64,000 nt of DNA from Actinophytocola sp. (lineage in GTDB: Bacteria > Actinomycetota > Actinomycetes > Mycobacteriales > Pseudonocardiaceae): positions 1,479-65,478 of the forward strand of contig WHTY01000015.1 of NCBI GenBank assembly GCA_009377475.1, given 5' to 3'. The translations under genes and the position numbers were made by a program. Positions 1-64,000 of the stretch are shown piece by piece (position 1 is the first letter of the stretch; the number at the start of each line of letters is the position of its first letter). The notes below the pieces were generated by a model. It was not told the origin of the DNA and did not search any database. It saw only the letters and a list, made by a program, of their open reading frames with translations.

Positions 1-58
1 ACTGCAGATGCACCCAAAGCGTCATTCACCGTGTGCCGGGGCGTGCCGTTTCTTCGAT

Positions 59-143
59 GTTGATCAGGCCTACTCGCGTTGTGGTGCGAGTATGTCCGGT
101 TCGCGCGGTATGGCGAACCACACCACGAGCAGACGTGATACTC
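59..143. repeat. Degenerate copy of the 85-bp GTTGATCAAC-bounded palindromic element
   Basis: Starts with GTTGATCAgg. An imperfect internal stem (ctcgcgttgtggtg / caccacaccacgag) flanks a loop containing gtatgtccggttcg, which resembles the loop of the intact copy at 51580..51664. Confidence 0.3.
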
Positions 144-171
144 GGCCAGTCGCCGACATCGCTGCGCGCGG

Positions 172-256
172 TATCGGCTACGTACCGCGCGGTGTTGCGA
201 AACTATGTCCAGTACGTGTCGTTTGCCGAACAACACCGCGCGGGTGGTTGATCAAC
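172..256. repeat. Partly degenerate copy of the 85-bp palindromic element
   Basis: Has a 13-bp perfect stem (CCGCGCGGTGTTG / CAACACCGCGCGG) and an intact right terminus GTTGATCAAC at 247..256. The left terminus is decayed. Confidence 0.4.
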
Positions 257-306
257 TGCGGTGACAGACGCAGCGCCAGGTCCGGGTTGGACTTCCCTTC
301 CTCGCT

Positions 307-359
307 GCGCTGAACGACGCTTTCGCTGCGCCCAGTGCATCGAAAGCGTCGTTCAGCGC
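307..359 (-). terminator. Perfect 19-bp stem hairpin spanning the stop codon of the TetR gene
   Basis: GCGCTGAACGACGCTTTCG (307..325) pairs with CGAAAGCGTCGTTCAGCGC (341..359) around a 15-nt loop. The TetR stop codon (353..355) lies inside the right arm. There is no U-tract. Confidence 0.45.
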
Positions 360-988
360 GGCTCGTGCAGCTCCGTGAACCGGCGCTCCAGGCCGTCGAG
401 GAAGGACAGCAGCGCCAGCTCGAACGCCTCGTCGTCGATCTCGTCGGCGTGCGAGCGGAGCTTGTGCGCCTGGCCGAGGTGCGGGTAGCGGTCGACGTAG
501 ACCTGGACGTCGTCGTCGAAACCCCGCGCGAACGACGTCATCGCCGCGCCGACGACCAGGTACTTCGTGGACGCGCCGATCAGCGTGGCCTGCCGGGGCG
601 GCCAGCCTGCCGCGACGAGACCACCGTGCACGGCGTCAGCGCGAGCCAGCGACGTCTCCCGCCGCGCCGGACCGGCGGCGAGGAACGGCACCATGTTCGG
701 ATGCGCGCGCAGCGCCGCGCGGTAGGAGCGCGCCCACGTCGCGACGCCCTGGCGCCAGTCGCCGTCGCGGAACCCGGTGACGTCGACCTGCGACATGATC
801 TGGTTGCTGATTTCGTGCAGCAGGTCGTCCTTGTTCTTGACGTGGTTGTACAGCGAGGCGACCTGGACGCCGAGCGCGGTCGCGAGCCTGCGCATCGACA
901 GCCCGTCGAGACCATCGGAGTCGACGATGTCCAATGCGGCTGACGCCATGCGAGCCAGGCTCAGCAGCGGTGTCTTGGGCCGTCCCAT
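353..988 (-). CDS. TetR/AcrR-family transcriptional regulator
   Basis: 211-aa ORF with an N-terminal HTH (LSMRRLATALGVQVASLYNHVKNKDDLL). GGAGGA lies upstream of the ATG at 988. It is divergent from the acyl-CoA dehydrogenase operon. Confidence 0.9.
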   Translation of the reverse strand: MGRPKTPLLSLARMASAALDIVDSDGLDGLSMRRLATALGVQVASLYNHVKNKDDLLHEISNQIMSQVDVTGFRDGDWRQGVATWARSYRAALRAHPNMVPFLAAGPARRETSLARADAVHGGLVAAGWPPRQATLIGASTKYLVVGAAMTSFARGFDDDVQVYVDRYPHLGQAHKLRSHADEIDDEAFELALLSFLDGLERRFTELHEPR

Positions 989-1019
989 CCGTCCTCCGAA
1001 GGTCGGGTTACATCGTAGG

Positions 1020-1124
1020 CATCGTGTCCCGCGCTCCCGACGTCGTGTCCCTCACCCACGACGCCGTGTCCCTCGTTCAGAACGTCGTGTCCCTCACTCA
1101 CGCCGTCGCTTGTCCCGGGCAGCG
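1020..1124 (+). repeat. 21-bp tandem repeat array (5 units, core CGyCGTGTCC), locus A
   Basis: Units at 1020, 1041, 1062, 1083 and 1104, for example cgtcgtgtccctcacccacga / cgccgtgtccctcgttcagaa / cgtcgtgtccctcactcacgc. It lies between the TetR start (988) and the acyl-CoA dehydrogenase start (1171). Confidence 0.85.
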
Positions 1125-1170
1125 ACACCGTGCCACTATGATAGCGAACAGTGTTCGTTTGGAGGTAGCC

Positions 1171-2319
1171 GTGGATCTGTCCCTCACCGACGAGCAGCAT
1201 GCGGTTCAGCAGCTCGCGCGGGATTTCATCGACCGTGAGGTCGTGCCCAACGTCGCCGAGTGGGACCGCAGCGAGCAGGTCGACATCGGCATCGTCAAGC
1301 AGCTCGCCGAGCTGGGCTTCCTCGGCCTGACCGTGCCAGAGGAGTACGGCGGATCCGGCGGCGACCACCTCAGCTACTGCCTGGTCATGGAGGAGTTCGG
1401 CCGGGGCGACACTGCCATCCGCGGCATCGTGTCGGTGTCACTCGGCCTGGTGGCGAAGCAGATCGTCAAGTACGGCACCGAGGAGCAGAAACAGCACTGG
1501 GTGCCCAGGCTGTGCTCCGGCGAGTCGCTCGGCTGTTTCGGTCTCACCGAACCCGGCACCGGCTCCGACGCGGGCAACCTCACCACCCGCGCCGTCCAGG
1601 ACGGTGACGACTGGATCATCACCGGTCAGAAGATGTTCATCACCAACGGCACCTGGGCCGACGTCGCGCTGATCTTCGCCCGCACCGACGGCCCCGGCCC
1701 GAAGGGCGTCACGGCGTTCCTGGTGCCGACCGACGCCGAGGGCTTCAGCCGTTCGGAGATCAAGGGCAAGCTCGGACTGCGCGGGCAGGCCACCGCCGAA
1801 CTCACCCTCGACGCTGTGCGCGTGCCCGACTCCGCGCGGCTCGGCGAACGCGGCCAGGGTTTTTCCATCGCGATGTTCGCACTGGACAAGGGGCGGATGG
1901 CGGTAGCGGCGGGCTGTGTCGGCCTCGCCCGCGCCGCGCTGGAAGCCAGCGTCAACTACGCCAAGGAGCGCGAGCAGTTCGGCAAACCGATCGCCAGCTT
2001 CCAGCTCGTGCAGGAGATGCTGGCCGACATGGCGGTCGAGACCGACGCGTCCCGCCTGCTGGTGTGGCGGGTTGCCGACCTCATCGAGCGCGGCGAAAAA
2101 TTCAAGACCGAGGCATCGATGGCCAAGCTCTACGCCAGCGAGGCCGCCGTGAAGGCGTCCAACCTGGCGATCCAGGTGTTCGGCGGCTACGGCTACATCG
2201 ACGAGTACCCGGTCAGCAAGTTCCTGCGCGACGCCCGCGTGCTCACCCTCTACGAGGGCACGACCCAGATCCAGAAGCTGCTCATCGGCCGCTCGCTGAC
2301 CGGCATCAACGCCTTCTAA
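1171..2319 (+). CDS. Acyl-CoA dehydrogenase
   Basis: The track ORF 934..2319 is trimmed to the in-frame GTG at 1171, which is preceded by GGAGG (1161..1165). The product begins MDLSLTDEQ and carries the ACAD motifs GLTEPGTGSDAG and LYEGTTQIQ. Confidence 0.9.
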   Translation: MDLSLTDEQHAVQQLARDFIDREVVPNVAEWDRSEQVDIGIVKQLAELGFLGLTVPEEYGGSGGDHLSYCLVMEEFGRGDTAIRGIVSVSLGLVAKQIVKYGTEEQKQHWVPRLCSGESLGCFGLTEPGTGSDAGNLTTRAVQDGDDWIITGQKMFITNGTWADVALIFARTDGPGPKGVTAFLVPTDAEGFSRSEIKGKLGLRGQATAELTLDAVRVPDSARLGERGQGFSIAMFALDKGRMAVAAGCVGLARAALEASVNYAKEREQFGKPIASFQLVQEMLADMAVETDASRLLVWRVADLIERGEKFKTEASMAKLYASEAAVKASNLAIQVFGGYGYIDEYPVSKFLRDARVLTLYEGTTQIQKLLIGRSLTGINAF

Positions 2320-2328
2320 GGGACCACA

Positions 2329-3504
2329 ATGGACTTCTCACTGACCACAGAGGAACGCGAGATCCGCGACTGGGTGCGCACGTTCATCCGCCGCGAGGTC
2401 ATGCCGCTGGAGCAGGAGGTGCTGCGCCGGGAACGCGCAGGCCAACCGGGGCTCACCCCGGACGAGCGCACCGAACTCCAGCTCAAGGCCAAGGACGCTG
2501 GCTTCTGGGGCCTCCAGACGCCGGAGTCGTACGGCGGCATGGGCCTGTCCGCCGTGATGACGGCGCTGCTCATGGTGGAGACCGGCAAGACGTTCGTGCC
2601 GTTCATGTTCGGCGGCGACGCCGACAATATCCTCTACCACGCCAACGACGAACAGCAGCAGCGCTACCTCCTGCCGACCATCGCGGGCGAGCGCAAGTCG
2701 TGTTTCGCGATCACCGAACCCGGTGCGGGATCGGACGCCAAGGCGATCCGCAGCAGCGCCCGCAAGGACGGCACGGACTGGGTCATCAACGGCGAGAAGA
2801 CGTTCATCACCGGCGGCAACGAGGCCGACTTCGCGATGGTCTTCGCCGTCACCGACCCCGAGCGCGGCGCGAACGGCGGCGTCACGTGCTTCGTCGTTGA
2901 CCGCGACATGGGCTGGAAGTCGGAGCCGATCGACACCATGGGTGAGTGGGCGCCCGCCGCGCTGGTGTTCGACGACGTCCGCGTGCCGGAGTCGCAGATC
3001 CTCGGCGAGCTGGGCAAGGGCTTCGAGCTGGCGATGCAGTGGATCGGCAGGGGCCGCTACCTCATCCCGGCCCGCGCGCTCGGCTCGTGCGAACGGCTGC
3101 TTGAGATGAGCATCGACTACGCCAACACCCGCGAGACGTTCGGCAAGCCGATCGGGGACCGGCAGGCGATCCAGTGGATGATCGCGGACTCATCGGTGGA
3201 GATCGAGGCGCTGCGGTGGCTGGTGCTGCATGCGGCGTGGCTGGTCGACACCGAAGGCGGCGTTGCCTCCCGGCACGCGCAGTCGATCGCCAAGCTGTAC
3301 GGCGCGACCAAGGCGAACGAGATCGTCGACCGGGTGCTCCAGATTCACGGCGGCATGGGCTACACCCGTGAGCTGCCGATCGAGCGCTGGTACCGCGAGC
3401 TGCGCCTGGCCCGCATCTACGAGGGCACCGACGAGATCCAACGTCGCACCATCGCGAACAACCTGTTGCGCGGCAAGGTCAAGCCGACCGGATCGCTCGG
3501 CTGA
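2329..3504 (+). CDS. Acyl-CoA dehydrogenase (second paralogue)
   Basis: 391-aa ORF with AITEPGAGSDA and IYEGTDEIQ motifs. It starts 9 nt after the preceding ACAD gene. Confidence 0.9.
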   Translation: MDFSLTTEEREIRDWVRTFIRREVMPLEQEVLRRERAGQPGLTPDERTELQLKAKDAGFWGLQTPESYGGMGLSAVMTALLMVETGKTFVPFMFGGDADNILYHANDEQQQRYLLPTIAGERKSCFAITEPGAGSDAKAIRSSARKDGTDWVINGEKTFITGGNEADFAMVFAVTDPERGANGGVTCFVVDRDMGWKSEPIDTMGEWAPAALVFDDVRVPESQILGELGKGFELAMQWIGRGRYLIPARALGSCERLLEMSIDYANTRETFGKPIGDRQAIQWMIADSSVEIEALRWLVLHAAWLVDTEGGVASRHAQSIAKLYGATKANEIVDRVLQIHGGMGYTRELPIERWYRELRLARIYEGTDEIQRRTIANNLLRGKVKPTGSLG

Positions 3505-4427
3505 TGGCGGACGCACGATTCACGACGTCCGACGGCGTGACGCTGTCGGTGACCGAACGCGGCCGGGCGGACGCCGACGTCTGCGCGGTGCTGCTGCACG
3601 GCTGGACCGAGGACGCCTCCGTGTGGGACGACGTCGCCGCGCGGCTCGGCGACACGATGCGCGTGCTCGCGCTGGACCTGCGCGGCCACGGCGACTCCGA
3701 CCCCGCCCCGCGCGGATCGGCCACCCTCGACCGACTCGCGGACGACGTCGCTGAGCTGATCGCGGCCCTGGTGCCCGAGGGTCGGGTCGTGCTCGCGGGG
3801 CATTCCATGGGCGGCATGACGATGATGGCGCTGGCCGAGCGGCACCCGGACGTCGTCGAGCGGCGCGTGTCCGGCGCGGTGTTCGTGTCGACGTCGGCGG
3901 GGGAGATGCAGGACGTGATGTCGCGGATGCCCGCACCGATCGCCGCGGCCGACCGGTGGCGCAGGCGGCTCGCGCGCCGGAAGGCGGCGTCGCGCGGGAC
4001 GACCGCGCCGACGGCTGCTCGCCCGGAGTCCACCGTGCGGGGCGCGCTGCCGGTGCCGAGCAAGCGCCTCTCGCGCTACGTCCTGCGCGCGGTCGCCTTC
4101 GGCGCGCGCCCGGACGCCGCGCACGTGCGTGCGGCCGTCGAACAGTGCGCGCGGACGCATCGCAGCAGCGCGGCCGGGTTCAATCGCGCGATCATGACGC
4201 ACGACCGGGCGGCGGCGCTGTGCGCGTTCGCGGGCGTGCCGACCGCCGTGCTCGTCGGGGACCGCGACCGCCTCACCCCGCCGTCGCACGCCCACATCAT
4301 CGCCGACGAACTCCCGGACGCGGAGTTCGTCGTGTTCGCGGGCGCGGGCCACATGCTGCCGTACGAACGCCCGGACGGCGTTGCCACCGCGATCCGGACC
4401 GTCGCGGCCCTACCCGCGACGCCGTAG
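3504..4427 (+). CDS. Alpha/beta-fold hydrolase
   Basis: 307 aa with the nucleophile elbow GHSMGG and the HGW oxyanion region. Its ATG overlaps the upstream TGA by 1 nt (TGATG). Confidence 0.8.
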   Translation: MADARFTTSDGVTLSVTERGRADADVCAVLLHGWTEDASVWDDVAARLGDTMRVLALDLRGHGDSDPAPRGSATLDRLADDVAELIAALVPEGRVVLAGHSMGGMTMMALAERHPDVVERRVSGAVFVSTSAGEMQDVMSRMPAPIAAADRWRRRLARRKAASRGTTAPTAARPESTVRGALPVPSKRLSRYVLRAVAFGARPDAAHVRAAVEQCARTHRSSAAGFNRAIMTHDRAAALCAFAGVPTAVLVGDRDRLTPPSHAHIIADELPDAEFVVFAGAGHMLPYERPDGVATAIRTVAALPATP

Positions 4428-4512
4428 GCATCGAAGTCACCGCCACTCGCCGCGCCGGGCCCGCGTGGCTACCGTGTCGGACAACAACAGAGATCACTTG
4501 GGAAGGAAGCTC

Positions 4513-5487
4513 ATGCGCGCAGTGCGGATCACCTCGCTGGACGGGCCACGCTCCGTCGAGATCGCCGACGTCGACGCGCCGACGGCGGACGACGACAAGG
4601 TCCTGATCGACGTCCACGCCGCTGGTGTCACCTTCCCGGACGTGTTGCAGACCAAGGGCATGTACCAGGTCAAGCCGCCGGTGCCGTTCACGCCGGGATC
4701 CGAGGTCGCCGGAGTGGTGCGCGCCGCGCCCGAGGGCAGCGGCTTCAGCGCGGAGCAACGCGTCGCAGCATTCGTCGGGTTTGGTGGCTTCTGCGAGACC
4801 GTCGCGGTCGACCCGGCCATGGTCTTTCCGCTGCCTGACCGGATGACGTTCGAGCAGGGCGCCGCGGTTCCGATGAACGTGCTCACCGCGCACTTCTCAC
4901 TTCGGCGGCGCGCCAACGTGCAGGAGGGCGAGACCGTGCTGGTGCACGGCGCGGCTGGCGGGGTCGGCAGCGCGTCGATCCAGCTCGCGAAGGCGCTCGG
5001 CGCGCGGGTGATCGGCGTGGTGTCCACCGAGGCCAAGGCGGAACTCGCGCGGGCGGCAGGTGCGGACGACGTCGTGTTCGCCGACGGCTTCAAGGACGCC
5101 GTGAAGGAGCTGACCGGCGGACGTGGCGTGGACGTCATCGTCGACCCGGTCGGCGGGGACCGGTTCACCGACTCGCTGCGCAGCCTCGCGCGTGAGGGAC
5201 GGCTGCTGGTCATCGGCTTCACCGGCGGCGAAATCCCTACGGTCAAGGTCAACCGGCTGCTGCTGAACAACGTCTCGGTCGTCGGCGTGGCGTGGGGTGA
5301 ATTCTTCCTGCACCGGATGGGGTACCTGCACGAGCAGTGGAACGACCTGCTGCCGCTGCTGGAAGCGGGCAAGCTCGACCCGCACATCGGCGAGCGCTAC
5401 CCGCTGGACAAGGCCGCCGACGCGCTGGCGAGCATGGACGAGCGCGCTGCCGTCGGCAAGGTCGTGCTGGACGTCGTCAGCGAGTAA
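4513..5487 (+). CDS. NADPH:quinone oxidoreductase / zinc-type MDR family oxidoreductase
   Basis: The track ORF is trimmed to the ATG at 4513 (GGAAGG upstream). The product begins MRAVRITSLDGP and has the GAAGGVG nucleotide-binding motif. Confidence 0.85.
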   Translation: MRAVRITSLDGPRSVEIADVDAPTADDDKVLIDVHAAGVTFPDVLQTKGMYQVKPPVPFTPGSEVAGVVRAAPEGSGFSAEQRVAAFVGFGGFCETVAVDPAMVFPLPDRMTFEQGAAVPMNVLTAHFSLRRRANVQEGETVLVHGAAGGVGSASIQLAKALGARVIGVVSTEAKAELARAAGADDVVFADGFKDAVKELTGGRGVDVIVDPVGGDRFTDSLRSLAREGRLLVIGFTGGEIPTVKVNRLLLNNVSVVGVAWGEFFLHRMGYLHEQWNDLLPLLEAGKLDPHIGERYPLDKAADALASMDERAAVGKVVLDVVSE

Positions 5488-5505
5488 CCGCGCGCGGCCG
5501 CATGC

Positions 5506-6717
5506 CTACCGCCGCAGCGCCAGCGCCACCGTCAGCTCAAGCACCTGCCTCGGGTCGGACAGCGCCTCGCCGTAGTGCTCGCGGAGCTGGCTCATCCGGT
5601 AGCGCACGGTCTGCGGATGCACGAACAGGTCCTCGGCGACGGCGTCCCTGCGGCCCTGGTGGAGCAGCCACGACCGCAAAGTGTCGGTGAGGCGCGCTAC
5701 CGTGGCCGGCGGGAGCTCACGCAGCGGTGCGAGGGCGCGTTCCCGCAGGTCGTCGTAGGCGTCGCTGTCCGCGCTGAGAACCAGCTCGACGAGGCAGCGT
5801 TCGGTGTCGATCGGCTCGCCGGTGGCCGGTACGACCTCGACGGCACGCACCGTGCGGGCGAAGGATGCCCTGACGTCTCGCCACGGCCGGGCGGGGCCGA
5901 CGACCGCGTGCATGCCCCGGAGGAGTTGCAGCAGGTGCGCCCTGCTCGTGTCCTGGTCGGCCGGCACGAGCAGCACGCTCATGGACTCGGTCAGTGGCGC
6001 GCTTGGCAGGTGGTCGACAAGGAGCAGCGTCGCGGGGTCGAGAAGCTGCCGCACCGCGTGGGCGCGTGCTTCTGCCAGCAGGACGGCGATCAGCATGGTC
6101 GGTGGGGTCCAGCCTGCCCGCTCGACGTCGGCGAGCAGGACGTCGTCGGCTGCGCCGTCGAGCAGGCTCCTGCCGAGCCGTTCGAGCTGGCGTTGCCGTG
6201 CCCTGTCCTGCGTGGCGAGCGCGTCCGCGTGGCCCGCCGCGCTTGTCGCGGACAGTTCGTCGATGAAGTCGAACACCAGCTCGGCGAACTTGGCGATGGT
6301 GTCGGCGGCCAGTCCGGTCTCGACGGCGGCCGACGACCAGCCGCGCCAGGCCACCCGCGCGCCGACGCGGTACGCGGCGAGCAGGGCTTCCATGCTCCTG
6401 CCGTTGGCGGCCTCGCCCCTGCCGAGTTCGAAGGCCGTGTCTGCGCCCGCGCCGAGGTCGGCGACCTGCGATGCCGTGCCGCTCGCCAGTTCGAGGAAGT
6501 TGTCAAGGGCGGTCTGCACGGCCTGTCGGATGTTGGCGCCTCTGCGGCCGGTAAGCGCGCCCGCGTAGCTGGGCACTTCGACCATGATGGCCGCGACGAC
6601 CTCGTCCGCGACGGCGGGCAGTCGCTCGCGGAGCGCGGCGATGGTCGTGGCGTCAATGTCCAGCTCAGCGGCGCCCTGGATGGCGCGGTTTGCGATGGAC
6701 TCACGACGGTCTGTCAT
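5506..6717 (-). CDS. PucR/CdaR-family transcriptional regulator
   Basis: 403 aa. The C-terminal HTH LFVHPQTVRYRMSQLRE is typical of the PucR C-terminal domain. It is divergent from the desaturase operon. Confidence 0.8.
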   Translation of the reverse strand: MTDRRESIANRAIQGAAELDIDATTIAALRERLPAVADEVVAAIMVEVPSYAGALTGRRGANIRQAVQTALDNFLELASGTASQVADLGAGADTAFELGRGEAANGRSMEALLAAYRVGARVAWRGWSSAAVETGLAADTIAKFAELVFDFIDELSATSAAGHADALATQDRARQRQLERLGRSLLDGAADDVLLADVERAGWTPPTMLIAVLLAEARAHAVRQLLDPATLLLVDHLPSAPLTESMSVLLVPADQDTSRAHLLQLLRGMHAVVGPARPWRDVRASFARTVRAVEVVPATGEPIDTERCLVELVLSADSDAYDDLRERALAPLRELPPATVARLTDTLRSWLLHQGRRDAVAEDLFVHPQTVRYRMSQLREHYGEALSDPRQVLELTVALALRR

Positions 6718-6767
6718 GGCTTGTTCCTCGCGAACAATTTCATGTTACGGATTCACATCGACAGGTC

Positions 6768-7898
6768 ATGACTTTACGCGCAGCAATAGAACATGCTGGA
6801 GCCATGGCAGTAGTGGCAGCCCCATGGCGTGGTGCGTTCGCCTCGTTGCGCGCGCGTGCCGCGCGGATCGCGGAATACGTCACGACGCCGGTGGTGCCGT
6901 CGGACTACCTGGACATGATCAGTCCGCTGCGCGCGTCGGCCGACCTGCGCGGCCGGATCGAGGAGGTGCGTCCCGAGACGCCCGACGCGGCGACACTGGT
7001 CATTCGGCCAGGTGACGGCTGGCGCGGTCACGTTCCGGGCCAGTACATCCGCGTCGGTGTCGACGTCGACGGCGTCCGGCAGTGGCGGGCGTACTCGCTC
7101 ACCTCGCGGACCGACCGGCGTGATGGCCGGATCTCCGTCACGGTCAAGGCCATCCCGGATGGCGTGGTCAGTAACCACCTGGTCCGGCGGGTCCAGCCGG
7201 GCACCCTGATCCACCTCGACCAGGCCAAGGGCGACTTCACGCTGCCCGCGCCCCGGCCGCGCAAAGCGTTGTTCGTGACGGCTGGCAGCGGCATCACCCC
7301 GGTGATGGGCATGCTGCGCAACGCCGTCGACGAGCTGGCCGACGTCGTCGTGCTGCACTCCGCGCCGCAGGCGAGGGACGTCATCTTCGGTGGCGAGCTG
7401 CGGCGGTTCGCCGAGCGCGGCCAGCTCCGGCTCGTCGAACGGCACACCGACGTCGAAGGCATGCTCGATCTGGCCGAATTGGACGAGATCGTCGCGGACT
7501 GGACCGAGCGCGAGACCTGGGCGTGCGGGCCGACCGGCCTGCTCGACGCAGCCGAGAAGCAGTGGGCGGACGCCGGGGTGCCTGATCGACTGCACACCGA
7601 GCGGTTCCGGCCCACCGTCGTCGTCACTGGCGAGGGCGGCCAGGTGACCTTCAGCAAGACCGACACCACCGTCGACGCCGACGGCTCCACCCCGCTGCTC
7701 GACACCGGCGAGCGCGCGGGCGTGCTGATGCCGTCCGGCTGCCGGATGGGGATCTGCTTCGGCTGTGTCGCGCCGCTGCGCACCGGCGCGGTCCGCGACC
7801 TGCGCAACGGCCAGATCACCACGGCAGAACCCGGCGACGACGTCCGTATCCAGACCTGCGTGTCCGCCGCTGCGGGCACCTGCGACATCGACCTCTAG
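6768..7898 (+). CDS. FAD/NAD(P)-binding ferredoxin-reductase-type oxidoreductase with C-terminal 2Fe-2S domain (desaturase electron-transfer partner, Rv3230c-like)
   Basis: It has an RxYS flavin motif (WRAYSLTS), the NAD motif FVTAGSGITP, and the C-terminal Cys cluster CRMGICFGC...C. The start is uncertain (ATG at 6768 or 6804). Confidence 0.8.
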   Translation: MTLRAAIEHAGAMAVVAAPWRGAFASLRARAARIAEYVTTPVVPSDYLDMISPLRASADLRGRIEEVRPETPDAATLVIRPGDGWRGHVPGQYIRVGVDVDGVRQWRAYSLTSRTDRRDGRISVTVKAIPDGVVSNHLVRRVQPGTLIHLDQAKGDFTLPAPRPRKALFVTAGSGITPVMGMLRNAVDELADVVVLHSAPQARDVIFGGELRRFAERGQLRLVERHTDVEGMLDLAELDEIVADWTERETWACGPTGLLDAAEKQWADAGVPDRLHTERFRPTVVVTGEGGQVTFSKTDTTVDADGSTPLLDTGERAGVLMPSGCRMGICFGCVAPLRTGAVRDLRNGQITTAEPGDDVRIQTCVSAAAGTCDIDL

Positions 7899-7907
7899 GA
7901 GGCACCA

Positions 7908-9104
7908 ATGACCGCTGTGATCAGCGAGCGGCCCGACGTTCGTCCCGTGCCCGATCCCGACGACCCCACGGCGCACCTGACCGCCGAGGACATCGAGAAC
8001 ATCGGCAAGGAACTCGACGCGCTGCGCGAGGAAATCATCGCCAGCAGAGGCGAGCGTGACGCCGCCTACATCAGGCGGGTCATCGAGGCCCAGCGGAAGC
8101 TGGAACTCGGCAGCCGTGGCGTGCTGCTGTTCTCGTTGTTCCCACCGGCATGGCTGCTCGGCACAGCTGGGCTGTCGGTCGCCAAGATCCTCGAGAACAT
8201 GGAGATCGGGCACAACATCATGCACGGTCAGTGGGACTGGATGCGTGACCCGAAGATCCACTCGACGGCGTGGGAGTGGGACAACGTCTCGCCGTCGGCC
8301 CAGTGGAAGCACTCGCACAACCAGATCCACCACACCTACACGAACGTGATCGGCAAGGACAACGACCTCGGCTACGGCATCATGCGGGTCTCGCCGGATC
8401 AGAGGTGGTACCCGTTCTACCTCGGCCAGCCGTTGTGGAACTTCGTCAACGCGTGCTTCTTCGAGTTCGGCATCGCGGCCTACGACCTTGAGCTGGGCAA
8501 GAACCTGCAACGGGGCCGCCGCGACGACCCCGACTTCCGCAGGCGTGCTCAGCAGGTGCTGCGCAAGATCCGCCGCCAGGCGACGAAGGACTACGTGGTG
8601 CACCCGTTGCTGTCCGGACCGTCGGCGCTGCACACCCTCTCGGCCAACTTCACCGCGAACCTGGTCCGTAACCTCTGGACCCACTCGGTGATCATGTGCG
8701 GACACTTCCCTTACGGCGTGGACACCTTCGAGCGGTCCTCCATCAAGGGGGAGACGCGGGGTCAGTGGTACCTGCGGCAGATGCTCGGCTCGGCCAACAT
8801 CTCCGGTAGTCCGTTCATGCACCTGATGACCGGCAACCTTTCGCACCAGATCGAACACCACCTGTTCCCCGACCTGCCGAGCAACCGGTACGCGGAGATC
8901 GCGCCCAAGGTGCGCGACCTGTTCGAGCGCTACCAGCTCAACTACGTCACCGGACCGCTGCCGAAGCAGGTCGCGTCGGCGTGGCGGAAGATCTTCCTGC
9001 TGTCGCTGCCGAACGACGCTGCTGAGCGGGTGGAGCGCGCGATCGATGGCTTCGGTCCGGCGAAGCTGCTGCGGGGGCTGGCCCGCCGGGTCCGATTGGT
9101 CTAG
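7908..9104 (+). CDS. Membrane fatty-acid (acyl-CoA) desaturase, DesA3-like
   Basis: Three histidine boxes are present: HNIMHG, HSHNQIHHTYTN and HQIEHHLFP. TAGGAGG lies upstream of the ATG at 7908. Confidence 0.9.
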   Translation: MTAVISERPDVRPVPDPDDPTAHLTAEDIENIGKELDALREEIIASRGERDAAYIRRVIEAQRKLELGSRGVLLFSLFPPAWLLGTAGLSVAKILENMEIGHNIMHGQWDWMRDPKIHSTAWEWDNVSPSAQWKHSHNQIHHTYTNVIGKDNDLGYGIMRVSPDQRWYPFYLGQPLWNFVNACFFEFGIAAYDLELGKNLQRGRRDDPDFRRRAQQVLRKIRRQATKDYVVHPLLSGPSALHTLSANFTANLVRNLWTHSVIMCGHFPYGVDTFERSSIKGETRGQWYLRQMLGSANISGSPFMHLMTGNLSHQIEHHLFPDLPSNRYAEIAPKVRDLFERYQLNYVTGPLPKQVASAWRKIFLLSLPNDAAERVERAIDGFGPAKLLRGLARRVRLV

Positions 9105-9114
9105 GAAGCTACCG

Positions 9115-9159
9115 CCGAACGGCGCACACTGCGCGTTCGGTGCAGCCGGTCGCGTTTTT
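9115..9159 (+). terminator. Rho-independent-like terminator after the desaturase gene
   Basis: The stem CCGAACGGCGCA / TGCGCGTTCGG has a 3-nt loop. A gcgttttt run follows 15 nt downstream. Confidence 0.45.
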
Positions 9160-9232
9160 GGACGTTGCGACGGGGGTACGCCTGGAGCGCCGCCACCCGA
9201 CCGGGTGGCAGTTGAGCGGAATGGAGTGACCC

Positions 9233-9508
9233 ATGACGATTACTGGGCTGCTCAGCGCGCTGCTTGTCGGTGTGGTCATCGGTGCGCTGGCACGACTGAT
9301 CCTTCCTGGTAAGCAGGCGATCGGCATAATCGCGACGATCCTGGTCGGTATCCTGGCCGCGCTGCTTGGTACCTGGCTGACCAATCAGATGGGTATCGGT
9401 GACGCCTCCGGCTACGACGTGTTCGAGCTGATCGCTCAGGTCGCGCTCGCCGTGATCGGCGTCGGGGCGGTGTCTGGCTTCCTGCGCCGGTCGAAGTCCA
9501 AGGTCTAA
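9233..9508 (+). CDS. GlsB/YeaQ/YmgE-family (transglycosylase-associated) small membrane protein
   Basis: 91 aa with three hydrophobic helices and the family-typical sequence LLVGVVIGALARLILPGKQ. Confidence 0.8.
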   Translation: MTITGLLSALLVGVVIGALARLILPGKQAIGIIATILVGILAALLGTWLTNQMGIGDASGYDVFELIAQVALAVIGVGAVSGFLRRSKSKV

Positions 9509-9573
9509 CGGCGCGGCGTCACCGGCTCGCGGCTCGCGGCACGTGCGGGACCGTCACGCCGCTCCGCCGGACG

Positions 9574-11061
9574 TCACTGCCAGATGTGCCGCCGTCGTCC
9601 CCACAGCGCGACGATGCCGATGACACCCGCGATGGGCAGCAAGACGATCCCCGGCAACTGGTACCGCCAGGAGAACTCGAACGCCGCCGAGGCGAACAGG
9701 ATGGTCACCGCCATGCCGACCGACAGCAACGCCGCCGACCGGAGTCCGCTGGTGCGGGCGCGTCCGACGCCGAGCATGGCGGCGATCGCGATCAGCCCGA
9801 ACGTCGCGAGCAGCGGACCAGGCGTGTAACCGACGCTGAACTGGTACGAGCGCAGGAATGACCCGATCGCGGGAAGGCCGGACGGCGGCTCGCCCGAGTA
9901 CTGCTGCGAGTACACCACCGTGATGTTCCGGTGGTTGTAGTACTGGTACTCGCGCTGGAAATGCCAGCGTGCCACGCTGACGTCGTTGGGCGCGTCGGTG
10001 CGGGCGGGCCGGAACCCCTTGATGAAGTCGACGACGACCGCGCCGAGGACGTCGAGCGGCTGCTGGCGCACGACCTCCCAGCCAAACTCCTGCTGCACGC
10101 GCGGGATGTTGGTGCCGGGCGGGAACGTCGCCACCCACTCCTCGTCCGCGGCTCGGTGCGCGTAGGAGTCCGGCCGCCGCTGGCTGACGGGTTCCGTCGG
10201 GCAGGCGAGCCGCAGGGTCGGGGTGAGGTCCAACTCGGCGCAGTCCGCGACGACCGCGCCCCTGCTGTAGAGCACGTTCGCCGATGAGTTGCTCAGCCCG
10301 ACCGTGCCGGTCTGGGTGTAGAAGTACCCGGCGTAGGAGCCGATGACGACGGCGAACAGCGCGAGGAACGCGCCGGTGCGTTGCGCGATCAGTCGCAGGG
10401 CGTCGCGGTCACGCCAGGCGCGCCACGCACCGCCCGCGATGAGCAGGTAGATCACCGCTGGCACCACGAGCGAGATCGCGATCACCCTGATCGCCACGGC
10501 GATGCCGAGCAGGAGTCCGGCCAGCGCGGCCCGGCGGGCGTTTGGTGCGCCGGTGGTGGAGCGGGTGCCGAGCAGCAGCCACAGCATCGCGACGAGCGCG
10601 ACCAACAGCCAGATGTCGGACATGATCATCTGCTCGATCTGCACGATGTAGGCGTCGAGCAGCACCGGGGCCGCGGCGATGGCGGCAAGCCACGTCGGCG
10701 CGCGCAGCCGCAACGCCAGCGCGTACAACGCCACCGCACAGCCGAGACCGGCGATGTGCTGCACGGCGGACACCAGATCGAGGCCGCCGACCGACAGCAG
10801 CGGACTCAGCACGAGCAGGTCGTAGCCGATCGGATGCAGCCCGGCCGGGTCGTGCACACCGATGTTGTCCAGGTACCGGAACGAGTCGTAGTACAACAAC
10901 GCGGGCTGATACGCCAGCCATGCCAGAACGCGCAGCGCGGCACCCCCGGCGAGCAGGATGGCAAGCAGCCAGTGCCTGGTGAGAATGCCGCGCACGCGTG
11001 ATCCCGGCGACTCGGACCCGAGTCCGGTGTCGCGGACTGCTATTGCTTGGTTCGTTTCCAC
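9574..11061 (-). CDS. Polytopic GT-C-fold membrane glycosyltransferase (ArnT/PMT-like), putative
   Basis: The track ORF is trimmed to the GTG at 11061 (GAAGG upstream). This start overlaps the upstream gene end by 22 nt. The protein has multiple TM helices, an acidic first-loop motif (YYDSFRYLD), and a large extracytoplasmic domain before the last TM helices. The family assignment is by architecture only. Confidence 0.55.
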   Translation of the reverse strand: METNQAIAVRDTGLGSESPGSRVRGILTRHWLLAILLAGGAALRVLAWLAYQPALLYYDSFRYLDNIGVHDPAGLHPIGYDLLVLSPLLSVGGLDLVSAVQHIAGLGCAVALYALALRLRAPTWLAAIAAAPVLLDAYIVQIEQMIMSDIWLLVALVAMLWLLLGTRSTTGAPNARRAALAGLLLGIAVAIRVIAISLVVPAVIYLLIAGGAWRAWRDRDALRLIAQRTGAFLALFAVVIGSYAGYFYTQTGTVGLSNSSANVLYSRGAVVADCAELDLTPTLRLACPTEPVSQRRPDSYAHRAADEEWVATFPPGTNIPRVQQEFGWEVVRQQPLDVLGAVVVDFIKGFRPARTDAPNDVSVARWHFQREYQYYNHRNITVVYSQQYSGEPPSGLPAIGSFLRSYQFSVGYTPGPLLATFGLIAIAAMLGVGRARTSGLRSAALLSVGMAVTILFASAAFEFSWRYQLPGIVLLPIAGVIGIVALWGRRRHIWQ

Positions 11062-12191
11062 TGCACCTTCGGATGCATCTTCTCGACGTCGACCCGATGC
11101 TTGTTCGCTTCGACGATGCCGAACATCGACTCGATCAACGTATCCGACAGCAGGTGTGGCTTGAGACCCAGCTCCTCGAGCCCGGTGTGGGTGACGTTGT
11201 AGTAGTGCTCCGCCTGCTCGACCCTCGGGTTGTCGAGGTGGTCGATCTGCACCGGCCCGGGGAACGCCTCGGCGACCGTGTCGGCGATCTGGCGCACCGA
11301 CTTGCTCTCGGTCATCTGGTTGAACACCCGGAACTCGCCCTTGTCCGCGGGGTTCTCGACCGCGAGGCGGATGCACTCGGCGGTGTCGCGGATGTCGATG
11401 ATGCCTCGGGTCTGCCCGCCGGTGCCGTACACGGTCAACGGCTGGCCAAGCACCGCCTGGATGACGAACCGGTTCAGCACGGTGCCGAACACGTCGTCGT
11501 AGTCGAAGCGGGTCGCCAGCCGCTCGTCGCGGGCGGTCTGCTCGGTCTCTTGGCCGTAGACAACGCCCTGGTTCAGGTCGGTGGCGCGCAGGCCCCAGAT
11601 GCGGCAGGTGAACTCGATGTTGTGCGAGTCGTGCACCTTGGACAGGTGGTAGAACGACCCCGGCTTCTTCGGGTAGAGTATGCGGTCCTTGCGGCCCTTG
11701 TGCTCGACCTCGAGCCAGCCTTCCTCGATGTCGATGTTGGGCGTGCCGTACTCACCCATCGTGCCGAGCTTGACCAGGTGGATCTCCGGGTCGATCTCGG
11801 CGATCGCGAACAGCAGGTTCAGGTTGCCGATCACGTTGTTGTGTTGCGTGTAGACGGCGTGCTCGCGGTCGATCATCGAGTACGGCGCCGCCCGCTGCTC
11901 GGCGAAGTGCACCACCGCGTCCGGACGGAACTCCCGCAGCGTGCGGTAGACGAAGTCGGCGTCGAGCAGGTCACCGACGTAGCAGTCGATGTGCTTGCCC
12001 GAGACCTCCTCCCACGCCTTGACCCGCGTCTCGATCGTCTCGATCGGGGCCAGACTGTCGACCCCGAGCTCCTCGTCGTAGTTGCGCCGGACGAGGTTGT
12101 CGAGCACACCGACGTCATGGCCTCGGTCGGACAGATGCAGTGCCGTCGGCCAGCCGAGATAGCCGTCGCCGCCTAGGACTAGGACTCGCAA
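11040..12191 (-). CDS. UDP-sulfoquinovose synthase (SQD1/Agl3)-like NAD-dependent sugar-nucleotide dehydratase
   Basis: 383 aa. There are long near-identical stretches to plant SQD1 as I remember it: LVKLGTMGEYGTPNIDIEEG, SFYHLSKVHDSHNI, RATDLNQGVVYG and FAEQRAAPYSMIDR. The start codon is TTG at 12191, preceded by GGAG. Confidence 0.8.
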   Translation of the reverse strand: MRVLVLGGDGYLGWPTALHLSDRGHDVGVLDNLVRRNYDEELGVDSLAPIETIETRVKAWEEVSGKHIDCYVGDLLDADFVYRTLREFRPDAVVHFAEQRAAPYSMIDREHAVYTQHNNVIGNLNLLFAIAEIDPEIHLVKLGTMGEYGTPNIDIEEGWLEVEHKGRKDRILYPKKPGSFYHLSKVHDSHNIEFTCRIWGLRATDLNQGVVYGQETEQTARDERLATRFDYDDVFGTVLNRFVIQAVLGQPLTVYGTGGQTRGIIDIRDTAECIRLAVENPADKGEFRVFNQMTESKSVRQIADTVAEAFPGPVQIDHLDNPRVEQAEHYYNVTHTGLEELGLKPHLLSDTLIESMFGIVEANKHRVDVEKMHPKVQWKRTKQ

Positions 12192-12523
12192 AATCGCTCC
12201 ACTCCCCGAAAGATCGGTTTGGCGCCTACGGCAGCCCGTGCAGTCCGGCCGACGTCAGCCATGGCACCGCCAAAGGTAGCCCGATGCTATCGATATCCGG
12301 TCGCTGATGTTAATCACATCGCGGATTCGGTGGAAGGACGGGGTGCTTGGCGCGCGTCCGGCGGCGTGACCAGGCAAAAGAAAGTGTAAAGATTCCGCAT
12401 AGCGCGGCGAATGGAGTGGCCCGGTCGTCCCAGCGACACGGACGGTGGAACGATGGGTACCGTTCGGACGGTCGATGCTGTTCGTGGCGCACCGCGAACC
12501 ACGGGAACCTGGCGGATGAGGCG

Positions 12524-13000
12524 ATGACGAAGTTGGCACCAACCGGGCACCGGAAGCAGCGGCTCCTGCTGTGGGGCCGGTACACCGGCGCGTCGGTCGT
12601 CGCCGCCGCGACCAGCGAGGTGGCGATCCTGACGGCGTATGGCCTCGGTTTGACGGCGTTTGTCGCCAGCGTGATCGCGTTCGTCTCTGGCGCGATCCCG
12701 AACTACATGCTCAACCGGCGCTGGGCGTGGCAACAGCGGGGTAAAGCCGACCGCAAGCGTGAGACGCTGCCCTACGTCGTCATCGTGGTCATCACGGCGC
12801 TGACCGCCATCGGTGTCACGACGCTGGCCGACCACTGGGCGCAGGCGTACCTCGACTCGCACCTGTGGCGCACCGTGCTCGTCGGCGCGGTCTACCTCGG
12901 CACCTACGGGTGCATGTTCATTCTGAAGTTCGTGCTGTTCGACCGGCTCATCTTTGTGAACCGCGCAGCACGTACTCCCGAAGCCACGTCCCCGTCATGA
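12524..13000 (+). CDS. GtrA-family membrane protein (polyprenyl-phosphate-sugar flippase-like)
   Basis: The track ORF is trimmed to the ATG at 12524. The product is 158 aa with four TM helices and the NYMLNRRWAW motif typical of GtrA. Confidence 0.75.
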   Translation: MTKLAPTGHRKQRLLLWGRYTGASVVAAATSEVAILTAYGLGLTAFVASVIAFVSGAIPNYMLNRRWAWQQRGKADRKRETLPYVVIVVITALTAIGVTTLADHWAQAYLDSHLWRTVLVGAVYLGTYGCMFILKFVLFDRLIFVNRAARTPEATSPS

Positions 13001-13790
13001 CCCTGGCGTAGTTCGCGCCGTAGCGCAGGCTCTTGCCCTTCTTGCTCGTGCCGTTGTTGCGCAGCCGCATGCTCATCGGCAGCTCCCGCAGCCGCGCGCC
13101 ACGCGCGAGCACACCGAGCAGCAGTTCGGACGCCTGGTACTGCGGCTCGGTCAGCGTCACCGAGCAGGCCAGCTCGGCGCGCATCGCGCGGAAGCCGAAC
13201 GAGGTGTCGGTGATCTTGCGCAGCGTCAGCAGCGAGGCGAGCCAGGCGAACACCCGCACGCCGACCCAGCGGACCCGGTCGTCGGACTCCTCGAGCCCGA
13301 GCCTGCGCGAGCCGGTGACGAAGTCCGCCTCGTCATCGACAAGCGGCCCGATGAGGGTAGCCATCTCGGCGTTGTCGTACTGGCCGTCGGCGTCGGTGGT
13401 GACGATGTAGGTCGCGCCGCACTCGGCGGCGAGGTGGTAGCCGAGCCGCAGCGCCGCGCCCTGGCCCCGGTTGGTGTCAGCCACGCAGGTGTAGGCGCCC
13501 TGGGCGCGGGCAACATCGGCGGTCTCGTCGGTCGCGCCGTCCACCACGACAAGGACGTCGACGTCCATGCCGTGGACCTGTTTGGGCATGTCCGCGAGCA
13601 CCGGGCCGAGGCCGTCCTGCTCGTTGAACGCCGCGATCACCACGACCAATTCGGACAGCGTGGGCTGCTGGTAGCGGGCGTGGAACTCCGCGACCGCGCG
13701 CGCGTCGACGTCGTCCGGGTAGGACGCCAGCCCCCGGCGTGTGGTGTTGACGCCGGGTCGCTCGCTCTCGACTTCCGTCGTGATGGTCAC
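12948..13790 (-). CDS. Family-2 glycosyltransferase (DPM1/GtrB-like polyprenyl-phosphate sugar synthase candidate)
   Basis: The track ORF is trimmed to the GTG at 13790, which forms a GTGA overlap with the epimerase stop. Motifs VVIAAFNE and TTDADGQYD (DxD) are present. Confidence 0.8.
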   Translation of the reverse strand: MTITTEVESERPGVNTTRRGLASYPDDVDARAVAEFHARYQQPTLSELVVVIAAFNEQDGLGPVLADMPKQVHGMDVDVLVVVDGATDETADVARAQGAYTCVADTNRGQGAALRLGYHLAAECGATYIVTTDADGQYDNAEMATLIGPLVDDEADFVTGSRRLGLEESDDRVRWVGVRVFAWLASLLTLRKITDTSFGFRAMRAELACSVTLTEPQYQASELLLGVLARGARLRELPMSMRLRNNGTSKKGKSLRYGANYARVMTGTWLREYVLRGSQR

Positions 13791-14746
13791 TCCTGCTTTC
13801 CCTCCGCCGAGGACACCGTCTCCTGAAAGTATCGCCACGTGCTCGCCAGACCATCGACGAGGCCAACCGAAGGGCGGTAGCCGATGGTCTCCGCGCTGCG
13901 GCTGACGGCCACGATCACGGCGGGCATTTCGCCGCCCGGCGCTGGCACGTGCTCGGCGGGCACCGGACGCCCGGTCGCCTGCCGGACCGCCTCGATCATC
14001 TCCAGCACCGACACCGAGCGGCCCGCGCCGACGATCGCCCGTCCGGTGTAGCCGCTGTCCCACGCCAGCAGGATTGCCCGCACGACGTCGTCGATATGCA
14101 CCAGGTCGCGCTTCTGCTGCCCGTCGCCGTAGACCTTGACGCCGTCCCCGGACAGCGCGGCCCGCATCATCCTGGGCACAAAGCTGTCCTTGTGGCCCAT
14201 GCCGGGGCCGTAGACGTTGGTGAACCGCAGCGCGCACGTCGTCATCCCATACGCGCCCGCGTAGCCCGACAGCAGCATCTCGCACGCCGCCTTCGTCGCC
14301 CCATAGGGTGTCAACGGCCGCAGCGGCAGGTCGTCGGTGATGGTGCCGGTGCCGACGTCGCCCACCACGGCGTTCGTTGAGGCGAGGACGAACTTCTCAA
14401 CGCCGCGTTGGCGGGCCAGTTCCAGCAGCCCCTGGGTGACCGCGACGTTGTCGGTGTAGGTCTGCGCCGGCCGATCCACCGACTTGAGCACCGACGTCAA
14501 CGCCGCCAGGTGCACGACCCCGGTCGTGTCGTCGCCGAGCGCCGCGTCGCGGACGTCGGGATCGGCGAGATCGCCGTGGATGTAGCGGACACCATCGAGC
14601 GGCTTGACCGCCTGCTCACGGTCAGCGACCGTCACGGCGATTCCGCGCTCCAGGAACGCGGCGACCGTGGCCTGACCGATGAACCCACAACCCCCGGTGA
14701 CCAGCACGCGGTCCTGCTGCCGCGCTGGCGTGTTCTGCCCTGTCAT
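13787..14746 (-). CDS. NAD-dependent epimerase/dehydratase (UDP-sugar 4-epimerase-like)
   Basis: Rossmann motif VLVTGGCGFIG and catalytic YGATK. The start is taken at the ATG at 14746 (MTGQNTPARQQDRVLVTGG). Confidence 0.85.
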   Translation of the reverse strand: MTGQNTPARQQDRVLVTGGCGFIGQATVAAFLERGIAVTVADREQAVKPLDGVRYIHGDLADPDVRDAALGDDTTGVVHLAALTSVLKSVDRPAQTYTDNVAVTQGLLELARQRGVEKFVLASTNAVVGDVGTGTITDDLPLRPLTPYGATKAACEMLLSGYAGAYGMTTCALRFTNVYGPGMGHKDSFVPRMMRAALSGDGVKVYGDGQQKRDLVHIDDVVRAILLAWDSGYTGRAIVGAGRSVSVLEMIEAVRQATGRPVPAEHVPAPGGEMPAVIVAVSRSAETIGYRPSVGLVDGLASTWRYFQETVSSAEGKQE

Positions 14747-14898
14747 GGCGGTCAACCTACACGGGAACCCGAATTGCCCCTTCAATGGTTCCACTCGCGG
14801 GCAACCTGAGCTTTCCGGAGTCGATCGATCACGCTACGTTGTCTGTAGCTACCAATCCGACGGCCGCCTATTCACCCCGCTGACGAGGAGTACACCCT

Positions 14899-15159
14899 AT
14901 GGCCGGTGTTGAGGAGATCCGCGCGGGCATCGCGCTCGCCAACGAGAAGGCATCCGCCAGCATCGCCGCACTGCAACAGGCAGCCCAGTCGCTCGAGGAA
15001 GCCCAGCAGTCGCTCGCGGAGGCCACCTCGGGCTCCTCCCAGGACGAAGTGAACCAGGCGCACGGCCTGCTCGCCGAGGCGTTGCAGAGCATCACCGGGA
15101 CGCAGAGCACGATCCAGGCGTGCATGTCCTCGGCTGACGCCTACTCCGCGCGGCTGTAA
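14899..15159 (+). CDS. Small helix-loop-helix protein (Esx/WXG100-like size and shape, no WXG motif)
   Basis: 86 aa. GAGGAG lies 9 nt upstream of the ATG. The protein is Ala/Gln/Glu-rich and helical with a central SGSSQDE loop. Its C-terminal tail is DAYSARL. Confidence 0.7.
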   Translation: MAGVEEIRAGIALANEKASASIAALQQAAQSLEEAQQSLAEATSGSSQDEVNQAHGLLAEALQSITGTQSTIQACMSSADAYSARL

Positions 15160-15164
15160 CGCTG

Positions 15165-15419
15165 ATGTCGCTCGACGGCCTTCACCACGCCCTCGCCGCT
15201 GTCCACACCGGGCTCGGGGACGCCAGCGCCCAGCTCGCCAGCGCCACGCGGCTGCTGGCGCAGGCCCGTCGCGCGATGCGGGACGCTCAGCTCGCCCACG
15301 CGGGCGGCGAGCCGTGGCTGCCCACGCAACTCGACGCGGCGCTTGACGAGCTGGAGCACCAACGCGGCAGGCTCGCGGACGCCGGTGACCTGCTCGACGC
15401 CTACCAGGCGAGGTTGTGA
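15165..15419 (+). CDS. Small helix-loop-helix protein, paralogue of the preceding gene
   Basis: 84 aa. It starts 5 nt after the previous stop. It has a central GGEPWLP loop and the C-terminal tail DAYQARL. Confidence 0.65.
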   Translation: MSLDGLHHALAAVHTGLGDASAQLASATRLLAQARRAMRDAQLAHAGGEPWLPTQLDAALDELEHQRGRLADAGDLLDAYQARL

Positions 15420-15423
15420 TCGC

Positions 15424-23192: not shown

Positions 23193-24019
23193 GACCGCCG
23201 CCGTTTCGCCACGACGACGTTGATGACCGCCAGCGTGACACCGACCGCGAAGATCAGCGTGCCCATGACGTTGACCTGCGGCGGGATGCCGACGCGAGTG
23301 GCGCCCCAGATCCACAACGGGAAGGTGGTGACATCGCCCGCGACGAACGACGTGATGATGTAGTCGTCGATCGACAGCGCGAACGCCAGCAGCCCGCCCG
23401 CCATGATCGCCGGGAACAGCATCGGCAGCGTGACCAGGCGGAACGTCGTCCACGGCCCGGCACCGAGGTCGCGCGCGGCTTCCTCAAGGTTCGGGTCGAG
23501 GGTGATCACCCTTGCCCGCACGGTGATCGCCACGAACGAGATCGTGAACATCACGTGCGCGAGCAGGATCGCCATGAACCCGGTCGCGATGCCGACCAGC
23601 AGGAACAGCGACAGCAACGCCGCGCCGAGCACGACCTCCGGCGCGCAGATCGCCGCGAACATCACCAGGTTGGTGGTGCCCTGACCGCGGAACCGGTGCC
23701 TACCGAGCGCGAGGCCGAGCAGGCTGCCGATCGTCCCGGCGATCACCATCGTCAGCACGCCGATCGCGAGCGTGTACAGCAGCGCCTGGGTGAGATCGGC
23801 GTGGTCGAACGCCTGCCCGTACCACTTGAGCGTGAAGCCTTCCCAGGTGACGTTGTGCCTGCCCTGGATGTCGTTGAAGCTGAACGCGATCATGAAGGTG
23901 ATCGGCGCGAACAGCCACGCCAGCACGCCCCACGTGAACCACTTGCCCCAGTCGACCCGGCGCCGGGTCCGGCCACGGGCACCGGCAGGAGCGGCGGTGT
24001 CTTCCAGAACAGCGGTCAC
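23189..24019 (-). CDS. ABC transporter permease (PotC-like, polyamine type)
   Basis: The track ORF is trimmed to the GTG at 24019 (GTGA overlap). It has six TM segments and the EAA-loop sequence LEEAARDLGAGPW. Confidence 0.85.
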   Translation of the reverse strand: MTAVLEDTAAPAGARGRTRRRVDWGKWFTWGVLAWLFAPITFMIAFSFNDIQGRHNVTWEGFTLKWYGQAFDHADLTQALLYTLAIGVLTMVIAGTIGSLLGLALGRHRFRGQGTTNLVMFAAICAPEVVLGAALLSLFLLVGIATGFMAILLAHVMFTISFVAITVRARVITLDPNLEEAARDLGAGPWTTFRLVTLPMLFPAIMAGGLLAFALSIDDYIITSFVAGDVTTFPLWIWGATRVGIPPQVNVMGTLIFAVGVTLAVINVVVAKRRRS

Positions 24020-24870
24020 TTCGCCTGCACCTCCATCACGCGTTCGGTACCCAGTGCTCGCGCGTAGCTGAAGATCCCGAGCAGCAACACGGCCATGAGC
24101 ACGAAGGTGATCGCCGCCGCGATCGGATAGTCGTTGTTCACCAGGTACTGCGTCTGGATGATGCTGCCGATCATGGTGTTGCCCGGCCCGCCGAGCACCG
24201 AGGCGTTGACGTAGTCGGCGGTGGTCGGGATGAACGTCATCAGCCCACCGGCGAACACGCCTGGCAGCGAGATCGGCAGCACGACCCGCAGGAACGCCTG
24301 GAGTTTGCTGGCGTAGAGGTCGTGCGCGGCCTCGACGACGCGGTGGTCCATCCGTTCCAGCACCGCGTAGATCGGCAGCACCATGAACGGCAGGAAGTTG
24401 TACGCGAGGCCGAGGACGACCGCAGGCGCGGTGTTGAGCACCCCGAAGTCGGCCGGCAGCAGCCCGAACGACTTGAGCGTGCCGAGCACGACGCCGTTGT
24501 CGCTCAACGTGAACTTCCACGAGATCGTCCGCAGCACGAACGACACGAAGAACGGCAACAGGATCAGCAGCAGGTACGTCGACTTGTGCTTGCCGCCGTG
24601 GAACGCGATCCAGTACGCCGCCGGGTAGCCGATCGCGACGCAGATCACCGTCGCGCCGAGCCCGTAGAGCAGCGAGCGGACCAACTGCTCCGAGTACGTC
24701 GAGATCGCGTCGACGTAGTTGGCGACGTTGAACGTCTGCTCGAAGCCGGTGATCACGTTCCCGCTGGTCAGCGACAGCGAGGCCATCCCGGCCAGCGGCA
24801 CGACGAAGAACAGCGCCAGCCACGCCCAGCCGGGCAGCGCAAGCAGGTACGGGGTGAGTTTGCGTCGCAT
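24016..24870 (-). CDS. ABC transporter permease (PotB-like)
   Basis: 284-aa polytopic protein with the EAA-loop sequence VVEAAHDLYASKLQAF. Confidence 0.85.
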   Translation of the reverse strand: MRRKLTPYLLALPGWAWLALFFVVPLAGMASLSLTSGNVITGFEQTFNVANYVDAISTYSEQLVRSLLYGLGATVICVAIGYPAAYWIAFHGGKHKSTYLLLILLPFFVSFVLRTISWKFTLSDNGVVLGTLKSFGLLPADFGVLNTAPAVVLGLAYNFLPFMVLPIYAVLERMDHRVVEAAHDLYASKLQAFLRVVLPISLPGVFAGGLMTFIPTTADYVNASVLGGPGNTMIGSIIQTQYLVNNDYPIAAAITFVLMAVLLLGIFSYARALGTERVMEVQAK

Positions 24871-24873
24871 GGG

Positions 24874-26088
24874 TCAGGCCTGGGTCACCGCGTGGAACAC
24901 GGACGTGAACGCCTTCTCCTTGCCCGGTTCGAGCGCCACGTAGTTGTGCAGCCGGGAGTAGTCCTCATCGGTCGGGAACACCAGCGGGCTCTCGACAAGG
25001 CGTTCCAGCTGGGCACGGGACTTGCCGGACGCATCATGCGCCTGCTCGCGCAGGATGTCCTGCGCCTTCGGCACCGGCGGGATGTAGGTGATGTACTCGG
25101 TGAGCCCCGCCGCGATGTCCGGCTGGTACAGGAAGTCGATCAGCTTGAGCGAGTCGACAGGGGCCTCGGACGTCGTGGGGATGCACATGACGTCGGTCCA
25201 GATGGTCGCGCCCTCCTCGGGGACGACGAACTTCAGGTCGGTGCCCGCCTCGGCGTTCTGCTGGTAGATGTCGCCGGACCACGCCATGGTGAGCCAGACG
25301 TCGCCGTTGGTCAGCGGCTGCACGAAGTCCTGCGCGTAGTAGGAGCGGACGAGGCCGTCGTCCCGTTGCTGCTGCAGCTTGTCGGCGGCGGCCTGCCAGT
25401 CCTGCTCGGTCGAGTCCGCCGGGTTGACGCCGTTCAGCAACAGGCCGAAGTTGGCGATCTCCTGGGGGTCGGACATCATGCCGACCTTGCCCTTGAACTT
25501 CGGGTCCCACAGGTCGGCGATGCTGGTGATCTCGCGGTCCACGTACTTCGGGTTGTAGGCGATGCCGGTGATCCCGGACGCATACGGCGCGGTGTGTTTG
25601 TTGCCGGGGTCGTAGGAGTTGTCGCGGTATGCCTCACCGATGTTCGCGGCGAAGTTCGGCATCTGCCCGTGGTCCAGCGGCGCGAGGTAGCCCAGCGCGA
25701 GGAAGCGAGCCAGCTCGATGCCGTTGGTCAGCACGAACATGTCGTAGCCGGTGGCGTCGCCGTTGGCGAGCTGCGGCTGGAGCTTGCCCGCGAACGCCGC
25801 GATGTCCTGGACGTCCTCCTTGTAGTTCACCGTGATGCCGGTGGCCTTGGTGAACTGCTTGAGCTGGGTCCGCTTCGAGTCGATGTAGAGCGGCCAGTTC
25901 GCGAAGGTCAGGCTGCCGGTCTCCTTCTTGCCTTGCCAGAAGTCGTCCTCGGCGACGGCCTGCTGCTGCTGACCGGACACGCCGCAGGCGGACAGGCCGA
26001 GGCCAGCGGCGGCCATGGCGGAGAACTTGAGCATCTCGCGGCGGCCGTAGCGGGCCTGGGTCATGCCGCGAAGCAGGGGGTTACGCAC
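24874..26088 (-). CDS. Polyamine-type ABC substrate-binding lipoprotein (PotD/PotF-like)
   Basis: GTG at 26088 with AAGGAGG upstream. It has a twin-arginine-like sequence RREMLKF and the lipobox LSAC. The body resembles spermidine/putrescine-binding proteins. Confidence 0.8.
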   Translation of the reverse strand: MRNPLLRGMTQARYGRREMLKFSAMAAAGLGLSACGVSGQQQQAVAEDDFWQGKKETGSLTFANWPLYIDSKRTQLKQFTKATGITVNYKEDVQDIAAFAGKLQPQLANGDATGYDMFVLTNGIELARFLALGYLAPLDHGQMPNFAANIGEAYRDNSYDPGNKHTAPYASGITGIAYNPKYVDREITSIADLWDPKFKGKVGMMSDPQEIANFGLLLNGVNPADSTEQDWQAAADKLQQQRDDGLVRSYYAQDFVQPLTNGDVWLTMAWSGDIYQQNAEAGTDLKFVVPEEGATIWTDVMCIPTTSEAPVDSLKLIDFLYQPDIAAGLTEYITYIPPVPKAQDILREQAHDASGKSRAQLERLVESPLVFPTDEDYSRLHNYVALEPGKEKAFTSVFHAVTQA

Positions 26089-26119
26089 GGTGGGGCCTCC
26101 TTGCAGGGGTTGGGGCCGT

Positions 26120-27271
26120 CTAGGACGGCAGGAGGTAGGAGTGGGTGGGACGCCAGGACAGCCAGACCTCGCTGCCGCGTCCCGCGATGGCGTCGGCCGC
26201 GCTCAGGTCGCGGTCGTTCTGCTGGAAGACGACGATCTCGGTGTCATCCCCGACGAGCACGGTGTAGTGGGTGGACGAGCCGAGGTAGACGGTGTCGGTG
26301 ACGGTGCCGCGCACCCGGCTCAGGCTGGCGTCCGGCGGCTCGGTGCTGAGCTGGATCTTCTCCGGGCGCACCGTGACGTCCACCGGGGTGCCCTCGCTGC
26401 GCCGTTCGGCGATGCGCACGTGCTGGCCGCAGTCCAGCAGGACGTCGGTGCCCTCGGACGTCGTCGCCGCGGCGGTTCCGGTGAGCAGGTTCGACGTCCC
26501 GATGAACGCCGCGACGAACCGCGTCGCGGGCCGCTCGTAGATCTCGGCGGGCGTGCCGAGCTGTTCGACGTAGCCGCCGTTCATCACGGCGATGCGGTCG
26601 GACATCGTGAGCGCCTCGCCCTGGTCGTGGGTGACGTAGATGAACGTGATGCCGATGTCGCGCTGGATGCGCTTGAGCTCCATCTGCATGGCCTGCCGCA
26701 GCTTGAGGTCGAGTGCGGCCAGCGGCTCGTCCAGCAGCAGCGCGCGGGGCTGGTTGACCAGCGCACGCGCCAGCGCGACCCGCTGTCGTTGTCCGCCGGA
26801 GAGCTGCGACGGCTTCCGCTTCGCCTGGCTGCCCAGCTCGACAAGCTCCAGCATCTCGGCGACGCGGCGGTCGGTCTCCGCCTTGCCGACCCGCTTGCGC
26901 TTGAGTCCGAACGCGACGTTGTCCGCCACGCTCAGGTGCGGAAACAGCGCGTAGCTCTGGAACACCATGTTGACGTCGCGGTGGTTCGGCGCGACGTCGG
27001 TGACGTCCTTGCCGCCCAGCCGCACGACGCCGGTGGTGGGCTCCTCGAACCCGGCGATCATCCGCATGGTCGTCGTCTTGCCGCAGCCGGAAGGGCCGAG
27101 CAGCGAGAAGAATTCGCCCGCCTGGATGTCGAGGTCGAGCCCGCCGACGGCGGTGAAGTTCTCCCTGCCGGACTGGAACGTCTTGGTGACGCCAGCCAGG
27201 CTGATCGCGGGCGCGGCTGCTGTGCTGGGCTCGCTCGCCGTCGGGACGGGCGCCTCGGTTGTTGCTGTCAT
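26120..27271 (-). CDS. ABC transporter ATP-binding protein (PotA-like)
   Basis: The track ORF is trimmed to the ATG at 27271 (GGGAGA upstream). It has Walker A GPSGCGKTT, the signature LSGGQRQR, and Walker B LLLDEP. Confidence 0.9.
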   Translation of the reverse strand: MTATTEAPVPTASEPSTAAAPAISLAGVTKTFQSGRENFTAVGGLDLDIQAGEFFSLLGPSGCGKTTTMRMIAGFEEPTTGVVRLGGKDVTDVAPNHRDVNMVFQSYALFPHLSVADNVAFGLKRKRVGKAETDRRVAEMLELVELGSQAKRKPSQLSGGQRQRVALARALVNQPRALLLDEPLAALDLKLRQAMQMELKRIQRDIGITFIYVTHDQGEALTMSDRIAVMNGGYVEQLGTPAEIYERPATRFVAAFIGTSNLLTGTAAATTSEGTDVLLDCGQHVRIAERRSEGTPVDVTVRPEKIQLSTEPPDASLSRVRGTVTDTVYLGSSTHYTVLVGDDTEIVVFQQNDRDLSAADAIAGRGSEVWLSWRPTHSYLLPS

Positions 27272-27282
27272 GGGGTCTCCCA

Positions 27283-28722
27283 TCAGCCGATGTAGCTCAT
27301 GACGTGCTTGACGCGGGTGTATTCCTCGAAGCTGTAGCCGGACAGGTCCTTGCCGTACCCGGAGTGCTTGAAGCCGCCGTGCGGCATCTCGGCGATGAGC
27401 GGGATGTGGGTGTTGATCCACACACAGCCGAAGTCGAGCCGCCGCGACACGCGCAGCGCCCTGGCGTGGTCGCGCGTCCAGATGCTGGAGGCCAGCCCGT
27501 ATTCGACGGAGTTGGCCCAGGCCACGGCGGTGTCCTCGTCGTCGAAGCGCTGCACGGTGACGACGGGGCCGAAGATCTCGTCGGTGACCAGCTCGTCGCC
27601 CTGCCGCAGCCCGGAGACGACGGTCGGCGCGTAGAAGTAGCCGGTGTCGCCGACGCGCTCGCCCCCGGCGAGGATCTTGGCGTGGTCGGGCGCGCGCTCA
27701 ACGAAGCCGGACACCCTGGCGAGCTGGTCCGGGTTGTTCAGCGGGCCGAAGTCGGCGTCCGGGTTGTCGGGGCCAGCGGTGACGGTCTTCCGCGCCTGTT
27801 CGGCGAGCGCGGCGGCAAGGTCGTCGTGGATGCCGGGCGCGGCGAGCACGCGCGTGGCGGCGGTGCAGTCCTGTCCGGCGTTGAAGTACCCCGCGCCCGC
27901 GATTCCCTCGGCGGCGGCTTCGATGTCGGCGTCGTCGAACACGACGACCGGGGCCTTGCCGCCCAGCTCTAGGTGCAGCCGCTTGAGGTCCTTCGCACCC
28001 GCTTCGGCGATCTGCTTGCCCGCGCGGGTGGAGCCGGTGAGCGAGATCAGCCTCGGCGTCGGGTGGTCCACGATGGCCCTGCCGGTGTCGCGGTCGCCGG
28101 TGACGACGTTGAACACGCCCGCTGGCAGGAACTCGGCCGCGATCTCGGCGAGCAGCAGCGTGGACATCGGCGTGGTGTCCGACGGCTTGAGCACGACGCT
28201 GTTGCCCGCCGCCAGCGCGGGGCCGATCTTCCACGACGCCATCGCCATCGGGTAGTTCCACGGCGTGATCTGGCCGACCGGACCGATCGGCTCGCGCCTG
28301 ACCCACGACGTGTGGTCAGCCATGTACTCGCCGGCGGCCTTGCCTTCCAGGTTGCGCGCCGCGCCCGCGAAGAACCGCAGCGCGTCGAGGACCTGGAAGA
28401 TTTCCTCGTCCTTGGTCAGCTGCGCGGGCTTGCCGCAGTTGGCGACCTCTGCGGCCACCAGTTCGTCGGCGCGGTCCTCGACGGCGTCGGCGAACTTGTT
28501 CAGCGCGATCTGCCGCTCGGCGGGGGTGGTGTCGCGCCAGCCGTTCTCGAAGGCGTCGGACGCGGCGCGGAACGCGGTGTCGACGTCGGTGGCGCTCGAC
28601 AGCGGCGCTTCGGCGATGACGTCGCCGGTGGCCGGGTCGACGATCTCGGACGTCTGGCCGTCGGCGGCGTCGGCGTAGGCGCCGTTGATGAAGTTCTTGA
28701 GCCGGCGAACCTGCGGGGGCAC
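27283..28722 (-). CDS. NAD-dependent aldehyde dehydrogenase (aminobutyraldehyde dehydrogenase-like)
   Basis: 479 aa. GTG start at 28722 with GAGGAG upstream. The ALDH motifs ELGGKAP and FNAGQDCTAATR are present. Confidence 0.9.
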   Translation of the reverse strand: MPPQVRRLKNFINGAYADAADGQTSEIVDPATGDVIAEAPLSSATDVDTAFRAASDAFENGWRDTTPAERQIALNKFADAVEDRADELVAAEVANCGKPAQLTKDEEIFQVLDALRFFAGAARNLEGKAAGEYMADHTSWVRREPIGPVGQITPWNYPMAMASWKIGPALAAGNSVVLKPSDTTPMSTLLLAEIAAEFLPAGVFNVVTGDRDTGRAIVDHPTPRLISLTGSTRAGKQIAEAGAKDLKRLHLELGGKAPVVVFDDADIEAAAEGIAGAGYFNAGQDCTAATRVLAAPGIHDDLAAALAEQARKTVTAGPDNPDADFGPLNNPDQLARVSGFVERAPDHAKILAGGERVGDTGYFYAPTVVSGLRQGDELVTDEIFGPVVTVQRFDDEDTAVAWANSVEYGLASSIWTRDHARALRVSRRLDFGCVWINTHIPLIAEMPHGGFKHSGYGKDLSGYSFEEYTRVKHVMSYIG

Positions 28723-28919
28723 TCAGATCACTCCTCGGCTGTCGTGGTTGTGGGGTGGGTTGTCTGGTGGCTTCTGGTGACCGCTGTGATGCGGGGCACG
28801 TGCCGACGACTCTGGCACACGATACGCGTGATCACAAGTGATTCCGTTGCAAAAACTGTGTCTCGCGACTAATAACGGAGCACTTTGCGGCGTTGTGCCA
28901 CGGTTTGCCGCCGGGACGC
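28723..28919 (-). promoter_or_regulatory. Internal low-GC intergenic region, candidate promoter/operator for the aldehyde dehydrogenase and pot genes
   Basis: This 197-bp gap contains the GTGATCAC palindrome, gtgatcacaagtgattc, and an AT-rich stretch gcaaaaactgtgtctcgcgactaataacgg. No -10/-35 elements could be assigned with confidence. Confidence 0.3.
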
Positions 28920-30458
28920 TCACCTGGCGCGGTGGACCGTGCGGCCGCCGACGACGGTCCGCAGCACCCGTGTCCGCAGCAGCGTGTCGGCGTCGGAATC
29001 GAAGGGATCGTGGTCGAGGACGACGAAATCCGCTAGGAGACCGGCGCGCAGCCGTCCCACGATGTCCTCGGCGCGGCAGGCCCACGCGGAGTCCGCCGTG
29101 CCGTGCAGTAGCGCGTCCGGCGCGGGGATGGCTAGGTGCGGCTGGAGCGCGGGAAGCTCCGGGTCCAGCGCCGACCGGCGGGTGGTGGCGATGTACATGT
29201 TCGGCAGCGGCGGGTGCGGGGCGGTCGGCGCGTCGTCGCCGAGCATCGCCGCCCAGTTCTCCCGGATCGCCGGGTCGGCGTGCACTGGCTGCATGGACGC
29301 GGTGACGCCGAGTTCGGCCAGCCGCGGCACATCGTCCGGGTCGACGTACTCCAGGTGCTCGATCCGGTGCCGTCTGGGTCGTGGGCCGTTGACCGTGGCG
29401 GCTTGTTCCAGCGCGTCCAGCGCCATCCGGACCGCCCCATCGCCGATCGCGTGGAGCGCCACCTGTAGCCCAGCCGCTTCGGCGGCGGTGACGGCGGGCG
29501 CGAGCGCGTCGACGCTCCAGATCGGATCGGCGTTGCTTCCGTCCGCGTACGGCTTGAGCATCGTGGCGGTGCAGCCGTCGATCACGCCGTCCACGATGAA
29601 CTTCACGCCGGTCACACGGAGCCGTTCCGAGCGGTGCTCCCGTGCCAGCTCGGCCGCGCGCTTGATCTGCGGACCGTGGTCGATGCCGGGGTGGATCAGC
29701 CAGTGCCCGACCACGCGCAGGTCGAGTCGTCCGTCCCGCTCGGCGCGCACCAGTGCGGCCAGGTTGCACTCATCGAGTGCCATGTCGACGGCGGTCGTGA
29801 CGCCGGACGACAGGTACGCATGCGTGGCCGGGTCCAGCGCACGGTCGCGGTCGTCGTCGCTGCTCGCCTCGGCGAGGAACGACCACACGATGTTGATCGC
29901 GGCGGTTTCCTCCAGGTGACCGGTCGGCTCGCCGTCCGCATCCCGCACGATCCGGCCGCCCGCCGGATCCGGGGTGTCGCGGGTGATGCCCAGCTCGGCC
30001 AGCGCGGCGGTGTTGACCCACACCGAGTGGTAGTCGTTCGCATCGAGGTACACCGGCCGGTCGGGGACGACGGCGTCCAGCATCGCGCGGGTCGGCGTGC
30101 CGTGCGGGACCGCGTTGAACAGCCAGCCCTTGCCGAGCACGCGCGGCGCGTCGGGATTCGCCTCGGCCCACGCGGCGACGCGGCGCTGGATCTCCGCGAC
30201 GTCCGCCGCGTCGGTGAGGTAGGCCTTGAGCTGCGCCTCGCCCGCCATGACGACGTGTGCGTGGCCGTCAACGAAGCCGGGCAGCACGGTGCGTCCCGCC
30301 AGGTCCAGCTCCAGCGCGTCCGCGCCTGCCTCCGCGCGGGCGGTGGCGTTGTCCCCGACGAAGTCGATGCGCTCACCCCGGACGACCATCGCCTCCGCCG
30401 ATGGCTGCTCCGGGTCGCCGGTGAACAGTCGCCCGTTCGAGTACAGCGTCGCCCTCAC
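28920..30458 (-). CDS. Metal-dependent amidohydrolase (amidohydrolase-3 / YtcJ-like)
   Basis: The track ORF is trimmed to the GTG at 30458 (GTGA overlap with the permease stop). The metal-binding motif PGFVDGHAHV is present, and the size (512 aa) is typical. Confidence 0.8.
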   Translation of the reverse strand: MRATLYSNGRLFTGDPEQPSAEAMVVRGERIDFVGDNATARAEAGADALELDLAGRTVLPGFVDGHAHVVMAGEAQLKAYLTDAADVAEIQRRVAAWAEANPDAPRVLGKGWLFNAVPHGTPTRAMLDAVVPDRPVYLDANDYHSVWVNTAALAELGITRDTPDPAGGRIVRDADGEPTGHLEETAAINIVWSFLAEASSDDDRDRALDPATHAYLSSGVTTAVDMALDECNLAALVRAERDGRLDLRVVGHWLIHPGIDHGPQIKRAAELAREHRSERLRVTGVKFIVDGVIDGCTATMLKPYADGSNADPIWSVDALAPAVTAAEAAGLQVALHAIGDGAVRMALDALEQAATVNGPRPRRHRIEHLEYVDPDDVPRLAELGVTASMQPVHADPAIRENWAAMLGDDAPTAPHPPLPNMYIATTRRSALDPELPALQPHLAIPAPDALLHGTADSAWACRAEDIVGRLRAGLLADFVVLDHDPFDSDADTLLRTRVLRTVVGGRTVHRAR

Positions 30459-31924
30459 CCGACCGCCTCCTCGACCGGCGCACGGTCCGGCGCGGTGGCC
30501 GGCTCGCGGTAGCCGCCCTTGCCCGCCGGACGGACCCACGCCACGGTGAGTACGGCGTGCACCACCGCCGTCACCAGAAAGGCGGGCAGCGATGCCGACG
30601 TGTAGGTGAACATCGCCGCCGACTCGAACGTGATGGGGTCGAGCAGCAGCACGTAGGTCACCGACCCGGCCGCCACCGCGAGGATCGCCGCTGGGTTGAG
30701 CCCCCACCAGAACGAGTACCGCGACGTCCCCTCCGGTTCGTACAGTTCCCGCACGATGATCTTGCCGCGCCGCAGCAGGAAGAAGTCGGTCAGGTAGACG
30801 GCGGTCAGCGGCGCCATCGCCATGCCGACCCAGGCGACGAACTTGAAGAAGTTGTCGTAGAACGTCGCTGGCCAGAACACCGCGATCGCGGGCGGCGTGT
30901 ACAGCAGCGCCACGAACACCGGCCACGGAATGCGCCGGATCACCGAGCCGCCCGCGCGGATCAGCCCGAGCCCTCCGGAGTACGTCTGCGCCACGATGCT
31001 GGTGACGTTGGCGAAGGCCACGAACAGCAGCGCGAGGACGCCGAGCACGACGCCGCCGAGCGGCACCATCCACGCGGTCGGGTCGGCGTCGCCGATCAGC
31101 AGCGCGGCGAATGTTCCGACAAGGCCAGCGACCACCGATGCGCCGAACAGACCGATCAGGTTTGGCCAGAACGACACCCGCTGGGTGCGGGTCAGCCGGG
31201 CGAGGTTGCCGGTGATCGGCCACCAGGCGAAGGCGACCGCGAAGCTCAGCTCAAGCGCGATGGCGAAGTCGAGCTTGGGGTCGCCGAACGGCGCAAGTGC
31301 CTCGGCCGACATCAGTTCGGTCCAGGAGTGGTTGGCCATGATCACGCCGAGCATGACCAGCGTCATGACGACGAGCACCGGCGCGACGATCTTGTTGACC
31401 CACTCCAGCGAGACCGGGCCACGGGACAGCACCACCCACGACACCAGCAACACCAGCAGCGACATGCCGATAACGACCGGGCCGTTCGGGTCGAAGCGGG
31501 TGTCGAAGACGGCGTTGAGCACGTTGGTCACCGCGCGGCCGAACATGATCGCCAGGATCGCGTTCCACCCCGCGCCCGACAACGGCACCAGGATCGCGAT
31601 CAATGCCCGGACGCCGTTGCTGCCCAGCACCGACCGCAGCGCGGTGTACTGCTCGATGCCGTACTTCGCCGACGGCAGGCAGGTGCCAATGGCGACAAGC
31701 ACGACGCCGACCAGGTTGCCGATGATCGTGGCGGCGATAGCGGTGGTCACCCCGGCGAACAACGCGACGGTGCCGCCGATCAGGAACGCCCATGTCGCGA
31801 TCGCGAGTCCGACGTTGACCGAGGTGAACTGCCAGAAGCCCCAGATCCGTTCGTGGGGCAGGACCGGCAGTTCGGTGAACTCGCCCGCGGTGGACGTCGT
31901 GACGTCTGCCTCTTGCTTCACCAT
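30455..31924 (-). CDS. NCS1-family (purine-cytosine/allantoin-type) permease
   Basis: The start is taken at the ATG at 31924. The product is 489 aa with about 12 TM helices and an N-terminal region (ERIWGFWQFTSVNVGLAIATW) typical of cytosine/NCS1 permeases. Confidence 0.75.
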   Translation of the reverse strand: MVKQEADVTTSTAGEFTELPVLPHERIWGFWQFTSVNVGLAIATWAFLIGGTVALFAGVTTAIAATIIGNLVGVVLVAIGTCLPSAKYGIEQYTALRSVLGSNGVRALIAILVPLSGAGWNAILAIMFGRAVTNVLNAVFDTRFDPNGPVVIGMSLLVLLVSWVVLSRGPVSLEWVNKIVAPVLVVMTLVMLGVIMANHSWTELMSAEALAPFGDPKLDFAIALELSFAVAFAWWPITGNLARLTRTQRVSFWPNLIGLFGASVVAGLVGTFAALLIGDADPTAWMVPLGGVVLGVLALLFVAFANVTSIVAQTYSGGLGLIRAGGSVIRRIPWPVFVALLYTPPAIAVFWPATFYDNFFKFVAWVGMAMAPLTAVYLTDFFLLRRGKIIVRELYEPEGTSRYSFWWGLNPAAILAVAAGSVTYVLLLDPITFESAAMFTYTSASLPAFLVTAVVHAVLTVAWVRPAGKGGYREPATAPDRAPVEEAVG

Positions 31925-32088
31925 GGGTACCCCCACGCGAGCGAGGCGCCGATCAGCACGACGCAGCCGATGAGCAGCCACAGCCAGTCGGCACGCGGGA
32001 GATCCGCGGTGGCCGGGTCGTGGTGCTCGGGGTCTTCGATGATGGCCAAGCGCCGGTCGAGTTCCCGGCGGAAGTCAGCGGTTTCCAT
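31918..32088 (-). CDS. Candidate 56-aa membrane protein overlapping the NCS1 permease start (below the track length cutoff)
   Basis: ATG at 32088 with AAGGA upstream. The product is METADFRRELDRRLAIIEDPEHHDPATADLPRADWLWLLIGCVVLIGASLAWGYPW. GC3 is about 88% by my count. The gene ends in an ATGGTGA overlap with the permease ATG. Confidence 0.5.
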   Translation of the reverse strand: METADFRRELDRRLAIIEDPEHHDPATADLPRADWLWLLIGCVVLIGASLAWGYPW

Positions 32089-32126
32089 GCGTCAGTCCTT
32101 GGTCGGTGGGTTCAGGGTGGCTCGAT

Positions 32127-32211
32127 GTTGATCAACTACCTGCGCGCTGTGACCACGTTCGTGCCAGATTTGTCCGCTTCGGTGGTCCTACGGCGCGGGG
32201 AGTTGATCAAC
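32127..32211. repeat. 85-bp palindromic element bounded by GTTGATCAAC (copy 1)
   Basis: gttgatcaactacctgcgcgctgtgaccac ... ggtggtcctacggcgcggggagttgatcaac. The left 30 nt are identical to the reverse complement of the right end of the copy at 51580..51664. The element ends 1 nt before the aguB stop codon. Confidence 0.8.
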
Positions 32212-32212
32212 A

Positions 32213-33154
32213 TCACGTCGTCAGCCCTCCATAGGTGTCGGGGCGGCGGGTTTCCAGGAACGGGAACAGCGTCAGCCAGTCGCGGCGCTGGTCGAGGTCG
32301 AGTGGTGCGACGAGGACGGCGTCGGCGTCGCGGGGGGCCGAGACGAGCACCCGGCCGTAGGGGTCGGAGATGAACGACGACCCGTAGAACCGCAGCGTGC
32401 CCTCGTCGCCCCAGCGGTTCGGGACGACCATGAACGTGCCGTTCGCGATGCCGTTGCCGACGATCACCTGCCGCCACAACGGCTGGGTGTCGAAGTCGGG
32501 GTGGTCGGGCTCGGACCCGATCGCGGTGGGGTAGACGATCACCTCCGCGCCCGCGAGCGAGTACGCCCGCGCGACCTCGGGGAACCACTGGTCCCAGCAC
32601 GTCGGCAGGCCGAACCGGGCCGGGTCGCCTGATGTCGGCACTTCCACGACGGGATATGGGTCCGGTCCCGAAGGGCCGCCACGGAAGTAGTGGTCCTCGT
32701 AGTACCCGGCCGAGATGGGGATGTGCAGCTTGCGGGTGCGGCCGAGCAGCGTGCCGTCAGGGGCGACCAGGATCGCGGTGTTGTAGCCGAGGCCGTCAGG
32801 GCCGCTGGGTCCGTCTGAGCGCTCGAACAGCGAGGCGTGCACGGCGACGCCGGCGTCGGCGGCGGCCTTCGCGGCGAAGGTGAACGTCGGTCCGGACGCC
32901 GGGTCCTCCGCCGTGGCGGCGGCGTCGCCGTCGGGTTTGGTGTCGGCGGGGTAGCGCGACAGCGTCAGCTCCGGCAGGCACACGACCTGCGCGCCCGCGC
33001 GGGCGGCGGTCTGGATGCCGTCCGTGAGCACCTGGGCGTGCTCGTCCGGATCGGCGTGCCAGCGGGTCTGCACCAGCCCGACGACCAGCGGGTCGCGGGT
33101 CGGCGCATGCACCCGGGCTGGCGACTCGGGGACGGTGGCGGTGATCAGCTCCAT
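32213..33154 (-). CDS. aguB: N-carbamoylputrescine amidase (carbon-nitrogen hydrolase family)
   Basis: 313 aa with a nitrilase-superfamily layout (catalytic Cys context PTCWDQWFPE). GAGGAG lies upstream of the ATG. It is adjacent to agmatine deiminase. Confidence 0.8.
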   Translation of the reverse strand: MELITATVPESPARVHAPTRDPLVVGLVQTRWHADPDEHAQVLTDGIQTAARAGAQVVCLPELTLSRYPADTKPDGDAAATAEDPASGPTFTFAAKAAADAGVAVHASLFERSDGPSGPDGLGYNTAILVAPDGTLLGRTRKLHIPISAGYYEDHYFRGGPSGPDPYPVVEVPTSGDPARFGLPTCWDQWFPEVARAYSLAGAEVIVYPTAIGSEPDHPDFDTQPLWRQVIVGNGIANGTFMVVPNRWGDEGTLRFYGSSFISDPYGRVLVSAPRDADAVLVAPLDLDQRRDWLTLFPFLETRRPDTYGGLTT

Positions 33155-33206
33155 GGTTCTCCTCGGGCGGGTTGTTGCGGCGGGTGTGGCTCCCGGTGCC
33201 GCGCTG

Positions 33207-34271
33207 TCAGCCCGCAGCGGGCTGTTGCTGGGTGATGCAGTGGATGCCGCCGCCGCACGCGAAAATGCCGCGCGCGTCGACCAGCTCCACCGTCCGATCC
33301 GGGTAGGCGGCCCGCAGCGCTTCGGCGGCGGCAGCGTCGTTCGGGTCGTCGAAGGCGCACAGCACGACGACGTCGTTGGCGACGTAGTGGTTGATGTAGG
33401 AGTAGTCGACTGAGCGGCCGTCGTCGTCCTCGATCACCGTTGGCGCCGCGATCTCGATGACGTCGAGGGTGCGCCCGCGCGCGTCGGTGCTGGCGCGCAG
33501 CAGCTCGGCGATCTCGTGCGTGACGTCGTAGTCCGGATGCGCCCGGTTCCGCTGGACGTGGACGGCGACCGCGCCGGGACGGACGAAGCTGACCACCAGG
33601 TCGACGTGGCCACGCGTGCCGAACTCGTCGTAGTCCCTGGTCAGGCCGCGCGGCAGCCAGATCGCGGACGTCGTGCCGAGCTGGGCGTGCACCTCGGCCT
33701 CGACGTCGGCGGCGGTCCAGCCGGGGTTGCGGCCCGGGTCGAGCTGGACCGTCTCGGTCAGCAGCACGGTGCCCTCGCCGTCGACGTGGAACCCGCCGCC
33801 CTCCATGGTCAGCCGGGACCGCCGCGAGGGACGTCCGGCCAGCTCGGCGACCTGCCGCGCGACCTGGTCGTCGCGCTCCCAGCTCGCCCAGTCCTGGCCG
33901 CCCCAGCCGTTGAACGCCCAGTCCACGGCGGCGTCGCGCACGAACGTTGGACCGCTGTCGCGCAGCCAGGCGTCGTCCAGCGGCAGCTCAACCACGGTCA
34001 CCTCGGGGCGCACCAGCGCCTTGGCCGCCGCGCCCTGGTCGATGCCCGCGACGAGGGTGACCGGCTCGTAGCGCGCGATCGTGTTGGCGACGTCGGTCCA
34101 CAGCCGTCTGGCGTGCGCCAGCGACGGCGAGCCGTCCGCGCCGAACGTGTCGTTCGGGGGAGGGAAGGCCATCCAGGTGCGGTCGTGCCTGGCCCATTCG
34201 GCTGGCATGACCTGCGGTGGGGAAGTCGGCATCGTCGTCCCATCACTCGACGTTGAATCTGGCAGAACCAT
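33207..34271 (-). CDS. aguA: Agmatine deiminase
   Basis: It has MPAEWARHDRTWMAFP near the N-terminus and the C-terminal catalytic motif GGGIHCITQQQP. The start is either 34271 or 34232. Confidence 0.85.
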   Translation of the reverse strand: MVLPDSTSSDGTTMPTSPPQVMPAEWARHDRTWMAFPPPNDTFGADGSPSLAHARRLWTDVANTIARYEPVTLVAGIDQGAAAKALVRPEVTVVELPLDDAWLRDSGPTFVRDAAVDWAFNGWGGQDWASWERDDQVARQVAELAGRPSRRSRLTMEGGGFHVDGEGTVLLTETVQLDPGRNPGWTAADVEAEVHAQLGTTSAIWLPRGLTRDYDEFGTRGHVDLVVSFVRPGAVAVHVQRNRAHPDYDVTHEIAELLRASTDARGRTLDVIEIAAPTVIEDDDGRSVDYSYINHYVANDVVVLCAFDDPNDAAAAEALRAAYPDRTVELVDARGIFACGGGIHCITQQQPAAG

Positions 34272-34389
34272 AACTGCCGAACGACTAAATTAGAAGACTT
34301 AAGATGGAAACTCAACGAAATCGCTTGCGCAACGTCCGATCTTCGGTGCAGACTGACACCCACGCCGCCCCGAATCGAACAGGACGATC

Positions 34390-35772
34390 ATGACGTTTCA
34401 ACACCGTGACTCCGAGACGCTGCAGAAGTCGGCGCAGGGCCATCTGTGGCCGCACTTCACTCAGTTGGGCGACTACGGACCCGACGCGCCGATGCCTGTC
34501 ATCGTGCGCGGCGAAGGCGCGTACGTCTACGACGTGAACGGCAAGCGATACCTCGACGGCCTGGCAGGGCTGTTCGTCAACCAGCTCGGCCACGGCCGCA
34601 CCGAACTCGCCGAGGTCGCCGCGAAGCAGGCGAACGAGCTGGCGTACTTCCCGCTGTGGTCGTACGCGCACCCGACCGCCATCGAGCTGTCGGAGCGCGT
34701 GGCGGCCGCCGCGCCGGGTGACCTCAACCGGGTCTTCTTCACCTCGGGCGGCGGCGAGGCGGTCGAGACGGCGTGGAAGCTGGCGAAGCAGTACTTCAAG
34801 CTGACAGGCAAGCCGGGCAAGCACAAGGTCATCAGCCGCGCCGTCGCCTACCACGGCACCACCCAGGGCGCGCTGTCGATCACCGGCCTGCCCGGGCTGA
34901 AGGCGCCGTTCGAGCCGCTGGTGCCCAGCACGTTCCGCGTGCCCAACACCAACATCTACCGCGCGCCGCACTTCGGCGACGACCCGGAGGCGTTCGGCCG
35001 GTGGGCCGCCGACCAGATCGGCGTCGCGATCGAGCAGGAAGGCGCGGACACCGTCGCGGCGGTGTTCCTCGAGCCGGTGCAGAACGCCGGTGGCTGTTTC
35101 CCGCCGCCGCCCGATTACTTCCAGCGGGTGCGCGAGATCTGCGACGAGCACGACGTCCTGCTGGTGTCCGACGAGGTGATCTGCGCGTTCGGCAGGCTCG
35201 GCCACACCTTCGGCGCGGAGCGCTACGGGTACCAGCCGGACATGATCACCTGCGCCAAGGGCATCACCTCCGGCTACGCGCCGCTCGGCGCGATGATCGC
35301 CAGCGACCGGCTGGTCGAGCCGTTCCTGCGCACCGGCGTCATGTTCGCGCACGGCTACACGTTCGGCGGACATCCCGTGTCGTCGGCGGTGGCGCTGGCC
35401 AACCTGGACATCTTCGAGCGCGAGCGCGTCTTCGAGCACGTGCGCGAGAACGAGGGCGCGTTCCGGTCGACGTTGGAGAAGCTGTGTGACCTGCCGATCG
35501 TCGGCGACGTCCGTGGCGACGGCTTCTTCTACGGCATCGAACTGGTCAAAGACAAAGCTGCCAAGACGACATTTGACGCCGAGGAGTCCGACCGGCTGCT
35601 GCGCGGGTTCCTGTCCAAGGCGATCTTCGACGCGGGCCTGTACTGCCGCGCCGACGACCGTGGCGACCCGGTCGTGCAGCTCGCGCCGCCGCTGATCTGC
35701 GACCAGTCGCACTTCGACGAGATCGAGTCGATCTTGCGCGAGGTGCTGACCGAGGCGTGGCAGCGGATCTGA
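34390..35772 (+). CDS. Class-III PLP-dependent aminotransferase (putrescine/omega-amino acid transaminase-like)
   Basis: 460 aa with motifs SGGGEAVE, DEVICAFGRLG and the PLP-lysine context TCAKGITSGY. It is divergent from aguA. Confidence 0.85.
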   Translation: MTFQHRDSETLQKSAQGHLWPHFTQLGDYGPDAPMPVIVRGEGAYVYDVNGKRYLDGLAGLFVNQLGHGRTELAEVAAKQANELAYFPLWSYAHPTAIELSERVAAAAPGDLNRVFFTSGGGEAVETAWKLAKQYFKLTGKPGKHKVISRAVAYHGTTQGALSITGLPGLKAPFEPLVPSTFRVPNTNIYRAPHFGDDPEAFGRWAADQIGVAIEQEGADTVAAVFLEPVQNAGGCFPPPPDYFQRVREICDEHDVLLVSDEVICAFGRLGHTFGAERYGYQPDMITCAKGITSGYAPLGAMIASDRLVEPFLRTGVMFAHGYTFGGHPVSSAVALANLDIFERERVFEHVRENEGAFRSTLEKLCDLPIVGDVRGDGFFYGIELVKDKAAKTTFDAEESDRLLRGFLSKAIFDAGLYCRADDRGDPVVQLAPPLICDQSHFDEIESILREVLTEAWQRI

Positions 35773-35802
35773 ATCGGCCCTGTGATGCTTAGGATGCCTC
35801 GT

Positions 35803-36282
35803 ATGCCATCCCGGTCAGGTAAGAGCGAGCACAACGGGCTGCTCGATGACACGTCCAAGGCGATCATCGAGCAGCTCCAACAGGACGGACGCCGTGCGTA
35901 TGGCGCCATCGGCAAGGCGGTGGGGCTGTCCGAGGCGGCCGTGCGCCAACGGGTGCAGAAGCTGATCGACAACGGCATCATCCAGATCGTCGCCGTCACC
36001 GATCCGACCGAGGTCGGCTTCGCCCGGCAGGCCATGATCGGCATCAAGGCAACCGGAGATCTTGAGCCGATCAGCGACGCACTCGCCGAGATGGACGAGG
36101 TCGACTACGTCGTCATCACGGCGGGGAGCTTCGACCTCATCGCCGAGGTGGTGTGCGAGAGCGACGAGCATCTGCTCGAGGTGCTGTCCAAGCGCATCCG
36201 CAGCATTCCTGGTGTCGTGAGCACGGAATCGTTCGTGTACCTGCGGCTGCGCAAGCAGACGTACTCCTGGGGCGTGCGCTGA
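35803..36282 (+). CDS. Lrp/AsnC-family transcriptional regulator
   Basis: It has the HTH sequence LDDTSKAIIEQLQQDGRRAYGAIGKAVGLSEAAVRQRVQKL and a C-terminal RAM-like domain. The start is chosen at the ATG at 35803 (AGGA 8 nt upstream). Confidence 0.85.
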   Translation: MPSRSGKSEHNGLLDDTSKAIIEQLQQDGRRAYGAIGKAVGLSEAAVRQRVQKLIDNGIIQIVAVTDPTEVGFARQAMIGIKATGDLEPISDALAEMDEVDYVVITAGSFDLIAEVVCESDEHLLEVLSKRIRSIPGVVSTESFVYLRLRKQTYSWGVR

Positions 36283-36318
36283 ACCCATTCCGGTGACGTC
36301 GCCCTGCCGCGCGCGGCA

Positions 36319-36354
36319 GGCGCCCTGGGCCCGGCTGGCGCCCTGGGCCCGGCT
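36319..36354. repeat. Perfect 18-bp tandem duplication GGCGCCCTGGGCCCGGCT x2
   Basis: Read directly from the sequence. It is intergenic. Confidence 0.8.
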
Positions 36355-36355
36355 T

Positions 36356-36427
36356 CGCCAGGGATATTGCGCGATGTGCGCCGGCTTCGCGGGTGTTTGT
36401 CTGATTCTCGCGGCCATATCCCTGGCG
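36356..36427. repeat. 12-bp perfect inverted repeat CGCCAGGGATAT / ATATCCCTGGCG with a 48-nt spacer
   Basis: Read directly from the sequence. It is intergenic, immediately after the 18-bp duplication. Confidence 0.75.
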
Positions 36428-36468
36428 AAGTCTGGTAAGACCCCGACGTGATGTGAAGGACCTTGGCC

Positions 36469-36579
36469 ATGACCCGTGCCATCACCCACGGTATCGACGG
36501 CAGTCCGTCCGAGTCGGACGCCAGCCGCTCCGGTCCCGTCTACGACCCCGTCACCCGGCAGGTCAGCGCCAGCGTGTAA
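36469..36579 (+). CDS. Candidate 36-aa ORF (MTRAITHGIDGSPSESDASRSGPVYDPVTRQVSASV)
   Basis: GAAGGA lies 8 nt upstream of the ATG. GC3 is about 89% by my count, and the ORF ends in TAA. I recognise no family, and it could be a chance ORF. Confidence 0.25.
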   Translation: MTRAITHGIDGSPSESDASRSGPVYDPVTRQVSASV

Positions 36580-36649
36580 TTGGCGCGAGTCGCATCGTGC
36601 GGATGCGCGAGTCCCGCGTTGTCGTGCCGGTGCTCTAGCGTCGAACGCT

Positions 36650-36723
36650 GAACACGGCGTCGGGAACGGGGGACACGGCGTCGGGAACGGGGGACACGGC
36701 GTCGGGAACGGGGGACACGGCGC
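36650..36723 (-). repeat. 21-bp tandem repeat, about 3.5 units, locus C
   Basis: On the minus strand the unit is CGCCGTGTCCCCCGTTCCCGA. Two copies are perfect, one has a single mismatch, and one is partial. The array ends at the base next to the TAA stop (36724..36726) of the dehydroshikimate dehydratase gene. Confidence 0.9.
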
Positions 36724-38568
36724 TTACGTCCGTGCCAGACGGGTGTCGCGGTGGGCGGCCATGCGGACGGGCGCGTTGACCGCGCCGTAGCCGGTGTAGT
36801 CGTCGACACGCTGCACGATCTCGAAGAACACCCGGGAGCCGAGCAGCTCGGTGTGGCAGTGGAAGTACTCGCCGTGCGCGTCGCGGTCGTGGAGGACACC
36901 GTACGCGCGCATGTCGGCGAGCAGGTCCGGGTCGACATGTCGCCGGGCGTCGAGATCGTCGTAGTAGTTGTCCGGCACCCGCAGCAGCGGTGCGCCGCGC
37001 TCGGCGAGCGTCCGTGCGGTGGCGATGATGTCGTCGGTGTGGAACGCGATGTGCTGCGGGTCGGGGATGTCGGGTGCCCACTCGCCGCGACGGAGGAGCG
37101 AACCGTTGAGCACGATCCGCACCCGCCCTTTCGGATCGGTGACCGCACGGCTGCGTACCAGCCCGAACGGCGCGGCGAACTCACTGTCGTCGCGTGGATC
37201 GAGACCCAACACCGACCGATAGAACAGCGTGGCCTCGTCGAAGTAGTCGAACGGCTGGGTGAGTCCGATGTGGTCGATCCGGCTGATGCCCGCGATCGAC
37301 GTCGAAGCATCACCGGTGCGGATGAAGTCGGACAGCCAGCTCGCCGGGTCGGCACCGGTGCGGCAGAAGAACACCGACGAGCCATCCGGGGCCGCGACCG
37401 CCGTCAGGTCCGCCTCTTCTGGCCCTCGGGTTCGGGGGAGCGCCGGGGCACACAGCTCCTGGGCACGTCGTGCCGAGCGGCCAGGGTCGTCGGTCTCCAC
37501 GGCGACGGCGGCGATGCCCGTGGCGTCACCCGCGCCCGCGTTGAGCACGATCCGTGCCTCGCCTTGTTGCCAGAGCTGCACTGGCTTGGACCGATGCTGC
37601 CCGATGTGCGCGAAGCCCAGCGACGCCAGTGCTCGCCCCACGACCGGCCCGGAGTCGGCGTCCACCGCCAGCTCCGCGAAGGCGAACCCGGCCAGCTCGG
37701 GGGCGGCGGGTGGCCGCGAAAGCTCCGCTCGCGCATCGGGCCGGACGAGCTCGGGCACCCCGGCCAGTCCTTCCTCCAGCGCGATCAGCGAGCGCATCGC
37801 GTCCACCGCGGCGCGATCCGGCGGGGACTGCCGGAACACGTCGTTGAACACCTCGAGCGACAGCGGTCCCTGGTACTCGGCGGCAAGGACCTGCGCGGTG
37901 AACGACGTCAGATCGAACGCGCCCTGTCCTGGGAACAGCCGGTGGTGCCTGCTCCACTGCAGGACGTCCATGTCGAGCCGGGGCGCGTCTGCGAGTTGTA
38001 GGAAGAACAGCTTCTCGCCGGGAACGTCCGCGATACCGGACGGCTCCGGCTCGCGCGAGAGCACGTGGAAGCTGTCAAGGCACAACCCGAGCGCGGGGTG
38101 ATCGCCACGCCGCACGATCCCCCACGAGTGGCGCCACGTGTTGACGTGCCGCCCCCACGCCAGTGCCTCATACGCCACGCGCATGCCGTGTTCGGCGGCC
38201 TCGCTGGCAAGGCGGTGCAACTGTTCGGCCGCGAGGTCGTCGTCATCGACGGCGTCGGGGGACACCGATGAGCAGACCAGCACGGTGTCCGCGCCGAGAC
38301 GTCGCATCAGCGCGAACTTGTGCCGCGCCCGGCGCAGGTTCCGCTCCAACTGCTCCGGCCCGACCGCCTCGAAGTCGCGGAACGGCTGGTAGAGGTCGAT
38401 CGACAACCCCAGCTCGTCGCACCGCTCGCGCACCCGCTCCGGCCGCAACGGCGCCGCGATGAGGTCGTTCTCGAAGATCTCGACGCCGTCGAACCCGGCG
38501 GCGGCCGCCGCGCGCAGCTTGTCGTCGAGCGTGCCGGACAGGCACACGGTTGCGATGGATCGGCGCAT
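36724..38568 (-). CDS. qsuB: 3-dehydroshikimate dehydratase fused to a 4-hydroxyphenylpyruvate-dioxygenase-like domain (QsuB/QuiC type)
   Basis: The start is taken at the ATG at 38568. The N-terminal part is a xylose-isomerase-like TIM barrel (MRRSIATVCLSGTLDDKLRAAAAAGFDGVEIFENDL). The C-terminal part has vicinal-oxygen-chelate/HPPD-like repeats. Confidence 0.8.
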   Translation of the reverse strand: MRRSIATVCLSGTLDDKLRAAAAAGFDGVEIFENDLIAAPLRPERVRERCDELGLSIDLYQPFRDFEAVGPEQLERNLRRARHKFALMRRLGADTVLVCSSVSPDAVDDDDLAAEQLHRLASEAAEHGMRVAYEALAWGRHVNTWRHSWGIVRRGDHPALGLCLDSFHVLSREPEPSGIADVPGEKLFFLQLADAPRLDMDVLQWSRHHRLFPGQGAFDLTSFTAQVLAAEYQGPLSLEVFNDVFRQSPPDRAAVDAMRSLIALEEGLAGVPELVRPDARAELSRPPAAPELAGFAFAELAVDADSGPVVGRALASLGFAHIGQHRSKPVQLWQQGEARIVLNAGAGDATGIAAVAVETDDPGRSARRAQELCAPALPRTRGPEEADLTAVAAPDGSSVFFCRTGADPASWLSDFIRTGDASTSIAGISRIDHIGLTQPFDYFDEATLFYRSVLGLDPRDDSEFAAPFGLVRSRAVTDPKGRVRIVLNGSLLRRGEWAPDIPDPQHIAFHTDDIIATARTLAERGAPLLRVPDNYYDDLDARRHVDPDLLADMRAYGVLHDRDAHGEYFHCHTELLGSRVFFEIVQRVDDYTGYGAVNAPVRMAAHRDTRLART

Positions 38569-38632
38569 GTCAGGAGCCTTTCTCAGCGGGTGATGATGTC
38601 GCCGGTGCTGGCCGCGTCGGCGATCCGCAGAG

Positions 38633-39061
38633 TCACGACGCCAGCCAACGCAGCGCCAGCAGATACCCGTCGGTGCCGCACCCGGCGATGACGGCGTCAG
38701 CCAGCGGCGAGACATAGGAGTGCGCGCGGAACGACTCGCGCGCGTGGACGTTGGTGATGTGCACCTCCACCAGCGGCGCGGTCAGCATCGCGCAGGCGTC
38801 GGCGAGCGCGATGGACGTGTGCGCCAGCGCGCCGGGGTTGAACACAACCGGCGAGCCGTCGTCCGCCGCCTGGTGCAGCCAGCCGAGCAGCTCGTGCTCG
38901 GCGTCGCTCTGCCGCACCGACGCCGTCATGCCGAGTTCGGCGGCGGTGGCGACGCACGCCTCGGCGAGCTGGGCGTAGCTCGTCCTGCCGTACTTGGCGG
39001 GTTCGCGCACGCCCAGCCTGCCGAGGTTCGGGCCGTTCAGCACCAGTACGGACACCGTCAC
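38633..39061 (-). CDS. aroQ: Type II 3-dehydroquinate dehydratase
   Basis: The track ORF is trimmed to the GTG at 39061 (GTGA overlap with the dctP stop). Motifs [16 protein letters not shown] and [12 protein letters not shown] are present. Confidence 0.9.
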
Positions 39062-40068
39062 TCCGACGTCGACTGCCGGATCGCCTGGTAAAGCTCGGCC
39101 TGCTTGCCGGAGAGGTTCTCGCGGAAGTAGTCCTCGGCGCGCTGCGAGAAGGCGTCCTGGTCGACGTCGTCGACAACCGTCATCCCGCCGTTGGCTCGCC
39201 AGTCGTCGAGGATCTTCTGTTCCTGCTCCTCGATGCACTCGCGGTTCTCGGCGCGGGTGTCAGATACCGACTTCTGCAACGCCTCCTGCTGCTCGGTCGA
39301 CATCTCCTGCCACCGCTCGTCCGAGATGGCGATCAACTGCGAGCCGGTCTGGTGCCCGGTCAGGCTGACGTGGCTCTGCACCTCGTCGAAGCTTTCGTCC
39401 GCGATCGTCGGGATCGGGTTCTCCTGGCCGTCGATGATGCCCTGCTGCAACCCGAGGTAGACCTCCTCGAACGCGACCGCGGTGGCCTTCGCGCCGAGCG
39501 CCTTGGCGTTCTCGAGGTAGATCGGCGAGTCGGGGAAGCGCATCCGCGGACCTTGCAGGTCGGCGGGCTCCCGGATCGGCTGGTTCGCGGTGAAGTGCCG
39601 CATGCCGAAGAACCAGACGTCGAGGATGCGGGCGCCGGTCTTCGCGGCGAAGTCCTCCTTGAGCTGCTCCGCCTCGGCGCTGTCGAAGAAGTCGAACAGG
39701 TGGTCAGGGCCGTCGAAGGCGTAGGCCATGTCGAGCACGCCGATCGGCGCGTAGCTCGATGCCAACGCCGACGAGCCTTGGACGTCCATGTCGACGTCGC
39801 CCGCCATCAGCGAGGTGAACCGTTCGGTGTCCTCGCCGAGCTGGCTGTTCGGGAACGTTTCGATCGTGACGCCGATGTCCTTGCTGTTGATGTCGTCGGC
39901 GACGGCTTGGATGCCGCACTTGGTGTGGGGATGGCTGGTGGGGTAGCTGTTGGCGAACGACAGGGTGATGCCCTCGCCGTCGCCGCCGACGTCGCTCGCC
40001 GCGGTGCAACCCGCCGCGAGCAGAGCCGCTGCGGGCAGTATCGCCAGCAGCCGGGAACGAGTGCGCAT
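39058..40068 (-). CDS. dctP: TRAP transporter substrate-binding lipoprotein (DctP family)
   Basis: 336 aa with a signal peptide and lipobox LAAGC. AAGGAGGAG lies upstream of the ATG. Confidence 0.85.
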
Positions 40069-40090
40069 GAGTACTCCTCCTTTGATGGGG

Positions 40091-41365
40091 TTACAGCCCG
40101 AGCAGGCCGGGCAGGAACGTGACGACGCTGGGCACGAAGGTCACCAGCAGCAGCACCGCGAACAGCGGGATCAGGAACGGCAGCGTGCCTCGGAACACCT
40201 CGTGCACGTCGAGCTTGGTGACCGGGCTCATCACGTAGAGCACCGCGCCGATCGGCGGGGTCAGCAGCCCGATCATCAGGTTGAGGATCGCGATCACGCC
40301 GAACTGCAGCGGGTCGACGCCGAACTCGACGGCGATCGGCAGCAGGATCGGCACCGTGATCACCAGCACCGAAATCCCTTCGAGCACCGCGCCGAGGAAG
40401 ATCAGCAGCAGGTTGACCAGCAGCAGGAACACGACCGTGTTGTCGGTGACGCCCAGCATGGCCTCGGCGACGGCCTTCGGCACCTGCTCGCGCGCCAGGA
40501 TCCAGGCCAGCAGCCCTGACGCGCCGAGAATGAGCGTGATGGACGCGGTGGTCGCCGCCGTGTCGCGCAGGATGCCACCGAGGTCGCGCAGCCGCACGGT
40601 GCGGTAGGTGAACCCGAGCAGCAGCACGTAGAGCGCACCGACCGCCGCCGCTTCCGTTGGCGTGAACAGCCCGCCGAGGATCCCGCCGAGGATGATCACC
40701 GGTGCGCCGAGCGGACCGAGCACCCGCAGTGCCGCCGAGCGGAACCGCTGCCACTCGAAGGCCTGCCCGGCGAGTCCGGTCTGCTTGCGCGCCCAGACGA
40801 ACACCGCGACACCCAACCCCGCGGCCATGAGGAACGCGGGCACGACGGACGCGGCGAACAGCGCTCCGGTGGACACCGCGGCGATCGAGGCGTAGATGAC
40901 GGCGGGGATGCTCGGCGGCATCACCGGCCCGATCAGGCTGGACGCCGCCGTGATACCCACCGAGAAGCGCTTCGGATAGCCGTTGCGGACCATGGCGGGC
41001 ACCTCGACCTTGCCAAGACCCGCCGCGTCGGCGAGCGCGGAGCCGCTCATCCAGGAGAAGCCGAGGCTGACGCCGATGTTGACGTAGCCGAGGCTGCCTT
41101 TGACGCGACCGATCGTGGCGAGCGCGAAGTCGAACAGCCGGTCGGCGATGCCCGCCTGGTTGGCGATGACGCCCACCAGGATGAACAGCGGTACCGCGAG
41201 AAGCGGGAAGCTGTCGATGGCGCCGACGACCTCACGCGTGCTCAACCCGACCGAGTGGCCGTTGAAGGTGACGTAGGTCAGGGAGGGACCCAGCAGCGCG
41301 AACGCGACGGGCACGCGTAGCGCCAGCAGCGCGATGATCGCGGCGGCGAGCAGTGCCATGCTCAT
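40091..41365 (-). CDS. dctM: TRAP transporter large permease (DctM family)
   Basis: The track ORF is trimmed to the ATG at 41365 (ATGA overlap with the dctQ stop). The product is a 424-aa polytopic protein. Confidence 0.9.
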   Translation of the reverse strand: MSMALLAAAIIALLALRVPVAFALLGPSLTYVTFNGHSVGLSTREVVGAIDSFPLLAVPLFILVGVIANQAGIADRLFDFALATIGRVKGSLGYVNIGVSLGFSWMSGSALADAAGLGKVEVPAMVRNGYPKRFSVGITAASSLIGPVMPPSIPAVIYASIAAVSTGALFAASVVPAFLMAAGLGVAVFVWARKQTGLAGQAFEWQRFRSAALRVLGPLGAPVIILGGILGGLFTPTEAAAVGALYVLLLGFTYRTVRLRDLGGILRDTAATTASITLILGASGLLAWILAREQVPKAVAEAMLGVTDNTVVFLLLVNLLLIFLGAVLEGISVLVITVPILLPIAVEFGVDPLQFGVIAILNLMIGLLTPPIGAVLYVMSPVTKLDVHEVFRGTLPFLIPLFAVLLLVTFVPSVVTFLPGLLGL

Positions 41366-41955
41366 GCCGTTCGCTCCTTTCCGTGCGGGACGTCCTCGGC
41401 GGCTTCGGGCTCCTCGACGTCCTCGAAGTCCTCGAAGTCCTCGTCGTCGCCTTCCGGCGCGGGCCGGAACACCGCGACGACCGACCGCAGAGTGGTGAGC
41501 AGCAACCCGGCGAGCGGGATGACGTACAGCGCGTTCACCGGGATGCCGATGGCGGGCGTTTCCTGCACCGCGGGCTGCGTGACCAGGTCGAATGCCTCGT
41601 AGGACAGGTTCAGGCAGACGATCGCCACCATCACGTTGGCGAAGATGCCCACCAACCGCGCGAGCGCGCCCTTGGCGACGTGGTCGACGAGCTTGAGCGT
41701 GATGTGGCCGTCGCGCGCCATGAGGTAACCGGCCATCGCAAAGGTCAGCCAGACCAAGCTGAAGCGGGCCAGCTCGCCCGTCCACACCCAGCCGCCCGTC
41801 GGCAGGTACCGCTGCGCCGCCTGGGTGAGCATCAGCGCGAAGAGCAACGCGACGAGCAGCCCACCGAGCGCGGCCTCCGCCGAGGACAGCCACCGCAGCG
41901 CTCGCGGCGGCGGCTTCGGCCCGCGCGTCGAGGTGGTGGTGGTCGCGTCAGACAT
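41362..41955 (-). CDS. dctQ: TRAP transporter small permease (DctQ family) with an acidic C-terminal tail
   Basis: 197 aa with four TM helices. The tail reads EGDDEDFEDFEDVEEPEAAED. Confidence 0.85.
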   Translation of the reverse strand: MSDATTTTSTRGPKPPPRALRWLSSAEAALGGLLVALLFALMLTQAAQRYLPTGGWVWTGELARFSLVWLTFAMAGYLMARDGHITLKLVDHVAKGALARLVGIFANVMVAIVCLNLSYEAFDLVTQPAVQETPAIGIPVNALYVIPLAGLLLTTLRSVVAVFRPAPEGDDEDFEDFEDVEEPEAAEDVPHGKERTA

Positions 41956-42949
41956 GCGGCGCCTCCCGCCAGGTCGTCAGGTCCAGCCACGTCTTGCCCG
42001 GTGCGGTGGCCGCCGCGACGAACGCCTCGGCCGCGCGGGCGGCGGGGATGGCCTCGCAGAGCGCGTGTTCCGGGACGAGCTGCCGGCCGGCAATCGACGT
42101 CACGGTGGCCGCGAAGTCGTGCGGATGGTCGTAGATGAGCGAGCCGGTCAGCGTGAGCTGCCGTCGCGTGAGGTCCATGGTGGACAGTTGAACCGGCTGC
42201 GAGCTCATCCCGATGACGATGACGCTGCCGCCGGGTTCGGTCGCCCGCAGCGACGTGTCCCAGGCGGCGGGCAGGCCGACGGTGTCGAAGACGAAGGGGA
42301 ACCGCCGCTGCTCGCCTGGCTCGATGGGCTTGGCCCCGAGCCGCTCGGCCAGCGCGAGCCGCTCGGCGTTGGGCTCGGTCACGAACGGCTGCACCCCGGC
42401 AGCCAGCAGGGCCTGGCAGGTGAACAGTCCCTGCGAGCCCGCGCCGACGACAAGGCATTCGGTTGTCGCTCCGATGCCGGAACGGCGCACCGCGGCCTGT
42501 GCCACCGCGACCGGTTCGACACAGGCGAGCGCGGCGTCCGGCACCGTGTCCGGCACCGGCCAGGCGAACCGGGCGGGCACCGCGACCCGTTCGGCCAGGA
42601 TCCCGCCGACGTTGATGCCGACGATCGCCCGGTCCTGGCAGGCAGACGTCCTGCCAGCTCGGCAGGCGGGGCAGGTGAAGCAGCAGTAGTTCGGTTCGAT
42701 CGCCACCCGCTGGCCGACGTGCCGGTCGGTCACGGCCGAGCCGACGGCGACGATCTCGCCGCCGCCCTCGTGGCCCATGACCCAGGGCAGCTCCGGGGTG
42801 GTGCGCTGGCCGTCGTAGACCCCGAGATCGGATCCACACAGGCCCACCGAGCGCATCGCGACCACGACGTCGTCCGGCGCCGGTTCCGGCTCCGGCCAGT
42901 CGTCGACGACCTCGACCCGCTTGGGGTGGGTCAGCAGGATCGCCCGCAT
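41948..42949 (-). CDS. Zinc-dependent medium-chain alcohol/polyol dehydrogenase
   Basis: The start is taken at the ATG at 42949. Motifs are GLCGSDL, GHEGGGEIV, and the structural-zinc Cys cluster CCFTCPACRAGRTSAC. It overlaps the dctQ start by 8 nt. Confidence 0.85.
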   Translation of the reverse strand: MRAILLTHPKRVEVVDDWPEPEPAPDDVVVAMRSVGLCGSDLGVYDGQRTTPELPWVMGHEGGGEIVAVGSAVTDRHVGQRVAIEPNYCCFTCPACRAGRTSACQDRAIVGINVGGILAERVAVPARFAWPVPDTVPDAALACVEPVAVAQAAVRRSGIGATTECLVVGAGSQGLFTCQALLAAGVQPFVTEPNAERLALAERLGAKPIEPGEQRRFPFVFDTVGLPAAWDTSLRATEPGGSVIVIGMSSQPVQLSTMDLTRRQLTLTGSLIYDHPHDFAATVTSIAGRQLVPEHALCEAIPAARAAEAFVAAATAPGKTWLDLTTWREAPHV

Positions 42950-43116
42950 CAACTCGTTCCTCTCACGCCTCGTTGCGTCGCCGCTGCGCCGTGTTACCTG
43001 GGCACCGGCCGGATGTTTCGACGACGATAAGATGGCGGCAACAGTTGCGGCAAGCGGTTGCCAAAAGTTGCCACGCAGGGGTAGAACTGGGCTGGTCCCA
43101 GATGGGGAGGTAGGCA

Positions 43117-44124
43117 GTGCCACCGGAGAATGCGAAGCGCCCGACGATCTACGACGTCGCACGGGAGGCGGGGGTCGCGACGTCGACCGTGTCGCGGGCG
43201 TTGTCCAACCCGGACCGGGTCAACGCGCGCACGCGGGAGCACATCGTCGCGGTCGCCGAGCAGCTCGGCTACAGCACCAACCCACTGGCACGGGCGTTGC
43301 CCTCGGGGCGGACGCAGACGCTGGCACTATCCGTCGCCGACATCACCAACCCGCACTTCTTCGGCATCATCCGGGGCGCCGAGCAGCAGGCCCGCGCGGC
43401 GGGCTGCACACTGATCATCGGCGACACCGAGGAGTCGCCGGAACTGGAGTCACGCAACGTCGAGCGGCTGGGGCGGTCGGTGGACGGCTTCGTCATCGCG
43501 GCCAGTCGCATGACAGACAAGGCGATCAAGCAACTCGCCGCGCACCACCGGCTGACGCTGGTCAGCAGGCAGGTCGGCGGGGTGCCGAGCGCCATCGTGG
43601 ACCACGTCGACGGCACAAGGCAGATCATCGAGCACCTGGCGTCGCTCGGCCACCGCTCGGTGGTGTACCTGGCGGGCCCGAGGCGGTCCTGGCTCGCGGT
43701 CCAGCGCTGGCGAGCGGTGCAGCCGGTAGCGCGCCGCTTCGACATGACGGCAGCGCGGCTCGGGCCGTTCCCGCCCGCGGTGCACGGCGGCGCGGCGGCG
43801 GCCGACGCCGCGCTGGGCAGCGGGGCCACCGCGGCGATCGCGCACAACGACCTGCTCGCCATCGGCATGCTGCGCCGGTTCGCCGAGCGTGGCGTGCGCG
43901 TGCCGGAGGACATCAGCGTGGTCGGCTACGACGACATTTTCGGCGCCGACTTCTGCTCCCCGCCGCTCACCACGCTGGCGGGCCCGTTCGAGGAAGTCGG
44001 GCGCGTGGCCGTCGACCTGCTGCTGTCCATGCGCGATCCGGTTCGCAACCATCCGCCCCGCCGCGACGTCGTGCTGCCCTCGCACCTGGCCATCCGGGGT
44101 TCCACCGGGCAGGCGTCCCGCTGA
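43117..44124 (+). CDS. LacI-family transcriptional regulator
   Basis: GTG at 43117 with GGGGAGGTAGG upstream. The HTH sequence is TIYDVAREAGVATSTVSRAL. It is divergent from the dehydrogenase/TRAP/aroQ/qsuB genes. Confidence 0.9.
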   Translation: MPPENAKRPTIYDVAREAGVATSTVSRALSNPDRVNARTREHIVAVAEQLGYSTNPLARALPSGRTQTLALSVADITNPHFFGIIRGAEQQARAAGCTLIIGDTEESPELESRNVERLGRSVDGFVIAASRMTDKAIKQLAAHHRLTLVSRQVGGVPSAIVDHVDGTRQIIEHLASLGHRSVVYLAGPRRSWLAVQRWRAVQPVARRFDMTAARLGPFPPAVHGGAAAADAALGSGATAAIAHNDLLAIGMLRRFAERGVRVPEDISVVGYDDIFGADFCSPPLTTLAGPFEEVGRVAVDLLLSMRDPVRNHPPRRDVVLPSHLAIRGSTGQASR

Positions 44125-44154
44125 CGCCTTGACGCCGTCCGCCCCGCCCGCTAC

Positions 44155-44199
44155 GTTCATATGCAGAACAAACGTACGCTATGCGAACACGGAGGCGCC
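44155..44199. promoter_or_regulatory. AT-rich segment with GTTC-N7-GAAC and CGTACG palindromes upstream of pcaI (candidate operator)
   Basis: The sequence gttcatatgcagaacaaacgtacgctatgcgaac is unusually AT-rich for this DNA. It lies directly upstream of the RBS and start of the pca operon. The regulator is unassigned. Confidence 0.3.
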
Positions 44200-45018
44200 G
44201 TGGCTGAGGTCGTGTCGTTACGGGATGCAGTCGCCGAGCTGGTGCACGACGGCGACGTCGTCGCCATGGAAGGGTTCACGCACCTGATTCCAGTCACGGC
44301 GGGGCACGAGATCATCCGGCAGCGTCGGCGGGATCTGACCCTGGTGCGGATGACGCCGGACATCGTCTACGACCAGCTCATCGGCGCTGGCTGCGCGCGC
44401 AAGCTGATCTTCTCGTGGGGTGGCAACCCCGGCGTGGGCTCGCTGCACCGCTTCCGCGACGCGGTACAGCACGGCTGGCCGGTGCCGCTGGAGATCGAGG
44501 AGCACAGCCACGCCGGGATGGCCAACCGCTACGTAGCTGGCGCGTCCGGGTTGCCGTTCGCGGTGCTGCGCGGCTACGTCGGCACCGACTTGCCGAACGT
44601 CACCGACACCATCAAGCCGATCACGTGCCCGTTCACCGGGGAGGCGCTGACCGCGGTGCCCGCCATCAACCCGGATGTCGCGATCGTGCACGCTCAGCGA
44701 GCCGACCGCGCGGGCAACGTCCAGCTCTGGGGCCTCGTCGGCGTCCAGAAGGAGGCGGTGCTCGCCGCGCGTCGCAGCCTGGTGACGGTGGAGGAGGTCG
44801 TCGACGAGTTGGAGCCGGTGCCGGGCGGGATGGTGCTGCCGTCCTGGGCGGTGGACCGGGTCGCCGAGGTCCCCGGCGGCGCGCACCCGTCGTACGCGCA
44901 GGGCTACTCCGAGCGCGACAACGCCTACTACGCGGCATGGGATGCCATCAGCCGCGACCGTGACGAGTTCGAGCGCTGGGTCGAGCGGGTTCGCGCCGGT
45001 GAGGAGGTCAACGCATGA
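44200..45018 (+). CDS. pcaI: 3-oxoadipate CoA-transferase subunit A
   Basis: The start is chosen at the GTG at 44200 (GGAGG 4 nt upstream); the ATG at 44161 is an alternative. The sequence is CoA-transferase family I alpha-like, and pcaJ follows immediately. Confidence 0.8.
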   Translation: MAEVVSLRDAVAELVHDGDVVAMEGFTHLIPVTAGHEIIRQRRRDLTLVRMTPDIVYDQLIGAGCARKLIFSWGGNPGVGSLHRFRDAVQHGWPVPLEIEEHSHAGMANRYVAGASGLPFAVLRGYVGTDLPNVTDTIKPITCPFTGEALTAVPAINPDVAIVHAQRADRAGNVQLWGLVGVQKEAVLAARRSLVTVEEVVDELEPVPGGMVLPSWAVDRVAEVPGGAHPSYAQGYSERDNAYYAAWDAISRDRDEFERWVERVRAGEEVNA

Positions 45019-45776
45019 CGACCAGCACGTACACCGCCGACGAGATGATGTCCGTCGCGGCGGCGCGCGCGTTGTCCGGGGGACAGCGCTGCTTCGTCGG
45101 CATCGGCCTGCCGTCAACCGCGGCGAACCTGGCGCGCCGCACGCACGCGCCCGACCTGGTGCTGATCTACGAGTCCGGCACGCTGGGGTCCAAACCGGAC
45201 CGGCTACCCGCGTCCATCGGTGACGGCATCCTCGCCGAGACCGCCGACGCGGTGATCAGCGTGCCCGAGGTGTTCAACTACTGGCTGCAGCCGGGCCGGA
45301 TCGACGTCGGCTTCCTCGGCGCGGCCCAACTGGACAAGTTCGGCAACATCAACACCACGGTGATCGGTGACGACTACGCCGACCCGAAGGTCAGGCTGCC
45401 CGGCGCGGGTGGGGCGCCGGAGATCGCCGCCAACTGCCACGAGGTCTACGTCGTGGTGCGGCAGAGCAAGCGCAGCTTCGTGGATCAGGTGGACTTCGTG
45501 ACGTCGTTCGGCCACGGCAGGGGCAACGGCGAGCGCGCACGGCTCGGTCTGCGTGGCGCTGGACCGACGCTGGTGATCACCGACCTCGGCGTGTTCCGGC
45601 CCGATCCCGATAGCCACGAGCTGGTCTTGACCGGGGTGCATCCCGGCGTAACGGTGGAACAGGTGCGGGAGGCGACCGGGTGGGAGCTGCGGGTCGCCGA
45701 CGACGTGGCCACGACGCCCGCGCCCACATCCGACGAGCTCGCGGTGCTGCGGGCGCTGAAGGAGGCTTCATCGTGA
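45015..45776 (+). CDS. pcaJ: 3-oxoadipate CoA-transferase subunit B
   Basis: 253 aa with an ATGA overlap with pcaI. The ESG active-site context IYESGTLG is present. Confidence 0.85.
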   Translation: MTTSTYTADEMMSVAAARALSGGQRCFVGIGLPSTAANLARRTHAPDLVLIYESGTLGSKPDRLPASIGDGILAETADAVISVPEVFNYWLQPGRIDVGFLGAAQLDKFGNINTTVIGDDYADPKVRLPGAGGAPEIAANCHEVYVVVRQSKRSFVDQVDFVTSFGHGRGNGERARLGLRGAGPTLVITDLGVFRPDPDSHELVLTGVHPGVTVEQVREATGWELRVADDVATTPAPTSDELAVLRALKEASS

Positions 45777-46984
45777 GGACTGCTGGCAGGTCCGAACCAT
45801 TGGATACAGTGACGGACGTCTTTATCCTCGACGGGCTGCGCACGCCGTTTGGCCGTTACGGTGGCGCGCTGGCGGGTGTGCGGTCGGACGACCTGGGCGC
45901 GCACGTGCTGCGCGCGCTGGCCGAGCGCACCGGCCTCGACCCGGCGGACGTCGACGAGGTGGTCTTCGGCGACGCGAACCAGGCGGGCGAGGACAACCGC
46001 AACGTCGCCCGCATGGCGGCGCTGCTCGCGGGCTGGCCGACGTCGGTGCCCGGCACAACGGTGAACCGGCTCTGCGGGTCGAGCATGGACGCCGTCATGC
46101 ACGCCTCCCGCACCATCGCCGTCGGGGACGCCTCGCTGGCGGTGGTGGGCGGCGTCGAGTCGATGAGCCGCGCGCCGTGGGTGTTGCTCAAGCCCGCCAA
46201 GGGATTTCCGGCAGGCCCGGAGACGCTGCACTCGACCACGCTCGGCTGGCGCATGGTCAACCCCGAGATGCCGGACCAGTGGACTGTCTCGCTCGGCGAG
46301 GGCACCGAGATCATCGCGGACAAGTACCAGATCTCCCGCGAACGGCAGGACGCCTTCGCGCTGCGCAGCCACCAGCTCGCCGCCAAGGCGTGGGACAACG
46401 GCTTCTACGACGACCACGTCGTCCCGGTACCCGACACCGAACTGACCCGGGACGAGGGCATCCGCCCCGACACCACCCCGGAGAAGCTCGCCAAGCTCAA
46501 GCCCGTGTTCCGTCCACAGGGGACAGTCACGGCGGGCAACGCGTCACCACTCAACGACGGCGCGTCCGCGCTGCTGCTGGGAGACCAGGCCACCGCCGAC
46601 CGGCTCGGCGTCACGCCGTTGGCGCGGATCGCGGGCAGGGGCGCGGCCGGGGTCGAGCCGCACGAGTTCGGCATCGGGCCGGTGCAGGCAGCGGAGCTCG
46701 CGTTGCGCCGTGCGGGCATCGGCTGGTCGGACCTGGCCGCCGTCGAGTTGAACGAGGCGTTCGCAGCGCAGTCGCTGGCCTGCCTCGCCGACTGGCCGGA
46801 CCTGGACCCGGAGATCGTCAACGTCAACGGCGGCGCGATCGCCATCGGCCACCCGCTCGGCGCGTCCGGCGGCCGGGTCGTCGCCCAACTCGCCCGTGAG
46901 CTGCGACGTCGTGGCGGCGGCTGGGGACTCGCCGCGCTGTGCATCGGCGTCGGGCAAGGCCTGGCCGTCGTCCTGGAAGCGTGA
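45773..46984 (+). CDS. pcaF: 3-oxoadipyl-CoA thiolase (acetyl-CoA C-acyltransferase)
   Basis: Thiolase motifs VNRLCGSSMDAV, NEAFAAQ and GGAIAIGHPLGASG are present. The start is the GTG at 45773 (GAAGGAGG upstream, GTGA overlap). The alternative GTG at 45809 would give the typical VTDVFILDGLRTP N-terminus. Confidence 0.85.
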   Translation: MRTAGRSEPLDTVTDVFILDGLRTPFGRYGGALAGVRSDDLGAHVLRALAERTGLDPADVDEVVFGDANQAGEDNRNVARMAALLAGWPTSVPGTTVNRLCGSSMDAVMHASRTIAVGDASLAVVGGVESMSRAPWVLLKPAKGFPAGPETLHSTTLGWRMVNPEMPDQWTVSLGEGTEIIADKYQISRERQDAFALRSHQLAAKAWDNGFYDDHVVPVPDTELTRDEGIRPDTTPEKLAKLKPVFRPQGTVTAGNASPLNDGASALLLGDQATADRLGVTPLARIAGRGAAGVEPHEFGIGPVQAAELALRRAGIGWSDLAAVELNEAFAAQSLACLADWPDLDPEIVNVNGGAIAIGHPLGASGGRVVAQLARELRRRGGGWGLAALCIGVGQGLAVVLEA

Positions 46985-47700
46985 TGACGACCCAAGAGAA
47001 GCTGGTCGGCTACCGGCGCGACGCCGACAGCCACCCGCCGCTCGACTCGCCGGGCTACGGGTCCACCGCGCTCCGGCACCCGACGCAGCCGCTGACACTG
47101 CTGCCGCACCGGCTCACCGAGATCACCGGGCCGCTGCTCGGACCCGGTCGCGTCGGCGCGCTGGACCACGACCTCACCCGGCAGCACGCGGGCGAACCGA
47201 TCGGGCAGCGCATCGTCGTCTACGGCCGGGTGCTCGACGGCGACGGCCGCCCGATCCCGGATTCCCTCGTGGAGATCTGGCAGGCCAACGCGGGTGGCCG
47301 CTACCGCCACACCGGCGACCGCTGGCCCAGCCCGCTCGACCCGAACTTCGACGGCGTCGGCCGCACCCTCACCGACGCCGACGGCCGGTACGAGTTCGTC
47401 ACCATCAAGCCCGGCGCGTACCCGTGGCGCAACCACGACAACGCCTGGCGGCCCGCGCACATCCACTTCTCGCTGTTCGGGCGGTCGTTCACGCAACGGC
47501 TGGTCACCCAGATGTACTTCCCGGACGACCCGCTGTTCGGCCAGGACCCGATCTTCAACTCGGTGCCCGAGCACGCACGCTCGCGCCTGATATCGCGGTT
47601 CGACCTGGACCGCACGCAACCGGAGTGGGCGCTGGCGTTCGAGTTCGACATCGTGCTGCGCGGCAGGGACGCGACGCCGTTGGAGCAGAGCCATGGCTGA
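46984..47700 (+). CDS. pcaH: Protocatechuate 3,4-dioxygenase beta subunit
   Basis: The ATG at 46984 overlaps the pcaF TGA. Intradiol dioxygenase motifs AGRYRH, WRPAHIHFS and LVTQMYFP are present. Confidence 0.9.
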   Translation: MTTQEKLVGYRRDADSHPPLDSPGYGSTALRHPTQPLTLLPHRLTEITGPLLGPGRVGALDHDLTRQHAGEPIGQRIVVYGRVLDGDGRPIPDSLVEIWQANAGGRYRHTGDRWPSPLDPNFDGVGRTLTDADGRYEFVTIKPGAYPWRNHDNAWRPAHIHFSLFGRSFTQRLVTQMYFPDDPLFGQDPIFNSVPEHARSRLISRFDLDRTQPEWALAFEFDIVLRGRDATPLEQSHG

Positions 47701-48223
47701 GCTGGCGACGACGCCGTCGCAGACCGTCGGTCCCTACCTGCACATTGGCCTGACCTGGGACGACGGGCCGTACGTCGCCCCGGATGGCACGCCGGGCGCG
47801 GTGTGGCTGCGCGGCCAGGTGTTCGACGGCGCTGGCGAGGTGATCACCGACGCGCTGGTCGAGACCTGGCAGGCCGACCCGGACGGCCGGTTCGACCATC
47901 CCGACGACCCGCGCAGGTCGTCGGGGTGGCGTGGTTTCGGCCGTAGCGACACCCGCGACGGCGGCTACGCGATCCACACCGTCCTGCCCGGCGCGCTGCC
48001 CGGGCAGGCGCCGCACATCGACGTCTCGGTATTCGCGCGCGGCCTGTTGCACCGCGTCGTCACTCGCGTCTACTTCCCCGAGCACACGTACGTTGACGAC
48101 CCGGTGCTGGCGTCGGTGCCGTCGGAACGCCGTGACACGCTGATCGCCACCCGGACCGACGACGGCTACCGGTTCGACGTGCGAATTCAGGGCGAGCGGG
48201 AGACCGTGTTCTTCGATGTCTGA
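47693..48223 (+). CDS. pcaG: Protocatechuate 3,4-dioxygenase alpha subunit
   Basis: 176 aa with an 8-nt overlap with pcaH. The N-terminus TPSQTVGPYLHIGL is typical of PcaG. Confidence 0.9.
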   Translation: MAELATTPSQTVGPYLHIGLTWDDGPYVAPDGTPGAVWLRGQVFDGAGEVITDALVETWQADPDGRFDHPDDPRRSSGWRGFGRSDTRDGGYAIHTVLPGALPGQAPHIDVSVFARGLLHRVVTRVYFPEHTYVDDPVLASVPSERRDTLIATRTDDGYRFDVRIQGERETVFFDV

Positions 48224-49541
48224 TGGACTGTTCGACGGCGTGCTCGCGGCCGGCCCGGTGGCCGAACTGGTCGGCGATGCGGAGTGGCTGCGGGCGCTGC
48301 TCGACGTCGAGGCCGCGCTCGCCCGCGCCGAGGCCGACGCGGGGCTGATCTCCGCAGCGCACGCCGAGGCGATCGCGGCGCAGTGCCGTGCGGAGTACTA
48401 CGACGTCGCGTCGCTTGGCGCGGCGACGACGGGGGTCGGCAACCCGGCGGCGCCGCTGGTGCGCGCCCTGACCGAGCGTGTTGCCGGGGCGGCCGCCGGT
48501 TTCGTCCACTTCGGAGCCACCAGTCAGGACATCGTGGACACCGCAGCGATGTTGGTCGCCCGGGACGCCGTCGCCGCACTGGCCGAGGACGTCGTCGCCT
48601 GTGGTGATCTGCTCGCACGGCTGGCCGCCGACCACCTCGACACCGTCCAAGCCGGACGCACCCTGCTGCAGCACGCCGTGCCGGTCACGTTTGGACTCAC
48701 CGCCGCAGGATGGCTGTCCGGAATGGACTCTGCCGCCGACCGGCTGACCGCGCTCACCTTCGCGGTGCAGTTCGGGGGCGCGGCGGGCACGGTGGCCGCG
48801 CTGGGCGAGCGGGGTCCCGACGTCGTCCGCCACCTCGCGGCCCGGCTCGACCTCGACGAGCCGATGCTGCCGTGGCACACCGAGCGCAGTCGGATCGCCA
48901 CGCTGGCCGGGGCGCTCGGCGGGGTGTCCGCGACAGTCGCCAAGATCGCCCGCGACATCACGCTGCTGGCGCAGACCGAGGTCGCCGAGGCCACCGAGCA
49001 GGGGTCGGGCGGTGGGTCCTCGACGATGCCGCACAAGCGGAACCCGATCGCTGCGGTGTCGGCCGCCGCTGCCGCCGCACAAGCGCCTGGCCTGGTGGCG
49101 ACGCTGCTGAGCGCGTCGGCGCACGAACACCAGCGGGCGGCGGGCAGTTGGCACGCCGAGTGGCGGCCGCTGCGGGAGCTGTTGCGCAGCACCGGAAGCG
49201 CGGTGCGCTGGCTGCGCACCAGCCTGGAGCGGCTGCACGTCGACGTCGACCGGATGCGGGCGAACGCCGAGCTGACCGGCGGGTACGCCCTGGCCGAACG
49301 GATCACCAGCGAACTCGTCACCGAGCACGGCGTCAGCAGGGCGAAGGCACACGACGCCGTCGCCGCGTGTTGCGCGTCGGGGGAGCCGCTGGTCGACGCG
49401 CTGGCGGCGGATGTGCTTGTCGGCGCGCACCTGAGTGCGGAACGCATCGCGGCGCTGCTCGATCCGGCGAGCTACCTGGGCAGCGCACGGGTGTTCGTCG
49501 AGCGCGCACTGCGACACCACGAGGCACGGAAGGAGCACTGA
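48216..49541 (+). CDS. pcaB: 3-carboxy-cis,cis-muconate cycloisomerase
   Basis: 441 aa of the fumarate-lyase superfamily, with the signature GSSTMPHKRNP. Confidence 0.9.
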   Translation: MSDGLFDGVLAAGPVAELVGDAEWLRALLDVEAALARAEADAGLISAAHAEAIAAQCRAEYYDVASLGAATTGVGNPAAPLVRALTERVAGAAAGFVHFGATSQDIVDTAAMLVARDAVAALAEDVVACGDLLARLAADHLDTVQAGRTLLQHAVPVTFGLTAAGWLSGMDSAADRLTALTFAVQFGGAAGTVAALGERGPDVVRHLAARLDLDEPMLPWHTERSRIATLAGALGGVSATVAKIARDITLLAQTEVAEATEQGSGGGSSTMPHKRNPIAAVSAAAAAAQAPGLVATLLSASAHEHQRAAGSWHAEWRPLRELLRSTGSAVRWLRTSLERLHVDVDRMRANAELTGGYALAERITSELVTEHGVSRAKAHDAVAACCASGEPLVDALAADVLVGAHLSAERIAALLDPASYLGSARVFVERALRHHEARKEH

Positions 49542-50305
49542 TGCTGCATTACGTCAGCGACGGTCCCGCCGACGGCGACGTCGTCGTGCTCAGCGGGTCG
49601 CTGGGCAGCGACGTGCGGATGTGGCAACCACAGGTCGAACCGCTTGCCGCAGCCGGGTACCGCGTGGTGCGACACGACCACAGGGGCCACGGCGACTCCC
49701 CGGTGCCGCCGGGTCCGTACACACTGGATGACCTGGGCGCGGACGCCATCGCGTTGCTGGACACGCTCGATGTGCCGCGCGTGCACTGGGTGGGAGTGTC
49801 GCTCGGCGGGATGCTCGGCATGTGGCTCGCCGCGCACCGTCCTGATCGGATCGCCAGCCTGACGGCCTGCTGCACATCGGCGAAGCTCGGGCCGCCGGAG
49901 ACGTGGTCCGACCGGGCGCGCACGGTGACCGAGCACGGGACCGGCGCGGTCGCGGAGGCCGTGGTCGCCCGCTGGTTTACACCGGCGTTCGCGTCGGCGC
50001 ACCCCGATCGCATCGACGTCTACCAGCGGATGGTCGCGGCGACCCCCGCCGAGGGCTACGCCGGGTGCTGCCGGGCGATCGAGCGCATGGACCTGCTCGA
50101 CGTCCTGGGCGACATCACTGCGCCGACGCTGGTCGTCGCCGGCGCCGAGGATCCAGCGACGCCACCCGAACACGGTCGGCGCATCGCCGACGGCATCCCC
50201 GGCGCGCGCTTCGAGGTGGTTGAGGGCGCCGCGCACCTCGGCAACGTCGAGAAGCCGGACGCCGTCACGTCGTTGTTGCTCGCTCACCTCAAGGAGCCGT
50301 CGTGA
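49541..50305 (+). CDS. pcaD: 3-oxoadipate enol-lactonase
   Basis: The ATG at 49541 overlaps the pcaB TGA. It is an alpha/beta hydrolase with GVSLGG. The gene sits inside a longer track ORF (48710..50305) whose upstream part is an out-of-frame shadow of pcaB. Confidence 0.85.
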   Translation: MLHYVSDGPADGDVVVLSGSLGSDVRMWQPQVEPLAAAGYRVVRHDHRGHGDSPVPPGPYTLDDLGADAIALLDTLDVPRVHWVGVSLGGMLGMWLAAHRPDRIASLTACCTSAKLGPPETWSDRARTVTEHGTGAVAEAVVARWFTPAFASAHPDRIDVYQRMVAATPAEGYAGCCRAIERMDLLDVLGDITAPTLVVAGAEDPATPPEHGRRIADGIPGARFEVVEGAAHLGNVEKPDAVTSLLLAHLKEPS

Positions 50306-50688
50306 CCGACCCGTACGCCGAGGGCATGGCGGTGCGCCGCGAGGTTCTTGGCGACGAGCACGTGGACCGCGCGATCGCGAGCACCACGGAGTTCACCAGC
50401 GTGTTCCAGGACTACATCACCCGTTCCGCCTGGGGTGCGGTGTGGGCTCGTGACGGCCTCGATCGCAGGGCCCGCAGCTGCGTCACCCTCGCCGTGCTGA
50501 CGGCGTTGGGATGCGAGAACGAGCTGCCGATGCACGTCCGGGCCGCGGTGCGCCACGGCCTCACCGCCGCCGAGATCGGCGAGGTGCTGCTGCAGACCGG
50601 CGTCTACGCCGGGGTGCCCAGGGCGAACGCCGCGTTCGCCATCGCCCAGCGCACGCTCGCCGAACTGGGTGACCCCGCCGCCGGTTAG
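50302..50688 (+). CDS. pcaC: 4-carboxymuconolactone decarboxylase
   Basis: 128-aa carboxymuconolactone decarboxylase-family sequence. It has a GTGA overlap with pcaD. Confidence 0.85.
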   Translation: MTDPYAEGMAVRREVLGDEHVDRAIASTTEFTSVFQDYITRSAWGAVWARDGLDRRARSCVTLAVLTALGCENELPMHVRAAVRHGLTAAEIGEVLLQTGVYAGVPRANAAFAIAQRTLAELGDPAAG

Positions 50689-50710
50689 GCTCGTGGCGAA
50701 AGGAGCCGAG

Positions 50711-51490
50711 ATGAGCGAGGACGACGAGCGCGGTGCGCACTTCGTGCAGTCGCTGGCACGCGGGCTCGCGGTGATCCGCGCGTTCCATGCCGACGCCGCC
50801 GAGCTGACGCTGTCCGACGTCGCGAAGTCGACCGGGCTGACCCGCGCCGCTGCAAGGCGGTTCCTGCTGACGCTCGCCGACCTCGGGTACGTCCGCACCG
50901 ACGGCAAGCGCTTCTCGCTCACGCCTCGGGTGCTCGAACTCGGCTACGCCGTGCTGTCCAGCATGACGTTGCCCGACGTGGCGCAACCGCACCTGGAGAA
51001 GCTGTCCGGCGAGGTGGGGGAGTCCAGCTCGGTGTCCGTGCTCGACGGCACCGACGTCGTCTACGTCGCCCGCTTCGCGGTGTCGCGCATCATGACGGTC
51101 AGCATCACCGTCGGTACTCGCTTCCCCGCCTACGCGACGTCTATGGGGCACGTCCTGCTCGCGGGCGTCGACGACGACGCGCTGGAGGCGTACCTCGCCG
51201 AGGCCACCTTGGAGCCGTTGACCTCGCAGACCATCACGTCGCCGGAACGGCTGCGAGCGGAGCTTGTGCAGGTGCGTGAGCAGGGCTGGGCGCTGGTGGA
51301 CCAGGAACTGGAGGAGGGGCTGCGCTCGATCGCGGCGCCGCTGCGGGACCGGTCGGGCACGGTGATCGCGGCGGTCAACGTCGCCACCCACGCCAGTCGG
51401 ACCAGCGTCGACGTGCTGCGGCAGGAGATGCTCCCGCCGCTGCTGGCGGCGTGCGAGCGGATCGAGCAGGACCTCGCCGCCTCGGGGTGA
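50711..51490 (+). CDS. pcaR: IclR-family transcriptional regulator (PcaR-like)
   Basis: ATG at 50711 with AAAGGAG upstream. The IclR N-terminal HTH is VQSLARGLAVIRAF...LTLSDVAKSTGLTRAAARRFL. Confidence 0.85.
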   Translation: MSEDDERGAHFVQSLARGLAVIRAFHADAAELTLSDVAKSTGLTRAAARRFLLTLADLGYVRTDGKRFSLTPRVLELGYAVLSSMTLPDVAQPHLEKLSGEVGESSSVSVLDGTDVVYVARFAVSRIMTVSITVGTRFPAYATSMGHVLLAGVDDDALEAYLAEATLEPLTSQTITSPERLRAELVQVREQGWALVDQELEEGLRSIAAPLRDRSGTVIAAVNVATHASRTSVDVLRQEMLPPLLAACERIEQDLAASG

Positions 51491-51579
51491 GCCCGGCTCG
51501 CCGCCGCGGGCGGACACGTTCAGGCGCCCGAACCGGGTGACACGCTCCGCACCCGCACCGGGCGGCCCCCTGTCGCGAA

Positions 51580-51664
51580 GTCGATCAACTTACCGCGCGC
51601 TGTGACCACGCCGTGTCCGGTTCGTCCGGTACTGGTGGTCACAGCGCGCAGGTAGTTGATCAAC
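51580..51664. repeat. 85-bp palindromic element bounded by GTyGATCAAC (copy 2, best preserved)
   Basis: gtcgatcaacttaccgcgcgctgtgaccac / loop gccgtgtccggttcgtccggtactg / gtggtcacagcgcgcaggtagttgatcaac. It has a 15-bp perfect core stem. The TGA stop of the downstream minus-strand hydrolase (51660..51662) lies inside the right terminus. Confidence 0.85.
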
Positions 51665-53951
51665 TCCGGCCGGGCGACCCCGGCGGCAGCAGCGTGTAGG
51701 TGTGGCTGCCGGAGACGACCGGGAGCCGCGCCGCTCCCGGATCGACGTCCGCGTCGATGGGTACGCCGTCGCGCAACACCCGTGTGCTGGGCACGAACCG
51801 CCCAGTGAGCCGCACCTCGCCGTCGCGGTCAGCGGTGATCTCGACGGTCAGCGACTTACGGCCGTCCAGCCGCGCCCGAGCCAGGTCCAGGTCGACGGAA
51901 CCGACATTGGTCAGCTCCAGATTGAGCCGGTTGGCCACCGGGATCTTCGGGCGCTCACCCCAGGTGCGGTTCACCTCGGTGTAGGGCAGCGGCTCGACAC
52001 CTGCGTCCGTGCCGGACGTGCTCGGTGCGTCGCCGCGCCCGAAGCCGTGGCTGAAGGCGTCCACGGTGCCCTTGGCGGTGTCACCCGAAGGGTCTGCCAG
52101 GTCGAGGTCCGAGACCCAGTAGGCGTGGTCGTGCACCAGGCCGAGCGAGGGGTCGTCGCTGGCAGGCACCCGCGAGAACGTGACGTGGTGCGGGTCGCGG
52201 TTGACCCGCGCTTCGCCGAGGAAGTCCGTCGCCATCGGGATGTCGTAGCCGAGCGCGGCCAGCGTGAAGTGTTCGGCAGGCTGGTACACGACGAACCGGA
52301 AGCGGTAGCCGAGCTGGTCGAAACCGCGGATGCCGTGCTCCGGCGCGCCCAGGTTCTGCGCCCGTGGCCCGACGATCGGCACCAGCTGGTCCTCCCCGGC
52401 AGCCACGTTCAGGTACGGCACGTTGCGGGCATTCTCCAGCCACAGGTTCGTCAACGTCTCGATCCCGCCGGTCGGCGCCGCTGGCGGCAGCCAGATGCCG
52501 TCACCGGGCGGGCCGACGGTGCTGAACGCCTTGCCGAACAGGTCCGGATACAGCGTGCCGAGCCGGTACGTCGCGTAGCCGCCCATCGAGTAGCCGCTGA
52601 TCGCCGTGCGCTCCGGGTCGAGCGTGAAGTGGCGCGCGATGTCGTTCCACATCTCGAAGACGTCGTACTCCGCCTCGTGCTGGTACCAGCCGTCGGGGCC
52701 GCGCGAGAAGCTGGTGGCGACGAGGTTGTCGCGGGCCTCGCCGATCTGCTGGATGCCGGTGGTGCCGTTGTACTGCCAGTACCGCTGGCCCAGCGAGTGC
52801 AGCGCCAGCGTGAGGCCAGCCGGTTCGCCCGGCTCGTAGCTTTCCGGCACGTAGAGGCTGTAGGGCTGGAGTTGGCCCTTGTACTGCGGGAACCCGCCGT
52901 CGACGTCGCGGCCTTCGCCGAGGTCGAGCCTGCTCGGGAACATCCGGATCGTGGTGCCGTGCTCCGGCACCGAGTCGCGCCGCACTCCCGCGTCGAAGTC
53001 GATCGGGTGGGAGAACCGGGTCGGCTCGTGCGCCGCGATCGCCTCGGACTGCCGGGTGTCCGGTGGCGTGTTGCCGCCGAGCACCGGCTCGTCGAACCGG
53101 AACGCCAGGTTGAACACGCCGGACGGCGTCGGGTCGAGCGGGCCCGCGCCACCAGGTGCGGTTTCGTTCGCGGTGGCCCCCGGCCGGAGCCACCCGCCGT
53201 TGCTGCGGTCGTGGAGTCCGGTGGCGACGGTGGTTTCCCAGGTGCCGCTCGGGTCGCTCACGTCGCGAGGCACCGTGATGGTCACCTGGTTCGCCGTCAG
53301 GTCGGTGCTGACGTCCAGCGGCGTGGTCTCACCGGTGGCGGACGACGTGTGCTCCGCGCCGGTGCCCCACGCGGTGATCACCTCGTCGGTGCCGGGGAAC
53401 GGCGCGCCGGGATCGCGCGGGAGCGTGTCGGAGCCGGTGTTGTCGTTGCCATCGACGTCGAAAGCGATTGCCGCGATGGTGGCGTCGCGTGCCAGCAGCG
53501 TGTTGAACGTGAGCCGGTAGGTCACCCGGTCCGGCTCGGTGGCGATGCGGAACTCCACCAGGTCGGCGGCGTTGCCACCGTATCGGGCGTCGTCGGTCGG
53601 ATAGGTGACGTCGCCCGCGCAGACGGACTGCGAGTCCGCGCCAGCGCCGTCGGAGTTGGCGCCGCAGTCGTCGTAGAGGAAGTCTTGGTACAGGTATTCG
53701 CCGTCCCGGTAGGCGTCGGTGCCGGACACCAGCAACGGCTCGGCGTCGAACCGCGGGTCGTGGTTACCCAGGCTCGGCGCGTCCGGGGGCGGGGCGTAGA
53801 GGACGTCGGGGCCGGGTCGCGCACCGGATTCGACCGAGGGCAGCGAGGAGGGCGGGTCGTCGGGTTGCGTCGCGGTGGCGGGCGCTGCCCCGGTCATCAC
53901 CACGAGCGCCGCTGCCAGGCTGCCGATCCGGGTCGTACGCGAGAGTGTCAT
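51660..53951 (-). CDS. Secreted multidomain alpha/beta hydrolase (esterase/peptidase S9-like) with an N-terminal carbohydrate-binding/DOMON-like region
   Basis: 763 aa with a signal peptide (MTLSRTTRIGSLAAALVVMTGAAPATA) and the nucleophile elbow GYSMGG. GGAAGG lies upstream of the ATG. The exact activity is unknown. Confidence 0.65.
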   Translation of the reverse strand: MTLSRTTRIGSLAAALVVMTGAAPATATQPDDPPSSLPSVESGARPGPDVLYAPPPDAPSLGNHDPRFDAEPLLVSGTDAYRDGEYLYQDFLYDDCGANSDGAGADSQSVCAGDVTYPTDDARYGGNAADLVEFRIATEPDRVTYRLTFNTLLARDATIAAIAFDVDGNDNTGSDTLPRDPGAPFPGTDEVITAWGTGAEHTSSATGETTPLDVSTDLTANQVTITVPRDVSDPSGTWETTVATGLHDRSNGGWLRPGATANETAPGGAGPLDPTPSGVFNLAFRFDEPVLGGNTPPDTRQSEAIAAHEPTRFSHPIDFDAGVRRDSVPEHGTTIRMFPSRLDLGEGRDVDGGFPQYKGQLQPYSLYVPESYEPGEPAGLTLALHSLGQRYWQYNGTTGIQQIGEARDNLVATSFSRGPDGWYQHEAEYDVFEMWNDIARHFTLDPERTAISGYSMGGYATYRLGTLYPDLFGKAFSTVGPPGDGIWLPPAAPTGGIETLTNLWLENARNVPYLNVAAGEDQLVPIVGPRAQNLGAPEHGIRGFDQLGYRFRFVVYQPAEHFTLAALGYDIPMATDFLGEARVNRDPHHVTFSRVPASDDPSLGLVHDHAYWVSDLDLADPSGDTAKGTVDAFSHGFGRGDAPSTSGTDAGVEPLPYTEVNRTWGERPKIPVANRLNLELTNVGSVDLDLARARLDGRKSLTVEITADRDGEVRLTGRFVPSTRVLRDGVPIDADVDPGAARLPVVSGSHTYTLLPPGSPGRS

Positions 53952-54122
53952 CCGCGTGCCTTCCTGCCGTTTGCCCGACTTCGCATGGTGGCACCGCGAT
54001 CGGATCGACAGTAGAGATCAGTGCACAGACTTTCTTGTGCGCAACGACTAATGGGGTGTTGGCCGACTTACCCTCGCTGGTGGGAGCGCAGGGTAAGTCG
54101 ACCAACGTCCGGCTACGGGGAG

Positions 54123-54830
54123 TTATCCGGTGATGTAAAGCGTTTCGTCGAATGTGCCGGAACCGGCGACGGTTTCACCGAGAATTTGGTACGTCGCGGT
54201 GAGCGTGGCGGTGCTGGGGCATCCGAAATCACCACTCGTCAAGGTCATCTCAACCTGTGACAATTGCGCCTGCGATTCCGCGACCGACCCCACAGGACGA
54301 TTCGAGTTGTCGGGATTGTAAACCGAACCGGTCACGCTGTTGTTCGCGCCAGCGCCGACGAAATGGCACGTGATGCTGACGCCCCACCCGTCGTAGGAGT
54401 CGACCTTGGCCGACACGTTGTTGGTGGTGGTCGTGCCGCCCTGGCCGCCCGCTTGCGGTGCGTAGGTGACGTTTCCGCCGCTCCAGGGCAGGTTCGTCGC
54501 CGTCATGGCGGTCCGGCCGCCCTGGTCGTTCGGGCACGATCCATCGGAAGCGCTGCTGTCGGTGTAGGTCGCGTCGGCGATGTCGGCGCCGGTGCCGTCT
54601 GAGTTCACCGAACCGCTCAGCGAGGACTGGTCACACGTCGCGTTTCCTGCCGAACTCTCGAACTGCACCACGGACGAGATCAACGAGCCGTGCACGTTTC
54701 CCGAGTACGGATCGCCGGTCGCCGAATCGCGGTGAATCGTGGTGCTCGCGGCGGTGGCGGACGGGGCGATGAGGACGAAACTCGCCACGGCGGCAAGCCC
54801 AGCGAAGATCATGCTACGTGATTTCTTCAC
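54123..54830 (-). CDS. Secreted hypothetical protein, Ser/Thr/Gly/Asn-rich with 4 Cys, in a low-GC islet
   Basis: GTG at 54830 with AAAGGAG upstream. The signal peptide is VKKSRSMIFAGLAAVASFVLIAPSATA. The gene ends in TAA and its codon usage is visibly less GC3-biased than that of its neighbours. Confidence 0.65.
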   Translation of the reverse strand: MKKSRSMIFAGLAAVASFVLIAPSATAASTTIHRDSATGDPYSGNVHGSLISSVVQFESSAGNATCDQSSLSGSVNSDGTGADIADATYTDSSASDGSCPNDQGGRTAMTATNLPWSGGNVTYAPQAGGQGGTTTTNNVSAKVDSYDGWGVSITCHFVGAGANNSVTGSVYNPDNSNRPVGSVAESQAQLSQVEMTLTSGDFGCPSTATLTATYQILGETVAGSGTFDETLYITG

Positions 54831-55056
54831 TGATTCTCCTTTCTTTTCGCTAGTTTGGGGAAAACATAGAGAAGCACGGCAAGGTATCGATGTCAATGGC
54901 GACTAGATAATTACTGGGAGAATTGGCGCCCGGTCAATATCGGGACAATTGAGTGAGCTATTCCGACACGCGAGTGATGGTCGGCCAGGTTAACGTGACG
55001 GGGTGTTGATCATGTGCGGCCGCGAATTCCGTGTCGCCCTCGGGAAGAGTAGTGAC

Positions 55057-55090
55057 CGCGTGGCGGGACATTGCCGAAAGTCGCCACGCG
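55057..55090 (-). terminator. Hairpin downstream of the HxlR-type regulator gene
   Basis: CGCGTGGCG / CGCCACGCG form a 9-bp perfect stem with a 16-nt loop. There is no clear U-tract. Confidence 0.25.
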
Positions 55091-55143
55091 AGCGGTTCGC
55101 TACGAGTCGTTGGCCCTTTTTGTGGCGATTCCGGCCGCGTCGC

Positions 55144-55851
55144 TCACCGCGTCAATGACGCCGCGAGCGCCGAGGAACCCTTCACGTGGACGTCGCCGTT
55201 GGCGATCGCCTTGTCCAGTCGTACGTCGCCGCGAGCCAGCGCGGTCGCGGTCGCGGTGTCGAGGCGCACCAGGACATCGACGTCGGTGCCGTCAGTGCCG
55301 TTCGCGACGTCGGTGCCGTCAGTGCCGTTCGCGACGTCGGTGCCGTTCGCGACGTCGGTGAAACCGTCAGCGTCGAGGAACACCACGTCGTGCGCGTCGA
55401 TGCGCAGGCACCAGCCGTGCTCGTCCACCTGCACCCGCGCCGTGCCGGTGGCGCCATCGGCAGCCTGCCGGAGCGCGGTGGCGACCGGGATGGCGAACCA
55501 GTGCCCGCGCAGCGCGTCGGTAGGATCGGCGTCATCGCTGAGCAGCGCCGATCCCCAGCTCGCGAGCCCGGCGAGCACCGGCACAAGGCCGCGTCCGCGC
55601 GCCGTCAGCTCGTACACCCACACGGGGACGCTCAGCCGCCGCCGCACAACGAGCCCGTTGGCCTCCATGTCCTTGAGTCGCGTCGCGAGGACGTCGGTGC
55701 TGATGCCGGGCAGGTCGGCGTGCAGGTCGGTGTACCGGCGGGGCCCGAGCGCGAGCTCGCGCACGATCAGCAGGGTCCAGCGCTCGCCGACGACGTCCAG
55801 CGACCTGGCGATGGGGCAGTAGTGCGCATAGCTACGACGCGACATGCGCAT
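55144..55851 (-). CDS. HxlR-family winged-helix regulator with a C-terminal SCP2-like extension
   Basis: The HxlR core is YCPIARSLDVVGERWTLLIVRELALGPRRYTDLHADLPGISTDVLATRLKDMEANGLV. The start is at 55851 or 55845. There is no obvious RBS, so the transcript may be leaderless. Confidence 0.8.
   Translation of the reverse strand: MRMSRRSYAHYCPIARSLDVVGERWTLLIVRELALGPRRYTDLHADLPGISTDVLATRLKDMEANGLVVRRRLSVPVWVYELTARGRGLVPVLAGLASWGSALLSDDADPTDALRGHWFAIPVATALRQAADGATGTARVQVDEHGWCLRIDAHDVVFLDADGFTDVANGTDVANGTDGTDVANGTDGTDVDVLVRLDTATATALARGDVRLDKAIANGDVHVKGSSALAASLTR
55279..55374 (-). repeat. In-frame coding tandem repeat (27-bp x2, then 18-bp and partial units) inside the HxlR-family gene
   Basis: gacgtcggtgccgtcagtgccgttcgc occurs twice, followed by gacgtcggtgccgttcgc. 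The array encodes DVANGTDGT-type repeats. Confidence 0.85.
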
Positions 55852-55874
55852 CAGGTTAGCCGAGAAGTGGGACC

Positions 55875-55894
55875 TTCCAAGCAGCGACTTGGAA
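55875..55894. promoter_or_regulatory. Palindrome TTCCAAG-N6-CTTGGAA in the divergent HxlR/aminotransferase intergenic region (candidate operator)
   Basis: It has 7-bp perfect arms. A further CCAAGTA half-site follows at about 55898. Confidence 0.35.
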
Positions 55895-55936
55895 ATACCA
55901 AGTAGACTGCCGCTACGACAGCGACAGGAGGGCCAG

Positions 55937-57145
55937 ATGGAGTTCAGGCAGTCGAGCAAGCTCGCGGGCGTCTGCTACGAGATCAGGGGACCAGTCGTCG
56001 AGCAGGCGAACGCGCTCGAAGCGGCTGGTCACTCGGTGCTGCGCCTGAACACCGGCAACCCCGCGCCGTTCGGCTTCGAGGTGCTCGACTCGATCCTGAC
56101 CGCCATGACCCGCGCGCTGTCCACCTCGCACGGCTACGGCGACTCGCGCGGGCTGCTCTCCGCACGCGAAGCGGTTGCCGCGTACTACACCCAGCGCGGC
56201 ATCGGCGAGATCGGCGCGGCGGACGTCTACCTCGGCAACGGCGTCTCGGAACTCGCCACCATGGCGATCCACGCGCTGGTCGACGGCGGTGACGAGGTGC
56301 TGGTGCCGAGCCCGGACTATCCACTGTGGACGGCCGTGACGCGGATGGCGGGCGGCACCGCGGTGCACTACCGCTGCGACGAGCAGGCCGACTGGCAGCC
56401 CGACCTCGACGACATCGCCGCGAAGATCACCGATCGCACCAAGGCCATCGTGGTGATCAACCCGAACAACCCCACCGGCGCGGTCTACTCCGATGAGCTG
56501 CTGCGCGGTATCGCGGAGCTGGCGCGCAGGCACCACCTGATGATCCTGTCCGACGAGGTCTACGACCGGATCGTCTACGACGGCGCCACGCACCATCACC
56601 TCGGCGCGCTCGCCCCCGACGTCGTGTGCCTGACGTTCAGCGGGCTGTCCAAGAGCCACCGCGTCGCCGGGTACCGGTCCGGGTGGCTGGTGGTGTCCGG
56701 CCCGCTCACCCACGCGCGGGACTACCTCGAAGGGCTGACCATGCTCGCCGGGATGCGGTTGTGCCCGAACGGCCCAGCGCAGCACGCCATCGAGGTCGCG
56801 CTCCGTGACGACTCCATCGACGCGCTGACCGCCGAAGGCGGCAGGCTCGCTGTGCAGCGGGACCGGGCGTGGCAGACGCTCAACGAGATCCCCGGCGTGT
56901 CCTGCGTCAAGCCGCGCGGCGCGCTGTACGCCTTCGCGCGCATCGACCTCGACGTGCACAACATCCACGACGACGAGAAGTTCGTCTACGACCTGCTGCT
57001 GCGGGAGAAGATCCACGTCGTGCAGGGGACCGGCTTCAACTGGGACAAGCCGGACCACTTCCGCATCATCACGCTGCCGGAAGTCGACGAACTGGGGACA
57101 GCCATCCGGCGCATCGGCAGATTCCTGGACGGCTACACGCAGTGA
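55937..57145 (+). CDS. Class I/II PLP-dependent aminotransferase (alanine/aspartate aminotransferase-like)
   Basis: ATG at 55937 with AGGAGG upstream. Motifs are LNTGNPAPFGF, NPNNPTGAVY and the PLP-lysine context SGLSKSHRVAGYR. Confidence 0.85.
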   Translation: MEFRQSSKLAGVCYEIRGPVVEQANALEAAGHSVLRLNTGNPAPFGFEVLDSILTAMTRALSTSHGYGDSRGLLSAREAVAAYYTQRGIGEIGAADVYLGNGVSELATMAIHALVDGGDEVLVPSPDYPLWTAVTRMAGGTAVHYRCDEQADWQPDLDDIAAKITDRTKAIVVINPNNPTGAVYSDELLRGIAELARRHHLMILSDEVYDRIVYDGATHHHLGALAPDVVCLTFSGLSKSHRVAGYRSGWLVVSGPLTHARDYLEGLTMLAGMRLCPNGPAQHAIEVALRDDSIDALTAEGGRLAVQRDRAWQTLNEIPGVSCVKPRGALYAFARIDLDVHNIHDDEKFVYDLLLREKIHVVQGTGFNWDKPDHFRIITLPEVDELGTAIRRIGRFLDGYTQ

Positions 57146-57209
57146 CACTCGGTGCCGGCGCTGGGCGCTGGTGTCGCGCCGCGCATCAGTAGTGCCGTCA
57201 CGCCGGGCG

Positions 57210-58508
57210 TCAGCACTTGCGGAGCGGTTTGCTGAACCCGCGCCGGGCAGGCGTCGCCAGGTAGTAGTCGCTCACCCAGGCGCCGCTGGCCAGCTTGTTC
57301 CACACCCGGTTGCCGAAGACGTCCGACCCGCGTCGTTGGCAGACGACCTTGGCGAGCCCGCCGCGGTAGACCACGCCGGCCAGCGCGTGCCTGGTGCCGG
57401 GCCCGGTGCGCTTGTTCAGCCGACCGGTGCCTTTCACCTGGTAGGGGTAGACGCACGGGCGTAGTCCCTTGCCGGTGGTGACGTACCGGTCCGAGACGTA
57501 GGTGCCGTTGGCGAGCAGGTTCCACACCCGTGTCCCCGCCGCCTTCGCGCCGCGCTGCTGGCAGACGACGCCGACGGTCGAGCCGGGCCGGTAGGTGGTG
57601 ATGATCCCGGACTTCTTGGTCGGGCGGTCGCGGCCCTTGAGCGGCACCGAACTGGTGACGCGGACCTGTCTGGCAACGGTTGCCACCGGCGCGCGAAAGC
57701 GGTTGCTGTCGATGGTCATCGCGACGCCGCCGTGCTTTTCCTTGTGCGGGCCCCGGAACTGCTTGCCGCGCTGACCGTGCGACCAGAGCCGGTCGGTGAG
57801 GCCATACAGGTCGGACACGGTCGCGTCGTGGTCCCACTGCGCCACCCAGATCGCGTCCGGCCGCGCGTAGGCGCGCGAGCCGTACGCGTCGGCGAGGTGG
57901 ACGCCGCCGGACGCGCCGGAGACGTATACCCCAGAGAGGTAACCCCGCTGGTGTAGCGAGGTCGTCCAGCCTGAGATGTAGCGCAGCACCGCCTTGCGGC
58001 AGCGGTTCCGCGACGCCGGGTACGACTCAATGTCGAGGTACAACGCGCTGCCGGGCAGCATGCCGAGCCGGCCGGCACGCTTCACCGCGTGCTTCGCGGC
58101 GCGTTGTCCCTGCGCACGGGCGCGTTTCGGGTTGATGAGGAACTTCTTCACGTGACTGCGGCACGGCGCCTGCTTGCCGGTGTAGACCGGAACCAGCCGC
58201 CAGCGCATCCCGGTGACCGCGTGCACCCAACTCTTGCTCAGGTGCCGCTGGCTGCACGCGCGCGTCACCCCACCGATGTAGATGCCGACGCCCCGATAGC
58301 GTGACGACCGCCATTTGCGCATGGTCGACAGCGACGGCGCGGAGCAGGTGTCGAACGCCAGCCCGGAGAAGTGCGTCACCGTCGCACGTTCGGGGTAGTC
58401 CACCGAGGTCGCTGGTTTGGCGTACAGGTACGGCGGCGGCAACAGCGCCACCGTGACCATGAAGATCAGGACGAACGCGACCCTGGCGATGACGCGACGA
58501 CCGCTCAT
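57210..58508 (-). CDS. Exported DUF1906 (Rv2525c-like glycoside-hydrolase-like) protein with C-terminal SH3-like repeats
   Basis: It has an N-terminal TM/signal segment and a DUF1906-like core (GLAFDTCSAPSLSTMRKW...GVGIYIGG). The C-terminal modules are repeated (VCQQRG...GTRVWNLLANGTYVSDRYV and VCQRRG...GNRVWNKLASGAWVSDYYL). Confidence 0.65.
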   Translation of the reverse strand: MSGRRVIARVAFVLIFMVTVALLPPPYLYAKPATSVDYPERATVTHFSGLAFDTCSAPSLSTMRKWRSSRYRGVGIYIGGVTRACSQRHLSKSWVHAVTGMRWRLVPVYTGKQAPCRSHVKKFLINPKRARAQGQRAAKHAVKRAGRLGMLPGSALYLDIESYPASRNRCRKAVLRYISGWTTSLHQRGYLSGVYVSGASGGVHLADAYGSRAYARPDAIWVAQWDHDATVSDLYGLTDRLWSHGQRGKQFRGPHKEKHGGVAMTIDSNRFRAPVATVARQVRVTSSVPLKGRDRPTKKSGIITTYRPGSTVGVVCQQRGAKAAGTRVWNLLANGTYVSDRYVTTGKGLRPCVYPYQVKGTGRLNKRTGPGTRHALAGVVYRGGLAKVVCQRRGSDVFGNRVWNKLASGAWVSDYYLATPARRGFSKPLRKC

Positions 58509-58621
58509 GCCCCCATGATCGACATGTTGTCGCTGCTCATGAAGGATTTGGACACGTTGATCAACAGGGTTCGCACGATCAAGTGACGACCACGAGCGTC
58601 GGGCCTAGGGTCGTCGGCGAG

Positions 58622-59251
58622 CTATGCCTGTGGCTGCCGAATGCCGTCGAACGCCACCTTGGTCACAGCGTCGGCCAATGCGGCGCTGTTGGCTCCGTTG
58701 CGCGGTTTGTACCACTCGATCAGCGAGTTGACCATGCCGAACAGCAGGCGCGCGGCGATCGCCGGATCGACGTCCGGCCGGATGTCGCCCTCGGCTTCCG
58801 CCTGCTCAACGAGCCGCGCGACGAGCTGATCGAACTCCCGCCGCTTGGCAAGCGCGGCACGCTCCACCTTGGTGTTGCCGCGCACCCGCAGCAGCAGCGT
58901 GACGTACAGCAGCCGCTCGGACAGCACAAGCACGCTGCCCCTGACCAGGTGTTCCAGCCTGTCGATCGCGCGGCCGTCGAGTTGTTCGGTCTCGTCGGCG
59001 ACGGCGAACAGGCCGTCCAGCGCGCGGTCGACGGCGAGCCGCAGCAGTTCCTCCTTGCCGGACACGTGGTGGTAGATAGCGGACTTGGTGATGCCGAGCT
59101 TGCGGGCGAGTTCGTCCATGCTGGTGCCGTCGTAGCCGCGCTCGTAGAACAGCCTGGCCGCCACCTGCAGCAGCGAGTCGAGGTCGTAGCCGGGTCGCCC
59201 CCTGCGCCTGCCGGTCGTGGCGCGCAGCTTGCCGTTTTCCGCCGTCGTCAT
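58622..59251 (-). CDS. TetR/AcrR-family transcriptional regulator
   Basis: 209 aa with the HTH sequence GYDGTSMDELARKLGITKSAIYHHVSGKEELL. Confidence 0.9.
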   Translation of the reverse strand: MTTAENGKLRATTGRRRGRPGYDLDSLLQVAARLFYERGYDGTSMDELARKLGITKSAIYHHVSGKEELLRLAVDRALDGLFAVADETEQLDGRAIDRLEHLVRGSVLVLSERLLYVTLLLRVRGNTKVERAALAKRREFDQLVARLVEQAEAEGDIRPDVDPAIAARLLFGMVNSLIEWYKPRNGANSAALADAVTKVAFDGIRQPQA

Positions 59252-59291
59252 ACCCGGAAGTGTCGCAGAACGCGTCGTGCGTTCGGCGTCA

Positions 59292-59375
59292 GTGCGCGAT
59301 GTCCGTGAACGCCGCCGTGTCCGACACTCCGGACGCCGTGTCCGACGCTCACGCCGCCGTGTCCGGCATTCCTCA
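59292..59375 (+). repeat. 21-bp tandem repeat, 4 units, locus E
   Basis: The units are cgccgtgtccgacactccgga / cgccgtgtccgacgctcacgc / cgccgtgtccggcattcctca, preceded by a degenerate unit. The array ends 2 nt before the P450 stop codon (59378..59380) and begins 41 nt upstream of the TetR start (59251). Confidence 0.85.
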
Positions 59376-59377
59376 CG

Positions 59378-60727
59378 TCACCGGGCGTGCAGCTCCACCG
59401 GGTGGCCGTCCTTCGGGAACGGCAACGACGTGTAGTCCATCGGCGCCCGGTAGTCCGGCGGGACACCCCAGGTGAATCGCCGTAACAGGTGATGCATGAC
59501 CAGCTTGATCTCCACTGCGGAGAAGTGCATGCCGAGGCATTTGTGCACGCCGCCGCCGAATGGCTGCCAGGCGTACCGGTGAACCTTGTCCTCGCGGCGG
59601 TCCGACGCGAACCGGCCGGGGTCGAACCGCTCCGGCTCCGGCCAGTACTCGGGCATGTGGTGCGTGAAGATCGGTGTCGCGACGACGAACGAGCCCTTCG
59701 GCACGAAATACCCCAGCACCTCGGTGTCCTTGACGGCGTTCCGCGCCATCGTCGGCAACGGCGTCACCAACCGCATGGCCTCCTTCATCACCAGATCCAG
59801 TGACTCCAGCTGCCCCAGTTGGTCGTACGTCGGATAGGCGTCCAGCGCCAGCGACTCGTCCCGGCACTGCTGCTGCCACTCGGGATGCTGGCCGAGGTAG
59901 GACATCATCGTGGAGATCGTGATGGTCGACGTGTCGTGCGCCGCCATGAGCAGGAAGATCATGTGGTTGATGACGTCGTCGTCGCTGAACCGCTCGCCGT
60001 CGTCCGACTCGGCCTGACACAACGCGCTGAAGAGGTCGTCGCCGTCGCCCGCGCGCCGCGCGGGGAGGTACTGCCGCAGGAACGTCTCGAGCGCGGCCCG
60101 CCCTCGCAGGCCACGCCACCAGCGGCCGCCTGGCATCGGGAGCCGCACGATCGCCGTACCGGCTTGCACGCAGTCGATGAACGCCTTGTTCACCCGGTCG
60201 AGTTGCGTGCGCGTGGTGCCTTCCGCGCCGCCCATGAAGATGCTGGTCGCCAGGTCGAGCGTCAACGTCTTGGTCGCGGGATAGACACGGAAACCCTGCT
60301 GCGGTCGCCAGTCGGCCAGCCCCTCCTCGATCGCAAGGTTCAGTCCTTCGGCGTAGCGCGCGAGGCGTTGACTGGTGAACGCCTGCTGCATGATCCGCCG
60401 GTGCGCCATGTGCTCGTCGAAGTCGAGCAACATCAGTCCCCGGTCGAAGAACGGCCCGATCAGGTAACGCCAACTGTCGCCGTTGGCGAACGCGCGGTCG
60501 CGATTGGACAGCACCACGCCACAGGCGTCCGGGCCGAGCAGCGAAACGAACCGCGTGCCGAAGCCGCCGAACCACGACACCGGCCCGTACCGCTCGTACC
60601 GCTCCCGCCACATCGCTACCGGATCTCGCATGTAGCGAGCGGTGTAGCCGACGATCGGCAAGCCGGGGTTGCCGGGGATCGGCGCGAGGTCGCTGTGCGG
60701 CGGCGCTGGGGCGAGAACGGTGCCCAT
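59378..60727 (-). CDS. Cytochrome P450 monooxygenase
   Basis: 449 aa with the heme-binding loop FGGGVHKCLGMHFS and the ExxR motif (EAMR). GGGAGA lies upstream of the ATG. Confidence 0.9.
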   Translation of the reverse strand: MGTVLAPAPPHSDLAPIPGNPGLPIVGYTARYMRDPVAMWRERYERYGPVSWFGGFGTRFVSLLGPDACGVVLSNRDRAFANGDSWRYLIGPFFDRGLMLLDFDEHMAHRRIMQQAFTSQRLARYAEGLNLAIEEGLADWRPQQGFRVYPATKTLTLDLATSIFMGGAEGTTRTQLDRVNKAFIDCVQAGTAIVRLPMPGGRWWRGLRGRAALETFLRQYLPARRAGDGDDLFSALCQAESDDGERFSDDDVINHMIFLLMAAHDTSTITISTMMSYLGQHPEWQQQCRDESLALDAYPTYDQLGQLESLDLVMKEAMRLVTPLPTMARNAVKDTEVLGYFVPKGSFVVATPIFTHHMPEYWPEPERFDPGRFASDRREDKVHRYAWQPFGGGVHKCLGMHFSAVEIKLVMHHLLRRFTWGVPPDYRAPMDYTSLPFPKDGHPVELHAR

Positions 60728-60742
60728 CGACGTCTCCCAAAG

Positions 60743-60762
60743 TTGACAGGGTACTCTGTCAA
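60743..60762. promoter_or_regulatory. Palindromic operator candidate TTGACAG-GGTACT-CTGTCAA between the P450 and TetR genes
   Basis: It has 7-bp perfect arms. An extra CTGTCAA half-site at 60791..60797 lies just before the TetR ATG. Confidence 0.5.
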
Positions 60763-60798
60763 GAAAACAGCATCCGTCGCTGTTGGACGTCTGTCAAG

Positions 60799-61425
60799 AT
60801 GGGGGACGTGCCGACACCGACGCGCCCCTACCGCGGGGTCAGTGCGCGCGACCGCAAAGCGCAGCGCAGGGAACAGCTTCTCGACGCGGGTCTCGAACTG
60901 CTGGGTACGCAGGGTTGCGCGCGCACCACGATGACCGCCGTTTGTGTGACCGCGAAGCTCACCGAGCGCTACTTCTACGAGAGCTTCCGCAATCGAGACG
61001 AATTGCTGCTTGCCGTCATGGACCGGATCGCGGATCAGCTCCGCGACATCGTGCTCGACGCGCTGGAGCGGGCCGTCGGCGATCCCGCGGAGCGGGGGCG
61101 GGCGGCAATCGCGGCGTTTGTCGAGGTCATCGAGGGTGACCAGCGTATCGGCAGGGCGGCGCTGGTCGAGTCGGCCAGCACGGAGGTCTTGCGCCGACGG
61201 CGGCACCAGCTACTGCGGACGTTCGCGCAGCTCGTCGTCACCCAGGCGAGGGAACTCTATGGCGCGGACGCGCTGCCGTCGCCACGCGACGAGATCAACG
61301 CGCTGCTGTTCATCGGCGGGCTCGCGGAGTTGATCGTGGCGTGGCTGAACGGCGAGATCGACGCGACCGGCGACGACATCGTGGACGCCGCCGCGCACCA
61401 GTTCGCCACCAGCATGCACATGTGA
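60799..61425 (+). CDS. TetR/AcrR-family transcriptional regulator
   Basis: 208 aa with the HTH sequence GCARTTMTAVCVTAKLTERYFYESFRNRDELL. It is divergent from the P450 gene. Confidence 0.9.
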   Translation: MGDVPTPTRPYRGVSARDRKAQRREQLLDAGLELLGTQGCARTTMTAVCVTAKLTERYFYESFRNRDELLLAVMDRIADQLRDIVLDALERAVGDPAERGRAAIAAFVEVIEGDQRIGRAALVESASTEVLRRRRHQLLRTFAQLVVTQARELYGADALPSPRDEINALLFIGGLAELIVAWLNGEIDATGDDIVDAAAHQFATSMHM

Positions 61426-61441
61426 GGGCGTCACGAACGCA

Positions 61442-61609
61442 GGACACAGCGTCGGGAACGTCGGACACAACGGCGGGAGTGCAGGACACAGCGGCGTGAG
61501 CGTCGGACACAACGGCGGGAGTGCAGGACACAGCGGCGTGAGCGTCGGACACAACGGCGGGAGTGCAGGACACAGCGGCGTGAGCGTCGGACACGGCGCA
61601 ACGCGCGGG
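61442..61609 (-). repeat. 21-bp tandem repeat, 8 units organised as three perfect 42-bp super-units, locus F
   Basis: On the plus strand, ggacacaacggcgggagtgca and ggacacagcggcgtgagcgtc alternate perfectly three times across 61463..61588. Diverged units flank them at 61442 and 61589. The minus-strand reading is CGyyGTGTCC... The array begins 16 nt after the TetR stop and ends 19 nt before the PucR-type ATG. Confidence 0.95.
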
Positions 61610-61628
61610 CACCCTCTAGGCTCGCGGA

Positions 61629-62906
61629 ATGCGGGAGCGCGGTGGAGCACACGCGGACCGCTCGGACGTCGTCGCCGAGCGGATCGCCACGATCGCGGAC
61701 GTCCTCGCCGAGGAGTTCGGACCGCTGGCGCAGGCGCTGGCGGACCGGATTGCCAGCGAGATCGAACAGCTCGGTGACGACGAGCGGCTGATCCAGCTAC
61801 TCGGCGCGAGCGTGGCGGGCAACGTCGAGACCGTGCTGCATATGTTCCAGCACGGCATCGACATCGACCGGGTGGAAGTGCCGTCGGCCGCGGTGGAGTA
61901 CGCCCGCAGGCTCGCCCAGCACGGTGTCGCGGTGGACGCGATGATCAGGGCGTACCGGCTCGGGCAGGACTCCTTTCTGCAACGCGCGTTCGAGGAGCTG
62001 ACCGGCGACGATCCGGCGCTGCTCGCCGAGGTCGCGCAGCGGCTCACCGCGATCAGCTTCGCCTACATCGACCGGGTGTCGCAGCAGGTGCTCACCGTCT
62101 ACGAGGACGAGCGGGAGCGCTGGCTCGCCAACCGCAACGCGGCAAGAGCCGCGCGGATCAGGGAACTGCTCGACGAGAGCCACGTCGACGTCCTCCTCGC
62201 GGAGGAGACCCTGGGCTACCGGCTCCAGCGCCAGCGACACCTCGGCGTGGTCCTGTGGGCGGTGGAACGCGGTTCGCCGGTCAGCCAGATCTCGGTGCTC
62301 GAACGGTACTCCCGCACCCTTGCCGAGCACCTTGGCTGCGGGGCGCGGCCGCTGTTCGTGCCCACCGACGAGGCCGAAGGCTGGGCGTGGCTGCCGATCC
62401 ACCGCGACGCCCCTGAACCGACCGCCGACAGCCTCGCGCCAGCCGCGCGGGCGTGCGGCGACGACGTCAACATCGCCATCGGACGCCCTGGGCGCGGCGT
62501 GGACGGCTTCCGCAGCACCCACCAGCAGGCACGGCAGGCCCAGGCCGTCGCGGTGATCGCGGGCGGCGAGGCATCACTGACGCTGTTCCGCGACGTCGGG
62601 CCGGTCGCGCTGCTGTGCGCCGACCTGCCCGCCACCCGGGTGTGGGTGCAGGACACGCTCGGCCCGCTCGCCATCGACGACGGCCAGCACGCCAGGCTGC
62701 GCGAGACCCTGCGGGTGTTCCTGGCGGCCGGGTGCAGCTACCTCGCGGCGGCGTCGGCGTTGACGCTGCACAAGAACACGGTGCAATACCGGGTGCGGCG
62801 CGCGGAGCAGGAGCTGGGCAGGGGCGTCCGTGACGACGCGCTGTCCGTCGAGCTGGCGCTGCGCGCCTGCCACTGGTTCGGGGGCGCCGTGCTGCGGCAG
62901 CCCTGA
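61629..62906 (+). CDS. PucR/CdaR-family transcriptional regulator
   Basis: 425 aa with the C-terminal HTH LTLHKNTVQYRVRRAEQELG. The exact start is uncertain. Confidence 0.8.
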   Translation: MRERGGAHADRSDVVAERIATIADVLAEEFGPLAQALADRIASEIEQLGDDERLIQLLGASVAGNVETVLHMFQHGIDIDRVEVPSAAVEYARRLAQHGVAVDAMIRAYRLGQDSFLQRAFEELTGDDPALLAEVAQRLTAISFAYIDRVSQQVLTVYEDERERWLANRNAARAARIRELLDESHVDVLLAEETLGYRLQRQRHLGVVLWAVERGSPVSQISVLERYSRTLAEHLGCGARPLFVPTDEAEGWAWLPIHRDAPEPTADSLAPAARACGDDVNIAIGRPGRGVDGFRSTHQQARQAQAVAVIAGGEASLTLFRDVGPVALLCADLPATRVWVQDTLGPLAIDDGQHARLRETLRVFLAAGCSYLAAASALTLHKNTVQYRVRRAEQELGRGVRDDALSVELALRACHWFGGAVLRQP

Positions 62907-63036
62907 GCGGTTTGTGTCCGCGACCCGAATCCGCTGCCCGGCTTCGTTACAGCGACCCGTACCTCGTGCGGCTGGTGATTCCTACCGTCCTGTGGCAGAG
63001 ACGACGCCCCTGCACTGACGGAACCGGAGACACCCC

Positions 63037-64000
63037 ATGGGACTCATCGCACCCCGCGCGCCCGAGTTCGAGATCAGCGAATGGCGCCAACGGCCGCTGC
63101 TGCAACGGATCAAGCCCCTCGCGATCGAGTGGGCGCAGGACGGCTTCGGCTCGCCGGTCTCGGTCTACGTGGTCTACATCGTCAAGATGGCCGCGTACGT
63201 CGTCGGCGGCTTGGCGGCGATCGCGGCGACCACCCCCGGCCTCGGCTCGTGGACCGAGTTCGGCTCCTGGTGGACAGAGCCGATCGTCTACCAGAAGGTC
63301 ATTGTCTTCACGCTGCTGTTCGAAGTGCTCGGCTTCGGCTGCGCGTCCGGTCCGCTGACCTTCCGGTTCCTGCCGCCAGTCGGGGCGTTCCTGTACTGGT
63401 TGCGGCCGAACACGGTGCGGCTACCACCGTGGCCAGGCACGGTGCCGTTCACCGCTGGCACCCGGCGGTCCATAGTGGACGTCGTCCTGTACGCAGCCGT
63501 GATCGCGGCAGGCGTGTGGCTGCTCATGGCCCCTGGCAGCGGCACCGCGCCAGGCAGTGAACTCGGGTTGATCGAGCCGTCCCGGTTGATCCCGTTGGTT
63601 GTGCTGCTTCCGCTGCTCGGCCTGCGGGACAAGACGATCTTCCTCGCCGCCCGCGCCGAGCAGTACTGGGTGCCGCTGCTGATCTTCTTCTTTCCGTTCG
63701 GTGACATGATCATCGGGCTGAAGCTGCTGATGGTGGCGATCTGGTGGGGCGCGGCGACGTCGAAGCTGAACCGGCACTTCCCGTTCGTCGTCTCCGTGAT
63801 GATCAGCAACAGCCCGCTGCAACGCGTCAAGTGGATCAAGCGGAAGCTGTTCAAGCGCTACCCGGATGACATCCGACCGTCGAAGCTGGCCGCGACGGCC
63901 GCGCACACCGGCACCGTGATCGAGTACAGCATCCCGCTGCTGCTGCTGCTCTCCGATGGCGGCATCACCACGACGATCGGCCTGATCATCATGGTGATCT
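63037..64000 (+). CDS. Polytopic membrane protein, DUF3556-like (partial, continues beyond the window end)
   Basis: This ORF is absent from the track because it has no stop codon in the window. ATG at 63037 with GGAGA 6 nt upstream. The product begins MGLIAPRAPEFEISEWRQRPLLQRIKPLAIEWAQDGFGSPVSVYVVYIVK and has several TM helices and high GC3. Confidence 0.7.
   Translation, partial: MGLIAPRAPEFEISEWRQRPLLQRIKPLAIEWAQDGFGSPVSVYVVYIVKMAAYVVGGLAAIAATTPGLGSWTEFGSWWTEPIVYQKVIVFTLLFEVLGFGCASGPLTFRFLPPVGAFLYWLRPNTVRLPPWPGTVPFTAGTRRSIVDVVLYAAVIAAGVWLLMAPGSGTAPGSELGLIEPSRLIPLVVLLPLLGLRDKTIFLAARAEQYWVPLLIFFFPFGDMIIGLKLLMVAIWWGAATSKLNRHFPFVVSVMISNSPLQRVKWIKRKLFKRYPDDIRPSKLAATAAHTGTVIEYSIPLLLLLSDGGITTTIGLIIMVI

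What the first reader, a model, noticed from the sequence alone, without database searches (positions are those of the whole stretch)
61442..61609. Largest array of a dispersed 21-bp-period repeat family (core CGCCGTGTCC / GGACACGGCG)
Eight head-to-tail 21-bp units include three perfect 42-bp super-units, which points to very recent expansion or contraction. The same 21-bp module occurs at four other intergenic loci in this window: 1020..1124, 18564..18605, 36650..36723 and 59292..59375. It occurs on both strands. The 10-nt core is conserved and the 11-nt remainder is variable but recurs between loci. For example, CGTTGTGTCCGACGCTCACGC here matches CGCCGTGTCCGACGCTCACGC at 59334 except at 2 positions.

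A 21-bp period is two helical turns, so every core lies on the same face of the DNA. That is the geometry of an iteron-like protein-binding array. Three of the five loci flank TetR genes. This array also fills almost the whole space between a TetR stop and the start of a PucR-type regulator (ATG at 61629), so it must contain or displace that gene's promoter and 5' UTR. I do not recognise it as a named repeat family.
Basis: seen in the sequence. Interest (0 to 1): 0.65.

Follow-up and report, generated by a model that had tools for sequence, protein, structure and literature searches.

The report
Dispersed 21-bp minisatellite repeat family
This is a real family of 21-base tandem repeats, restricted to Haloechinothrix-type actinobacteria, that fills non-essential DNA and changes copy number between species; it behaves like a REP/MIRU-style genomic repeat, and nothing here shows it is a protein-binding 'iteron' switch for TetR or PucR genes.

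Summary
The array at 61442-61598 has eight 21-bp units, including three perfect 42-bp dimers. The same unit (GGACACRRCG + KCSKGARYGNN) forms arrays at 1020, 18564, 36650 and 59313, all intergenic.

The window comes from an unsampled Haloechinothrix-like genome, about 86% identical in DNA to H. halophila and H. salitolerans. The family occurs at many loci in Haloechinothrix species, allied MAGs, Prauserella oleivorans and a few others. It is absent from about 3.8 Mb of other actinobacterial loci.

Orthologous sites vary in copy number. At this site the counts are 8, 2 and 0, so the 42-bp triplication is lineage-specific.

Family-wide:
- Arrays favour convergent and co-directional gaps and avoid divergent promoter regions.
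- They also sit in frame inside protein linkers and tails.
- They show no RNA or DNA structure, no nearby transposase and no TetR enrichment.
- Neighbouring arrays are inverted relative to each other.
- Each array is polar, with one sharp canonical end and one decaying end.

Best reading: a new interspersed minisatellite family of the REP/MIRU/STRR kind. It evolves by slippage and recombination, and its core is kept by an unknown sequence-specific factor. The invariant GACAC is also the WhiA motif, but that is only a lead. The iteron reading is unproven, and the TetR link is incidental.

The parts
61442..61598 (+). Array A5: eight 21-bp units, with GGACACRRCG cores at 61442+21i. The 3' end is sharp and ends in the canonical core GGACACGGCG (61589-61598).
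61463..61588 (+). Three identical 42-bp dimers (GGACACAACGGCGGGAGTGCA + GGACACAGCGGCGTGAGCGTC). This is a lineage-specific expansion between an ancestral first unit and last unit.
   Evidence: The H. salitolerans ortholog has only the first-like and last-like units.
61617..61622 (+). A -10-like TAGGCT, 6 nt upstream of the PucR ATG, which implies a leaderless mRNA. It lies outside the array and is conserved in relatives.
   Evidence: Sequence. L111 has the same element, L191 has it in a promoter remnant, and L112 has TACGCT. The leaderless reading is inference.
61629..62906 (+). PucR-family regulator gene (GGDEF_2 + HTH_30) downstream of the array.
60799..61425 (+). TetR-family gene. Its stop codon lies 16 nt before the first full unit, facing the decaying end of the array.
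59313..59375 (-). Array A4: three units, reading CGCCGTGTCC on the + strand. It lies between the P450 stop (59378) and the TetR start (59251), at an indel junction: relatives carry about 1.3 kb extra here.
36650..36722 (+). Array A3: four units, with three identical 21-mers, in a convergent gap. The sharp end lies 1 nt from the stop codon of 36724-38547(-).
18564..18605 (-). Array A2: two units starting directly after the TGA of 18168-18563(+). It fills a gap of about 60 bp between convergent genes. Orthologs have 3 units (H. salitolerans, bin57) or about 0 (H. halophila).
1020..1115 (-). Array A1: four units plus one degenerate unit, between divergent TetR (start 988) and acyl-CoA dehydrogenase (start 1171). 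The H. salitolerans ortholog has the same unit count.
51609..51618 (+). Solo core CGCCGTGTCC in the loop of a 34-nt-arm inverted repeat between convergent genes. Whether it belongs to the family is uncertain; it may be chance.

Best explanation
The array is the largest local copy of a chromosome-wide interspersed 21-bp minisatellite family. The family is restricted to Haloechinothrix and a few allied Pseudonocardiaceae. It is the same general kind of element as REP/BIME, MIRU or cyanobacterial STRR repeats, but it is unrelated to them in sequence.

Shown:
- The unit is asymmetric and non-palindromic, and it is not a structured RNA.
- Arrays occupy DNA that is free to vary: gaps at the 3' ends of genes, and in-frame protein linkers and tails, which a period of 21 = 7 codons allows.
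- Copy number differs between species at the same site.
- The window's array grew from an ancestral two-unit array by triplication of a 42-bp dimer.
- Arrays sit at indel and rearrangement junctions.

Inferred:
- Growth and shrinkage happen by slipped-strand mispairing or unequal recombination.
- Spread and homogenisation happen by ectopic conversion that overwrites unconstrained DNA.
- An unidentified sequence-specific trans-acting factor, a binding protein or a recombination or repair enzyme, recognises the invariant GGACAC..CG core. This would explain three things: cores diverge less than spacers in the best-matched orthologous array (A1), every array ends sharply in a canonical core at one end and decays at the other, and neighbouring arrays are always inverted.
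- The local consequence at 61442-61598 is incidental. The array replaces the DNA upstream of the -10 of a leaderless PucR promoter and separates it from the TetR stop. It could therefore alter PucR expression, but that is not what the family exists for.
For: Non-random and intergenic:
- The core occurs 19 times against 2.67 expected, and all arrays are intergenic.

Lineage restriction:
- A scan of GTDB genomes piles up in H. halophila (at least 12 loci), an 'Amycolatopsis' MAG (about 19), 'Actinophytocola' MAGs (about 13), H. salitolerans, A. taiwanensis and P. oleivorans.
- In 240 loci (3.95 Mb) that were not chosen for repeats, true arrays occur only in that group, plus one other actinomycete MAG that carries a variant unit.

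Copy number at orthologous sites:
- This site: 8 (window), 2 (H. salitolerans), 0 (H. halophila).
- A2: 2, 3, 3 and about 0.
- Site Y: 7 against 1.
- A1: 4 and 4. There the cores differ at 3 of 40 positions, the spacers at 12 of 44, and I judged the flanks by eye at about 25-30%.

No structure or known RNA:
- Folding z-scores are +0.31 and -0.15, and Rfam gives no hit.

No associated genes:
- 78 flanking genes are diverse. No TetR or transposase family appears among the families matched by two or more of them.

Context:
- By my tally of the table there are about 15 arrays in convergent gaps, about 17 in co-directional gaps and 1 in a divergent gap. Gene positions come from my own GC3-based ORF caller.
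- Arrays often lie 0-20 bp from a stop codon.

In-frame copies in genes:
- The tail of a membrane protein, in two genera.
- The linker of an AAA ATPase, where the array replaces an unrelated linker of similar length in the whole Haloechinothrix group. It has 4 units in most members and 6 in one.

Replacement rather than clean insertion:
- 22 nt in H. halophila correspond to 34 nt of array in H. salitolerans.

Polarity:
- First against last core, p = 7e-5. Flanks, p = 0.004.

Neighbouring arrays within 3 kb:
- 12 of 12 pairs are inverted and none is direct.
Against: - No mechanism of dispersal was demonstrated and no partner protein was identified.
- Core conservation could reflect selection for a cellular function, such as protein binding or termination, rather than selfish maintenance.
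- In this window three arrays (A1, A4, A5) point their canonical end at the start of a regulator gene 30-61 bp away. That hints at a local promoter role.
- Core-versus-spacer divergence is clear only at A1. At a second orthologous site, which I counted by hand from the alignment, the cores differ at about 7 of 30 positions and the spacers at about 13 of 33.
- No same-species strains were available, so VNTR behaviour is shown only between species.
Confidence: 0.6

Rival explanations
1. Iteron-like protein-binding arrays. A monomeric or head-to-tail DNA-binding protein reads the asymmetric core once every two helical turns and polymerises along one face of the DNA. The arrays would then act as architectural or regulatory landmarks or as protein sinks. 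WhiA, whose motif is GACAC, is the only known actinobacterial candidate.
For: - The phasing is exactly 21 bp, and the conserved patches at positions 1-6 and 12-16 lie about one helical turn apart.
- At A1 the cores are more conserved than the spacers or flanks between species.
- The invariant bases A3 C4 A5 C6, with G2 at about 86%, spell GACAC. That is the motif WhiA binds as a monomer (PMC3781837; PMC10243135).
- In this window A1, A4 and A5 lie 30-61 bp upstream of regulator start codons, all in the same orientation.
Against: - No binding data exist.
- GACAC is only 5 bp and is common in high-GC DNA. The arrays conserve at least 14 positions, more than WhiA is known to read.
- Solo cores are not enriched: 1 outside the arrays against about 2.7 expected by chance.
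- Family-wide, most arrays sit at gene 3' ends, in convergent gaps or inside ORFs, and are rare in divergent promoter regions.
- The distance from the last core to the PucR -10 differs by about 10 bp between orthologs: 18 nt in the window and 8 nt in L111.
- There is no rep gene or origin feature nearby.
Confidence: 0.22
2. A transcription-level element. The C-rich strand (CGCCGUGUCC...), when transcribed, acts as a Rho-utilisation site or terminator and insulator at gene 3' ends. Inverted array pairs form long hairpins that terminate transcription in both directions.
For: - Arrays are enriched after stop codons and in convergent gaps, sometimes filling the whole gap so that no room is left for a hairpin terminator. 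A2 is one case.
- Strand composition is strongly skewed, with G-form GC skew of +0.20 to +0.36.
- By my tally of the table, the array next to a stop codon is in the C-rich sense in about 16 of 21 cases.
- Inverted pairs are common.
Against: - The bias disappears when only unambiguous single arrays in co-directional gaps are counted. In my tally, the canonical end faces a stop codon in 7 and a start codon in 3.
- A4 and A5 present the G-rich strand to the upstream transcripts.
- Arrays also lie inside ORFs, where termination would be harmful.
- There is no intrinsic-terminator signal.
Confidence: 0.08
3. Relics of a mobile element. The arrays would be multi-site transposase-binding ends, as in Tn7, Mu or Tn402-type transposons, or MITE-like derivatives of such elements. 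Inverted array pairs would be the two ends.
For: - Neighbouring arrays are always inverted. In 10 of 12 pairs the sharp canonical ends face outward.
- The units are 21 bp, like many transposase-binding sites, and contain TGT/ACA.
- Distribution among genera is patchy.
Against: - There are no target-site duplications at array boundaries.
- The segments enclosed by inverted pairs are unrelated to each other and carry ordinary genes.
- No transposase family appears among the families matched by two or more of the 78 flanking genes.
- Arrays reach 12 or more units, far more than known transposon ends.
- Orthologous flanks are unchanged with and without arrays, and the difference is a replacement, not a clean insertion.
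- There are no hits on plasmids, and only 6 single two-core matches, which I did not inspect, in viral contigs.
Confidence: 0.07
4. Chance similarity or assembly artefact.
For: None beyond the general risk that short-read assemblies collapse or expand tandem repeats, so the exact count of 8 units could be off.
Against: - None of 100 shuffles reached the observed core count.
- Orthologous arrays occur in several independent assemblies.
Confidence: 0.01

Closest known systems
MIRU (mycobacterial interspersed repetitive units) and other bacterial VNTR minisatellites
   Same: - Head-to-tail units at many dispersed, mostly intergenic loci of an actinobacterial chromosome.
- Copy number differs at orthologous loci.
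- No associated mobility gene.
   Different: - The unit is 21 bp, against about 46-101 bp (MIRU length is from my own knowledge), and the arrays were not compared with MIRU sequences here.
- Arrays occur on both strands relative to neighbouring genes, and as inverted pairs.
- There is no sign of small coupled ORFs.
- The arrays are polar, and some in-frame copies lie inside genes.
REP/BIME elements of enterobacteria and pseudomonads
   Same: - High-copy, extragenic, and biased to gene 3' ends and convergent gaps.
- Often in inverted pairs.
- Lineage-specific consensus.
   Different: - REP units are imperfect palindromes that form hairpins and are linked to RAYT transposases (own knowledge).
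- This unit is asymmetric and has no fold signal.
- No RAYT-like gene was seen near the arrays.
Cyanobacterial STRR (short tandemly repeated repetitive) sequences
   Same: Lineage-restricted arrays of a short tandem unit, scattered over the chromosome, with unknown function.
   Different: STRR units are heptamers (own knowledge). Here the unit is a 21-mer with a 10-bp core and a semi-conserved 11-bp part.
Plasmid or phage iterons (Rep-binding direct repeats, 17-22 bp, about two turns apart)
   Same: - Direct repeats phased at two helical turns.
- A conserved core plus a less conserved part.
- Asymmetric units suited to monomer binding.
   Different: - Iterons form one or a few clusters at an origin, next to a rep gene, DnaA boxes and AT-rich DNA.
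- Here there are many chromosomal loci, including inside ORFs, with none of those origin features.
WhiA binding site (GACAC) of actinobacteria
   Same: The invariant centre of every unit is GACAC. WhiA binds this asymmetric motif as a monomer in either orientation (PMC3781837, PMC10243135).
   Different: - WhiA sites are described as single, promoter-proximal sites with no extended motif.
- Here at least 14 positions are conserved, the sites come only as phased arrays, and most lie at gene 3' ends.
- Binding was not tested.
MPTR (major polymorphic tandem repeat) of Mycobacterium tuberculosis
   Same: A 10-bp conserved core alternating with a short variable spacer in tandem arrays (own knowledge).
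   Different: MPTR has a 15-bp period and is the coding sequence of PPE-MPTR proteins. This family is mainly non-coding.

Membership tests
Iterons of a replication origin | Tandem direct repeats of 17-22 bp phased about two helical turns apart | tested here: met
   Exact 21-bp spacing of 8 cores.
Iterons of a replication origin | Located at an origin, next to a cognate rep gene, DnaA boxes and an AT-rich unwinding element | tested here: not met
   The flanks are TetR, P450 and PucR genes. The window has only 2 one-mismatch DnaA boxes, both far from the arrays. GC content is 60-75% throughout 60.8-62.2 kb.
Iterons of a replication origin | One or a few clusters per replicon | tested here: not met
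Iterons of a replication origin | Bound by a Rep initiator | not testable with these tools
   This needs EMSA or ChIP.
REP/BIME | High-copy extragenic repeat, biased to 3' ends and convergent gaps | tested here: met
REP/BIME | The unit is an imperfect palindrome that forms a stem-loop | tested here: not met
   The unit is asymmetric. Folding the array on either strand gives z = +0.31 and -0.15.
REP/BIME | A cognate RAYT (IS200/IS605-like) transposase in the genome | tested here: inconclusive
   No such family appears among the families matched by two or more of the 78 flanking genes. Whole genomes could not be searched.
MIRU-type interspersed minisatellite (VNTR) | Head-to-tail units at many dispersed intergenic loci | tested here: met
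MIRU-type interspersed minisatellite (VNTR) | Copy number varies at orthologous loci | tested here: met
   Counts of 8/2/0, 2/3/3/~0 and 7/1 between species. Variation between strains of one species was not testable because the source genome and close strains are not in the collections.
MIRU-type interspersed minisatellite (VNTR) | MIRU unit length (about 46-101 bp), sequence relatedness, and small ORFs overlapping neighbouring genes | tested here: not met
   The unit is 21 bp, so the length criterion fails. The only frame whose third positions vary has low GC3, which argues against small ORFs (and my own frame analysis). No sequence comparison with MIRU was made. This is the same kind of element but not a member of that family.
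CRISPR array | Repeats of 23-55 bp separated by unique spacers of similar length, with cas genes nearby | tested here: not met
   The core is 10 bp. The 11-bp 'spacers' recur and have their own consensus. The neighbours are TetR, P450 and PucR genes.
WhiA target site | Contains the asymmetric GACAC motif | tested here: met
   A3 C4 A5 C6 are 100% conserved in the window's units and at least 80% in every group. G2 is about 72-93%. The motif is as given in PMC3781837.
WhiA target site | Bound by WhiA, with WhiA-dependent expression of the adjacent gene | not testable with these tools
   This needs ChIP-seq or EMSA in Haloechinothrix.
Transposon ends / MITE | Terminal inverted repeats flanked by a target-site duplication | tested here: not met
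   Inverted array pairs exist, but the 10 pairs examined have no duplications at their boundaries.
Transposon ends / MITE | A conserved internal sequence or a linked transposase | tested here: not met
   The inner segments are unrelated to each other and carry ordinary genes. No transposase family appears among the families matched by two or more of the 78 flanking genes.
Known structured RNA (Rfam) | Match to a curated covariance model | tested here: not met
   No matches at gathering threshold in the window.

The most novel reading that the evidence does not exclude
The arrays are made and kept by a dedicated, still unknown sequence-specific system. One form would be a DNA-binding protein that reads GGACAC..CG once every two turns and builds perhaps a hundred or more one-sided nucleoprotein filaments on the chromosome (extrapolated from about one array per 20-40 kb). 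WhiA or a lineage-specific factor could play that role. The other form would be a repeat-adding or gene-conversion activity that overwrites unconstrained DNA from a canonical terminal core. The second form would explain the array polarity, the replacement of pre-existing sequence (including protein linkers), the strict inversion of neighbouring arrays and the position of arrays at indel junctions.
Probability: 0.15. Interest if true: 0.75.

Novelty: new member of a known kind. Interest (0 to 1): 0.4.

Why it matters
- It adds a previously undescribed family of interspersed repeats for a halophilic branch of the Pseudonocardiaceae. My searches found no paper on it.
- The arrays could serve as ready-made VNTR markers for typing Haloechinothrix strains.
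- They mark hotspots of indels, rearrangements and promoter remodelling.
- They show a DNA repeat colonising protein linkers in frame.
- If the conserved core turns out to be the site of a trans-acting protein, whether WhiA or a new factor, the family would be a natural system for studying cooperative one-face binding or templated repeat spreading in bacteria.
- For annotating this window, it warns against reading the TetR/PucR neighbourhood as a dedicated regulatory module.

Tried and rejected
- **Structured RNA or hairpin.** Folding both strands of 61426-61628 gave z of about 0, and Rfam found nothing.
- **Protein-coding repeat at this locus.** The frames through the array have low GC3 or no plausible start and stop. 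The apparent period-3 variability falls in a frame with rare codons. Rejected here, though in-frame copies do exist in other genes.
- **CRISPR.** Rejected on repeat and spacer sizes and on the recurring 'spacers'.
- **Origin iterons.** No rep gene, DnaA boxes or AT-rich DNA.
- **TetR association.** Not reproduced in 78 flanking genes of relatives.
- **Transposon or MITE.** No target-site duplication, no conserved interior and no transposase.
- **Phage or plasmid origin.** Only 6 single two-core matches in viral contigs, and none in plasmids.
- **Repeated -35 elements or ECF-type promoters.** The spacing from GGACA or GGAAC to any -10-like or CGTC element does not fit, and the consensus scan found no promoter or terminator.
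- **OmpR/GlnR/MtrA-type paired direct half-sites.** The conserved patches are 13 and 8 bp apart, not 10-11. The resemblance to the MtrA motif is from memory only and was not tested.
- **Orientation relative to replication.** The window's arrays point both ways although GC skew is uniformly positive.
- **Finding the source genome or close strains for a strain-level VNTR test.** Three exact-protein look-ups and one metagenome scan found nothing.
- **Literature.** Four searches found no description of the family.
Full report
**Observation**

The sequence at 61442-61598 is eight head-to-tail 21-bp units, each starting with GGACAC(A/G)(A/G)CG. Units 2-7 form three identical 42-bp dimers at 61463-61588, and perfect 42-periodicity spans 61459-61594.

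The same unit, on one strand or the other, forms arrays at four other places:
- 1020-1115: 4 units plus a degenerate one.
- 18564-18605: 2 units.
- 36650-36722: 4 units, three of them identical.
- 59313-59375: 3 units.

The degenerate core CGYYGTGTCC occurs 19 times against 2.67 expected, and no shuffle reached 19. Eighteen of the 19 hits lie in these arrays.

The window is about 69% G+C. By a GC3-based gene call of my own, not a validated gene finder, it is 90.3% coding. All five arrays are intergenic and make up 6.8% of the intergenic DNA.

One refinement: the '11-nt variable remainder' has its own consensus, KCSKGARYGNN. Positions 12, 15-16 and 19 are about 85-100% conserved.

**Source and distribution**

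The source genome is not in the collections. The closest relatives are Haloechinothrix halophila and H. salitolerans, at about 86% DNA identity, with the P450 91% and 90% identical in protein. Two MAGs labelled 'Actinophytocola' (Dino_bin55 and Dino_bin57) are about equally close.

I scanned one genome per GTDB species for two perfect cores 21 bp apart. About half of the hits came from this group:
- H. halophila: at least 12 loci.
- An 'Amycolatopsis' MAG: about 19 loci.
- The Actinophytocola MAGs: about 13 loci.
- H. salitolerans, A. taiwanensis and Prauserella oleivorans.

The remaining hits were singletons.

I then scanned 240 loci (3.95 Mb) that had been fetched for unrelated proteins. True arrays appeared only in the Haloechinothrix group, in P. 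oleivorans and in one other actinomycete MAG that carries a variant unit. Four other hits were false positives in coding DNA. In the group, density is roughly one array of three or more units per 20-40 kb.

Viral contigs gave only 6 single matches, which I did not inspect. Plasmids gave none. Four literature searches found no description of the family.

**Evolution at orthologous sites**

*After the TetR stop (this site).* The window has 8 units. H. salitolerans has 2 units (GAACACAGCG tcgggaacggg GGACACGGCG). These are followed by the same 'gggcaccctcTAGGCTcgcggRATGcgggagcgcggtgg', which there is a remnant of the PucR promoter and first codons fused to an oxidoreductase gene. H. halophila has no array at all. 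The window's first and last units are therefore ancestral, and the three 42-bp dimers are a lineage-specific expansion.

*PucR in another relative.* In Dino_bin55 the PucR ortholog (80% identical in protein) is also preceded by arrays, here an inverted pair. Its upstream neighbour is a different gene.

*A1.* The window and H. salitolerans have the same 4+1 units. Cores differ at 3 of 40 positions and spacers at 12 of 44. I judged the neighbouring non-repeat DNA by eye at about 25-30%.

*A2.* There are 2, 3 (degenerate), 3 and about 0 units in the window, H. salitolerans, bin57 and H. halophila respectively.

*Two more sites.* One has 7 units against 1. At the other, both species carry arrays of 4 and 3 units. 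I counted by hand from the alignment that their cores differ at about 7 of 30 positions and their spacers at about 13 of 33.

*A4.* Both relatives carry about 1.3 kb that the window lacks: a MerR gene, a membrane-protein gene and a gene remnant. H. salitolerans has a 2-unit array there. In H. halophila an unrelated 22-nt stretch of the gene remnant occupies the place of that 34-nt array. This is a replacement, not a clean insertion.

Taken together, arrays persist at their sites across speciation, change copy number, and lie at indel junctions.

**Anatomy of the family**

I analysed about 56 arrays from the window and related loci. Gene positions come from my own GC3-based caller, so the context counts are approximate.

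1. Folding shows no structure, with z = +0.31 and -0.15, and Rfam finds nothing.
2. By my tally of the table, about 15 arrays lie in convergent gaps, about 17 in co-directional gaps and 1 in a divergent gap. The window's own gap lengths would predict about 9, 17 and 7. Many arrays lie within 0-20 bp of a stop codon.
3. The 78 flanking genes are a miscellany of metabolic and housekeeping genes. No TetR family and no transposase appears among the families matched by two or more of them.
4. About 3-4 arrays lie in frame inside real genes. One is in the acidic C-terminal tail of a polytopic membrane protein in H. halophila and in its bin55 ortholog, as DAVSDVP-type heptads. Another is in the linker between the N domain and the D1 domain of a Cdc48-like AAA ATPase. 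There, the five Haloechinothrix-group sequences aligned carry array-encoded AVSxxPD heptads, 4 units in four of them and 6 in one. Other Pseudonocardiaceae have an unrelated linker of similar length.
5. Arrays within 3 kb of each other are always inverted, 12 of 12 pairs. In 10 pairs the C-rich form comes first, so the canonical ends face outward. The other 2 pairs are abutting, with the canonical ends facing inward. The enclosed segments (55-2351 bp) are unrelated to each other and contain ordinary genes, and there are no target-site duplications.
6. Arrays are polar. On the G-rich strand the 3' end stops abruptly right after a near-perfect core, GGACACGGCG in 22 of 46 arrays. The 5' end decays through degenerate units such as GAACACGGCG and GAACTCGGCG. 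For first against last core p = 7e-5, and for the flanks p = 0.004.

**The local promoter**

A -10-like TAGGCT (61617-61622) lies 6 nt before the PucR ATG. It is conserved in bin55, in the H. salitolerans remnant and, as TACGCT, in a Haloechinothrix MAG.

From general knowledge of actinobacterial promoters (TANNNT at -10, frequent leaderless mRNAs), I infer a leaderless PucR transcript. The array ends 18 nt upstream of the -10, so it supplies the -35 and upstream DNA but does not displace the -10.

The spacing from the last core to the -10 is 18 nt here and 8 nt in bin55. That argues against a fixed activator-site geometry. The consensus scan found no sigma-70 promoter and no intrinsic terminator in 61300-61700.

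**Interpretation**

The family has the natural history of a bacterial interspersed repeat:
- It is restricted to one lineage.
- It has a high copy number.
- It is confined to DNA that tolerates change.
- It is variable in copy number.
- It is associated with rearrangements.

I take that as the best explanation (confidence 0.6). Growth and loss would occur by slippage or unequal exchange. That step is inferred, but the perfect 42-bp triplication is what such events produce.

Three features suggest that some trans-acting factor recognises the core: cores diverge less than spacers at A1, the arrays are polar, and neighbouring arrays are strictly inverted. I could not identify that factor.

The invariant GACAC equals the WhiA motif (PMC3781837, PMC10243135). 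This is a lead from a 5-bp identity, not a test.

The rivals are:
- Protein-binding arrays with a cellular function (0.22).
- A Rho-type terminator or insulator on the C-rich strand (0.08).
- Transposon-end relics (0.07).
- Artefact (0.01).

The origin-type features are absent, and the TetR link does not generalise.

**Novelty and limits**

This is a new member of a known kind, bacterial interspersed tandem repeats. It has unusual details: an asymmetric 21-mer, polarity, obligate inversion of neighbours, and in-frame colonisation of protein linkers. I rate its interest as moderate.

Limits:
- No strain-level comparison was possible.
- Gene contexts rest on my own GC3-based caller.
- No experimental data were available.

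Noticed in passing
window 51576-51668: A long inverted repeat (34-nt arms, 85% complementary, 25-nt loop) lies between the convergent genes ending at 51490 and 51660. It is a likely bidirectional terminator. Its loop holds the only solo copy of the repeat core (51609-51618).
   Followed up: partly
window 1145-1157: A perfect palindrome CGAACA-G-TGTTCG lies next to a TATGAT -10-like element, between array A1 and the acyl-CoA dehydrogenase start (GGAGG then GTG at 1171). It is conserved in H. salitolerans and is probably the operator of the divergent TetR (353-988).
   Followed up: partly
window 55278-55346: A perfect 27-bp tandem repeat, 2.6 copies (CGACGTCGGTGCCGTCAGTGCCGTTCG), overlaps 9-bp and 18-bp periodicities. 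It lies inside the ORF called at 55144-55851(-), so it is an in-frame 9-residue repeat. It is unrelated to the 21-bp family.
   Followed up: no
L001 2677-4410(-) and L010 3798-5360(+); L027 2-2158(+) with P0001-P0004: The 21-bp repeat is translated in frame in real proteins of relatives. One case is DAVSDVP-type heptads in the acidic tail of a polytopic membrane protein, in two genera. The other is AVSxxPD heptads that replace the N-D1 linker of a Cdc48-like AAA ATPase in the whole Haloechinothrix group (4 or 6 units).
   Followed up: yes
L191 about 9230-9300 (H. salitolerans), compared with window 61600-61650: H. salitolerans keeps the PucR promoter and its first six codons (TAGGCTcgcgggATGcgggagcgcggtgg), fused directly upstream of an FAD-dependent oxidoreductase gene. 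H. halophila has neither the array nor the remnant. In Dino_bin55 the oxidoreductase lies upstream of the array and PucR. The locus has been rearranged repeatedly around the array.
   Followed up: partly
window 59251-59378, compared with L191 and L194 11350-12680: The window lacks about 1.3 kb that both Haloechinothrix relatives carry: a MerR-family gene, a small membrane-protein gene and a hydrolase-like gene remnant. Only the last eight or so MerR codons survive next to array A4.
   Followed up: partly
window 18624 to about 18800 (-): A small conserved ORF with a transmembrane helix (…HGKKVIISSAIVAVIAAFVLGI…) converges on the 18168-18563 gene. It is conserved in H. halophila and bin57 but deleted in H. 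salitolerans. My gene caller missed it.
   Followed up: no
L309 9310-9470 (actinomycete MAG DX1.bin91); L326 19853-19925 (P. oleivorans): Variant units of the same family occur outside Haloechinothrix. One is CTGCGGACACGGCGTCGCAGG, as an inverted pair just after a terminator hairpin. The other is a perfect 4.6-copy array of CGCCGTGTCTGCCGTTCGTGT. Each genome has its own consensus flavour, which fits concerted evolution.
   Followed up: partly
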